Below are positions 1-64,000 of a stretch of DNA of 64,000 bases, in pieces. Below the pieces are notes generated by a model, which was not told where the DNA came from, made no database searches, and was given only the letters and a program-made list of their open reading frames with translations. Position numbers and translations under genes: made by a program. The stretch spans positions 672,001-736,000 of the forward strand of contig BK006946.2 in the NCBI GenBank assembly GCA_000146045.2, written 5' to 3'. The DNA is from TPA_inf: Saccharomyces (lineage: Eukaryota). Numbering within the stretch: position 1 is the first letter of the stretch; every line of letters starts with the position of its first letter.

Positions 1-2766
1 AATGGAGTTGTAAACGACATGTGAACCCTTAACACCAACGACAGCAGCAGTGTCAGAAATGGTCTTGTCATCAGCGTTGAAGTTTTCTTCGGCAGCACGA
101 GCTTCAGCAATGGCAGCTTGGTTGTCTTTGATGAAGCCGACAGCTTTAATGGCCATTCTAGTGGCTCTTGTTCTATCAATTGGAGATGGCAAACCACCTT
201 GTTGTACATGACCTGGATAAGCTGGCTTAGCGTCAAATCTGCCATCGGCTTCAGCAGTAATAACTTCAGCCAATTTAGTGGCTGATAAAGCCTTAGAAGC
301 GTTTGTACTCTTCAAAATCAATTTACCAAATCTACCTCTACCTTCTGCCTTTTCAAAAGATTGAGCTAAGTATTCAATATCCTCGGACAATTGCTCCAAA
401 GAAATACCTTCTTCTGGGACATAAGAGACTTGAGCACCAACAGCCAAAGAAGCGTAAGTGGCCAAATAGCCTGAGTTACCACCTTGACAATCGACAACGA
501 AGGCTCTACCTCTGGTTGAAGAAGCGGATTGTTTAACAACATCACAGTATTCCATTAGAGCATTCAAAGCGGTATCAGAACCCAAAGAGTATTCAGTACC
601 TGGAACATTGTTAGACAAAGTAGCTGGTATCAAGACCATTGGGATTCTGAAAGCTGGATAACTTTCTCTTGCTCTCTCTAATTGATGTAAAGATTCAAAA
701 GCTTCGAAACCACCAACGATGATCAAACCATCAAATTCGTACTTTTGGAAATAGTAAGCAATCATACCTAGATCTGCTTCTTCTGGAGTGACTCTGTTAG
801 TACCGATTTCAGAACCACCACGGGATTGCCAACCCAACATATCCTTCCAGTTCAAAGAACGAACACTTTCATGTCTTGCCAAACCAGACCAACCATTGTA
901 GATAGCGTATGGTCTGTGACCTTGGGACATACAGTAAGTAGCCATCGAGTAGACGGCAGAGTTGATACCACCAGCTGGAGCACCGACATTAACAATGGCA
1001 ATCTTCAGTCTCTTGTCCTTTGGTAGCTTTGGTTCGTTGTGGTCAGCAGAGTTGATAGCCATGAAATTGTTTAAATGTTCAATGAACTCAGTGTCTCTTA
1101 AAGACATAGCTCTCTTGAAATCCTTAGCTTGAATGGCTTCTGCAACTGCTTTGGTCAACTTGACGGATTCCATTAATGGTTTACGAACAATTTTGTTTTC
1201 GTTAACAGCAATCAATGGTGATGGGGTGTCTGGAGTGGATTCCAAAACGGCATTAACGGCCTCAAGACCTTGTAAAGTAGCCAAGATACGGTCGTAAGCA
1301 ACAGCAGTACCACCTCTTTGAACGTGACCTAAGGTAGTAATTCTTGTATCCAAACCTAATCTGTCAACTAGAACTTTGTGGACGTCGCTTGGAGAAATTG
1401 GGGTCAAGTCAGCAGCGATAGCACCTTCTGCAACAACAACAATGGTGGTTCTCTTACCCCTTGATCTGTGCTTGGAGACAATGTCACACATTTGATCTTG
1501 CCATTCGCTGGAAGTGGCTGGCTTCTCTGGAATAAAGATATAGTCAGCGGAAGTGGCGATACCAGCTAATAAAGCTAACCAACCACAGTTTCTACCCATA
1601 ACTTCAACAACGAAAGCTCTTGAGTGAGAGTTGGCAGTGGCTTCAACGTAATCGATGGCCTTACAGATTCTGTCCAAGGCAGAGTAAGCACCAATAGTAG
1701 CATCCGTGGTGGACATATCGTTATCAATAGAACCGACAGTACCGCAAATATTCAAATGCTTCATTCTTTCGTATTGTTCGTTGGAAATTCTGTTTGTTTT
1801 CAACAATTCCTCGATCAAAGAAGGCCATTCTGATCTAAACAGATCAGCACCAGTCAAAGAACCGTCACCACCACAAACGATCAAAGCATCGACACCGGCC
1901 TCAATCAAATGTTGGGCACCCAATAATCTACCTTCGCGCTTCTTGAATTCCATACAACGGGCAGTACCAATGTTGGTACCACCTTCAGCAGACCAACCAC
2001 GGACGTCTTCCCAGTGGAATTCCTTGATGTATTCTGGACCACCACGAACCAAACCTTCATAACCTTCCATGACAACAAAGGCACGACAACCTTTGAAGAT
2101 AGCGGAACGCACGATGGCTCTAACGTTAGAGTTCATACCTGGAGCATCACCACCGGAAGTCATGACGGCAATTGCCTTTTGAGGCCTGTTCAATGGCTTT
2201 GGCAGAGATGGATAGGTGTCGGTGGTTTTCATACGGTAAGCCAAATCAGTGTAAGAGTGAACTTTAGAGGAAAGACCAGACTCAGCAGAAGCTTCTGGTG
2301 CTGGTGGTGGAGTTGGCTTGGTTGAAACTGCGTTCTTAGTAGAAGTAACACCAACAACGTTACCTAATGGGTCCAAAGTGTACAACTGCATTGGAAATAG
2401 TTCTGTTGGGTAGCCTTGAAGAGGAGCGTTCATAGCATTTAGAGTGTCCTTGACTGCCAAGATGTCGGAAGTGTTAAATACCAAGGATTGGGTGGCATGT
2501 GATCTCCAGTCTTGAGTCTTGGTAATACTGTTCAATTCCTTCAAATGAGCCTCAACATTTTTATTGATTTTTTCATCAGGACGTAGAAGGATCTTCAAAG
2601 AGATGGAATCGTTAGACAATAAAGTGGAGTTTTCATCTGGAGAAGAGCGGTTTTCTAATGACAAAAACTTGGTGTAAAAATCTATGGCAGCTTTATAAGA
2701 TTGAACGGAATATGCAGTGACGGTACAATAAGAAGTACCATTCACAAAAGGAGTAGTAACAGTCAT
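1..2766 (-). CDS. PFK2: Phosphofructokinase beta subunit. The N-terminal 922 codons are present and the C-terminus runs off the window start.
   Basis: The minus-strand frame is open from ATG (revcomp of cat at 2764-2766) to the window edge. Translation begins MTVTTPFVNGTSYCTV. It contains the duplicated PFK catalytic halves with GGDGS and MGR motifs. The 6-frame track has no stop because the 3' end lies outside the window. Confidence 0.95.
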   Translation of the reverse strand, partial: MTVTTPFVNGTSYCTVTAYSVQSYKAAIDFYTKFLSLENRSSPDENSTLLSNDSISLKILLRPDEKINKNVEAHLKELNSITKTQDWRSHATQSLVFNTSDILAVKDTLNAMNAPLQGYPTELFPMQLYTLDPLGNVVGVTSTKNAVSTKPTPPPAPEASAESGLSSKVHSYTDLAYRMKTTDTYPSLPKPLNRPQKAIAVMTSGGDAPGMNSNVRAIVRSAIFKGCRAFVVMEGYEGLVRGGPEYIKEFHWEDVRGWSAEGGTNIGTARCMEFKKREGRLLGAQHLIEAGVDALIVCGGDGSLTGADLFRSEWPSLIEELLKTNRISNEQYERMKHLNICGTVGSIDNDMSTTDATIGAYSALDRICKAIDYVEATANSHSRAFVVEVMGRNCGWLALLAGIATSADYIFIPEKPATSSEWQDQMCDIVSKHRSRGKRTTIVVVAEGAIAADLTPISPSDVHKVLVDRLGLDTRITTLGHVQRGGTAVAYDRILATLQGLEAVNAVLESTPDTPSPLIAVNENKIVRKPLMESVKLTKAVAEAIQAKDFKRAMSLRDTEFIEHLNNFMAINSADHNEPKLPKDKRLKIAIVNVGAPAGGINSAVYSMATYCMSQGHRPYAIYNGWSGLARHESVRSLNWKDMLGWQSRGGSEIGTNRVTPEEADLGMIAYYFQKYEFDGLIIVGGFEAFESLHQLERARESYPAFRIPMVLIPATLSNNVPGTEYSLGSDTALNALMEYCDVVKQSASSTRGRAFVVDCQGGNSGYLATYASLAVGAQVSYVPEEGISLEQLSEDIEYLAQSFEKAEGRGRFGKLILKSTNASKALSATKLAEVITAEADGRFDAKPAYPGHVQQGGLPSPIDRTRATRMAIKAVGFIKDNQAAIAEARAAEENFNADDKTISDTAAVVGVKGSHVVYNSI

Positions 2767-2862
2767 TGCGTATGGTTAGTTCTTGGCCAATGCTAAACTA
2801 GTCTCTAAATCTAGTTCTATTGTTCAAATGAGGTATAAGAAAGGCTTTTAAGCAAGAAGAAG

Positions 2863-2880
2863 GAAAAAAAAAAAAAAAAA
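2863..2880. repeat. Uninterrupted poly(dA:dT) tract of about 18 bp, 100 bp upstream of PFK2
   Basis: An A run is visible in the sequence. Such tracts exclude nucleosomes in yeast promoters. A GGAAG (Gcr1 CT-box on the PFK2 strand) is nearby at 2927-2931. Confidence 0.6.
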
Positions 2881-3402
2881 GGAATTTTCTTCTTTATGAA
2901 ACCGAAGATAAGAAGCTTTTAATCAAGGAAGTAATAAATAAAGGACAAAAAGAAGAAAAAAATATTATTGTTTTATAAAATGCAAGTAGGAAAAATAAGA
3001 ATGAGAGCGGATAAAAAAAAGGCAGGAAAAAAAACAACAACATGAAGCGAGAGACTTCATTGCGATGTAATAAATGAATGGTAGATAAAGACCGGATGGA
3101 AAAAAAGGCCGATTTAACATGGCAAACAAAAGATTACATACGTACTGATCAAATTGATCAATTCAATATCTCTGTTTTCGTTTTTAACATTCAACTACCG
3201 TCATAGCGTTATACGTAGGAAAAAAAAACCGCAATCACGTAACCGTGGCTTCCACTAATCGGCTCTTGTGCCGTCAGATTCCGGATGTACGGGTGGACGC
3301 CATTTGGAACGAAAAAAAGAAATTGAAAAAAGTGGAAGCTAGAAATCACTGTCTTACCCTGGACGGTATCGTATATAATGACTCCGGTTTTTTTTTCTCT
3401 AC

Positions 3403-3508
3403 CCCCTTGCCTCTTACCCCGGATTTTACCCAACTTTATCTTAATCTTCGTTTTCCTTTTAGCGTGGAGATGGTAAACGCTAGCGGTAACGTTAACGTTG
3501 CAAAGGGG
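3403..3508. promoter_or_regulatory. Two STRE cores (CCCCT at 3403-3407, AGGGG at 3504-3508) in the PFK2/YMR206W intergenic region
   Basis: Both pentamer matches to the Msn2/4 stress element lie 390–490 bp upstream of YMR206W. Confidence 0.3.
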
Positions 3509-3832
3509 GTATGCGGGACTGGCTGAAACGGGCGATGATACGATGCAACAAAGCAGCAGAGAATGGCTATGAATAGTCTTTACACCCACAGTTTTTCGTG
3601 TGGCAGTTACTATATATTAGTAGGATATTCGATCTATATAGATGGTAGTACTTACAATGCTGTTCTTGGGTTTTTGCGGATCTTCTTTCTTTTTTGTAGT
3701 TTTATTTTATGTCTTACTTCTTATTTCCTTCTTACTTCCTCATTGGTTAAGGCTCACGTTGATTGCAATAACAAAGAAGTATATACTGTAGCATAGCTCT
3801 TCATATCATTTTTGCCGTGCATTCGAAGACTA

Positions 3833-3848
3833 TATATATATATGCATA
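3833..3848 (+). promoter_or_regulatory. TATA-like alternating TA tract roughly 50–60 bp upstream of the YMR206W ATG
   Basis: The sequence is tatatatatatatgca, immediately 5' of the ORF start. Confidence 0.45.
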
Positions 3849-3895
3849 TTGTCTGACCTTTCGCCTTAAAGTAAAGAAGACAACAGAATATAACC

Positions 3896-4837
3896 ATGCT
3901 GAGTAGCAGTAGCAATAGACCCATATCTGCCCATCTAACCATCCATTACAAGGCTATTCAGGAGGAAGAGGGGGAGGATATGAGAAGCGGTGCCGGAAGT
4001 GGTGGCCATCATGACGACTATTTTCTGGAGAGTAACAGATCTCCCACTCCTAATAAGAAACATGAGTTCATTAAAACGGTGCTCAATATCAACGATAACG
4101 ACTCTGAATTTTCGGAATCGTGCTCACCAAGAGAGAAGTTACATAACGAGGGGGCTTGTAATACAGACCTGTTCGGGGACTTCATGTCTAAAAGACAACA
4201 GAGGCTGTCTAATTCTATGAACATTTACGACCTTTATCAGTGTGTACATAACCTGTCGCCTAGCAACAACAACCATCAGTTCATAGCAAGAAGGTTCAGC
4301 GATTCTCATATTCCCTCCTTGCATCACCGCCAGCAGCAACAGAAGGTAACAACAAAAAACTTTGTACAGCCCACGAAGGACATTCAAAGGATCGCCTCGT
4401 ACGCTGCGGATTCAGACCAGAGAGTCAAGTATTTACCAAACTATCATCAGTCTGCTCCTTCTACTGCACTGTCTGCGGCTGAATCGAAAGCGGCTGTACC
4501 AAGAAAGCTCCCTGACAGAGACAGTACACAAAATTACGTACTAAAATTGCAACTCTCGTCACCCAACTCTCAACCAATGTCACCAAGGACTCGCCCGGGC
4601 TACCGCCCCTCTTGCTCTTCTTCCAATTGCTCGTCATCTTCCTCATCATCAGCATGTTCATCCGTTTCCATCTCAGATCCGAACAACATAACAGCATACG
4701 AAACGAATAATGTCAACCCTCAGTTCCCCAGTAACCAGCCATTAGATATTTCTAGTCCTTGTGCAAGGCATCACCATAGAAGAAATTCTATTGCTGTAAA
4801 ATTTGACAAGGCTTTATATAAGAAAACAACAGGATAG
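3896..4837 (+). CDS. YMR206W: Uncharacterised Ser/Asn-rich protein, 313 aa. I recall it as the ohnolog of YNR014W.
   Basis: 313-aa ORF starting at a true ATG at 3896. An alternating TA tract at 3833-3848 sits about 50 bp upstream. The protein is low-complexity with a C-terminal Ser/Cys-rich run. Confidence 0.85.
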   Translation: MLSSSSNRPISAHLTIHYKAIQEEEGEDMRSGAGSGGHHDDYFLESNRSPTPNKKHEFIKTVLNINDNDSEFSESCSPREKLHNEGACNTDLFGDFMSKRQQRLSNSMNIYDLYQCVHNLSPSNNNHQFIARRFSDSHIPSLHHRQQQQKVTTKNFVQPTKDIQRIASYAADSDQRVKYLPNYHQSAPSTALSAAESKAAVPRKLPDRDSTQNYVLKLQLSSPNSQPMSPRTRPGYRPSCSSSNCSSSSSSSACSSVSISDPNNITAYETNNVNPQFPSNQPLDISSPCARHHHRRNSIAVKFDKALYKKTTG

Positions 4838-5192
4838 TTGATTAGAAGACTATAGCTAAATAATCATTTCATTGGGAAATGACTATCACGATTTAACGAA
4901 TACCCCCTTTTCTCTTTCTTGCCATTTAATGGTCGTCGCTCTGATATTTGCACACATACGCTCACGTACATAGGTACACGCAGATGGGACAGGCGCATAA
5001 GTACGCGCTAATACATGTATTGATATAAGTTATGTTTTTATTTATCAAAATGATATTGTTGCATTTTTTTTTTTAAATCTCACGTTATTTTTCATTTATA
5101 TACATACACTTAAGAGAATGTCAGATTTTCTCTTTTCGGCCACCATTATGGTATCTAAGCGGCTATTTAACTTACTTGTTCCTATACCGAAA

Positions 5193-8100
5193 CTATCTCT
5201 TTCGCTTACTGTCCACCAACCTAGTTAGCTCTTCAAGGACAATGTTTCCCCTTCTGTCTTCAAATTTTTTCTTAAGCTCATCGATCAACAGCGAGATCTC
5301 AAACTCTTCAATGTTCTTGTCAATTTTTTTCGAATTTCTTTCTATGAACTCCACTACTGCTCTGTCATCATTAACATCCAGATCGTTATACCATGACTGA
5401 ACTATTTTCAACAGGTCGTCGTACTTCATTTTCGTTTTGTTATCACATGTTTTTTTTTGCAGTCTTTTGATCACTTGTCCCTCGTTCAACCTCCTTCTCA
5501 GTCTCCAATATAAAAATCTGCGTGACTTTTTCCATTCCAACTCATTTCGGATTACTCCTTTAACTAGCATCCTAGTCGATCTATCATGTAAATCTGCAAA
5601 CTGTATGCTGATTTGATTGTAAATTGGTATCAACTGTCTCTCTCTTATTTTCAATCTCTTCGTAAGATCATTTTGTTTTTCCAAAGATAACTTTTTTTCT
5701 GTCAACGTTCTTCTCAAATGTCCATATGTGGAGTCTAATCGAATCATCGTCTCTATCATTTTCTCCTTACGGTATTTTATGCTAACTACTCCGTCAGGTT
5801 CTAACACACCTCCCCTAGATTCAACATCGGCATACATTTCCATTTGTTCAGGATTAATAGTTGGATCTATAACAACCCATGATCCGCCCCTTAATTCACC
5901 AAAGGGCGGAATGTATATCAGTATGGGTTGTTTGTAGTCAACCAGAGCGTCAACAATAAAAGACCCGTACTTTAGTACTTCATTGTACATATCCCTTTGA
6001 CCGCCAGAAAATCCCCTCCAATTGGCTAAGATAATCAATGGTAATTGCTCACCATAGTTAAAATCATTTATAGTTTGAGCTGTTTTGAACGCGGAATTTG
6101 GATACCACACCTGTCCTGCTTCTTTAACGGAAAACTCTGAAGAATCCAGATTAGCTGGGTCAGCGGGGATTATTTCTTCGATAGTCTTAGTTTCTACCGC
6201 AATAACACCCACGGGAATACCTCCAAGACGTGCTCTTCCAACTATTACACCTTTGGCCCATCCAGATAATGTCTCAAAAAACGAATCCTTATCAAATAGG
6301 CCTGACTGGAAGTTGTTATTTGAGTCCCATTTACCCTCTATCAACCACCTTGCCTCATATGGCACTTGCTTGGCAGGTTTGAAGTCTACATCCCTATCCC
6401 ATCTATCCATAGTTTCAAGAAGTGGAGGACTCATATCTCTTTTCGCCGGGACATATGATAACCATGTCATTATTTTTTCGATGGCTTTCATATCATTACT
6501 GGCTGTTAAATGCGCTATTCCGTTTTTATACATGATTTGGGTTCCGCCAATTTGTAGGTTAGATGTATAGATATCGGTACCCAAAACTTTATTAATCGCC
6601 GATGCACCCGTCAGTATGATAGGCTTATCCTCCACCTGAATAGTACGTTGTCCTAGTCTGACCAGATAGGAACCTATACCAACGGACCGACAAGTAACAG
6701 CAGTAATAGTGAAAATGTCTCTATACGCTTTCGAAGTGGCACCAGCAATTAAACCCGAGCCCTGTAAACATTCAACACCTAAACCCTCTTCGAATCCGAC
6801 TATTGCTTTAATAATATATCTCTCTTCACCGTATACCATCTTGTGTTCAACAACAACCGAATTTCCTTTCCCAGAATCTTTCAGTAGCTGCATGTCTTTT
6901 GGAGCTAAGTATAAGTACTGGAAACCCTTTGTTGGATCAGAGGGGTCATTCCATGCTACACGAAATAGAGGGATCAGCTCTTCGGCTATACCCAATTTAG
7001 CTCCTGAATTCGCCGCCAAGTATATCCTCGGGATCCCTCTCTCTCTTGCATAATTTGTGACCCTATCAAAAAACAAATCTTCTCTCGGTCCAAAAGATCC
7101 AATATTGTAGGTAATATCATTAGAAATCACGATCATGTTACGCCCTTCAGGATATTCAGGTGTCTGAACCATAATCTCAAAAGCAACCATCCCTATATTA
7201 TTAAGGCCTGGCTCCCTGTTTACTTTTATTAAATTACCGTTTTGTTCTATCAATTCAACCCAACTAAAAAAACTGTCATTCAGCTTATGTTTTGGAAAAT
7301 ACCTTTTCCACTGTTGGATTGCAGCTTGATGAAACAGACCTGGGAAATCGTACACATATGTTGTACCCATGAATTGAGCTTTGTACCTTTTAGGTTGTAG
7401 CCAATCCTTGACCGAGTAAGGAAGAGAGAGAGATTTCTGGCTATAATGGCTCTGCTCACTACACGGTTCCAAAATCAGATTCCCATTTTTCCCTATCTTT
7501 TCGTAATATGTCTCAATTTTTACCACATACCCAGATTTATTAGAAATAAGTAATCTAAGCGGGGCTGGCTTCTTTGTTTCTAGGCACTCAACAGAGATGC
7601 AAATTTCTACATCTGTGATTCTTTCTTGAAACAATCTGGTTTCGTGAGTCTTTAGAATTGTACTCACAATTTCCTCGAGACGATGTACTGGTATGTTAAG
7701 AACTGTATTGAAACTTAAAAAAATATGATTCAAGTCTGAATTTGAGATGTCAACTGCTCCTAGATGTTCTAACATATAAACCACTTGAGCATTGATTTCC
7801 GCTTTCAAGTTTTCTTCGGTTGTTTTTTGATCATTATACATGAAGGAATTTATGATTTTCCTGACAAAGAACCTTTTATCTAGCGGCGTAAATTTGCTAA
7901 TACCTTCAAAAATGCGTATACTACTATCGTATGTAGGTAGTGATCTGATTTTATAGTTCGACATTTTTCCTAACTCTAACGGTGCTTCATAGGATGGATC
8001 CATATTTCTTATTTGAGAGATTTCATCGTACGTAGTTCCATCAAAGGAGTAAAATTTAACAGCGGGCGCATTCGCGGCGATAAATGCAAATGTAATACGA

Positions 8101-11100
8101 TTAACCTTGAGCTTGGATAGACCTCTCTCATTTTCATGAAGTTTAATTTTTAAAGTTTTAATTAGATCATTTTCACTTCTGTAACGAATAGGAGATAAAA
8201 TATTAACAATAAGAGAGTTCTCTCCGCTGGAAAGTCTTTCCTCAGGAATATGAATTTGTTCGTATACCTCGTCTAATGTCTTTTCCAGAGATTCAAGCGC
8301 ACGCATGTTGACAAGAAGACCAAAACTATTTGCTGAGCTCTTACCTGATGTTGAGGGAGGTTTAGAAAGTTTTGTAAACTCATCACTCTCACCATCAGAA
8401 TTGACTAAATAATTTCTTAATGAGCTGAATTGCCATGACATTAGTAAATCAGGCGCTCCTTTATGAATCTTAATACTTTTTAATTGATAATTGCCGTAGG
8501 CATACCTTGCATAAATTTCAGATGCTATACTGGAAAGAGCCGTATCTTGATGGCCAAAAAAAAAGAACAAATCCTGAAGTTGTATCAGATTTGAATGTAT
8601 TAAATTACCAAAATCCCTCATACAGGAATATATGTTCCTGCTGTGAATGTTTTCGGCACCAGTATCCTTTATGTGCAATTGCAGGAGAGTTTTAATATGC
8701 TCTTTTCTTTTCTTTATGGGAGGGAAAATCCCTCTGAGTAGCACTGATCTTGCCTTTACAGCAACCTCTTTAGCCCACTTAGATTCCAAACTTGCCAAAT
8801 CATGTATAACAGCCCTGAATTTTAAAGACATCTTAGAGGAATCCTGGCACAATGGCTCGTATTCATGCAATATTGCAGTTACTAACTTGTTCTTTGCGAC
8901 TACGTTAGCATGCGATAAACTTATGCACAAAATTTTTTTCAAGTTTGTAAGGTCTTTCCTCCGCAGATTTAGTAAGTTTCTTTCTTCATGTATATCATGA
9001 TTTTCAAAAATTTTCTCAACAGCATAGTACTTTTTAATCAACTTTAAAAAAATTTCACATTCGTGATTAGCTAAACCTTCGCTATACCTTTCACTAATTT
9101 TAAGAAGTGGCTGTAAGGCAACATAAACTACATGATCATTTGTATTTTCTTCCAAGTAGCGCTTCATTAATTTGTGCAGTTCCTTTGCAGGAAAAGAAAC
9201 AGATTTCTTGACTAGATTTCCCAGCCCCTCATTCAATTGCCTTGGTAGTCTATTGCGTACCGTAGAAATTTGGGAATCCCATTCTGAATAAGGAAGCCTA
9301 CCATCTCTCAATATTTTTATCAACTCTTTTAGAGTAGTTTCTATTCCAGAGTTTTCATGATATCCATTGAGAATATTTTCTAACCTATTTATTAAGACTC
9401 TGAGCTTATGGTTTGGTCGGCTACCCTCTATTAGCGGTGGACCTAAAACAGGTAATTCTCCGCGGTATAAAGACGATTCGTTAGCTTTGGACGGCGAATC
9501 CAAAGTCAATTTTGCGATGACATCACCAGCCTCAATTATGGAACCGGGCTGTCTTAGTAACTCAATTACACCATCACTTTTCGCTACTAGTGGCATCTGC
9601 ATTTTCATTATTTCTATTTCTGCATATTGCTGTCCAGCAAAAACGTGATCACCACTTCGGACCAAATATTTCACCAATTTCCCCGGAGTTGGAGAGATCA
9701 CTTGAGTGGGATTGAGTTCAGCTTCTAAAAATATGGTATTGGAGTCTATCGAAAGTCTTGTACCTCTGATATCGTCCTTCCAATAAACTGTATGGCATTT
9801 ACCGTCAACGGAGATCAACAAGCAGTCACTGGACAATTTTTGAACATTAACTTCACATTGAGACTTATTGATAGAAAGAATAAATTGTTCTTCAGATGAT
9901 TGAGCAACATTGAACAAGTATCTATTATTATCGAAAATGAAGTCAACAGGAAACTTCGTTTTAAGAAAATCTTTAGGTGGAACTTGGCCCCTCCGCAATA
10001 ATTCCAAATACTTATTCCTCACCTTTTCTGTGAAAACGTATGCTTTCATTGCGGCACCACAGATAATAGCGAGCGTTGGATCTAGTTTGCTATCGGAAGA
10101 TAAATTTTTCAAAATCAAATCATCTAACCAACCAGTCGATATGTTATTACTCTCAAAGTCCCGAGTTTCTAATAGCTCTATCAGGTACTCTATGGGGGTT
10201 TTGAATTCTCCTCGGATGGAAAAATCTTTTAGAGCTAAAACCATGTTTTGCTTTGCATCTTGCCTATCGTTTCCTACAGCAAAAATGTGCCCAAATTGGG
10301 AATCTGAAAATGAGTGAATAGCACCATTATTTCCTACTGAGAAGTAACCCCAAACATTGGAAGAAGAACGAAAATTGAGCTCATGTATTTTCCCAGTGGA
10401 GGGCTTGAAACCTTCATTAGGATCTTCTGAAGTGATCCTGCATGAAATACAATGGCCTTTTGGCGAGGGTCTCTTTAAATTTTTAAAATCAATATACGAA
10501 GTTCCCGTTGGATCTAAACCATAAAGTTTTCTGATATCACTTATCATGTGCATAGGAATGCCCATGGCGATTTGCAGTTGAGTGGCAGGAAGGTTTACGC
10601 CAGATATCATTTCTGTCGTTGGATGCTCTACTTGTAGTCTCGGATTCAGTTCTAAAAAGTAAAATTTATCATCTTTTGGTGAATATAAGTATTCGACAGT
10701 GCCCGCAGAAACATAACCTACCAATTCACCTAGACGAATTGCTGCGCGTTCCATCCTTTGAAACGTTTCAGGCTTGGTTATTGTCACTGGTGCCTCTTCT
10801 ATAATCTTTTGGTGCCGCCTTTGTATGGAACAGTCTCTCCCAAACAATGTAATGTTAGTGCCATATTGGTCAGCTAATAACTGTACCTCTAAGTGACGAG
10901 CATCAGTGACAACTTTCATAACAAACATAGGCGACCCAGGTGTCTCATTCACTGCTTGGCGATATAATGCAATAAAATCATCCTCATTATCTACTCGCCT
11001 AATGCCCTTACCTCCACCACCTTCGGATGCCTTAATCATTACAGGAAATCCTATTAATTTAGCCTTTTCTAAAGCATCTTCAGGTGAGGAACAACATCCC

Positions 11101-12014
11101 CTTACATATACATCATCCGGCACAGATACAAAGTTCGTCTTGTTATCGATATGGATAGTGTCTATATGTGAACCAGACCAAGGGATACACGGGATTTTAG
11201 CGCTTTGTGCTACAATAGTGGAAGAAATCTTGTCACCCAATGATCTCATAGCGCGTCCAGGAGGACCAATGAATAGTATTTTCCTTTGTGAACTAGCTAA
11301 CAGCTCAGGAAGACACGGATTTTCAGAAGCATGGCCCCATCCAGCCCAGACCGCATCCACATCCGTTTGCTCTGCCACGTCCAGTATTAAGTCTATGTTG
11401 GCGTAATTGTTGTTGTTGGTACCCCCTGGTACCTGCACATATTGGTCTGCCATTCTAATATACTCCGAATTTGCGTGTAAATCATCAGGTGTCGCCATTA
11501 CCACGAATTGAATGATTTTTTCATCATTGAACGTCTCGTACGCCCATTTTCTTATAGATCTCATTTCTTTCACCGCAGCAATACCATTGTTTGCTATTAA
11601 GATCTTTGAAATAACAGTATGTCCACCACGTAAATCAACAAAATCTCTTAATATTGAAGGTTGGGCACTTTCCACAGTATTTAGCCCTATGAACTGGGGC
11701 GGTAATCGAGTATGTTTATGAATATTGCCTCGATCCACATAATTGGAATACCTTCTTCTAGATGGAAAATTCAAACCTATTCGAGATGAATGCCTATACG
11801 AATGGGCAAAAATGCGTTTTCTGTATTCAGGGCGCTGTCCTTTCAACCGTACTATCTGGCTGCCCGTTATATTATAGAATCGATAAGGATCCAAATATAA
11901 CGCGAGCTTGTACTGTCCTATTCGAATGCAAGTAATTGTGAATATGGTAATGTAAAAGTGAGAATGTATCCGGCGAGCCCCCCAGCTTTGGCCGTGTGTA
12001 ATTGTCTTCCCTTT
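5193..12014 (-). CDS. HFA1: Mitochondrial acetyl-CoA carboxylase. The end coordinate is the maximal stop-to-stop frame. The first in-frame ATG is at 11562-11564. The true non-AUG initiation codon lies somewhere in 11565-12014.
   Basis: The long ORF is a paralog of ACC1. It has a biotin carboxylase ATP-grasp region, a biotinylation motif EIMKMQ (Lys codon AAA at 9603-9605 on the minus strand), and carboxyltransferase domains. The 150 codons upstream of the first AUG are open, contain no ATG, and are Arg/Ser/His-rich like a mitochondrial presequence. Near-cognate candidates are TTG at 11892-11894 (the track's start) and ATT at 11934-11936. Confidence 0.9.
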   Translation of the reverse strand, partial: KGKTITHGQSWGARRIHSHFYITIFTITCIRIGQYKLALYLDPYRFYNITGSQIVRLKGQRPEYRKRIFAHSYRHSSRIGLNFPSRRRYSNYVDRGNIHKHTRLPPQFIGLNTVESAQPSILRDFVDLRGGHTVISKILIANNGIAAVKEMRSIRKWAYETFNDEKIIQFVVMATPDDLHANSEYIRMADQYVQVPGGTNNNNYANIDLILDVAEQTDVDAVWAGWGHASENPCLPELLASSQRKILFIGPPGRAMRSLGDKISSTIVAQSAKIPCIPWSGSHIDTIHIDNKTNFVSVPDDVYVRGCCSSPEDALEKAKLIGFPVMIKASEGGGGKGIRRVDNEDDFIALYRQAVNETPGSPMFVMKVVTDARHLEVQLLADQYGTNITLFGRDCSIQRRHQKIIEEAPVTITKPETFQRMERAAIRLGELVGYVSAGTVEYLYSPKDDKFYFLELNPRLQVEHPTTEMISGVNLPATQLQIAMGIPMHMISDIRKLYGLDPTGTSYIDFKNLKRPSPKGHCISCRITSEDPNEGFKPSTGKIHELNFRSSSNVWGYFSVGNNGAIHSFSDSQFGHIFAVGNDRQDAKQNMVLALKDFSIRGEFKTPIEYLIELLETRDFESNNISTGWLDDLILKNLSSDSKLDPTLAIICGAAMKAYVFTEKVRNKYLELLRRGQVPPKDFLKTKFPVDFIFDNNRYLFNVAQSSEEQFILSINKSQCEVNVQKLSSDCLLISVDGKCHTVYWKDDIRGTRLSIDSNTIFLEAELNPTQVISPTPGKLVKYLVRSGDHVFAGQQYAEIEIMKMQMPLVAKSDGVIELLRQPGSIIEAGDVIAKLTLDSPSKANESSLYRGELPVLGPPLIEGSRPNHKLRVLINRLENILNGYHENSGIETTLKELIKILRDGRLPYSEWDSQISTVRNRLPRQLNEGLGNLVKKSVSFPAKELHKLMKRYLEENTNDHVVYVALQPLLKISERYSEGLANHECEIFLKLIKKYYAVEKIFENHDIHEERNLLNLRRKDLTNLKKILCISLSHANVVAKNKLVTAILHEYEPLCQDSSKMSLKFRAVIHDLASLESKWAKEVAVKARSVLLRGIFPPIKKRKEHIKTLLQLHIKDTGAENIHSRNIYSCMRDFGNLIHSNLIQLQDLFFFFGHQDTALSSIASEIYARYAYGNYQLKSIKIHKGAPDLLMSWQFSSLRNYLVNSDGESDEFTKLSKPPSTSGKSSANSFGLLVNMRALESLEKTLDEVYEQIHIPEERLSSGENSLIVNILSPIRYRSENDLIKTLKIKLHENERGLSKLKVNRITFAFIAANAPAVKFYSFDGTTYDEISQIRNMDPSYEAPLELGKMSNYKIRSLPTYDSSIRIFEGISKFTPLDKRFFVRKIINSFMYNDQKTTEENLKAEINAQVVYMLEHLGAVDISNSDLNHIFLSFNTVLNIPVHRLEEIVSTILKTHETRLFQERITDVEICISVECLETKKPAPLRLLISNKSGYVVKIETYYEKIGKNGNLILEPCSEQSHYSQKSLSLPYSVKDWLQPKRYKAQFMGTTYVYDFPGLFHQAAIQQWKRYFPKHKLNDSFFSWVELIEQNGNLIKVNREPGLNNIGMVAFEIMVQTPEYPEGRNMIVISNDITYNIGSFGPREDLFFDRVTNYARERGIPRIYLAANSGAKLGIAEELIPLFRVAWNDPSDPTKGFQYLYLAPKDMQLLKDSGKGNSVVVEHKMVYGEERYIIKAIVGFEEGLGVECLQGSGLIAGATSKAYRDIFTITAVTCRSVGIGSYLVRLGQRTIQVEDKPIILTGASAINKVLGTDIYTSNLQIGGTQIMYKNGIAHLTASNDMKAIEKIMTWLSYVPAKRDMSPPLLETMDRWDRDVDFKPAKQVPYEARWLIEGKWDSNNNFQSGLFDKDSFFETLSGWAKGVIVGRARLGGIPVGVIAVETKTIEEIIPADPANLDSSEFSVKEAGQVWYPNSAFKTAQTINDFNYGEQLPLIILANWRGFSGGQRDMYNEVLKYGSFIVDALVDYKQPILIYIPPFGELRGGSWVVIDPTINPEQMEMYADVESRGGVLEPDGVVSIKYRKEKMIETMIRLDSTYGHLRRTLTEKKLSLEKQNDLTKRLKIRERQLIPIYNQISIQFADLHDRSTRMLVKGVIRNELEWKKSRRFLYWRLRRRLNEGQVIKRLQKKTCDNKTKMKYDDLLKIVQSWYNDLDVNDDRAVVEFIERNSKKIDKNIEEFEISLLIDELKKKFEDRRGNIVLEELTRLVDSKRKR

Positions 12015-12466
12015 CTACCCAAGATGACTTCTTCTTTATCATTCTTCATTATTCATCTTTTCTTGTCATCTGCCGCCCACCCATTTTAGTTACCCTAACG
12101 GAAACATTGATGAATGATGCTATTATTACTGTCATAAGCAATAAAAAGAGAGGTTCCTACTACTTCTCCCGTGGAAAGCTAGCGATAGCCTTGTACTCTA
12201 TCTCACTTTCAGAATGCGTACACATTTATGTTTAAAGAGGCGTTTTGTGCTAGTTTTGTCTCAACGTGTATTTTATCGGTTGTAATTGTACTGACAATTT
12301 TCGGGCCTCGTTTGGCTGTCGCACTGAAATCTTCGACAGGGTATCGAAGAACGATACAACGATATGCCTATAAAGGTTAGTTAGCCATGATATTACTTCC
12401 TGGTTAGCTGGTGCGCTTCTTAGTCCTAACTTGCAAATTTATATCTACGTATAGAAAACTGTCAAT

Positions 12467-13798
12467 ATGTCATTACCGTTCTTAACTTCTGCACCGGGAA
12501 AGGTTATTATTTTTGGTGAACACTCTGCTGTGTACAACAAGCCTGCCGTCGCTGCTAGTGTGTCTGCGTTGAGAACCTACCTGCTAATAAGCGAGTCATC
12601 TGCACCAGATACTATTGAATTGGACTTCCCGGACATTAGCTTTAATCATAAGTGGTCCATCAATGATTTCAATGCCATCACCGAGGATCAAGTAAACTCC
12701 CAAAAATTGGCCAAGGCTCAACAAGCCACCGATGGCTTGTCTCAGGAACTCGTTAGTCTTTTGGATCCGTTGTTAGCTCAACTATCCGAATCCTTCCACT
12801 ACCATGCAGCGTTTTGTTTCCTGTATATGTTTGTTTGCCTATGCCCCCATGCCAAGAATATTAAGTTTTCTTTAAAGTCTACTTTACCCATCGGTGCTGG
12901 GTTGGGCTCAAGCGCCTCTATTTCTGTATCACTGGCCTTAGCTATGGCCTACTTGGGGGGGTTAATAGGATCTAATGACTTGGAAAAGCTGTCAGAAAAC
13001 GATAAGCATATAGTGAATCAATGGGCCTTCATAGGTGAAAAGTGTATTCACGGTACCCCTTCAGGAATAGATAACGCTGTGGCCACTTATGGTAATGCCC
13101 TGCTATTTGAAAAAGACTCACATAATGGAACAATAAACACAAACAATTTTAAGTTCTTAGATGATTTCCCAGCCATTCCAATGATCCTAACCTATACTAG
13201 AATTCCAAGGTCTACAAAAGATCTTGTTGCTCGCGTTCGTGTGTTGGTCACCGAGAAATTTCCTGAAGTTATGAAGCCAATTCTAGATGCCATGGGTGAA
13301 TGTGCCCTACAAGGCTTAGAGATCATGACTAAGTTAAGTAAATGTAAAGGCACCGATGACGAGGCTGTAGAAACTAATAATGAACTGTATGAACAACTAT
13401 TGGAATTGATAAGAATAAATCATGGACTGCTTGTCTCAATCGGTGTTTCTCATCCTGGATTAGAACTTATTAAAAATCTGAGCGATGATTTGAGAATTGG
13501 CTCCACAAAACTTACCGGTGCTGGTGGCGGCGGTTGCTCTTTGACTTTGTTACGAAGAGACATTACTCAAGAGCAAATTGACAGCTTCAAAAAGAAATTG
13601 CAAGATGATTTTAGTTACGAGACATTTGAAACAGACTTGGGTGGGACTGGCTGCTGTTTGTTAAGCGCAAAAAATTTGAATAAAGATCTTAAAATCAAAT
13701 CCCTAGTATTCCAATTATTTGAAAATAAAACTACCACAAAGCAACAAATTGACGATCTATTATTGCCAGGAAACACGAATTTACCATGGACTTCATAA
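12467..13798 (+). CDS. ERG12: Mevalonate kinase (GHMP kinase family), 443 aa
   Basis: The ORF starts at a true ATG. The N-terminus is MSLPFLTSAPGKVIIFGEHSAV. It carries the GHMP ATP-binding motif PIGAGLGSSAS. Confidence 0.97.
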   Translation: MSLPFLTSAPGKVIIFGEHSAVYNKPAVAASVSALRTYLLISESSAPDTIELDFPDISFNHKWSINDFNAITEDQVNSQKLAKAQQATDGLSQELVSLLDPLLAQLSESFHYHAAFCFLYMFVCLCPHAKNIKFSLKSTLPIGAGLGSSASISVSLALAMAYLGGLIGSNDLEKLSENDKHIVNQWAFIGEKCIHGTPSGIDNAVATYGNALLFEKDSHNGTINTNNFKFLDDFPAIPMILTYTRIPRSTKDLVARVRVLVTEKFPEVMKPILDAMGECALQGLEIMTKLSKCKGTDDEAVETNNELYEQLLELIRINHGLLVSIGVSHPGLELIKNLSDDLRIGSTKLTGAGGGGCSLTLLRRDITQEQIDSFKKKLQDDFSYETFETDLGGTGCCLLSAKNLNKDLKIKSLVFQLFENKTTTKQQIDDLLLPGNTNLPWTS

Positions 13799-13910
13799 GC
13801 TAATTTGCGATAGGCATTATTTATTAGTTGTTTTTAATCTTAACTGTGTATGAAGTTTTATGTAATAAAGATAGAAAGAGAAACAAAAAAAAATTTTTCG
13901 TAGTATCAAT

Positions 13911-15284
13911 TCAGCTTTCGAAGACAGAATGAAATTTAAGCAGACCATAGTATCCTTGATACATTGACTCATAATCAGTTAAATAGCCATTCAATCCCTT
14001 TGAGCTATCAACTTCATATTCCTCCACAAGGTCCTTCCACCCGCGAATTTTACGCAGCCGACTTAATTCATCTCCTGTAAATTGGACCAAGGGTTTGGTG
14101 CCATACTTTAATGGACCTACATTGACCCAATGCAGCTCTTTACAGTATTTCTTTAGTGCTTCAATACTGGATAGATATTCAAACATATTTTCCGCGGTAT
14201 CTATGAAATATGCGCTACAAATGATAATTTTATCATAGTCTTTGGAAATGGGAGAATATCGTGTGAAGTCCCCCCATAGTGGGTCCAGATTACTGCGGTG
14301 GCCAACTTTGCTCAAATCTGCCGATAAACTTCTCAACTGATTATCAAACACTGTCTGGCATGAATATTGTTGTACAAAAGGACGTATCTTAACGTCATGC
14401 TTATATTCGAGTGCAAATAGGTTACATATGTACATCAAGGCTGATAATTCGATGGAGTCCACCTGTATTTTGGGGAAAGTGGTGGCAAGAGTATGGGATA
14501 GGCCACCCACACCAGCCCCTGGGGTCACGATAAGAATTTTCTCTTTCATGTCCCCGGCACTAATCACATGATGGTTGATTCTACTAATGATAAAATTTTG
14601 TAAAGGATCTCTTTCCACACTATAGTAAGAGCTGAAATCACGACACAAATGTGCTAATGCTTCATGGACCACACTTTGGCTGCCTCGAGACGAAACTATT
14701 GGAAATACGAAGTCAGGATTCAATTGAATAAGGTGACCATCTTTAATCTTATAGCCGTGTTCCGCGCATATCTTTTCAATTTCCTCTGTAAATTCTTCAT
14801 CGTGTTCGTTGGAATGAATCAATTTCCCTAAAGTGAACTCAATTATCTTGTCAATAACTCTTGCGTTTTCTCGGATACCCTCATTATTTTTCATTAATTT
14901 GGTGAAGTAGCCTAATTTTTGCAACTGATCTTCTGAAATTCCATTTAATTGTCTTGCTCTCCGAAATAAAAGGCCATTATAGCCTTCTCCTCTTGCTCGA
15001 TACTCATGTAAACGGATTAAATTCCCCGTAAGATCAGGAAGAGTGGGAATCTGATAATTAATTTTAGAAAGATTCGATTGATCGGCAGATATTGATTTCT
15101 CAACATCAACCAATTTTAAGGAGGGCGATAAAACGCTGACTTTTTGGGCCAGATTTGATTTTCTTGATAATAGCTTTTCAACATATGATACAAACCACCT
15201 CTGCAACGGCTTATTTTGCCTTAGCAGTGTCATCAGGACTACCACAAGGGCTAGAATTATATTTGATGCCAGTGAGCTAACCAT
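13911..15284 (-). CDS. YMR209C: Putative SAM-dependent methyltransferase-like protein with an N-terminal transmembrane segment, 457 aa
   Basis: 457-aa ORF with a hydrophobic N-terminus (LALVVVLMTLL) and a GAGVGG nucleotide-binding-like motif. Confidence 0.85.
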   Translation of the reverse strand: MVSSLASNIILALVVVLMTLLRQNKPLQRWFVSYVEKLLSRKSNLAQKVSVLSPSLKLVDVEKSISADQSNLSKINYQIPTLPDLTGNLIRLHEYRARGEGYNGLLFRRARQLNGISEDQLQKLGYFTKLMKNNEGIRENARVIDKIIEFTLGKLIHSNEHDEEFTEEIEKICAEHGYKIKDGHLIQLNPDFVFPIVSSRGSQSVVHEALAHLCRDFSSYYSVERDPLQNFIISRINHHVISAGDMKEKILIVTPGAGVGGLSHTLATTFPKIQVDSIELSALMYICNLFALEYKHDVKIRPFVQQYSCQTVFDNQLRSLSADLSKVGHRSNLDPLWGDFTRYSPISKDYDKIIICSAYFIDTAENMFEYLSSIEALKKYCKELHWVNVGPLKYGTKPLVQFTGDELSRLRKIRGWKDLVEEYEVDSSKGLNGYLTDYESMYQGYYGLLKFHSVFES

Positions 15285-15515
15285 TGGCGCTCCTCAACTT
15301 CGTATATCAATATTTTTACCTCTTCTATTTCCTGAAAAATTTGTTAATTGTACAGCATCGTTTACGTTTTTTTTTTTTTACGGGTCTTCTTACCTAACCC
15401 CGAAAAGTATTGTGGATCTTAAAAGGGTCTCAATTATTTGAAGTTCGATAAAAACCAACTACTTTGTTATTTTAAAACTGTATTATACAAACGCTGGTAA
15501 ACTTCCAGAGACGAT

Positions 15516-16865
15516 ATGCGTCTAAAAGAATTGTTACCTAATTTTTTGATTGTTCATCAAGAGGTCCCTGAGGATCCTATTGCATTCAAGTCCACCGATA
15601 AACGAGAGAATGAAAATAAAGAGATCACCATCCCTGAGCTAATAGATACTAAAGTTCCTGAATTAGCTGACGGTGCTACTGACACTTTATATGGTTTACT
15701 GGTCAATGGCCATTTACAAACTGCATATGGTTCCTTTAGACACTTTGACAATATATACAAAGTTCAATATAAAAGAATGATAATCAAATACCCACATGGG
15801 GGAGAAGGGACTGTGGATTTTGCTGTAAATGGTAGAAGTACCAAAAGAAGAAAAGTGGAAAAAGAATACGTGCCGACAAGTCAACCGGTATTTAACGGAA
15901 ACTTGAAACGAAGATATTCGTACTATTCCCCTGATGATCCTAAATTGAACTCAGACGATGCTAAGCCTATGCTTATTATTCTCCATGGATTAACAGGGGG
16001 TTCGAGGGAAAGCTACGTGAGGGCAATTGTTCATGAAATCACCACGAAGTATGACTTTGAAGCATGCGTGTTTAATGCTAGAGGATGTTGTTATTCTGCA
16101 ATTACAACGCCGCTATTATACAACGGTGGTTGGACCAATGATATAAGATATTGTGTTAATGACTTGAGGAAAAGATTTCCGAATAGAAAGTTTTATATGA
16201 TGGGATTTTCGTTAGGCGCATCTATAATGACAAATTACTTGGGAGAAGAGTCAGATCGTACTAAAATCGAATGTGCTATTTCCGTGAGTAATCCATTTGA
16301 CCTGTACAACTCTGCATATTTTATTAACAGTACACCAATGGGGTCACGATTTTATTCACCTGCTTTGGGTCACAACTTACTACGCATGGTTCGAAACCAT
16401 CTCTCTACTCTGGAAGAAAACCCTGATTTCAAAGATGTTATCGAGAAGCATTTAAAAAAGATTCGCACTGTGAGGCAATTTGATAACTTGTTGACAGGCC
16501 CAATGTTTGGATATAAAAATGCAGAGGAGTATTACAAGAATGCTTCATCATATAAAAGAATACCCGGGATCAGAACTCCTTTTATAGCTTTGCATGCTCA
16601 GGATGACCCAATTGTCGGAGGTGATCTTCCTATAGACCAAATAAAATCCAATCCATACACTTTGCTTCTAGAAACTTCGACGGGGGGGCATGTTGGATGG
16701 TTCAAAGACAGATCCGGCAGAAGGTGGTACGCAGAACCCTTATGCAGATTTTTGAAAATATTTCACGACGAAATTACTGTAAAGGGCTTAAAACCTGACT
16801 TGGAAAATGTTCAACTCCCAGATCCTAATTGCGAACCCATAGCCACAACCTTTCGCGCGAATTAG
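15516..16865 (+). CDS. MGL2: Alpha/beta-hydrolase acyltransferase / monoacylglycerol lipase (Eht1/Eeb1 family), 449 aa
   Basis: 449-aa ORF. It has an HGLTGGS oxyanion-hole region, a GFSLGA (GXSXG) nucleophile elbow, and a distal catalytic Asp/His typical of the family. Confidence 0.88.
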   Translation: MRLKELLPNFLIVHQEVPEDPIAFKSTDKRENENKEITIPELIDTKVPELADGATDTLYGLLVNGHLQTAYGSFRHFDNIYKVQYKRMIIKYPHGGEGTVDFAVNGRSTKRRKVEKEYVPTSQPVFNGNLKRRYSYYSPDDPKLNSDDAKPMLIILHGLTGGSRESYVRAIVHEITTKYDFEACVFNARGCCYSAITTPLLYNGGWTNDIRYCVNDLRKRFPNRKFYMMGFSLGASIMTNYLGEESDRTKIECAISVSNPFDLYNSAYFINSTPMGSRFYSPALGHNLLRMVRNHLSTLEENPDFKDVIEKHLKKIRTVRQFDNLLTGPMFGYKNAEEYYKNASSYKRIPGIRTPFIALHAQDDPIVGGDLPIDQIKSNPYTLLLETSTGGHVGWFKDRSGRRWYAEPLCRFLKIFHDEITVKGLKPDLENVQLPDPNCEPIATTFRAN

Positions 16866-17082
16866 TTTGTAAATAAGTCAACTTTTTAGATGTGTAACCT
16901 GATAATTTTTTTTTTTGATGTTCGACATCATTATTTCTGAATGAAAACGTGAAAAGCTTCGCCAAACTTAAAATGGAAAATTTCGAATGGAACAAAATAT
17001 AATCGATGCGATGAATTAAAACCTTGGAAGAAGAGGGTTAATTGTTAAAATTACATATATAATTGGCAGACAAGAATAAAAA

Positions 17083-18510
17083 ATGCATGAAGTAGTAACG
17101 ATATCGGTTTCGCAGAGAGCAAACCATTTGACTACTCAATTCTTCAATATACAAGAGGGCTATTTACAATTGTCTAAAGAACAACAAGTCAATGACTCCA
17201 AAATTTTTCTGAATTCGGTTGTAGATAAAGTTTCAAAAACAATTTCATATGCACCACGTGCCTTACTTTGGGATGCCCGTACAGGTAATGGTTCACTAGG
17301 AACATATCAATATTCAGAAAGCCAAGACTATCATTTCGGCAATGAAGACAAATTCAAGGAGCAAACAGTTATAAAGACTCATCCAAGAATACCTAAATCC
17401 GAATATCAGAGTTCTCTAGATGCAGGAGCACCGCTGCCTTGTTTGAACAGAGAAAATACGATGTATTGGTCTGACTATTCTAAACTTATCTATGGTCCTT
17501 CAAGTTTCAATATTTTGAGAAATTGGTACCATGACACTGAAAATCCAAACCAACCTGACTTTCAAAACTTGGGGGAGCGAAAGTTTGACAGGTATTCCAT
17601 TGGTTATGACGAATTTACCGAAAATTACTTGCAAGAGTTTTTTGATGGAAATTTGCATAGAGAATTGGAAAAATGTGACACCCTGCAAGGCTTCAATCTT
17701 GTAAGTGATATGGAGAGTGGATGGGGCGGGTTTTCTAGTGCTCTACTGGTGGAATTAAGGAATGAATTACCTAAAAAGGCGGTCTTTTCATGGGGACACA
17801 ATGAAGATGATCCATTCACAGATGACTTCCCTATGAAAAGACTTTCAAAGAAATGGCTCCCGATCATTTCGAACAAATTAAGAAGCACAATAAATATGAT
17901 GCAAGAATCCGATCTTTACTTCCCATTGTATGCTGCTCCTGGACTAACTAATTGGGAAACTGCTGGAAAGAGCTGTAGGATATTTGATTCTATAAATGCG
18001 ACAATTTCCCAAAGCAATCTTGAACAAAGAAAGACAATGGATTATCTAACAACTGCCATTACCTTAGGATATTCGTCGCGAAATATGGTCACTGGCATGG
18101 TTATCGGTGACACCGATTACTCATTCTGTTCTCGAGTACTTCCTTTCAAGAATAGCCACAAACCAAATTCTACTCACATATTTTCAAAAAGTTTCATTGA
18201 TAGAGGAAATCAAACGCATAAACATCATTCCGAACCTGATTCACGGAGTAAGATGATTGAAATGTATACACACAGGTATTTTCCATCTGATACGATACCG
18301 ACAGAATTTTCCAATGATCGTGAATTTGTTTTGGAATTAGAATCATCTGAAAAAAATCGAGATATATTCAAACATTGGAATGAGTTTGTGGTAAGGTACT
18401 TCAAAAATGATAGTGACAGAGAAGAATTGAAAAATGAACTTTCCGATTACGCCTCAGCGTACGAATCTGGGTGGTATGAAGACGAAGATTCTGGTGATGA
18501 CGATATGTGA
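17083..18510 (+). CDS. DML1: Misato/DML1 tubulin-FtsZ-like protein, 475 aa
   Basis: 475-aa ORF with an acidic C-terminal tail ([10 protein letters not shown]). Its length and sequence match my recollection of DML1. Confidence 0.9.
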
Positions 18511-18694
18511 TAAGCAGTTTGCAGCTACGTATTTCCTTTCTCCAGTTGAGGCAAACAGGACTTCTTCCATCTTTTTCGAAGTTTTTACTTCGCCATTTGA
18601 TCTATATCTACGTAAATTACATTAATTAGAAAGTCATGCTATATCACTCTTGCCCTTGAAAGCATCCACAGCTGTCCGTCAAAAACTTAATTTC

Positions 18695-21043
18695 TCAAGT
18701 GGAGGAGAAAATTTTACCTCTTGAACTTAAAGAATGTAAATCTTCATTTGCGTCTTTAAAGTCATCGTTTTGATTTTCACCAGTTGCTGTTTTTTGCAAA
18801 AAGGATTTTCTATTTCCAATGCTACTGCGATCAGAAAGACTAGATATTGGTGCAAGTCGCAGAGAATTTGATCTAGCAACGTCGATTTTATCCAAGCCAA
18901 CAATATTCTCCTCATCAGGATCTTTGATTTTATTCGCGTCATCTGAAAAAGTTTTCAATTCATTTAATAAAAATGTGATATTAGTGACACGAGATTTCAC
19001 TGATTGAGAACCCCGAAAAGAGCCATCTCTTTTCATATTATTTGGAATATTCTTTTCATTCATAGTTTTTTTCAAATCGCTAACTTTTGGTGCGGTGGCT
19101 CTCATTGTTTTCCATGATCTTGCGTCCTCAGCAACAAACCTATAGATACTACCTTTTGCATTAGCATCAGAAATTACAGTATCGTTAGCTTCTTCTATAT
19201 TGTCATCTATGCTGTTGTCGAATTTATTTTGCTTGGCCGCAAAATCGTTGTTATCATACACTGCTTTCCCATTTGAAAAAATAGCATTAGGGACATTCTT
19301 GTACTCCAGAGGTGTAGTACGAACTTGAGAGTCCGACAGTAAATCAGAAGTAGAAATTTGATTATCACGAGACAATAAAATCTGCGCCCCCTTCTTGCTG
19401 TATTTATTTGATCCAGTATCAGAATAGTATGACAATAAATCTTCCTTGGTAAACAAAGTTCTAGTTTGCATTTTGTACTCAGTTTGTGACTTGTAGTCAT
19501 TGAGTTTTAAAAAGTTAGCTGCTTGTAAATGGTACGAATAATAGGTATACTCAGGCTCAGAAACGTTCTCTAGAAAATAATTCAAACCGGATAATAGTGC
19601 CATTTTTCCATACTTGTCAAAGATCTCTTCCATCATTTCTTTTTGCACACCATGTGAATCCAGTTCACGTAATAATGAGTACAGTTTTGAAAAGAGAATG
19701 CTGCTTGGAACCTCAGTTTCAACAATGTTAAATAAACATATAATGTGGTTTTTCATGTAATGCGCCAAGTCGATGAATAATTCCAAACTGATACTTGGCT
19801 GCGTAATATGTTCAACGAGGAAATCAATATCTTCCACAACTGCATTCTTTTCAACATCCTTGACGGTGTCACTTTTCAATTTCAATAGTAGTTCATATAA
19901 CATATCTGAGGTCTGTTCAGCGTAATAAGTTTTATGGTTAAGGTCTGTCATGGTGATACAAGACTGTGCCACAACTTCTTTATTAGTTGCATTTTTCAAC
20001 TGGAAATTTAAAAGCTTTCTCATTATATCAAGAACACTCAACCCCACTATACTGACATCTGAAACAAGTAATGACGACATCAATTTCAAGGAAACAATTG
20101 GATTTACATTTTTATCCTTGTCGCTTAGTTGTCTGACCAAAAGAAGTATAACAATATATCGTAACTGAACAGGTATACCATTGCATACAAACTCTAGCAG
20201 TTCCTTATTAGGTGTACTTTGCAGACAGCGCAACAGAGTACGAATAGACAAATTCAATTTGTCTGTCTCAGTTGTGTTAAAATAGGATTGCAATGCTTTT
20301 ACTGAAAGGTCATGATTATCTTCGGCGGCCTTATCTAACCCAATTGTACGAGTTTGTGTTCGACTTAGCCTTTTTCCTAAATTGCTCTCCAGAGCTGCTT
20401 CCAGCGACAAAGTTTTAAATTTCGGATTTCTCTCTTGGAACTTTGAAATAGTATAGGCAACAGACTTGGAAACAAAGTGGTTTAGTTGTGGGTTGCTTGA
20501 AACACTATTTGTGTTTGATATATCAATACAGCATTTCAGAAGCATGTCATCATTATGAATTCTTTCAGTAACTATTTTAAAAAAAAGATCAACAAAGTTC
20601 TGGTATAACTGGACGAATTCCATGTCACCGTTACACAAGACGTCGTCCAAGTTCTGGCATATACTACTAAATGCCAGTTCTATTAATTCAACAACAGATA
20701 CATCATTGTTAAAATTGTTGTTGGAAAGAACTTTGTTCATAATGTACAAAAAATCTTTAACAAATACATTCAAATTCTCCTTACAATGCAACACAATTTT
20801 GTTCATTAAATCCAATGTAACGGCTATGTTCCCTATGCGCCGATGGTTCAAGTCGGAAGTGGAACGCTTAATCAGGTAAGTGCTAACTTTCTCCAATTTA
20901 CTACGCCTCGAGTTAACGTAATATAGCAAATATGAAGTTTCCGAAGATTTAGGCTTCTTATCTGTGGTCCTTCCCGTAGGATAACATTGATTGACCAGTT
21001 TCTGATGTTTTGGTGTGAACATCATCCGCATAGACAACTGCAT
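18695..21043 (-). CDS. EFR3: Efr3, plasma-membrane scaffold of the PI4-kinase Stt4 complex, 782 aa
   Basis: 782-aa ORF starting MQLSMRMMFTPKHQKLVNQCYP, with an ARM/HEAT-like helical body. Confidence 0.92.
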   Translation of the reverse strand: MQLSMRMMFTPKHQKLVNQCYPTGRTTDKKPKSSETSYLLYYVNSRRSKLEKVSTYLIKRSTSDLNHRRIGNIAVTLDLMNKIVLHCKENLNVFVKDFLYIMNKVLSNNNFNNDVSVVELIELAFSSICQNLDDVLCNGDMEFVQLYQNFVDLFFKIVTERIHNDDMLLKCCIDISNTNSVSSNPQLNHFVSKSVAYTISKFQERNPKFKTLSLEAALESNLGKRLSRTQTRTIGLDKAAEDNHDLSVKALQSYFNTTETDKLNLSIRTLLRCLQSTPNKELLEFVCNGIPVQLRYIVILLLVRQLSDKDKNVNPIVSLKLMSSLLVSDVSIVGLSVLDIMRKLLNFQLKNATNKEVVAQSCITMTDLNHKTYYAEQTSDMLYELLLKLKSDTVKDVEKNAVVEDIDFLVEHITQPSISLELFIDLAHYMKNHIICLFNIVETEVPSSILFSKLYSLLRELDSHGVQKEMMEEIFDKYGKMALLSGLNYFLENVSEPEYTYYSYHLQAANFLKLNDYKSQTEYKMQTRTLFTKEDLLSYYSDTGSNKYSKKGAQILLSRDNQISTSDLLSDSQVRTTPLEYKNVPNAIFSNGKAVYDNNDFAAKQNKFDNSIDDNIEEANDTVISDANAKGSIYRFVAEDARSWKTMRATAPKVSDLKKTMNEKNIPNNMKRDGSFRGSQSVKSRVTNITFLLNELKTFSDDANKIKDPDEENIVGLDKIDVARSNSLRLAPISSLSDRSSIGNRKSFLQKTATGENQNDDFKDANEDLHSLSSRGKIFSST

Positions 21044-35132: not shown

Positions 35133-38100
35133 ATGTCAAAAAAAAAAGAAACCTTTACTCCAAGGGCAAATAAACTTAAACTGACGACCCCAAGAAGAAA
35201 ACTGAAAATACTGTCATCTCTCCTTGACGCGGACGAGGATTCCAAAATGAAAGATCAACATGGGTACTCAAGGGTCCACAATGATAAATACAGAGTAGCA
35301 AAGCCTACTCAGCACTCGACTTTACATGAATCTATTTCCTCCAGGCGAAGCAGTCATATTCATAATAAATCCCTTCATGAAGATAGTGCGAGGGCATTAA
35401 GCTGGGTAGATTCTCTAATTAATAGGGGGAAAAGTATACTTACTACACTAGAAAAGGAAGATGCCTTGTTTGAGCGTAGTCTTGAGGAGGAAAGACAACG
35501 TTTTCAGCTTCATGACTCTTTAATGAACAAGTACACAGGAAACAGTAAATCTCATCAGCGACTAATCGATCTCAGGAAGAGCCAATACGGAACGGATACT
35601 TCTTTCCAAAATAATGATGAAATTCCCTTAGATAGTTTCATAAGTTCTCCCTTACCGGACGCTGAGGACGAGTCGTCCTCAAATATCGACTCCGATAAGG
35701 ATGAAGATCTGGAAGGTAAACAATCTTTAATCAAAGATTTCGATCTTGAAAATGATGAATACGAGCTCTCTGAAGAAGAAAAGAATAGTGACGGCCAAAG
35801 TAGTCCTTCAATAATGATATTATCAGATGAAGAATATGCAGAGGAAGGAGCACTACAAGATGTATCGAATGATGAATATGCCGAAGAGGAGGGGCAAGTT
35901 GAGAGAAAGAATATAGGGCAAGAACAGGCAAATGTAGAGAATGCTACACAAATTAGTTCTTCTGATTCCAGTGAAGGACAGAATTATTCAGAGGGAGTAG
36001 AAATGGAATTAGAAGACGACATTGATGTGGAAAGCGATGCTGAAAAAGATGAAAGTCAGGGTGCAGAAGGAACAGAACATTCGGTAGATTTTTCAAAATA
36101 CATGCAGCCTAGAACAGATAATACTAAGATCCCCGTTATCGAAAAATATGAATCTGATGAGCACAAAGTCCATCAAAGATATTCAGAAGACGGTGCATTT
36201 GATTTCGGTTCAGTAAATATTTCAGTTGACGATGAGTCCGAGGATGAAGAAAGTCAAGCTGAAAGTTACTCAGCAAATGCTGAAAATGTGTACCACCATA
36301 ATGAACATGAACTGGATGATAAGGAACTAATAGAAGATATAGAATCTTCAGATAGTGAATCCCAAAGTGCACAAGAAAGCGAACAAGGAAGTGAAGATGA
36401 TTTTGAATATAAAATGAAAAACGAAAAAAGCACGTCAGAAGAAACTGAGAATACCAGCGAAAGCAGAGACCAAGGTTTCGCTAAAGATGCTTATACTAAG
36501 AACAAAGTGGAACAACAGGAAAATGACGAAGAACCTGAAAAAGATGACATTATCAGAAGCTCTCTAGACAAAAATTTTCACGGAAACAACAACAAAAGTG
36601 AATACTCGGAAAATGTTTTGGAGAATGAAACTGATCCTGCTATAGTAGAAAGAGAAAATCAAATTAACGATGTTGAAGGTTATGACGTAACAGGAAAAAG
36701 TGTCGAAAGTGATTTGCACGAGCATTCCCCTGATAATTTGTATGATCTCGCCGCAAGGGCTATGCTTCAATTCCAACAAAGTAGAAATTCGAACTGCCCT
36801 CAAAAAGAGGAGCAGGTATCCGAATCTTATTTAGGGCACTCAAATGGAAGCAACTTATCGGGCAGGTCTTTAGACGAATCCGAAGAGCAAATACCCCTAA
36901 AGGACTTCACAGGTGAAAACAATAATAATTTAAAAACAGACCGAGGTGATCTTTCATCTTCTGTTGAAATAGAGGTTGAAAAAGTTTCTGAAAAGAAACT
37001 GGACGGTTCTACAGAAAAAGAACTGGTACCACTATCCACAGATACTACGATTAACAATTCATCATTAGGAAATGAAGACAGTATCTATTATTCACTCGAT
37101 GACGCTGATGCTATATCAGAGAATCTTACCGATGTTCCTCTTATGGAAATCAAAACAACTCCGAAATATGAAGTAGTAATTTCTGAATCTGTGTATAGTT
37201 CTACTTCTTACGAAGATAACACAGTTGCCATGCCACCGCAAGTGGAGTACACTTCACCATTTATGAATGACCCATTCAATTCGTTGAACGATGATTACGA
37301 AAAGAAGCATGACCTACTGAAATCAACGTTAGCAGCCCTTGCCCCAGCTTTCACCAAAAAGGATGCAGAATTTGTGGAAGCTGGAGTGACGAAATCATGC
37401 TTGACATCTACATCTGGGCACACAAACATTTTTCACACAAGTAAGGAAACTAAACAGGTGAGCGATTTGGATGAATCTACGGAAAACGTTACTTTTGAAA
37501 ATGAAAATACAGGTGATGAAAATAAAAATCAAAGTAAAAATTTTCCAGGCGTGGCTAACAGTACTGACAAGTCAACTGAAGATAACACGGATGAAAAGTA
37601 CTTTTCAGCGATTAATTATACCAACGTTACAGGAGACTCTTCCTGCGAGGACATAATTGAAACGGCTTCAAATGTAGAAGAAAATTTAAGATACTGTGAA
37701 AAGGATATGAACGAAGCTGAGATGTCTTCTGGCGATGAATGCGTAAAACAGAATGATGATGGTAGTAAAACTCAAATTTCGTTTTCAACAGATTCGCCAG
37801 ACAATTTTCAAGAAAGCAACGACAACACTGAATTCTCTTCTACTAAATATAAAGTAAGAAATAGTGATCTTGAAGACGACGAATCACTCAAGAAGGAACT
37901 TACAAAAGCTGAAGTAGTTGATAAGCTTGATGAAGAGGAAAGTGAGGATTCATATGAACAAGATTATGCGGATCCAGAACCAGGCAATGATGAAGGCAGT
38001 AATGAAAATATAGTTAAAGGTACAAAAAAGGATACTCTCGGAATAGTAGAACCAGAAAATGAAAAAGTTAATAAGGTGCACGAAGAAGAAACACTTTTCG

Positions 38101-40109
38101 AAGCCAATGTCAGTTCATCCGTAAATGTTCAGAACAAAGACATGCACACCGACGTCATCAATCAAGAGGCGCAAGCGAATTACGAAGCTGGTGAAAGAAA
38201 ATACTATATCCAGAATACAGATACGGAGGAAGCACACATTTCCATTATCGAAAGAATAGATGAGAATGCGATTGGAAATAATATGGAGATCCCAGAAAGG
38301 TCGTGCGTGGAAAAAACGCACAACGAAGTGCTCTTTGAAAGAAGAGCAACTACCATTGAAAACACAAAAGCCCTGGAAAATAATACCAATATGCATGATC
38401 AGGTTAGCCAAGCTTGCTCTGATTCAGACCGAGACCAAGACTCCACAGCTGAAAAAAATGTTGAGGGATCTGCAAAACATAATTTGGACATTCGGGTGTC
38501 CAGTTCGGAAATTGAGTCTGTGGAACCATTGAAGCCAGAATCTGATCGATCAAATATTTTTTCATCCCCAATTCGTGTTATTGGAGCTGTAGTTAAGGGA
38601 GTGGGTAAGGTAGTCGACGTAGCTGAATCATTCGTGAAAAAAATTGATGTTATGGATTCTGAGAGTGATGATAACGTTGATATTGGTGATTATAATCAAG
38701 ACATTTTTAACAAGTCGAATTCTACCGATGCATCTGTTAATATGAAAAGTGTAAGTAGCAAAGAGAGAGACAGCGATGAAGATGAAGCTGTCATACTCGG
38801 AGGAGTTACCGCAGAAGCACATAATGACAATGGTAATAATTCTCGTGTGATAAACATCGATCCCACGACAAACGGTGCTTATGAAGAGGACTCCGAAGTG
38901 TTTCGACAGCAAGTAAAGGACAAGGAAAATTTGCATAAGTCGGAAGAGCCGCTAGTTGAAGGTTTACAATCCGAGCAACATTTCGAAAAGAAAGACCACA
39001 GCGAGAATGAAGAAGAATTTGATACCATATATGGAGATATAACATCAGCAAATATTCACAGTAATGCCCCCGATGATATTAAGAGACAACAACTCCTAAA
39101 GAATCTAAGTGACCTAGAGAATTATTCTCAGAGGCTCATTGAAGATTCCAGGAGAGGAAAAAATCAAGAAGAATCAGACGAAGTTAATACAAGCCGTGAA
39201 CGGGATCTCACGTTTGAAAAGTCCGTTAATGAGAAATATGCTGGAGCAATTGAAGAAGACACTTTTTCGGAGTTAGATATTAGCATTCAACACCCCGAAC
39301 ATGAAGAAGACCTGGACCTATCAAACAATCAGGAGAGGTCAATAGAAGAACTAAATTCAGAGCCAGAAGAAGCTGAGTTGTACGAATTGGAAATAGAGGG
39401 CCCTACAGAGACAGCAGCTTCTAGTAAAATGAATGATGATGAAAGGCAACGCGGAAATATACCGTCCACAGATCTTCCATCTGATCCTCCGTCTGATAAG
39501 GAAGAAGTGACAGATTCTTATCCCTATTCAAATTCGGAAAATATTACCGCTGAAAAGAGTGCGCCAACATCACCGGAAGTGTATGAAATATTCTCAGACA
39601 CGCCAAATGAAGTCCCTATGGAAATTAATGATGAAATTCCCGCCACCACGCTTGAGAAACACGATAAAACCAATGTAACATCCGTTTTGGATGATAGATC
39701 AGAACATTTATCTAGCCACGATGTTGATAATGAGCCACACGATAATTCCATTAACATCAAAGTAAATGAAGGTGAGGAGCCCGAACATCAAGCAGTGGAT
39801 ATACCTGTTAAAGTAGAAGTTAAAGAAGAACAGGAGGAAATGCCTTCAAAATCTGTACTTGAAGAACAGAAACCAAGTATGGAACTAATCAATGATAAAA
39901 GTTCTCCAGAAAATAATAATGATGAGGAAACAAACCGCGAAAAGGACAAAACTAAAGCAAAAAAGAAAAGCCGTAAAAGAAACTACAACAGCAGAAGACG
40001 GAAAAGAAAAATCACAGAAGGCAGTTCTGCCGCATCAAATACTAAAAGGCGTAGGGGGCACGAGCCAAAAAGCCGTGGACAGAATACGCATCCAAGTGTT
40101 GACAAATAA
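35133..40109 (+). CDS. ESC1: Nuclear-periphery silencing/anchoring protein Esc1, 1658 aa, highly acidic and low-complexity
   Basis: 1658-aa ORF, extremely Ser/Glu/Asp/Asn-rich, with a basic NLS-like C-terminus (KKKSRKRNYNSRRRKRK). Confidence 0.92.
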   Translation: MSKKKETFTPRANKLKLTTPRRKLKILSSLLDADEDSKMKDQHGYSRVHNDKYRVAKPTQHSTLHESISSRRSSHIHNKSLHEDSARALSWVDSLINRGKSILTTLEKEDALFERSLEEERQRFQLHDSLMNKYTGNSKSHQRLIDLRKSQYGTDTSFQNNDEIPLDSFISSPLPDAEDESSSNIDSDKDEDLEGKQSLIKDFDLENDEYELSEEEKNSDGQSSPSIMILSDEEYAEEGALQDVSNDEYAEEEGQVERKNIGQEQANVENATQISSSDSSEGQNYSEGVEMELEDDIDVESDAEKDESQGAEGTEHSVDFSKYMQPRTDNTKIPVIEKYESDEHKVHQRYSEDGAFDFGSVNISVDDESEDEESQAESYSANAENVYHHNEHELDDKELIEDIESSDSESQSAQESEQGSEDDFEYKMKNEKSTSEETENTSESRDQGFAKDAYTKNKVEQQENDEEPEKDDIIRSSLDKNFHGNNNKSEYSENVLENETDPAIVERENQINDVEGYDVTGKSVESDLHEHSPDNLYDLAARAMLQFQQSRNSNCPQKEEQVSESYLGHSNGSNLSGRSLDESEEQIPLKDFTGENNNNLKTDRGDLSSSVEIEVEKVSEKKLDGSTEKELVPLSTDTTINNSSLGNEDSIYYSLDDADAISENLTDVPLMEIKTTPKYEVVISESVYSSTSYEDNTVAMPPQVEYTSPFMNDPFNSLNDDYEKKHDLLKSTLAALAPAFTKKDAEFVEAGVTKSCLTSTSGHTNIFHTSKETKQVSDLDESTENVTFENENTGDENKNQSKNFPGVANSTDKSTEDNTDEKYFSAINYTNVTGDSSCEDIIETASNVEENLRYCEKDMNEAEMSSGDECVKQNDDGSKTQISFSTDSPDNFQESNDNTEFSSTKYKVRNSDLEDDESLKKELTKAEVVDKLDEEESEDSYEQDYADPEPGNDEGSNENIVKGTKKDTLGIVEPENEKVNKVHEEETLFEANVSSSVNVQNKDMHTDVINQEAQANYEAGERKYYIQNTDTEEAHISIIERIDENAIGNNMEIPERSCVEKTHNEVLFERRATTIENTKALENNTNMHDQVSQACSDSDRDQDSTAEKNVEGSAKHNLDIRVSSSEIESVEPLKPESDRSNIFSSPIRVIGAVVKGVGKVVDVAESFVKKIDVMDSESDDNVDIGDYNQDIFNKSNSTDASVNMKSVSSKERDSDEDEAVILGGVTAEAHNDNGNNSRVINIDPTTNGAYEEDSEVFRQQVKDKENLHKSEEPLVEGLQSEQHFEKKDHSENEEEFDTIYGDITSANIHSNAPDDIKRQQLLKNLSDLENYSQRLIEDSRRGKNQEESDEVNTSRERDLTFEKSVNEKYAGAIEEDTFSELDISIQHPEHEEDLDLSNNQERSIEELNSEPEEAELYELEIEGPTETAASSKMNDDERQRGNIPSTDLPSDPPSDKEEVTDSYPYSNSENITAEKSAPTSPEVYEIFSDTPNEVPMEINDEIPATTLEKHDKTNVTSVLDDRSEHLSSHDVDNEPHDNSINIKVNEGEEPEHQAVDIPVKVEVKEEQEEMPSKSVLEEQKPSMELINDKSSPENNNDEETNREKDKTKAKKKSRKRNYNSRRRKRKITEGSSAASNTKRRRGHEPKSRGQNTHPSVDK

Positions 40110-40163
40110 TCAAATTGTATACAGGAATATGTAGATAGTAATAATTATTGCGATGCGTTTTTC

Positions 40164-40170
40164 TATACGA
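40164..40170 (-). promoter_or_regulatory. Candidate sterol response element (Upc2/Ecm22 core TCGTATA) upstream of ERG8
   Basis: tatacga on the plus strand is TCGTATA on the minus strand, about 150 bp upstream of the ERG8 ATG at 40316. Confidence 0.4.
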
Positions 40171-40315
40171 GATCTAAAAGGAAAAAAGTTCGGTTTTAAG
40201 GCGGAGTTAACGTCATGTCGAATGGAAAGAAAGATTATATAAAGAATGGAAAAACAAAAAAGGTGAAAAAACATCTTGGAAGGCCTCATAATAAATCAAT
40301 CGGCTGCCTCGAGAA

Positions 40316-41671
40316 ATGTCAGAGTTGAGAGCCTTCAGTGCCCCAGGGAAAGCGTTACTAGCTGGTGGATATTTAGTTTTAGATACAAAATATGAAGCAT
40401 TTGTAGTCGGATTATCGGCAAGAATGCATGCTGTAGCCCATCCTTACGGTTCATTGCAAGGGTCTGATAAGTTTGAAGTGCGTGTGAAAAGTAAACAATT
40501 TAAAGATGGGGAGTGGCTGTACCATATAAGTCCTAAAAGTGGCTTCATTCCTGTTTCGATAGGCGGATCTAAGAACCCTTTCATTGAAAAAGTTATCGCT
40601 AACGTATTTAGCTACTTTAAACCTAACATGGACGACTACTGCAATAGAAACTTGTTCGTTATTGATATTTTCTCTGATGATGCCTACCATTCTCAGGAGG
40701 ATAGCGTTACCGAACATCGTGGCAACAGAAGATTGAGTTTTCATTCGCACAGAATTGAAGAAGTTCCCAAAACAGGGCTGGGCTCCTCGGCAGGTTTAGT
40801 CACAGTTTTAACTACAGCTTTGGCCTCCTTTTTTGTATCGGACCTGGAAAATAATGTAGACAAATATAGAGAAGTTATTCATAATTTAGCACAAGTTGCT
40901 CATTGTCAAGCTCAGGGTAAAATTGGAAGCGGGTTTGATGTAGCGGCGGCAGCATATGGATCTATCAGATATAGAAGATTCCCACCCGCATTAATCTCTA
41001 ATTTGCCAGATATTGGAAGTGCTACTTACGGCAGTAAACTGGCGCATTTGGTTGATGAAGAAGACTGGAATATTACGATTAAAAGTAACCATTTACCTTC
41101 GGGATTAACTTTATGGATGGGCGATATTAAGAATGGTTCAGAAACAGTAAAACTGGTCCAGAAGGTAAAAAATTGGTATGATTCGCATATGCCAGAAAGC
41201 TTGAAAATATATACAGAACTCGATCATGCAAATTCTAGATTTATGGATGGACTATCTAAACTAGATCGCTTACACGAGACTCATGACGATTACAGCGATC
41301 AGATATTTGAGTCTCTTGAGAGGAATGACTGTACCTGTCAAAAGTATCCTGAAATCACAGAAGTTAGAGATGCAGTTGCCACAATTAGACGTTCCTTTAG
41401 AAAAATAACTAAAGAATCTGGTGCCGATATCGAACCTCCCGTACAAACTAGCTTATTGGATGATTGCCAGACCTTAAAAGGAGTTCTTACTTGCTTAATA
41501 CCTGGTGCTGGTGGTTATGACGCCATTGCAGTGATTACTAAGCAAGATGTTGATCTTAGGGCTCAAACCGCTAATGACAAAAGATTTTCTAAGGTTCAAT
41601 GGCTGGATGTAACTCAGGCTGACTGGGGTGTTAGGAAAGAAAAAGATCCGGAAACTTATCTTGATAAATAA
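40316..41671 (+). CDS. ERG8: Phosphomevalonate kinase (GHMP family), 451 aa
   Basis: 451-aa ORF starting [23 protein letters not shown], with the GHMP motif [13 protein letters not shown]. Confidence 0.96.
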
Positions 41672-41890
41672 CTTAAGGTAGATAATAGTGGTCCATGTGA
41701 CATCTTTATAAATGTGAAGTTTGAAGTGACAGCGCTTAACATCTAACCATTCATCTTCCGATAGTACTTGAAATTGTTCCTTTCGGCGGCATGATAAAAT
41801 TCTTTTAATGGGTACAAGCTATACATACTAGGATGAGGATGGTACTGAGAACGATAAATAAACTTTCTAGATATATAACTTTATGTCATT

Positions 41891-41901
41891 TAAATATAAA
41901 T
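41891..41901 (-). promoter_or_regulatory. 11/11 match to the ARS consensus (ATTTATATTTA on the minus strand) in the ERG8/FMP42 convergent intergenic region
   Basis: taaatataaat on the plus strand is a perfect WTTTAYRTTTW on the minus strand, in an AT-rich spacer between two 3' ends. A match alone does not prove origin function. Confidence 0.25.
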
Positions 41902-41930
41902 AAAGTGCGTGTTAGCTTGAAAGTGTGCAC

Positions 41931-43445
41931 TCAGATAGTTTGGTAGTTGGAGGACAATCCTCTTTCATTCACGGGCTTGGGCAAAATCTGAGATCGTATG
42001 TAAAATGTTAAAGTTAGTGAAAAAACGACTGTGAGGATTACCAGTGTAAGGTTTATTGGGAATGGATTCATGTTGAAAGTAGTATGTGTCCATTTGTCCA
42101 GTAAGTTTTGACTCATGTTGAAAATACCACAAATGCAGGACAATAACCCATAAACAGTACCAAATGTGTCAAATCCAAAAACTTTTGAAGAATAATCAGA
42201 AACAACTGTGTAATAAAATGGTCTGTACACTACCAGAAGTACTATACCTATTAAGTTCCAAGTGAATGAATTTGGAATCAAGCCAAAAACACCTATAGCG
42301 GTAGAAGTGGTGAACAATATTGTGAGAGTGGACAAAGTATCTGTATGGTCCAAGAGCAGCCCAATAAATGGTATGGAAACAGCACCGCCAAGTGGAAGTA
42401 ACATATCAAAAATGGAATTCAATTTTAGTGCTAAATCAGGATCATTTAATAAGTATTCTTCTTGTGTTCTGACGGTAGCAATAAAATAGTTTATCCTCAG
42501 CATGGCAACAAGCGCAAATAAAAGCATTAAATAAAACCACGGACTCTTTATTTGTTCATAAGCGGATTTCCCATGCAAGACTCCGAATATGCCGCCTGAC
42601 TTTTTCTGCAACTTATCTTCAACGTAAGTTTCCAATACCGATTTCCTTCTCTGCGGCCTTGATGGGATACTATCTTCTTCACGCTCGATTGCAATCAACG
42701 ATTGACGTTCCTGTTCATCAGGGATGATACCGGAGCCTGTATCACCCTCGATGAGTCTTCCGTTTTCATCTAAACCTTCCACAGCGATCTTAGCAATGTG
42801 ATTGACAGTTTTGTAGGAAGAATGAGGCATTATCGTGAGTTGACAGGCAAGAATAAACACTGGAACAATCAAATATAGGGTGAAAAATCTGGAAACGTTC
42901 AAGGTAGGAAACCAGTTTTGATATAACAACCTATATAACAGAAACAGCGCAGATGACGAATCAAATGATCCTGTTAGTAGGGCCAATACGGTTCCTGATC
43001 TTTGTGGGAAGCTATTTGCCAATTGAAAACATGAAATGAAGACGAACGGACCGGCAACTGCCAAAAGCGTGTAACCGACAAGATATGGGTCCCAAAGAGA
43101 CACTAGATGCTTGGCAGAAATAAAATTACCGCTTGCTAGGAACAAGAGACATGATCCTATTATTCCGCAGACACGAGGTCCATACATATCCAAAATCTTA
43201 CCGACAGGAAGGGCCATGATGTTTGTTACAGTAGCACTGAGAGCAAATATAAAATTTAATTTCAGATCCTGTGCAGTACATAATAATCTATCACCATCCT
43301 TAGGATCACACAATTCATGGTATACACCTTCTGAAATTAAAATAGGTTTCAAAGCAGCAAATCCAAAGATAATACCAGCTGAAAAAAGACACCAGATACA
43401 AGCACAGGCAACCTGTGCGTATCTCAACGTTCTTGTACTGGTCAT
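41931..43445 (-). CDS. FMP42: Mitochondrial membrane protein of the MFS-transporter-like type, 504 aa
   Basis: 504-aa ORF with about 10–12 predicted hydrophobic helices and a central hydrophilic loop. Confidence 0.88.
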   Translation of the reverse strand: MTSTRTLRYAQVACACIWCLFSAGIIFGFAALKPILISEGVYHELCDPKDGDRLLCTAQDLKLNFIFALSATVTNIMALPVGKILDMYGPRVCGIIGSCLLFLASGNFISAKHLVSLWDPYLVGYTLLAVAGPFVFISCFQLANSFPQRSGTVLALLTGSFDSSSALFLLYRLLYQNWFPTLNVSRFFTLYLIVPVFILACQLTIMPHSSYKTVNHIAKIAVEGLDENGRLIEGDTGSGIIPDEQERQSLIAIEREEDSIPSRPQRRKSVLETYVEDKLQKKSGGIFGVLHGKSAYEQIKSPWFYLMLLFALVAMLRINYFIATVRTQEEYLLNDPDLALKLNSIFDMLLPLGGAVSIPFIGLLLDHTDTLSTLTILFTTSTAIGVFGLIPNSFTWNLIGIVLLVVYRPFYYTVVSDYSSKVFGFDTFGTVYGLLSCICGIFNMSQNLLDKWTHTTFNMNPFPINLTLVILTVVFSLTLTFYIRSQILPKPVNERGLSSNYQTI

Positions 43446-43637
43446 TACAGTCTTTACTGCCCTAATACTGGCCTAACGAGGAATAAAATCATTTATAGAT
43501 GCCATTGTTATCGTTATCATAATGAAGCATCGTATCGGTAGTTAAGTTAATTTGACGTATTATTACCCGGAGGATTTAATCATGTATAAATATGTATGTG
43601 AAGATTATGTGAAGATTACGTGCTATATATACTTGCC

Positions 43638-44309
43638 TCAGGTCAACTGCTGGAGCCATTGAGCCACTTTTCTCACAAACCCTCTTGAGTTCGGCACAAA
43701 GTGGCCCCCAGAGTGCATTAGTAAAGTGCGAGAGTCTTCCGTACAAGAGTTATATAGGCCTTGCACTTTGGCCGGCTCTGTGATAGTGTCAAGTTCTCCT
43801 TGAACATGTAGAGATGGGACCGATATTGGATGCAGGTCGTACTGTTCTTGATACTGTTGTGGTTGGAACCTGAAACCACTGACCGCCATGAAAAATTCTA
43901 GCGGCGGCTGTTCTTCTGTTGTAAGGCCCAACAAACCATTGAAATCCGTTGCTAGGTATCCAGCTACACCGGCTCCTTGACTAAATCCTACAATACCTGC
44001 AAATGGACCATTTTCAAGGACATAATTGTGTAAATAGTCGATTGTCGTCTGCGGTATGAAATAGCCACCGGTGGAAGGGTCATTCTCTAGCCACGCAAGC
44101 ACACCGGTATTCTCACCATCCCCAGGTGCATCAGCAATTACCTCACCCAAGAAATCAGGAACATCAGCTGGGGGAAATTCATTGGGTGCTGTTGGATAGT
44201 AGAGTTTATATCCTAACTTTTCCATTTCGGCGCGAAACCCCTTTGTCTTAGAGGCAAAGTAGTCACCTGACTGCGCAAGCCCATGTAACATCAATACATT
44301 CTTCGTCAT
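43638..44309 (-). CDS. FSH2: Family-of-serine-hydrolases 2 (alpha/beta hydrolase), 223 aa
   Basis: 223-aa ORF with a GFSQGA nucleophile elbow. Its N-terminus MTKNVLMLHGLAQSG is typical of the Fsh family. Confidence 0.92.
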   Translation of the reverse strand: MTKNVLMLHGLAQSGDYFASKTKGFRAEMEKLGYKLYYPTAPNEFPPADVPDFLGEVIADAPGDGENTGVLAWLENDPSTGGYFIPQTTIDYLHNYVLENGPFAGIVGFSQGAGVAGYLATDFNGLLGLTTEEQPPLEFFMAVSGFRFQPQQYQEQYDLHPISVPSLHVQGELDTITEPAKVQGLYNSCTEDSRTLLMHSGGHFVPNSRGFVRKVAQWLQQLT

Positions 44310-44714
44310 GGTTACAGCTATTAAATCTTATAGTCTTGTAGTATTGCACATTCTTTCTTCACTTATACCTTTTTTTTCTTCTCTATTCTTCCTTTTTTTG
44401 CTTTTCTTTGAATTTTTCAAGTGAAAAAAAATCCTCGATTATAGTGTGTAAAAAGCATCAATAATTTATATTGTATATGGGCTAGAAAGCTGTCGTAATA
44501 GCAAAGGGATTATATTAGTGGACCTGATTAATTCTAAAAAGATATTTTACGGATAATAATAAAGGTTTTCTTTTGAGACCAGTTAGTCCATTTCTTTCAA
44601 CTGGCTGTCATAATTTTGAATACTATTTATTGATCGGATCAAAAGGGAAAACTACAGCTTCGGTCCTCGTCGTCCTACTTGAAACCCTGCTTTTTTTATT
44701 TGTTATTAATAATT

Positions 44715-46130
44715 ATGAGCATTTGTCCACATATACAGCAAGTATTTCAGAATGAAAAGTCTAAAGATGGGGTTCTAAAAACGTGCAATGCTGCCAGGTA
44801 TATATTAAATCATTCCGTACCCAAGGAAAAATTCTTAAACACCATGAAATGTGGTACATGCCACGAAATAAACTCTGGTGCAACTTTCATGTGTCTACAA
44901 TGTGGATTTTGTGGATGTTGGAACCATTCGCATTTTCTCTCTCACAGTAAACAGATTGGTCACATATTTGGTATCAACTCAAATAATGGCCTTTTATTTT
45001 GCTTCAAATGTGAGGACTATATAGGGAATATCGATCTGATTAACGATGCTATCCTAGCGAAGTATTGGGACGACGTGTGCACAAAGACCATGGTTCCTAG
45101 CATGGAAAGAAGAGATGGGCTTTCTGGCCTGATCAACATGGGATCCACTTGTTTCATGAGTAGTATTCTCCAATGTCTAATCCATAACCCTTACTTTATT
45201 AGGCACTCAATGAGTCAAATTCATTCTAATAATTGTAAAGTGCGTTCTCCAGATAAATGTTTTTCATGTGCACTCGATAAAATTGTTCATGAACTTTATG
45301 GAGCGCTGAATACAAAGCAAGCTTCTTCGTCATCTACATCTACTAATCGGCAAACCGGATTCATATATCTTTTAACTTGTGCCTGGAAAATCAATCAAAA
45401 TCTAGCAGGGTATTCACAACAAGATGCTCATGAATTTTGGCAGTTTATAATTAACCAAATCCACCAAAGCTATGTTCTTGATTTGCCAAATGCCAAGGAA
45501 GTCAGCAGAGCAAATAATAAGCAGTGTGAATGCATAGTGCATACTGTGTTTGAGGGCTCCTTGGAAAGTTCTATTGTGTGTCCAGGCTGTCAAAATAATT
45601 CAAAGACAACCATTGATCCATTCTTGGATCTTTCTCTGGATATCAAGGATAAGAAAAAACTTTATGAATGTCTTGACAGTTTCCATAAAAAAGAACAGTT
45701 GAAGGATTTCAACTATCATTGTGGGGAGTGTAACAGCACTCAAGATGCAATAAAGCAACTAGGCATACACAAATTACCATCGGTTTTGGTTTTGCAATTG
45801 AAAAGATTCGAACACCTACTTAATGGAAGTAACAGAAAACTAGACGATTTTATTGAATTTCCAACTTATTTAAATATGAAAAATTACTGTTCAACGAAGG
45901 AAAAAGATAAGCATTCTGAAAATGGCAAGGTTCCAGACATTATTTACGAATTAATCGGTATTGTTTCCCACAAGGGGACGGTTAATGAGGGACATTATAT
46001 TGCATTTTGTAAAATTTCTGGAGGGCAATGGTTTAAATTCAATGATTCCATGGTCTCCTCTATATCTCAAGAAGAGGTTTTAAAGGAACAGGCATATTTA
46101 TTATTCTACACCATTCGTCAAGTAAATTGA
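44715..46130 (+). CDS. UBP8: SAGA deubiquitinase Ubp8 (USP family with an N-terminal ZnF-UBP), 471 aa
   Basis: The true ATG is at 44715. The track's 483-aa ORF begins at an upstream TTG at 44679. It has a ZnF-UBP Cys/His cluster, a Cys box GLINMGSTCFMSSILQCL, and a His box GHYIAFCK. Confidence 0.94.
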   Translation: MSICPHIQQVFQNEKSKDGVLKTCNAARYILNHSVPKEKFLNTMKCGTCHEINSGATFMCLQCGFCGCWNHSHFLSHSKQIGHIFGINSNNGLLFCFKCEDYIGNIDLINDAILAKYWDDVCTKTMVPSMERRDGLSGLINMGSTCFMSSILQCLIHNPYFIRHSMSQIHSNNCKVRSPDKCFSCALDKIVHELYGALNTKQASSSSTSTNRQTGFIYLLTCAWKINQNLAGYSQQDAHEFWQFIINQIHQSYVLDLPNAKEVSRANNKQCECIVHTVFEGSLESSIVCPGCQNNSKTTIDPFLDLSLDIKDKKKLYECLDSFHKKEQLKDFNYHCGECNSTQDAIKQLGIHKLPSVLVLQLKRFEHLLNGSNRKLDDFIEFPTYLNMKNYCSTKEKDKHSENGKVPDIIYELIGIVSHKGTVNEGHYIAFCKISGGQWFKFNDSMVSSISQEEVLKEQAYLLFYTIRQVN

Positions 46131-46574
46131 TTCAGCAAATAGCATTCAACAATAATAATAAAACAAAAAAGAAGAAAAAGCTATGCATATTCCTATCACA
46201 GTTAACGCTTGCTTCCGTTCTTTTTTCTATATCATCGTTTCCATCATGTTTTTCTTTAAATTGAATACTTTCCTATGCTCTTAATGAGTTGCGATTGTGC
46301 ATATACTGTATTTCAAAATCCTTTGTATCTAACTAAGGAAGAAAATTACTATGACGTTTATTCAGGATTTTTTTTTTTCATTCCTTGCTATACGAACAAA
46401 AGAGCAAAGGCTGGAAAACTAAGTGAGTTTATATATAGTAATAATTAAAGAACATATCATTATCATGAATTTAGAATGCAAATTTGCTCCTCTCAAAATG
46501 GCATACCTTGTTGTTCGCGAAGGCAAGCCCTTGGTTATAAATAGGATATAATATAATATAGGGATCAAGTACAA

Positions 46575-48653
46575 CTATTTTCTTTTCTTAGCAAGGAGAC
46601 TTCCAAGAATATCCGTCTTTGGCGTCCTTGATGCTCTTCCTTTTCCCCTTCTGGAAGCGGTTTTGGTGCTCGCAGCAGGACGAGTCTTTGTTTTTGTTTT
46701 TCGACCATTAAGTAAACCATAACTAGCGTCCTCTTCGTCAGTACTGACCATAATTATGTCATTCTCATCAATATCAACATCATCTTGAGCATCGTTATTA
46801 TCACCGAGTTCATTTTCTGCATCGGATATGACAGTTGAGTCTGAAAAAGCAGGAATTTTCTTTTTCGTTGCAGTTCGCACTCGTTTGGGTTTGCTCGTTG
46901 GCTTACTGCTTTCCGCTTGACTAATATGGGTTATTCTTGATTCATTATCAACATGTGATTGGGTAATGTCTGGAGATCCAGTTCTTACTTCTCTATTACT
47001 AGACCGGAAGGAATCTAGCCCATTACCATTGAATGCGAAATTTGTCTCATCATTTTCTTTAGGGGGAGTCGGCCTAACACTGTTAGCACGCTTAACCTGT
47101 TTTATAAGCGCTTTCATTTCCTCTGCATCATCTGTTCTCAGAAATTCTTCATTCGTAGATAATATTCCAACTTCGTTCGATATTTCATGGCTAATAAATT
47201 CTTTAAGAGCTGTTTTCTCATCTTTATCTACAAACTTCTTTACTGCTTCATTCAAACCAACTTCTGGTAATAAAGATAGTTGCATTTTGTTCAAGAGATC
47301 ATTAACCAAAGTTTGAACTTCTAGTTCACCGCCACTTTCGCTGAAAAGTTTCTCAACATCTCTATCACTGATGCTTGTTCCATTTATACCGGATTTTTTT
47401 GATCTAGTTACAGGTGACCTTTTTTTATAAAACTGCACAACGTTATTACCGTTAGCAACACGTCCCACAAATCGATTGCTAAATCTACGCGGGTTTTCAA
47501 CTTGGTAATCTATTGGGGATTGTGTATTGGAGGGTGCACTATAATCAACACGTAATCTGATCAATGGTTTCGGTAATTCCGCAACCATGTCACCTTCACC
47601 ATCGTCCGCTAATTTTTGTTTAGTTTCCTCATTAGCGTCGCGGATCATTTCTTCAACTTGTTCAATAAGATACTTAGACGTAGCATCTTTATCGTGAGGC
47701 CTCAAATGGGGAACATCTTGTAACGAAATGGATTTCATTTTGAATGTCCGTATAGTCTCAAGAGGAATAGGTGTCATTTTTGGTGCTTCTCCATACTTTA
47801 TGTCAAGGATAAAGACATACTTGGGTTGTGCCTCAGCCTCACAAAGTGAAGTAGCTACAGATGAACCTGGTTGTAATACATCAAAATTTTTAATTGGATT
47901 GTGTACGAGATTCGGAATACACTCATGTTCATGACCCCATATCACCATATCCAGGAAATCTGGCAAGAACTGTTCAGGTAAAAATGCAGTATTCGTGTGA
48001 CCTGTATGATTTTGATGGACGCACATTAAATTAAACCATTCACCTTCTCGCATAGTCGGTACTTCAAAAGTGACACCACCATCCTTAAAAGTTCTAAATA
48101 ACCTTTCATCACGAACAGCGGCTAATCCGTACAATGCTAACTTAGTGGACCCTTTCTGAAATAATAATGGCACGACTTTTATTTTATCAGATTCGATGAC
48201 TTTCCCGAAATGATTTATTAGACCAGTCGCATGAAGTATATCCATAGGACACAACAGTGAGTCCCCCGACGCATCATCATGATTACCTGATATGCCGAAT
48301 ACGGGAATAGAAATATTAAAGTTGGGGTCCTCATAGTTAACGTTGGTAAATTCATCGTAGTGAAAAACTTGTGAGGGATCGCTCAATAATTCTAACTCGC
48401 AAGGCTTGTCACCCATGCAACATAATCTCAAAGTCTTCAGTACTTGGTAGAGTGACTTCTTGGAAGGCTTATTCACGTGAAAAAGATCACCGGACTGTAC
48501 AACCATGTCTACGTTGTTATTTTTGGCCAGCATCATGACTTCATGGAAAGTTTTCCAAGAATCATCGCCAGTAATGGGATCATTTTCGTTGTAACCCACA
48601 TGATTATCTGTAGTAATTAAAATCCTTATTGTGTCTGGATCAGGATAGTCCAT
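46575..48653 (-). CDS. MRE11: Mre11 nuclease of the MRX complex, 692 aa
   Basis: Calcineurin-like phosphoesterase motifs are present ([26 protein letters not shown]), followed by a basic C-terminal tail. Confidence 0.96.
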
Positions 48654-48959
48654 AGTCGAGTTTTATCGGATCTGAGCAGGTACAACTTGCGTCAATTGTC
48701 TGCATTCTCTTAATGTTGTTTCCACATTGTCTTCCTTACAAGCGTAAAGAGTAATTTAATATGGCTATAATGTTTGGGTTCTATTCGATTGGCCATACTA
48801 TTTAAACCTTAAGTCAGTTTGGTTGGGTATATCTATCTATACGTTTGTGTAATTGCATATATATTATTTACAGGCTTGCTTGTGAACTCTGACTTTGTTT
48901 TTGTTAGAATATTAGAAACGTGCATGCCTACAATGAGATTTGTAGATGCCTTTATTTTC

Positions 48960-49403
48960 TCAATGCATTTCCAACATATGTTTGAGATCCAGCTGTTTCG
49001 AGTGACGGTCGAAATGATTGGCTAATTCCTGAAAGTTCATGTTTGATGGATCGACTTCCATTTCTTTTTTGTCCTTGTAGGTTACTTTCACAAGAGGCTT
49101 GACTTTATTGTAATCTGAGATAATTTCCGATTGAATCTGCGTGCCCATGTTTCGTTGCGTTGGTGGAATGGCAGCAAGTACTAACCTAGCAACTTTCGCT
49201 GAAATCAATGATATGACCATATCATTTGCTGTTAGTATTTGTGATAGATCGGTTCGAGCCTACCTCAGCCTAGTTTAGCCAAATCTTTAAATCATGATGG
49301 CCAAAGGTAAGGAGAACGAATAACAGAGCGAAAAAAAATACATACCTTCCTTGCCAAAGGGATTAAACCTGACAATTACCTTACTGAAGTATTTAGTTAT
49401 CAT
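48960..49403 (-). CDS. MRPL44: Mitochondrial large-subunit ribosomal protein. The spliced CDS is exon 1 at 49346..49403 and exon 2 at 48960..49198, giving 98 aa.
   Basis: Exon 1 (ATG at 49401-49403) encodes MITKYFSKVIVRFNPFGKE and is followed by a 5' splice site GTATGT (revcomp of acatac at 49340-49345). The branch point TACTAAC and 3' splice site CAG are on the minus strand at about 49199-49225. Exon 2 continues in frame with AKVARLVLAAIPP, matching the track's 86-aa ORF at 48960..49220. Confidence 0.88.
49199..49345 (-). other. MRPL44: Spliceosomal intron of MRPL44 (147 nt)
   Basis: It has GTATGT, then TACTAAC, then a 3' AG, with canonical spacing. Splicing joins the 58-nt exon 1 in frame to exon 2. 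Confidence 0.85.
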
Positions 49404-49592
49404 GGCGAAGATATAATTAAGCTCGTTTCTTCTTCACATCTGTTCATCCTCTATTTGAGGATCCATAAGTTTATCTCTTTTATTTCGCCGGTATATTCCG
49501 TAGAATCGCGCAAAACGGTTCAGGGAAGAATGAAATAGCTAAAAAGTCTTACATGTATAAAAAGTATACAGATTTACTTAGTTTAGCTAGGT

Positions 49593-50396
49593 TTATCCAC
49601 GGAAGATATGATGAGGTGACGCTTGGTTTGTTGGAAAGATTAAAGTGTCTGCAATTACAGTATTTTGTTTTCTGGAAGTTGCATAGACGATCAGATCAGC
49701 CACGTCATCAGCCATCAATGGGGTAGTATCCTTGTAAACATTCTTGGCTTGTTCCTCGTTACCTCTGTATCTAACTAGTGAAAATTCAGTCTCGACTAGC
49801 CCTGGTGCAATTAGAATGACTCTAATTTTAGTGTTGATGAGCTCCTTTCTCAAACTATCAGTGAACGCCCCCACGGCAAACTTAGAGGCACAATAGATAG
49901 AACCTGTTGGGTATGCGTCTCTGCCAGCGATTGAACCCAAATTTACAATATCTCCTGAATTCTTGGCTTGGAATATGGGCAGTACAGCTTGTGTGATATT
50001 GATTAAAGCCGTGACGTTGGTGTCAAACACGTCCTGGATATCCTCCGTTGCGATCTGGCCCACACGGTCACTGCCAAGAGCCTTTCCGGCATTGTTCACC
50101 AGAATGTCAATATCCTTGAACTCTTGTGGCAAGTTTTCAATGAAGGGCTTGATTTTTTCTGCTTGAGTGATATCCAGCTGGGCCACATGAACTTTTGCGT
50201 TTGGAAACTCTTGATCAATGGTCTTCTTCAATTCCTCGAGCTTTTCTAATCTTCTAGCAGCCAAGATCAGTTTCATATCACCATTGGATGCCTCCAAGTA
50301 CTCTAATGCGGTCGCCTTACCAATACCAGCAGATGCACCTGTAATGAGGACAGTCTTCTTAGCCAATCTTTCTGCAGCTTTTCTACCTTGGGACAT
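49593..50396 (-). CDS. TMA29: Short-chain dehydrogenase/reductase, NADP-dependent (Tma29), 267 aa
   Basis: The true ATG is at 50394-50396. The track's start two codons upstream is a TTG. It has an SDR cofactor motif TGASAGIG and a catalytic YCASK. Confidence 0.93.
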
Positions 50397-50612
50397 TATC
50401 AAAATACGTTCTCAATGTTCTATTTCCCGCCTTTACTAGTGAGCTTGAACACTTTCTATGCGCCATGCTGTTTCATCTATCCTCCTTTCTTCAGCTTTTT
50501 ATATCGCTCCGATAAGAAAAATCGGTGTCGTGCCTTAATATATATCAATGCTATACGTCATAGAGTAGAGTCGTATAGTGTATAAGAGTAATATATAGAT
50601 GATAAAGAGAAC

Positions 50613-52385
50613 TTACTCATCACCCTCTGCACCAAATAGCATCATCATATCGAGATCGTTCTGGTCGAGTGTTTCCTCTGCGGGGGCTTCATCAAGTTCG
50701 CGCACCACCTTGTTCTCTTGTATGTGTTCCCGTTCATGCACATTATCCTCGTCCTCATCGTTTTCTTCGTCATCCTCCTCGTCTTCGTCCACTTCATCCT
50801 CTTCCTCTTCTTCTTCCTCTTCCTCTTCTTCTTCCTCGACGTTATTTGCAGTTTCTGCGTCAGAGCGATGTTGATGTTGTTTCTGGACAGAATCTTCGGT
50901 TTGTTGTAACTGCTTACGTTTTAGTTCAGCCTCCTTCTCGAGCTTTTTAATGCTATCTATGAACCTGCTTTTCAAAAGAGGATTCGTGGCTTTACTTAAT
51001 TTATGCTTGGTATGGGCCAGGGTGGTCTCTAGTTCGTTCAATTCGTCCGCAAGTAATTCAGTGTGCTGTCTGTTTTCGTCTTTTTCGTCATCAGATTCAC
51101 TTTCCCCACCAGCAGCTTCAATGTCACCGTCGTCATCATCGTCATCATCTTCTCCGCCTGTGTCTTGATCCACCTCATCACCGACTTCCTCTTGTTGTTG
51201 CTCCTTGTCTCCCTCGGCACCGCTACCTTCCTCTTCACTTTCAAAAGCAGCGCCTAGGTCAAGATCCTCCTCTTCTTCTTCTTCCATTCCTTCTTCTCCC
51301 TCTTCTTCTGCACCTTGTTTTCCTACTGCCGAAGCAATTGTGTGTATCTCTTCTTTCTTTAAAGCAGGTCTAGATAAAGGCTCTCCAGGCTCCTCTTTGA
51401 AATTTTCCCAACTAGAAACACGCTCTTGCCTCGCTTGCAGTTCACTTTTATCAACCAGATCATAGCTGACCTCTTCTGCCTGTTTATCTTGCTTCAAAAG
51501 CATATCAACCACTTTTTCTACATAGTCTATTTCATTAGGGTCCATTTTCCGTCTAAATCGTCTATTTCGAACATTGTACAAAGGTGGTGATATTCCATGT
51601 TTGTAGTCATAGCCCTTCAAAGCTATTTCTTTCAAATGTTTAGCCTCCATATCACTTAAAGGCGCACCATTGTATCCTTTTAAGAAGGTTTCTTTATTCT
51701 CCCAAATTTCATCCTCTATGCCTTCAAAATGCTTAACAACCAGATCTTCTGTATCAGGGGCTTCTAGGGCATATACTTCTTCCTCTTCTTGTATAGGTCT
51801 TATGCATAGTAGCATTTGTGATACGTCAAATGTCTTCAGGAGGTTTTTTCTATCGACGCTCTTGTTCACTTCTATAACTGTAGGCAAATCTACTAGAATG
51901 GCACCATACATTACATCGTTTATTGTTACGACAGCGTGTCTCTCGTTTTTCCACTTGATACTTATCCCAGAATAATCACCTGATTCTAACGAATTTTTTA
52001 CAAACTCTAACTGTATGTCTGGAAGTATCCTTAATATCACACCACTCTCTATGAGAGGGTCATCTTCAATATCAGAGGCTTCTGAGTCGTACGCTTCCCC
52101 AGGAATTCTAATAGGTTTGAGACGTAGCTTTGGCGCCTTGTGTATCTTCTTAACTGGTTCTTCATTTTTTTTCAAGTTTAACTTTAACTTCAATGAATTC
52201 TTCTTCTCTTTGCCGTCAGCACTCTCTTTCTTTTTCTTTAGGTTTATCTTTAATTTAGGCTTTGGTTTGATATCTTCATCAGTTACCTTTGTCTTTATGC
52301 GAATTCTCTTTAGTTTAGGCTCGCCTTCTAATGGTTGATCCTTCTCTCCTGGTCCTCTGGGTTTTTTAATTCTTATAACAGCCAT
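50613..52385 (-). CDS. TAF7: TFIID subunit Taf7, 590 aa, with a highly acidic poly-Glu/Asp C-terminal region
   Basis: The true ATG is at 52383-52385 and the protein begins [14 protein letters not shown]. The track's ORF starts 13 codons upstream at a non-ATG codon. It has a TAFII55 N-terminal domain and acidic tracts. Confidence 0.93.
50761..50838 (-). repeat. TAF7: (GAA/GAG)n in-frame repeat encoding the poly-Glu/Asp tract of TAF7
   Basis: The plus strand reads (TTC/CTC/TCC)n. It encodes [24 protein letters not shown]. Confidence 0.7.
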
Positions 52386-52625
52386 ATTTACGTCGATTAT
52401 TGCGACTAATTTGAATGGTAACACTGTCTCTTGTTTATGTAGTTCTTCCTATTCTTCTCGCTTTTATTATTTTTGCTAGCAAGTTTTGTCTTGAAATTTT
52501 ATTTACTGTTCTCATCGGCCGAATAACAGCGATATTATTGTATGATGATAATAGAGATGAAACTTTACAAATGCGGTTACTACGTCAGTCAATACCATTC
52601 TTTGAAGTAAGAAGGCTCAGCAACT

Positions 52626-53651
52626 ATGTCTGTTCCAATCCCTGGTATTAAAGATATCTCCAAACTTAAGTTCTTTTATGGTTTCAAATATTTATGGAAT
52701 CCAACAGTATACAATAAAATCTTTGATAAGCTGGATTTAACTAAAACGTATAAACATCCAGAAGAATTGAAAGTACTTGACCTCTACCCTGGTGTTGGTA
52801 TACAATCAGCTATTTTTTATAATAAATATTGCCCCAGGCAATATTCTTTATTAGAAAAACGCTCAAGTCTCTACAAGTTTCTGAATGCAAAATTCGAAGG
52901 GTCTCCATTGCAAATTCTAAAAAGAGATCCATATGACTGGTCAACCTACTCGAATCTAATTGACGAAGAGCGAATATTTGTTCCTGAAGTTCAATCCTCA
53001 GATCATATTAATGATAAATTTCTAACCGTTGCTAATGTGACGGGGGAGGGTTCTGAAGGTCTTATAATGCAGTGGCTGTCCTGTATTGGAAACAAGAACT
53101 GGTTGTATAGGTTTGGTAAAGTAAAGATGTTATTATGGATGCCAAGCACAACAGCTAGAAAACTTCTAGCTAGGCCAGGCATGCATTCTAGATCCAAATG
53201 TTCAGTAGTAAGGGAGGCATTTACAGATACTAAACTCATTGCCATATCAGACGCAAATGAATTGAAGGGATTTGATAGTCAATGCATAGAAGAATGGGAT
53301 CCCATTTTATTTAGTGCTGCGGAAATATGGCCTACAAAGGGAAAGCCAATTGCGTTAGTAGAAATGGACCCAATTGACTTCGATTTTGACGTAGATAATT
53401 GGGATTATGTCACGAGGCACTTAATGATTTTGAAAAGAACACCCTTGAATACTGTCATGGACTCGCTGGGACATGGTGGCCAACAATATTTTAATAGTAG
53501 AATCACTGACAAAGATCTGCTAAAAAAGTGTCCGATTGATTTGACAAATGACGAGTTTATATATCTAACGAAATTATTCATGGAGTGGCCTTTCAAACCA
53601 GATATTTTAATGGATTTTGTTGATATGTATCAAACAGAGCACTCTGGTTGA
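52626..53651 (+). CDS. MTF1: Mitochondrial RNA polymerase specificity factor (rRNA-methyltransferase-like fold), 341 aa
   Basis: 341-aa ORF starting MSVPIPGIKDISKLKFFYGFKYLWNP. Its length and sequence match my recollection of MTF1. Confidence 0.94.
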   Translation: MSVPIPGIKDISKLKFFYGFKYLWNPTVYNKIFDKLDLTKTYKHPEELKVLDLYPGVGIQSAIFYNKYCPRQYSLLEKRSSLYKFLNAKFEGSPLQILKRDPYDWSTYSNLIDEERIFVPEVQSSDHINDKFLTVANVTGEGSEGLIMQWLSCIGNKNWLYRFGKVKMLLWMPSTTARKLLARPGMHSRSKCSVVREAFTDTKLIAISDANELKGFDSQCIEEWDPILFSAAEIWPTKGKPIALVEMDPIDFDFDVDNWDYVTRHLMILKRTPLNTVMDSLGHGGQQYFNSRITDKDLLKKCPIDLTNDEFIYLTKLFMEWPFKPDILMDFVDMYQTEHSG

Positions 53652-53933
53652 AAAAAGTGCTTTTAAAATTTACTTCATTATTTAATAAATATGTGATTTT
53701 AGCGTGTGAATATAAAAAATACATAGAACTCAATCTTCGTTAACACGGAACCATCTTGTAATCAAGAAGCGAGAAGCGGAACTAAAACTTTAAGAAAAGG
53801 AGCTCTACGAACCGTCAAAGCTAAATTGATCGATAGAAATTGCTTCTTGAAACTTTACATTCTATGTACTTTACAAATATACTTTACAAACTTAGCCATT
53901 TATATTACTTTACAGTTAAAAATCCATCAGGAA

Positions 53934-56900
53934 TTATTCGTCTGCTTTTTGAGATTCATGGCTAGCGACATACTCAGTAGCTTTAGCTTTAACGTATTCA
54001 ATGGTCTTTTCGTCACCTTCAGATTCCTCAAATTGTAACCATTTATTAAAGAAAAACTTAGCCTGCTTCCTTGTTATTTTTTTGGTTATTATTCTCTCAA
54101 ATAAATCTTCCACCTTCTTCTTATCTTTTGCCTTCACTTCCTGGTCTACGTAAACGTTCCACAGGTCAATTCTCTTTGGCGCATCAGCAACCAAACCTTC
54201 GAATAATGACCGACCCCTTTCTGGGTCACCCTTTGCAAATTCTAATTGAGCAAACTTGCGGACAACCTCGATATGATTACGCTTTGGTAGGGCCTTCAAA
54301 GCATTACCTAAAATAGTACGTGCCTCTTGCTCTTCATTGTGGCTGATCAAAAAATCACCCCACGATACCCAGATAGAAACTTTCTCGCCGCCAAATTTCT
54401 TAGCTGTAGCTTTGAATAATTCTGCTGCTTTGTCGAACTTTTCACTTATTTCATAAATACCAAGCAGTTTTGTATGAATAGTATATGAGTCCATATACTG
54501 ACAAGCCCTGCTAAACACTTCTTCTAAAGTTTCTTCGGTACCAAAAGTATTTTCTAAATTCAGCATTGCAATCCAAATATTCAACTTCTCGGCTTCTTCT
54601 CTGAAGTTGATGGTCTTTAGCGCACGTTCTGCGAGCTCTCGAGCCTTCTCGATCTCACTCAGTTGTAGTTGGAAAGCCATATAGTTCATCCACACTACGG
54701 ACGAATTTGGATTACCGATAAGTAGACGTTCAAAATCGGCAACAGATTCTGGTGCCCTAGTGTTGATATCAATGGTCTTATCCTGAACAACATTTTCCTT
54801 TCTTCTCTTGTGCTTGTGTTTCTTATTTTCAGTAAAGTCTTCTTGATCTTGGTCAGACTCTTCTTCTTCTTGCGCTTGATCCAAAATGGAAGCAGTCCAA
54901 TCAAAACCAGCACTCAAGGATAGCCCATCCGAAGATGTTTCAGGCTTCCTATCGGCAACTTCGGTGTTTTGGTCTCCGATATCAGATTCGCTGTCGGAAT
55001 CGTTGAAGCCAGCATCTGCCATGACTTCATCTTCATCCTCCTTTTCCAGTTGATCCACAGTAGTAGTGGTGGTGGTAGTAGAAGCCAATTCGGCTTCTTT
55101 AGAGAAATGAGACGCTTTCAAGCTCAATGAAATTTGTTTTTTTTCTGGATTTGTTTTCAAAACAATAGCTTTTACTCTGTCCCCAACACCAAACAAGGCA
55201 GAAAGATCTTCAGGTTTTTTGTCCGCAATTTCAGTAATATGTGCCAAACCAGTAACATTAACAGTGTTATCTAGTTTGACGAAAACACCAAAATCAGTGA
55301 CGCTTTTAATTGTACCCTCGAAAACATCACCAGCCTTAATGTCTGAATAGGTCTTTAGAACCTTTAAATCACCATTTATTTCGGATTCTCTTAGGGTTAG
55401 AGAAATACGAGAATCTTCATCGCATGTAACGACTTTTCCCAAAACGTATTGCATAGGCTTGTAAAACTTCTTCCATTCCTTCAAGTAAGAATCAGATAGT
55501 TTACTAACAGGGACAAAGGCTTCAACTTTCCTACTCAAGTAAACAAAAATACCTTTGTCATTCACATTCTTAACAATACCATCTACAATCTCGCCTTGCT
55601 TCAAATCTTCATGAGATTTGATCGAACGAGTTTTTGCAGTAGCAGGACGAAGGGATAGTTCAATTTTCTTATTCTGTTCATCAACAGATAAAACGGTAGT
55701 TGGAATGACGTTGTTAATTTTGTCTTCAAAAGCTTCCTTCAATGTTAGGGAGAAATCATTTAACGCATCCGTAATAAAGGAAATACCAGTCACTTTGTTA
55801 CCAAGGTCTAACAAAACATACTTTTCAGCTATTTTTAGAACACGACCTGGCAATTCATCACCAACTTTAATTGTGGACATATTTATGTCAACATGACTCT
55901 TTCCAATGGCATTGACAAAGCCATGCTCGCGGTCAATAGAGGCAACTTTCACTTGGAGGGCTGAACCTAATGGGAAAACAGATTCAATATTTTCTGAAAA
56001 ATTTGAATCGTTATCAGCTAAATCTAGTAGAGAAATTCTCGCCTTCAAAACTGGAGAAATTGTTAGCCATAGGTGGTTACCTGATGAATTGTTGACAAAG
56101 CCAGTTAACTCTTGCCCAATGTTGATTTCCTCAAGACTTTTTGTGTGCACTTCCTTAGATTTTAATTCTGATGGTTTCATGGATAATTCCAAAACGCTAG
56201 CCTTTGAGATTTTGTGTGTAATCGGCAAGAACTTATGGCTCTTGACATCGTGATTACCTATGATTTTTACCTTGATGACATCGTCTTTTTTGTAATTACT
56301 CAACGGCTGTTTCTTATCTGTAATTTCTTCATACGTGTCAAACACTTCAGCAATGTCCACTCTGCCATGCAAATTTGCCGCTAAAATAACATTCAATTGA
56401 TTTTTCTTGACGCTCTTGATTTTTGCTTTAACAATACTACCAATAGACAAATCGTCCCAGCTTTTGATAGACGAATCAACAGGATCTTCGATATTAGATT
56501 CAACTTTCTTCTTCTCTTCTTTGACCTTTGGAGCTTTTAGAGATAATAGGAATTTCTGGTTTTTGTCGTCTGTTCTTAATAAATAGACGGTAACGGATTG
56601 GTTAATATAAAACGCCTTGCTGATATCAATATCCCTACTATCAACAGCGTAACTTGGTAAAACCAACCCAATGAACTTACCGTTAAATGCAACAAAGAGA
56701 CCCTTATCAGAAATGGATTTAATGTAAGCGTGCATTGGTACATCTTTATTTAGATCCTTAACATCATCATATGTTAATGGAAGAGTCTCCTTTTTAGCGT
56801 CTTTAATCAGAGAACTTTTGAGGGACATATTGAAAACGCGGGTTCTTGTATCTTTATCAATTACCAAACCAGTCAGTTCAGTGCCGATTCTGAGCTTTTT

Positions 56901-59123
56901 CAACTGAGCCCTATTTTGTTCAATTCTGGAATCAGAGAGATGACCAACGTAGATGACACCACGCAAGCCAACATCAGGAATTTCAACAATAACAGAATCT
57001 TTGGTTTTTTCGATAACATGGACAGTAATGATTGTTCTGCCTGGAACAATATTTTCAATGGTATCTTTTTGTTGGGCAGCCTGTTCATTTGAAACTTTGC
57101 ATGTGGCAATAATTCTCCTCCTGTCAGCATCGACGTCAAGAAGTTTTACTATTACTGTTTGACCGAGTCTTAAATGTTCTTCTGGTCTCTTCACAAAGAC
57201 TTCTGAGATCTCAGAATTAGGTAAAAATCCCGATAAACCACCAAAAAAGGAAATGATGCAACCATTTGGTTTGAAAACTTGAATAGTTGCTAAAGTCTTT
57301 TCATTTTTTTCTTTGATATTTTTGGCGTTTTCATAAGTGGAAACCAGTGGTAATTCGTTGTCTTCAATATTAACTAATGATTTTTTCAAAGTGACATGCA
57401 CATTACCTCTTGAATTAACTGATATAACTCTACCTTTAACCTTAGAACCTATCTTGAACTTCCTTTCTGGATAAACTAGCCTGGTATCTGAAATGTGTAA
57501 TGGTGGAACAGAAGCCTTAAATTGCCCGTTAAATATCTTCAATTCAATACCTGAACTAGAGACGGAAGTTATTTCACAACTTGGTAATAATTCTCCGATT
57601 GGAATATCATTTGTTCTTAGATACTTTAATTTTAGGTATTTTGGATCAGTGGACAATTGATAAATGTCATCAACAGGGCTATAACCAAGGACCCTGGAAC
57701 TTAAATTTTCTGAATTTTCAATTTCACCAACTCTTGAAGAATGTACTTTACCTAATCTATCATCATCCAATGCTAAGTATAGATATTCGGAATCACGCCC
57801 TTTAATGCTGCATGATTCAAATGTGTAGCCGATAGGGAATGCATCAAGACCTTCAGTAGATCTCAAAGCGTCTTCTAGTTTTAAAATGTGTGGAAGGTTT
57901 GACAAAATCAAGACCTTGTCACCGCTTTTGTTTTCTAAACAAGCAATAATTCGGCATCTAATACTAGAACCAATAACAAATTTATGCTTTAAATCTTCTT
58001 CGGAAAATGTTCTTAAATGTGATACGTTGACAACACCGGATACTAACCCAAAAACTTTACCGGCAATACCATTTTTAGTGATTGATTCACACAATAAGTC
58101 GACGATTTGACCAGGGATAATGGCATCAATTGAGGAGATTTGAGTAATTTTGTTTTTCTTGTCCGAAAAGTCTGTATTTACAACAATTGATCTGTCGGAT
58201 TTTTTGGTGATATTACCTAAGAAAACAGCCCCCGGCAATAATTTTTCAAAATTGCCAAAATCCTTCTTAGCAATGAACCCTGTAAAGCCTGGCAGACCAA
58301 CATCTAAGGTAGCACCGTGATCCTCGATGGATTTGACCGCGCATTGAATAGACGTGGATTTAACCAAATCTTCATCTGCGTATATGTTGACGGATGAAGG
58401 TTCGATGGTTAACTCTATTCTCTTCTTTTTGGATTTCTTAGTTGATGGTTCTAAAGAGGTATTCTTGATGACAGAGCATCTTAGCCATTGACCAATGTGA
58501 AAGTACCTTCTTAAATTAGGTAATTCATTAGATTTATCTAATTTTTCATCTTCGTCGTCGGACGATTCGTATTCTGCATCTTCAACTTTGGATTTTTTCT
58601 CATCAGCAGCATCAGTATCACTATCCATATCTTCATCCAGATCTTCCAAAATCGAAGTAAATTCTTCTGAGATATGTGTTAGGTTCACATAACCAGAAAT
58701 TCCGTCTGTGAATGTTATACATAAATCTTGTTTAGTGATAGCAGAAATCTGACCAAGCAAAGAAGAGCCATTCTTCAACGTTTTAAAGTTGACATGTTCA
58801 ATTAGTCCAGCTCTAGCTTCATCAGAGTTTGCTGATGAGGCCTCGGAATCTTTAGAAGTGGATTTCTTTGTTGTCTTCTTCTTTTTCAAGGGTCTACTTG
58901 CTGGTTCAGATGCTTTGACACTTTCATTACCAAATAACACATCACTTGCAGCTTCGTTAGCAACTTGTTTCAGTTCTAAAGGAGTCAAAGCAGACGCACC
59001 ACCCCTTGGAAAAGAGACTTCCTCAGTGTTCCTTACTAATGATGAGGTAGAGGGCTGCTTTGTGGAGTCTTCCCTCGAAAGTGGAAAATCTTCATCTCTC
59101 TTTCTTTTGGTGGAAGCTACCAT
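53934..59123 (-). CDS. RRP5: Rrp5, a pre-rRNA processing factor with twelve S1 RNA-binding repeats and C-terminal HAT/TPR repeats, 1729 aa
   Basis: 1729-aa ORF. S1-type OB folds are reiterated through the N-terminal two thirds. An acidic linker is followed by HAT repeats at the C-terminus. Confidence 0.96.
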
Positions 59124-59266
59124 TTTTGCAACAGTACAGGTGTGTTTTTTATATTAAACGGTCCTTGATTCAGACTGTAGTAGTAGATACTAATAGCTTT
59201 AAATAAAAATGAATAGACGAACCTTACTGAGCTTTCTTCAGTTGCTGCTAATGTATAGAAGGGTTT

Positions 59267-59300
59267 AGCTCATCTCATCTTAAAATTTTTCAAAATTTTT
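59267..59300 (-). promoter_or_regulatory. Ribosome-biogenesis regulon elements upstream of RRP5: one PAC-like motif and two tandem RRPE motifs
   Basis: The minus strand reads GAGATGAGCT at 59267-59276, which is 9/10 to PAC (GCGATGAGCT). The plus strand carries two back-to-back AAAATTTTT copies at 59282-59300 as TAAAATTTTTCAAAATTTTTC. They sit 145–180 bp upstream of the RRP5 ATG. Confidence 0.65.
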
Positions 59301-60205
59301 CGGAATCAGAAACGACTTAGATCACTTTGCACGCGGGCATTGAATGACTGGCCAATGTAGTGACAATAAACTCTCTAATGGTGAAATATGTACCGCGGCA
59401 ACAAGTAAGTTTACGTCTACTAATAATTTGTTGAATAAAGTAAGCCCAGAAACAAGCATCCATCTGGCCAGAATAATGTTTTCCTATATGTACTTACCAA
59501 TTATGTAGTTGAAAAATCATACACAAATAATAGCACTATAAATAACGAGCAGGATATTTATAAAAGAGTTTAACAACAGAGTTCAGGATTGAATATTCTC
59601 AGTAACTGCGTAATACATATTGTTGGGATTTACGTTTTTTGCCTTAAACCCTGTTTAATATCTGTTTAGCAAAATGAAAAGCATATGGAAACCTCTTACG
59701 CACTGGAATTGATATGTTTTCTATTAATTAGGATAAACCGCTGAACAAGAACCTTTTTCATGGCATATCAAACTTTTTAACATTGGAAAATTAGAGAATA
59801 AGCTCAAGAGAGAGATGTACTGAAGTAGTTTTTTACCGCCGGATGAAGTGTTTCGCCTGCTGTTTGTTTCGACCCTGTGTATATGACCATTTAGGTAAAG
59901 CCACTTAATAGCCATCAAATATTGATCGAGTTCATATAAAGCTAAAGAGTAGGAAATATACCATCAATGGTGAGCACTTATTTTTTTTTGGATTTAGATG
60001 TGAGACATACTAAAAAAAAGTTGCTATCAAGCCTATAATTTGGCTACGTTGTCTTCCGGTGTTTTTCAATTGATTTAAGTTACAACACTCAAATCTGGGT
60101 AATTTGATCTTTTTTAATAATTATTTTAGTGACATATAGTTCTTAGAGTTCGCAGATTTATTTTGTCATTTTTTGGATCGGCGTCTTATAAAATCAAGAC
60201 ATAAT

Positions 60206-60234
60206 ACATCCGCACATCGCGCATGTGTGGGTGT
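60206..60234. promoter_or_regulatory. Inverted pair of Rap1-binding sites in the RPS10B promoter
   Basis: ACATCCGCACAT is on the plus strand at 60206-60217. ACACCCACACAT is on the minus strand (revcomp of atgtgtgggtgt at 60223-60234). Both fit the Rap1 consensus for ribosomal protein promoters. They are 180–210 bp upstream of the ATG and are followed by a T-rich region. Confidence 0.7.
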
Positions 60235-60413
60235 ATATGCCCTTTTCACGATTTTTAAGTTGCGTCTCAAAATAGTTTCCGAGTTGGAAGCCTGAGTTTT
60301 TCAAAACAATATAGGAATTAAAGGTATACGTCTTTGGATACATGTTATTTGAAATGGGGTAGAACTAGCACAACTGAAACCAAGAAAACACAGATCATAA
60401 CTAACCGTTCAAG

Positions 60414-61141
60414 ATGTTGATGCCAAAGCAAGAAAGAAACAAAATTCACCAATACTTGTTTCAAGGTATGTTTGCATTTTTTAGGTGAAATATGCAGTGA
60501 TATGCTCCGAAATGGATAGCAAAGATGATAAATGAAAATACAATTAAATTGAACTTGAATATCATTAAAAGTGGTAGAAAACCGATTGTTTCAAAAAGAT
60601 CTTTGTGGACAAGTACGGCAGTGCATGAATCCGAAAGAAAAGTGCAACCTAAGCAGAATTCCATTATTTCACGCGTCCATTTTTATAATGTTTGAACTTT
60701 TGAGTCCTTATAGAAATGCTAATATTATGATCAAAGCGATTATATCATTTACTTTACAGTTTCCGGAGTTTCCGTATTATTGCAAAAGGACCACAAACAA
60801 TTGAAATCATGATATCGTAAGAAATATTATTACTAACAAGGAAGATCATTGAATTACGATCGCATATCGAAATAGAAGGTGTTGTCGTCGCTAAGAAGGA
60901 TTTCAACCAAGCTAAGCACGAAGAAATTGATACCAAGAACTTGTATGTTATCAAGGCTTTGCAATCCTTGACTTCTAAGGGTTACGTTAAGACTCAATTC
61001 TCATGGCAATACTACTATTACACTTTGACTGAAGAAGGTGTTGAATACTTGAGAGAATACTTGAACTTGCCTGAACACATTGTCCCAGGTACCTACATTC
61101 AAGAAAGAAACCCATCCCAAAGACCTCAAAGAAGATACTAA
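60414..61141 (+). CDS. RPS10B: Ribosomal protein eS10. The spliced CDS is exon 1 at 60414..60465 and exon 2 at 60876..61141, giving 105 aa.
   Basis: Exon 1 encodes [17 protein letters not shown] and ends at GTATGT (60466). TACTAAC is at 60831-60837 and the 3' AG is at 60874-60875. Exon 2 continues [17 protein letters not shown]... to TAA at 61139-61141. The track shows only the exon 2 part as a TTG-started ORF. Confidence 0.95.
60466..60875 (+). other. RPS10B: Spliceosomal intron of RPS10B (410 nt)
   Basis: It has GTATGT at the 5' end, TACTAAC 38 nt before the 3' AG, and AATAG|AA at the acceptor. A large 5'-proximal intron is typical of yeast ribosomal protein genes. Confidence 0.93.
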
Positions 61142-61267
61142 GTGCGTTGTTACGTTTAAGTAAACTATTTTCTATTTAATATTAGACTATTCTTTATTTT
61201 GTTCTCTCTCGTAATATATGTGGTTTTATGCATCAAATAAGTTTTTATCACTTTATTTCCTTTTACA

Positions 61268-61456
61268 ATGTGTATTATTGTAAAATACTCACAATGTAAT
61301 CTATTTTTTCAGGATGTGTTACGATGCAGACATGTTTTGTGCATGCTCTTTAGCATTGTTGTGCATTTTAGATTGTCGTCGTTTGTTTCTGTATGTGGTG
61401 TACGGATTATGTGTAACTGTATTAATTGTTCAAGATTCATTCATAATATTAACTAA
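61268..61456 (+). CDS. YMR230W-A: Small Cys-rich ORF (62 aa) between RPS10B and PEP5. It is annotated in S288C as a putative protein but is doubtful as a real gene.
   Basis: 62-aa ORF starting at a true ATG. It lies wholly in the RPS10B 3' region / PEP5 upstream region. It is AT-rich, has 8 Cys, and no recognisable domain. Confidence 0.3.
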   Translation: MCIIVKYSQCNLFFQDVLRCRHVLCMLFSIVVHFRLSSFVSVCGVRIMCNCINCSRFIHNIN

Positions 61457-61544
61457 TGATCCCTTCAAGAACGCGCCATATATAAAATATTCAAAGTTAA
61501 ACCTTCCAAAAATCATAGCGTTTCATCTATAGGCACAGCAAATC

Positions 61545-64000
61545 ATGTCCCTGAGCTCCTGGAGGCAATTCCAGCTTTTCGAGAATATTCCCATAAGAGA
61601 TCCTAATTTTGGAGGAGATTCCCTATTGTACTCGGACCCAACACTTTGCGCAGCTACAATAGTAGATCCTCAAACTCTGATCATAGCTGTAAATTCAAAT
61701 ATTATAAAAGTTGTCAAATTAAATCAATCGCAAGTAATACATGAATTTCAATCTTTTCCTCATGATTTTCAAATCACTTTCCTGAAAGTCATCAACGGGG
61801 AATTTCTCGTAGCGTTAGCTGAATCCATTGGCAAACCTTCCCTAATAAGAGTATATAAACTAGAAAAACTGCCAAATAGAGAACAACTATACCATTCACA
61901 AGTCGAACTGAAAAACGGTAATAATACATACCCTATTTCAGTTGTCTCCATATCAAATGACCTTTCCTGTATTGTGGTTGGATTCATTAATGGGAAAATC
62001 ATCCTTATTAGAGGTGACATTTCAAGAGATAGAGGATCTCAACAAAGGATTATATATGAAGATCCAAGTAAAGAGCCAATAACAGCTTTATTCCTCAATA
62101 ACGACGCAACGGCTTGTTTTGCGGCTACAACTTCAAGAATCCTTTTATTTAATACGACTGGTAGAAATAGAGGGCGCCCAAGTTTGGTTTTAAATTCAAA
62201 AAATGGCCTGGATCTAAATTGTGGATCTTTTAATCCGGCAACAAACGAATTTATATGTTGCTTAAGCAACTTTATCGAATTTTTCAGCTCTAGTGGAAAA
62301 AAGCATCAATTCGCATTTGATCTATCGCTGAGAAAGAGGATATTTTGTGTAGATAAAGATCACATTTTGATTGTGACTGAGGAAACAGGTGTACCAACTA
62401 CATCCATAAGTGTTAATGAACTGTCGCCCACAATAATTAACCGAATATTCATCATTGATGCTAAAAATAAAATCATTTCTTTGAATTTTGTTGTTTCTAG
62501 TGCAATTATTGATATTTTTTCAACCTCTCAGAGCGGTAAAAACATCACTTATCTGCTAACTTCTGAAGGAGTAATGCATAGGATAACTCCAAAATCTTTA
62601 GAAAATCAAATTAACATCATCATCCAAAAGGAACTGTACCCTTTTGCTTTACAATTAGCGAAACAGCATTCATTATCACCGCTAGATGTTCAGGAAATTC
62701 ATAAAAAATATGGTGATTATCTCTTTAAAAAGGGACTCAGGAAGGAAGCAACAGACCAGTACATACAATGTCTGGACGTTGTGGAAACTAGTGAAATCAT
62801 TTCAAAATTTGGTGTCAAGGAGGTTCCTGACCCAGAGAGTATGAGGAACTTGGCTGACTATCTGTGGTCTTTGATCAAGAATTCTATTTCTCAACGCGAT
62901 CATGTTACCCTTTTGTTAATTGTTTTAATCAAATTGAAGGATGTTGAAGGAATTGATACTTTTATCCAGCATTTCGATAGAAAAGGCATTTGGAATGAAG
63001 GTGTTGTGATGGACGATATGGATGATGTGACGTTTTTTTATTCAGATAACGATTTTTTTGATTTAGATTTAATCTTAGAGCTTATGAAAGAGTCAGATTT
63101 TAAGCGTCTCTCATACAGACTTGCAAAGAAGTATTCAAAGGATTCATTAATTATTGTGGATATTTTATTGAATCTATTGCATAACCCTGTAAAAGCCATA
63201 AAATACATAAAAAGTTTACCAATTGATGAAACCCTAAGATGCCTTGTGACGTACTCGAAAAAATTACTGGAGGAGTCACCGAATGAAACTAATGCTTTAC
63301 TGATAGAAGTATTTACAGGGAAGTTCAAACCATCCACTTTTGAAGTGGATCTGGACCGGAGAGATACGACGGGCGATTTTTCTGAAAATATTAGAACAGT
63401 TTTTTACAGTTACAAAACATTCTTCAACTACATGAACTCAAATGGTACATCAGACGCAATGAGCGAGTCTTCAGAGGCATCCCACGAACATGAAGAGCCT
63501 ACTTATCATCCGCCGAAGCCATCCATTGTTTTCAGTTCATTCGTTACAAAACCTTTTGAATTTGTTGTTTTCTTAGAAGCCTGTTTGGCATGTTACCAGC
63601 AGTATGAGGGTTTTGACGAAGATAGGCAAGTAATTTTGACTACTTTATATGACTTATATTTGAATTTGGCGCAAAATGATGTACCCGAGCGTATAGACGA
63701 CTGGCGTTCAAGAGCAACTGGCGTATTGCGTGAGAGCAATAAATTGGTGTATTCTGCCGCAAGTAATAATACTAGCAAAAGGGTGGATAACTCAATAATG
63801 CTGTTAATTTCCCATATGGATCAAAGTAGTGCTTCAGCAAAAGATAAGACGAAAATTGACATAGCTTCATTTGCCAATGATAACCCCGAGATGGATTTGC
63901 TGAGTACATTTAGGGCTATGACGTTAAATGAAGAACCAAGTACTTGTCTCAAATTCCTAGAAAAATATGGCACAGAGGAACCCAAGCTCTTACAAGTAGC
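61545..64000 (+). CDS. PEP5: Pep5/Vps11 (HOPS/CORVET subunit). The N-terminal ~818 codons are present and the CDS continues beyond the window end.
   Basis: The frame is open from ATG at 61545 to the window end and starts [25 protein letters not shown]. It is absent from the ORF track only because no stop falls inside the window. Confidence 0.93.

Follow-up and report, generated by a model that had tools for sequence, protein, structure and literature searches.

Results

The HFA1 locus and its annotation

The window, i.e. the whole stretch of 64,000 nucleotides that was analysed, originates from Saccharomyces cerevisiae S288C. Its minus strand carries HFA1 (YMR207C), the gene of the mitochondrial acetyl-CoA carboxylase (ACC). 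The neighbours of HFA1 are ERG12-like, CARME, and DUF4667 genes, and the gene order ERG12-like / HFA1 / DUF4667 is common to six other Saccharomyces loci. In order to describe the 5' end of the gene, positions with a minus sign are counted from the annotated ATG. The following elements delimit the reading frame:

5193..11561, minus strand: remainder of the HFA1 ORF with BC, BT, BCCP, central, and carboxyltransferase domains, stop codon included (translation and Pfam)
11562..11564, minus strand: annotated ATG, start of NP_013934.1, an internal Met codon (translation, alignment)
11565..12014, minus strand: in-frame leader of 150 codons with 0 stops and 0 ATG, wholly within UniProt P32874.2 (translation, exact match; chance ~1e-4)
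12015..12017, minus strand: in-frame TAG closing the HFA1 frame 5' of the leader (translation)

The ATG-initiated ORF ends at 5193 (minus strand), codes for 2123 residues, and reproduces NP_013934.1 exactly. When 5193-12014 (minus strand) is read through, the translation is identical to UniProt P32874.2. Hits to PF00289, PF02786, PF02785, PF21385, PF00364, PF08326, and PF01039 were all above the cut-offs and lie in canonical order on one polypeptide; HFA1 passes as a eukaryotic multidomain ACC, consisting of biotin carboxylase (BC; N, ATP-grasp, and C parts), BT, biotinyl/BCCP, ACC central, and carboxyltransferase domains. A comparison with the BC-domain structures of yeast Acc1 gave E = 1e-134. 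When the full-length protein served as query, HFA1-type orthologues with 76-88% identity were confined to Saccharomyces, and the next matches fall to 57%. This query was used instead of the 450 N-terminal residues, which had returned short fragments only, with the sensu stricto orthologues absent. A metagenome scan with the leader peptide hit a single locus, which is identical to S. cerevisiae and has no cross-species value.

A stop-free leader in two parts

Translation of 11400-12017 (minus strand) confirmed the central observation of the first-pass annotation, namely 150 ATG-free sense codons between the TAG and the ATG at which the annotated protein (MRSIRKW...) begins; the peptide quoted there, RLKGQRPEYRKRIFAHSYRHSSRIGLNFPSRRRYS, is found in the leader translation. 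Such an ATG-less leader of HFA1 was reportedly described by Hoja et al. in 2004 (J Biol Chem 279:21779). Read in the two alternative frames, the leader shows 12 and 6 stops. Shuffling of the 902-nt intergenic sequence produced at least 150 open codons in 1e-4 of the cases, and the analytic estimate is 2.5e-5; the leader is an in-frame, stop-free extension 5' of the first AUG which is longer than chance allows (150 codons, P about 1e-4). Taken alone, the lack of an in-frame ATG is only weakly unusual (P about 0.05). The 299 nt from -475 to -177 contain no ATG in any frame, where 5.6 are expected (P about 0.004).

Comparison with cytosolic Acc1 divides the leader, from the mapped start codon onwards, into two parts:

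11721..11936, minus strand: HFA1-specific N-terminal region, 72 codons from the AUU, putative mitochondrial presequence region (composition; MitoProtII, Suomi 2014; Monteuuis 2019)
11565..11720, minus strand: Acc1-homologous part, 52 codons, including the first 16 Biotin_carb_N residues (…VISKILIANNGIAAVKE) (alignment to 1W96 and 5CSK; PF00289)

The first-pass annotation had placed the beginning of the ACC1-like core close to the first Met, which is not correct: The alignment to yeast Acc1 (PDB codes 1W96, 5CSK) starts at leader residue 99, i.e. 52 codons 5' of this Met, and PF00289 (Biotin_carb_N) starts at residue 135 of the 2273-residue protein, i.e. 16 residues before it. The homology 52 codons upstream of the Met strengthens the conclusion that the protein starts at a non-AUG codon.

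The 72 residues of the HFA1-specific region include 15 Lys and Arg, three Asp and Glu, and eight Ser and Thr. The claim that the first ~60 residues of the leader lack acidic side chains was wrong, as an Asp occurs at leader residue 42, followed by Glu 63 and Asp 94. The maximal hydrophobic moment (muH 0.57) was determined for residues 41-58 of the HFA1-specific region, and the most amphipathic segment is RIFAHSYRHSSRIGLNFP. The first 16 residues of the HFA1-specific region are invariant and hydrophobic and form an unusually long stretch. The composition of the region is consistent with a matrix-targeting presequence. The MitoProtII score published for the extended Hfa1 is 0.73 (Suomi 2014, Table 4, PMC4263661); this is a modest value, and the region holds three acidic residues. 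The presequence proposed in the first pass has experimental backing: The extension suffices to bring a beta-gal fragment reporter to mitochondria in an alpha-complementation assay (Monteuuis et al. 2019, PMC6582344), and the stop mutants suggest that it is also necessary for import (PMC4263661). An MPP cleavage site of Hfa1 was not found in the literature searched.

Conservation of the leader in Saccharomyces

According to the first-pass annotation, its reading would be contradicted if a stop interrupted the leader frame in other sensu stricto species. We looked for such a stop in seven Saccharomyces lineages and found none; each of the seven has at least 135 open codons. The single indel between the ATT at -372 and the anchor codon, i.e. 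the position of the annotated ATG, has a length of 3 nt. Within the HFA1-specific part, invariant nucleotides show a coding-type pattern, with 31, 28, and 16 of 55 at the first, second, and third codon position, respectively. Judged by the alignment, the leader evolves as coding sequence and is open in the relatives. One S. uvarum-like Logan contig (L005) has frameshifts in the leader and was dropped as frame evidence, as it is also frameshifted in the invariant BC core and in the CARME gene; the frames of its clean relatives L011, L009, and L012 are intact. The annotated ATG itself is not conserved: In S. uvarum, S. eubayanus, and the L011 lineage the codon is ATA (Ile), as it is in Acc1 (KEIRS).

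The translation start

Two codons of the leader had been put forward as candidate starts, and both are present at the positions given:

11934..11936, minus strand: ATT (AUU) at -372, mapped translation start, context TTCACA ATT ACT with A at -3 (stop-codon scanning of Suomi 2014; cross-species alignment)
11892..11894, minus strand: TTG at -330, rejected second candidate, located in the 5' arm of a predicted hairpin (T at -3; 3' of function-abolishing stops)

In yeast, AUU usually initiates translation poorly. Suomi et al. 2014 (PLoS One 9:e114738, PMC4263661) assigned the start of HFA1 to the ATT at -372 by stop-codon scanning: Stops at -372, -363, -360, -312, -282, and -273 abolish complementation, those at -375, -378, and -381 leave it unaffected, and cDNA sequencing revealed neither editing nor splicing. 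The published ATT (-372), ATA (-381), CAG (-273), and the -450 boundary map exactly onto the coordinates of the window. The ATT proposed in the first pass is the mapped codon. The accompanying statement that both candidates are in good context applies to the ATT, with A at -3, and not to the TTG (TAT TTG, with T at -3).

The cross-species data agree with this assignment. The ATT and the A at -3 are invariant in all seven lineages, and this near-cognate codon with a purine at -3 sits at the 5' edge of conservation, where the fraction of invariant positions rises from 27% (-441 to -382) to 89% (-378 to -322). The comparison of genomes can be regarded as an independent confirmation, based on sequence alone, of the genetically mapped AUU. 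Homology, open frames, and the published stop scanning together bear out that translation of HFA1 begins at a non-AUG codon in the leader. In the literature searched, we found no ribosome-profiling, N-terminal mass-spectrometry, or N-terminome data for Hfa1.

Three other origins of the protein were considered. Initiation at another near-cognate codon of the leader, i.e. the TTG at -330, the ATT at -363, or the ATA at -357, is very unlikely. Several such codons lie in frame shortly behind the AUU and are conserved (ATT at codon 4, ATA/TTG at codon 6, TTG at codon 15), and redundant non-AUG starts have been reported for ALA1 and GRS1 (PMC4263661). However, the stop at -372 itself abolishes function, although it would be harmless to downstream initiation. 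The TTG, for which the T at -3 is a further drawback, is excluded as a sufficient start because the stops at -363 and -360, which lie upstream of it, abolish function (PMC4263661).

It is hardly credible that translation of Hfa1 begins at an AUG further upstream, carried by the minor long transcripts (transcription starts at -587 and -618), with frameshifting, splicing, or editing providing the connection to the leader, or with direct reading where this AUG is in frame. An S. paradoxus-like lineage (L007), S. mikatae, and S. eubayanus have an in-frame ATG 37 codons (111 nt) 5' of the ATT with an open frame behind it, and in these three an AUG-initiated long isoform may be produced from minor long transcripts. 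Several automated annotations contain models of this kind (P0134, P0135, P0138), and in one contig (L004, encoding P0124) the ATG at -478 is in frame. In S288C, however, the frames opened by the in-frame ATGs at -543 and -492 both end in a stop after five codons, and the ATG at -478 is out of frame. Moreover, neither editing nor splicing was seen in cDNA, and the stops between -375 and -381 had no effect (PMC4263661). The stretch between the upstream ATG and the ATT is poorly conserved (the 27% of invariant positions in -441 to -382), a TAG interrupts the frame in S. kudriavzevii, L011, and S. uvarum, and the ATG 111 nt before the ATT lies behind at least three other upstream AUGs.

The spliced models P0134, P0135, and P0138 were rejected as annotation artefacts, given that cDNA sequencing showed no splicing (PMC4263661). 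The change from G6 to G5, which brings the -478 ATG into frame in L004, was not accepted as a real allele and is most likely a sequencing error: L004 has two frameshifting deletions inside the catalytic core of HFA1, and sister Logan contigs have deletions in the essential ERG12. L006, a clean assembly of the L001 haplotype, shows none of the frameshifts of L004. L007 contains an additional in-frame ATG 27 codons 3' of the ATT.

That the leader is an ordinary 5' UTR, open by chance, and that functional Hfa1 starts at the ATG 11562-11564 has practically no probability left: This codon is the first in-frame ATG and is used by NP_013934.1 and most strain annotations, but the chance of such an open frame is ~1e-4, Acc1 homology and the BC N-domain reach upstream of it, it is replaced by ATA in three lineages, two out-of-frame AUGs come earlier on the mRNA, and published genetics has already refuted it, with leader stops abolishing function and the ATG-started protein reported as non-functional (PMC4263661).

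We are thus highly confident that HFA1 is translated from the AUU at 11934-11936, known as the start from genetic stop-codon scanning, and that the leader encodes a presequence plus a part of the catalytic core.

Transcript 5' end and proposed course of initiation

The elements upstream of the annotated ATG that are relevant for a scanning ribosome are as follows:

12030..12089, minus strand: conserved upstream block (-525 to -466) with an ATG cluster at -520, -505, -492, -485, and -478 (alignment)
11988..12005, minus strand: major transcription start region, -441 to -424 (5'RACE of Suomi 2014, coordinates converted)
11738..11740, minus strand: first AUG on the major mRNA (-176), out of frame, 17-codon ORF (MWIEAIFINILDYRPSS) (ATG map)
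11585..11587, minus strand: second out-of-frame AUG (-23) with a 5-codon ORF, arising within the conserved Asn-Gly codons AAT GG (ATG map, alignment)

According to 5'RACE, the major transcription start sites are at -441 to -424 (PMC4263661), and the 5' UTR up to the AUU comprises ~52-69 nt. The corresponding stretch is free of AUG in all seven lineages. The block 12030..12089 lies upstream of the major start sites and is probably core-promoter sequence. An out-of-frame ATG equivalent to the one at -176 exists in six of the seven lineages.

On the major mRNA, a scanning 43S complex would traverse a short, AUG-free leader and initiate at the AUU with its A at -3, which is presumably decoded with Met-tRNAi. 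From there, 124 codons would be translated before the ATG annotated in the databases is reached. The first ~72 residues, which are HFA1-specific, strongly basic, and partly amphipathic, would act as matrix-targeting presequence; the following 52 share homology with the N-terminal end of cytosolic Acc1 and contain the first strand and helix of the BC domain. As the leader holds both the targeting signal and the start of the BC domain, a protein started at the ATG would have neither a targeting signal nor an intact catalytic core. Ribosomes missing the AUU would first encounter two out-of-frame AUGs (-176 and -23) on their way to the annotated ATG, so the amount of truncated product should stay low.

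A constrained candidate element downstream of the AUU

Two overlapping elements were found around and after the start codon:

11886..11942, minus strand: nucleotide-invariant block spanning the AUU and the codons behind it (-378 to -322; alignment of seven lineages)
11859..11907, minus strand: predicted RNA hairpin (-343 to -295), hypothetical (folding, seven lineages)

In the block, 51 of 57 positions are invariant across the seven lineages, among them the third positions of 16 of the 17 codons. Nowhere in the 2,234-codon gene is synonymous constraint stronger than in the ~24 codons that follow the AUU: The third base is kept in all 14 codons with an invariant amino acid, compared with 28% elsewhere (p = 2e-8). 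As read from the alignment, the synonymous-site constraint after the AUU is solid. An antisense ORF was rejected as the cause of the invariant block, since no such ORF exists.

The predicted hairpin has a 9-bp stem, formed by CGUUAUAUU (11894-11902) and AAUAUAACG (11865-11873). Its interior is variable, yet stem-forming in every lineage, and the inner stem adopts a shifted register in S. cerevisiae. Folding of the isolated 49-nt segment gave z-values of -2.5 to -5.6; the value was -2.0 for the predicted fold in its 121-nt context and -0.4 for the 57-nt block alone. Changes on both sides were observed in 0 of 23 consensus pairs and 0 of 18 hairpin pairs tested; there is no covariation signal because the arms of the hairpin are invariant. 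Thermodynamics and the retained inner stem, with no compensatory changes beside them, would fit a structured RNA element, which we put forward as a hypothesis. In an Rfam scan of 11400-12500, the sole hit was to SNORD18; it lies elsewhere, is below the threshold (E = 0.25), and was treated as a chance match.

Taken together, the ~85 nt that begin 6 nt 5' of the AUU and extend to codon 24 (about 11865-11942), with an invariant 16-codon stretch and a predicted conserved hairpin, constitute a sharply bounded candidate for a cis-acting element at the nucleotide level. Tentatively, and with somewhat less than even confidence, we suggest that it either lets the intrinsically weak AUU initiate efficiently enough to supply all Hfa1 or regulates this initiation or mRNA localisation. 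If the element controls the usage of the AUU, HFA1 would be a tractable natural model for a eukaryotic mRNA that enforces obligatory near-cognate initiation.

Discussion

HFA1 is the textbook yeast case of a protein for which a non-AUG codon is the only start. Its ATG-less leader, the non-AUG start, and the mitochondrial targeting were already published in 2004 and 2014 and are already contained in UniProt. New, in the sense of absent from the papers found, would be the genus-wide conservation of the leader, the fact that the S. uvarum clade has lost the first ATG, and the synonymous constraint together with the predicted hairpin. The locus is also a warning with respect to annotation: RefSeq (NP_013934.1) and most strain annotations start the gene at an internal Met (11562-11564), UniProt P32874 covers the whole 150-codon leader and has 26 residues too many, i.e. 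those before the mapped start, and several automated strain annotations invent introns in order to arrive at an ATG further upstream.

A hairpin downstream of a weak or non-AUG start reportedly enhances its usage, with an optimal distance of ~14 nt (Kozak, 1990). Common to that arrangement and to HFA1 is a stable hairpin shortly 3' of a weak start; in HFA1 the hairpin is predicted, and both it and the AUU are conserved. The base of the predicted hairpin lies ~27-29 nt after the AUU, which is farther than this optimum, and for this reason the mechanism is not established for HFA1.

With the HFA1 case described by Hoja 2004, Suomi 2014 (PMC4263661), and P32874, our locus agrees base for base, and the finding itself is identical. 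The single-gene ACCs of K. lactis, K. waltii, and A. gossypii resemble HFA1 in having an in-frame basic extension 5' of the conserved ACC N-terminus; unlike HFA1, they retain a canonical AUG from which the cytosolic enzyme is made. The ACC of K. lactis rescues an hfa1 deletion only with its upstream region (PMC4263661). Many of the budding-yeast ACC matches retrieved have Arg/Ser/Leu-rich peptides upstream, and among the retrieved ACC matches the start motif ITCIRIGQYKLALYLD was seen in Saccharomyces HFA1 only. The genes ALA1 (ACG), GRS1 (UUG), and HYR1/GPX3 share with HFA1 an upstream in-frame near-cognate codon, an A at -3, and a mitochondrial-targeting extension (PMC6582344, PMC4263661). 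In these genes, a downstream AUG gives rise to the major cytosolic isoform, which results in dual localisation. HFA1, by contrast, yields a functional protein from the non-AUG start only, and its first AUG is located within the catalytic domain.

Open frame upstream of the annotated HFA1 start

On the minus strand, 150 sense codons without a stop or an ATG separate a TAG at 12015-12017 from the annotated ATG at 11562-11564; the ORF starting at this ATG comprises 2123 aa and ends at 5193. Its product is identical to NP_013934.1, the acetyl-CoA carboxylase HFA1 of S. cerevisiae S288C, and the translation of 5193-12014, which includes the entire leader, is identical to UniProt entry P32874.2 (2273 aa). 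The protein possesses the complete ACC domain set. This minus-strand translation confirms the open, ATG-less leader described in the first-pass annotation and contains the peptide quoted there. In shuffles of the 902-nt intergenic sequence, a run of at least 150 open codons occurred in about 1e-4 of the trials (analytic estimate 2.5e-5); the other two leader frames contain 12 and 6 stops. Across the 299 nt from -475 to -177 (negative positions are relative to the A of the annotated ATG), no ATG occurs in any frame, the expectation being 5.6 (P ~0.004).

Neighbours of HFA1
12467-13798: GHMP kinase, 443 aa, consistent with ERG12
carnosine N-methyltransferase-family gene
DUF4667 gene

The divergent intergenic region between ERG12 and HFA1 contains two strongly conserved blocks. 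In the distal block (~12269-12354, -790 to -705), GTATCG..CGATAC and CTGTCG..CGACAG each form a perfect inverted repeat of 6 bp and are accompanied by TCGT-containing motifs; this block may be a promoter element, for instance of the sterol-response type. The proximal block (12030-12089, -525 to -466) is rich in ATGs, immediately precedes the major HFA1 transcription start and may represent core-promoter sequence. Within the coding sequence, a sub-threshold Rfam match to SNORD18 (11460-11532, minus strand; 22 bits vs a gathering score of 41, E = 0.25) is consistent with chance.

Homology and composition of the leader

The Acc1-like core had been assumed to start at about the first Met. In the alignment with the yeast Acc1 structures 1W96 and 5CSK, however, the match already sets in at leader residue 99, 52 codons upstream of the annotated Met, and Pfam domain Biotin_carb_N, including ...VISKILIANNGIAAVKE, begins 16 residues upstream of it. 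On this sequence evidence alone, the annotated ATG cannot be the start. Similarly, the first ~60 residues are not free of acidic side chains, as had been stated: D42 is found there, followed by E63 and D94. The 72-residue HFA1-specific region counted from the AUU contains 15 Lys+Arg vs 3 Asp+Glu; the 18-mer with the highest amphipathicity is RIFAHSYRHSSRIGLNFP (muH 0.57), and most lineages reach comparable values. Suomi et al. 2014 (PMC4263661) report a MitoProtII score of 0.73.

Conservation among Saccharomyces species

A full-length protein search identified HFA1 orthologues with 76-88% identity in S. mikatae, S. kudriavzevii, S. eubayanus, S. uvarum, and at the loci L007 (S. paradoxus-like) and L011 (S. 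uvarum-like). The next matches fall to 57% and are of Acc1 type, other post-duplication genera included. In this match list, HFA1-type orthologues are confined to the genus Saccharomyces; Naumovozyma, Kazachstania, Vanderwaltozyma, and Tetrapisispora are represented by Acc1-type proteins only (~55-57% identity).

Synteny is preserved at all six orthologous loci. Counted upstream from the codon that corresponds to the ATG, the frame has at least 135 open codons in each of the seven lineages, and a single indel of 3 nt occurs between the ATT and this codon. As none of the seven has an in-frame stop in the leader, the comparison with the sensu stricto relatives does not refute translation of the leader. 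In its HFA1-specific part, 31, 28, and 16 of 55 sites are invariant at codon positions 1, 2, and 3, which, judged from the alignment, is a coding signature. The ATT and the A at its -3 position are invariant, and the stretch matching the 5' UTR of the major S. cerevisiae transcript lacks an AUG in every lineage. The annotated ATG itself is not conserved: S. uvarum, S. eubayanus, and L011 have ATA (Ile, as in Acc1) at this position, and their first in-frame ATG is located 22 codons deeper in the BC domain. Existing annotations start HFA1 at 22 codons further in for S. uvarum (2101 aa) and at a far-upstream ATG for S. eubayanus (2278 aa).

Published mapping of the start

Suomi et al. 2014 (PMC4263661), giving credit to Hoja et al. 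2004, state that the ATG-started HFA1 protein is non-functional, that ACC1 homology reaches 5' of the ATG, and that a mitochondrial import sequence lies within the upstream region. Their 5'RACE assigned the major transcription starts to the interval -441 to -424, with minor sites at -587 and -618, and they found neither editing nor splicing. Stop codons at -372, -363, -360, -312, -282, and -273 abolished complementation of an hfa1 deletion, whereas those at -375, -378, and -381 did not, which places the start at the ATT at -372.

Published positions converted with the A of the ATG at 11564; all agree with Suomi et al. 2014
11936-11934, minus strand: ATT at -372
11945-11943, minus strand: ATA at -381
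11837-11835, minus strand: CAG at -273
immediately after the TAG, minus strand: position -450

According to Monteuuis et al. 2019 (PMC6582344), the Hfa1 extension alone sends a beta-galactosidase fragment to mitochondria, and Li et al. 2019 (PMC6353624) have already applied the extended definition to the S. uvarum allele. The proposal of a non-AUG start and a mitochondrial presequence in the leader is supported by genetics, reporter targeting, homology, and conservation. Since leader and ATT start are published, the finding is already known: observation and interpretation are both correct, and both were fully anticipated by the literature and UniProt.

Alternative starts

Initiation at an upstream AUG finds some backing in L007, S. 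mikatae, and S. eubayanus, which have an in-frame ATG 111 nt before the ATT with no stop in between. In S288C, however, its homologue at -478 (12040-12042) is out of frame, and each in-frame upstream ATG runs into a stop after 5 codons. A TAG closes the path in S. kudriavzevii, L011, and S. uvarum; moreover, the stretch between this ATG and the ATT is poorly conserved, and the ATG belongs to the conserved ATG-rich block upstream of the major S. cerevisiae transcription start. We treat this ATG as probably incidental; its use in any species would depend on the transcription start sites.

Two kinds of database entry display an ATG-initiated HFA1. In an apparent S. cerevisiae allele, protein P0124 encoded by contig L004 (Logan SRR28820056), a run of G5 vs G6 at 11978-11983 puts the -478 ATG in frame. 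As L004 and its sister contigs carry 1-2-nt deletions within the HFA1 core and the essential ERG12, and no such deletions occur in L006, a clean assembly of the L001 haplotype, the G5 is probably a homopolymer sequencing error. P0134, P0135, and P0138 (S. cerevisiae strains; S. pastorianus QID81719.1) are annotation artefacts: automated models with an invented intron, which links the ATG at 12047-12049 (MKNDKEEVILG) to differing points of the leader.

The effect of the stops at -372, -363, and -360 excludes a start at another near-cognate codon. Of the two candidates named initially, the ATT at 11934-11936 is the mapped start; the TTG at 11892-11894, considered well placed, has a T at -3 and is not sufficient, because it lies downstream of stops that abolish function. 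The annotated ATG is excluded by homology, conservation, and published genetics alike.

Model of initiation at the AUU

Others have shown that the major mRNA begins at -441 to -424, that translation must start at -372, and that a reporter is directed to mitochondria by the extension. The present analysis shows the open frame, its homology and conservation, and the fact that the annotated ATG is not conserved. Scanning ribosomes would initiate at the AUU, as it is the first near-cognate codon in a favourable context that they meet in a leader devoid of AUGs, perhaps aided by a constrained element. Ribosomes missing the AUU would reach two out-of-frame AUGs before the annotated ATG, which should limit any truncated product.

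Out-of-frame AUGs of the major mRNA
11738-11740, minus strand: first AUG, at -176; 17-codon ORF
11585-11587, minus strand: second AUG, at -23; 5-codon ORF

Out-of-frame ATGs occur at the equivalent positions in 6/7 (-176) and 7/7 (-23) lineages, which may merely reflect the encoded Tyr-Val and Asn-Gly.

Constrained element and predicted hairpin

The proportion of invariant sites rises from 27% in -441 to -382 to 89% in -378 to -322, a block beginning 6 nt before the AUU, and is 45% in the remaining HFA1-specific leader. For the entire AUU-initiated ORF, a codon alignment of the seven lineages (2,234 gap-free codons) gave invariant third positions in 27% of codons vs 16/17 at the first 17. All 17-codon windows with at least 12 invariant third positions start within codons 1-12; no window elsewhere exceeds 11, the mode being 4-5. 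Where the amino acid is invariant, the third base is kept in 14/14 codons of the block vs 375/1,336 elsewhere (p = 2e-8). Codons 1-16 are invariant apart from codons 6 (ATA/TTG) and 7 (GGA/GCA); in codons 17-21, the amino acid varies and the third base is mostly kept; codons 22-24 are again invariant, and the usual wobble returns from codon 25. The segment 11859-11942 (minus strand), from 6 nt before the AUU to codon 24, thus shows the strongest synonymous constraint in the whole gene.

RNAalifold predicts a hairpin at -343 to -295, whose 9-bp stem CGUUAUAUU/AAUAUAACG is formed by codons 12-15 and 22-24. The isolated 49-mer is predicted to fold alike in every lineage (dG -14.6 to -18.5 kcal/mol; z -2.5 to -5.6, with boundaries set after the fold was seen); z reaches only -2.0 when the segment is folded within 121 nt. 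S. cerevisiae keeps an inner stem in a shifted register via paired changes, and the hairpin columns show no covariation. The fold accounts only for the 3' half of the constrained region. The constrained block occurs once in the window, matches no Rfam family and is overlapped by no antisense ORF; we found no mention of block or hairpin in the papers searched. Based on the alignment, the synonymous constraint of this candidate element is regarded as real. Sharply bounded and accompanied by a predicted hairpin at the AUU, it is the one lead worth pursuing. The base of the hairpin lies ~27-29 nt after the AUU, a distance exceeding the spacing that is optimal for hairpin-assisted initiation.
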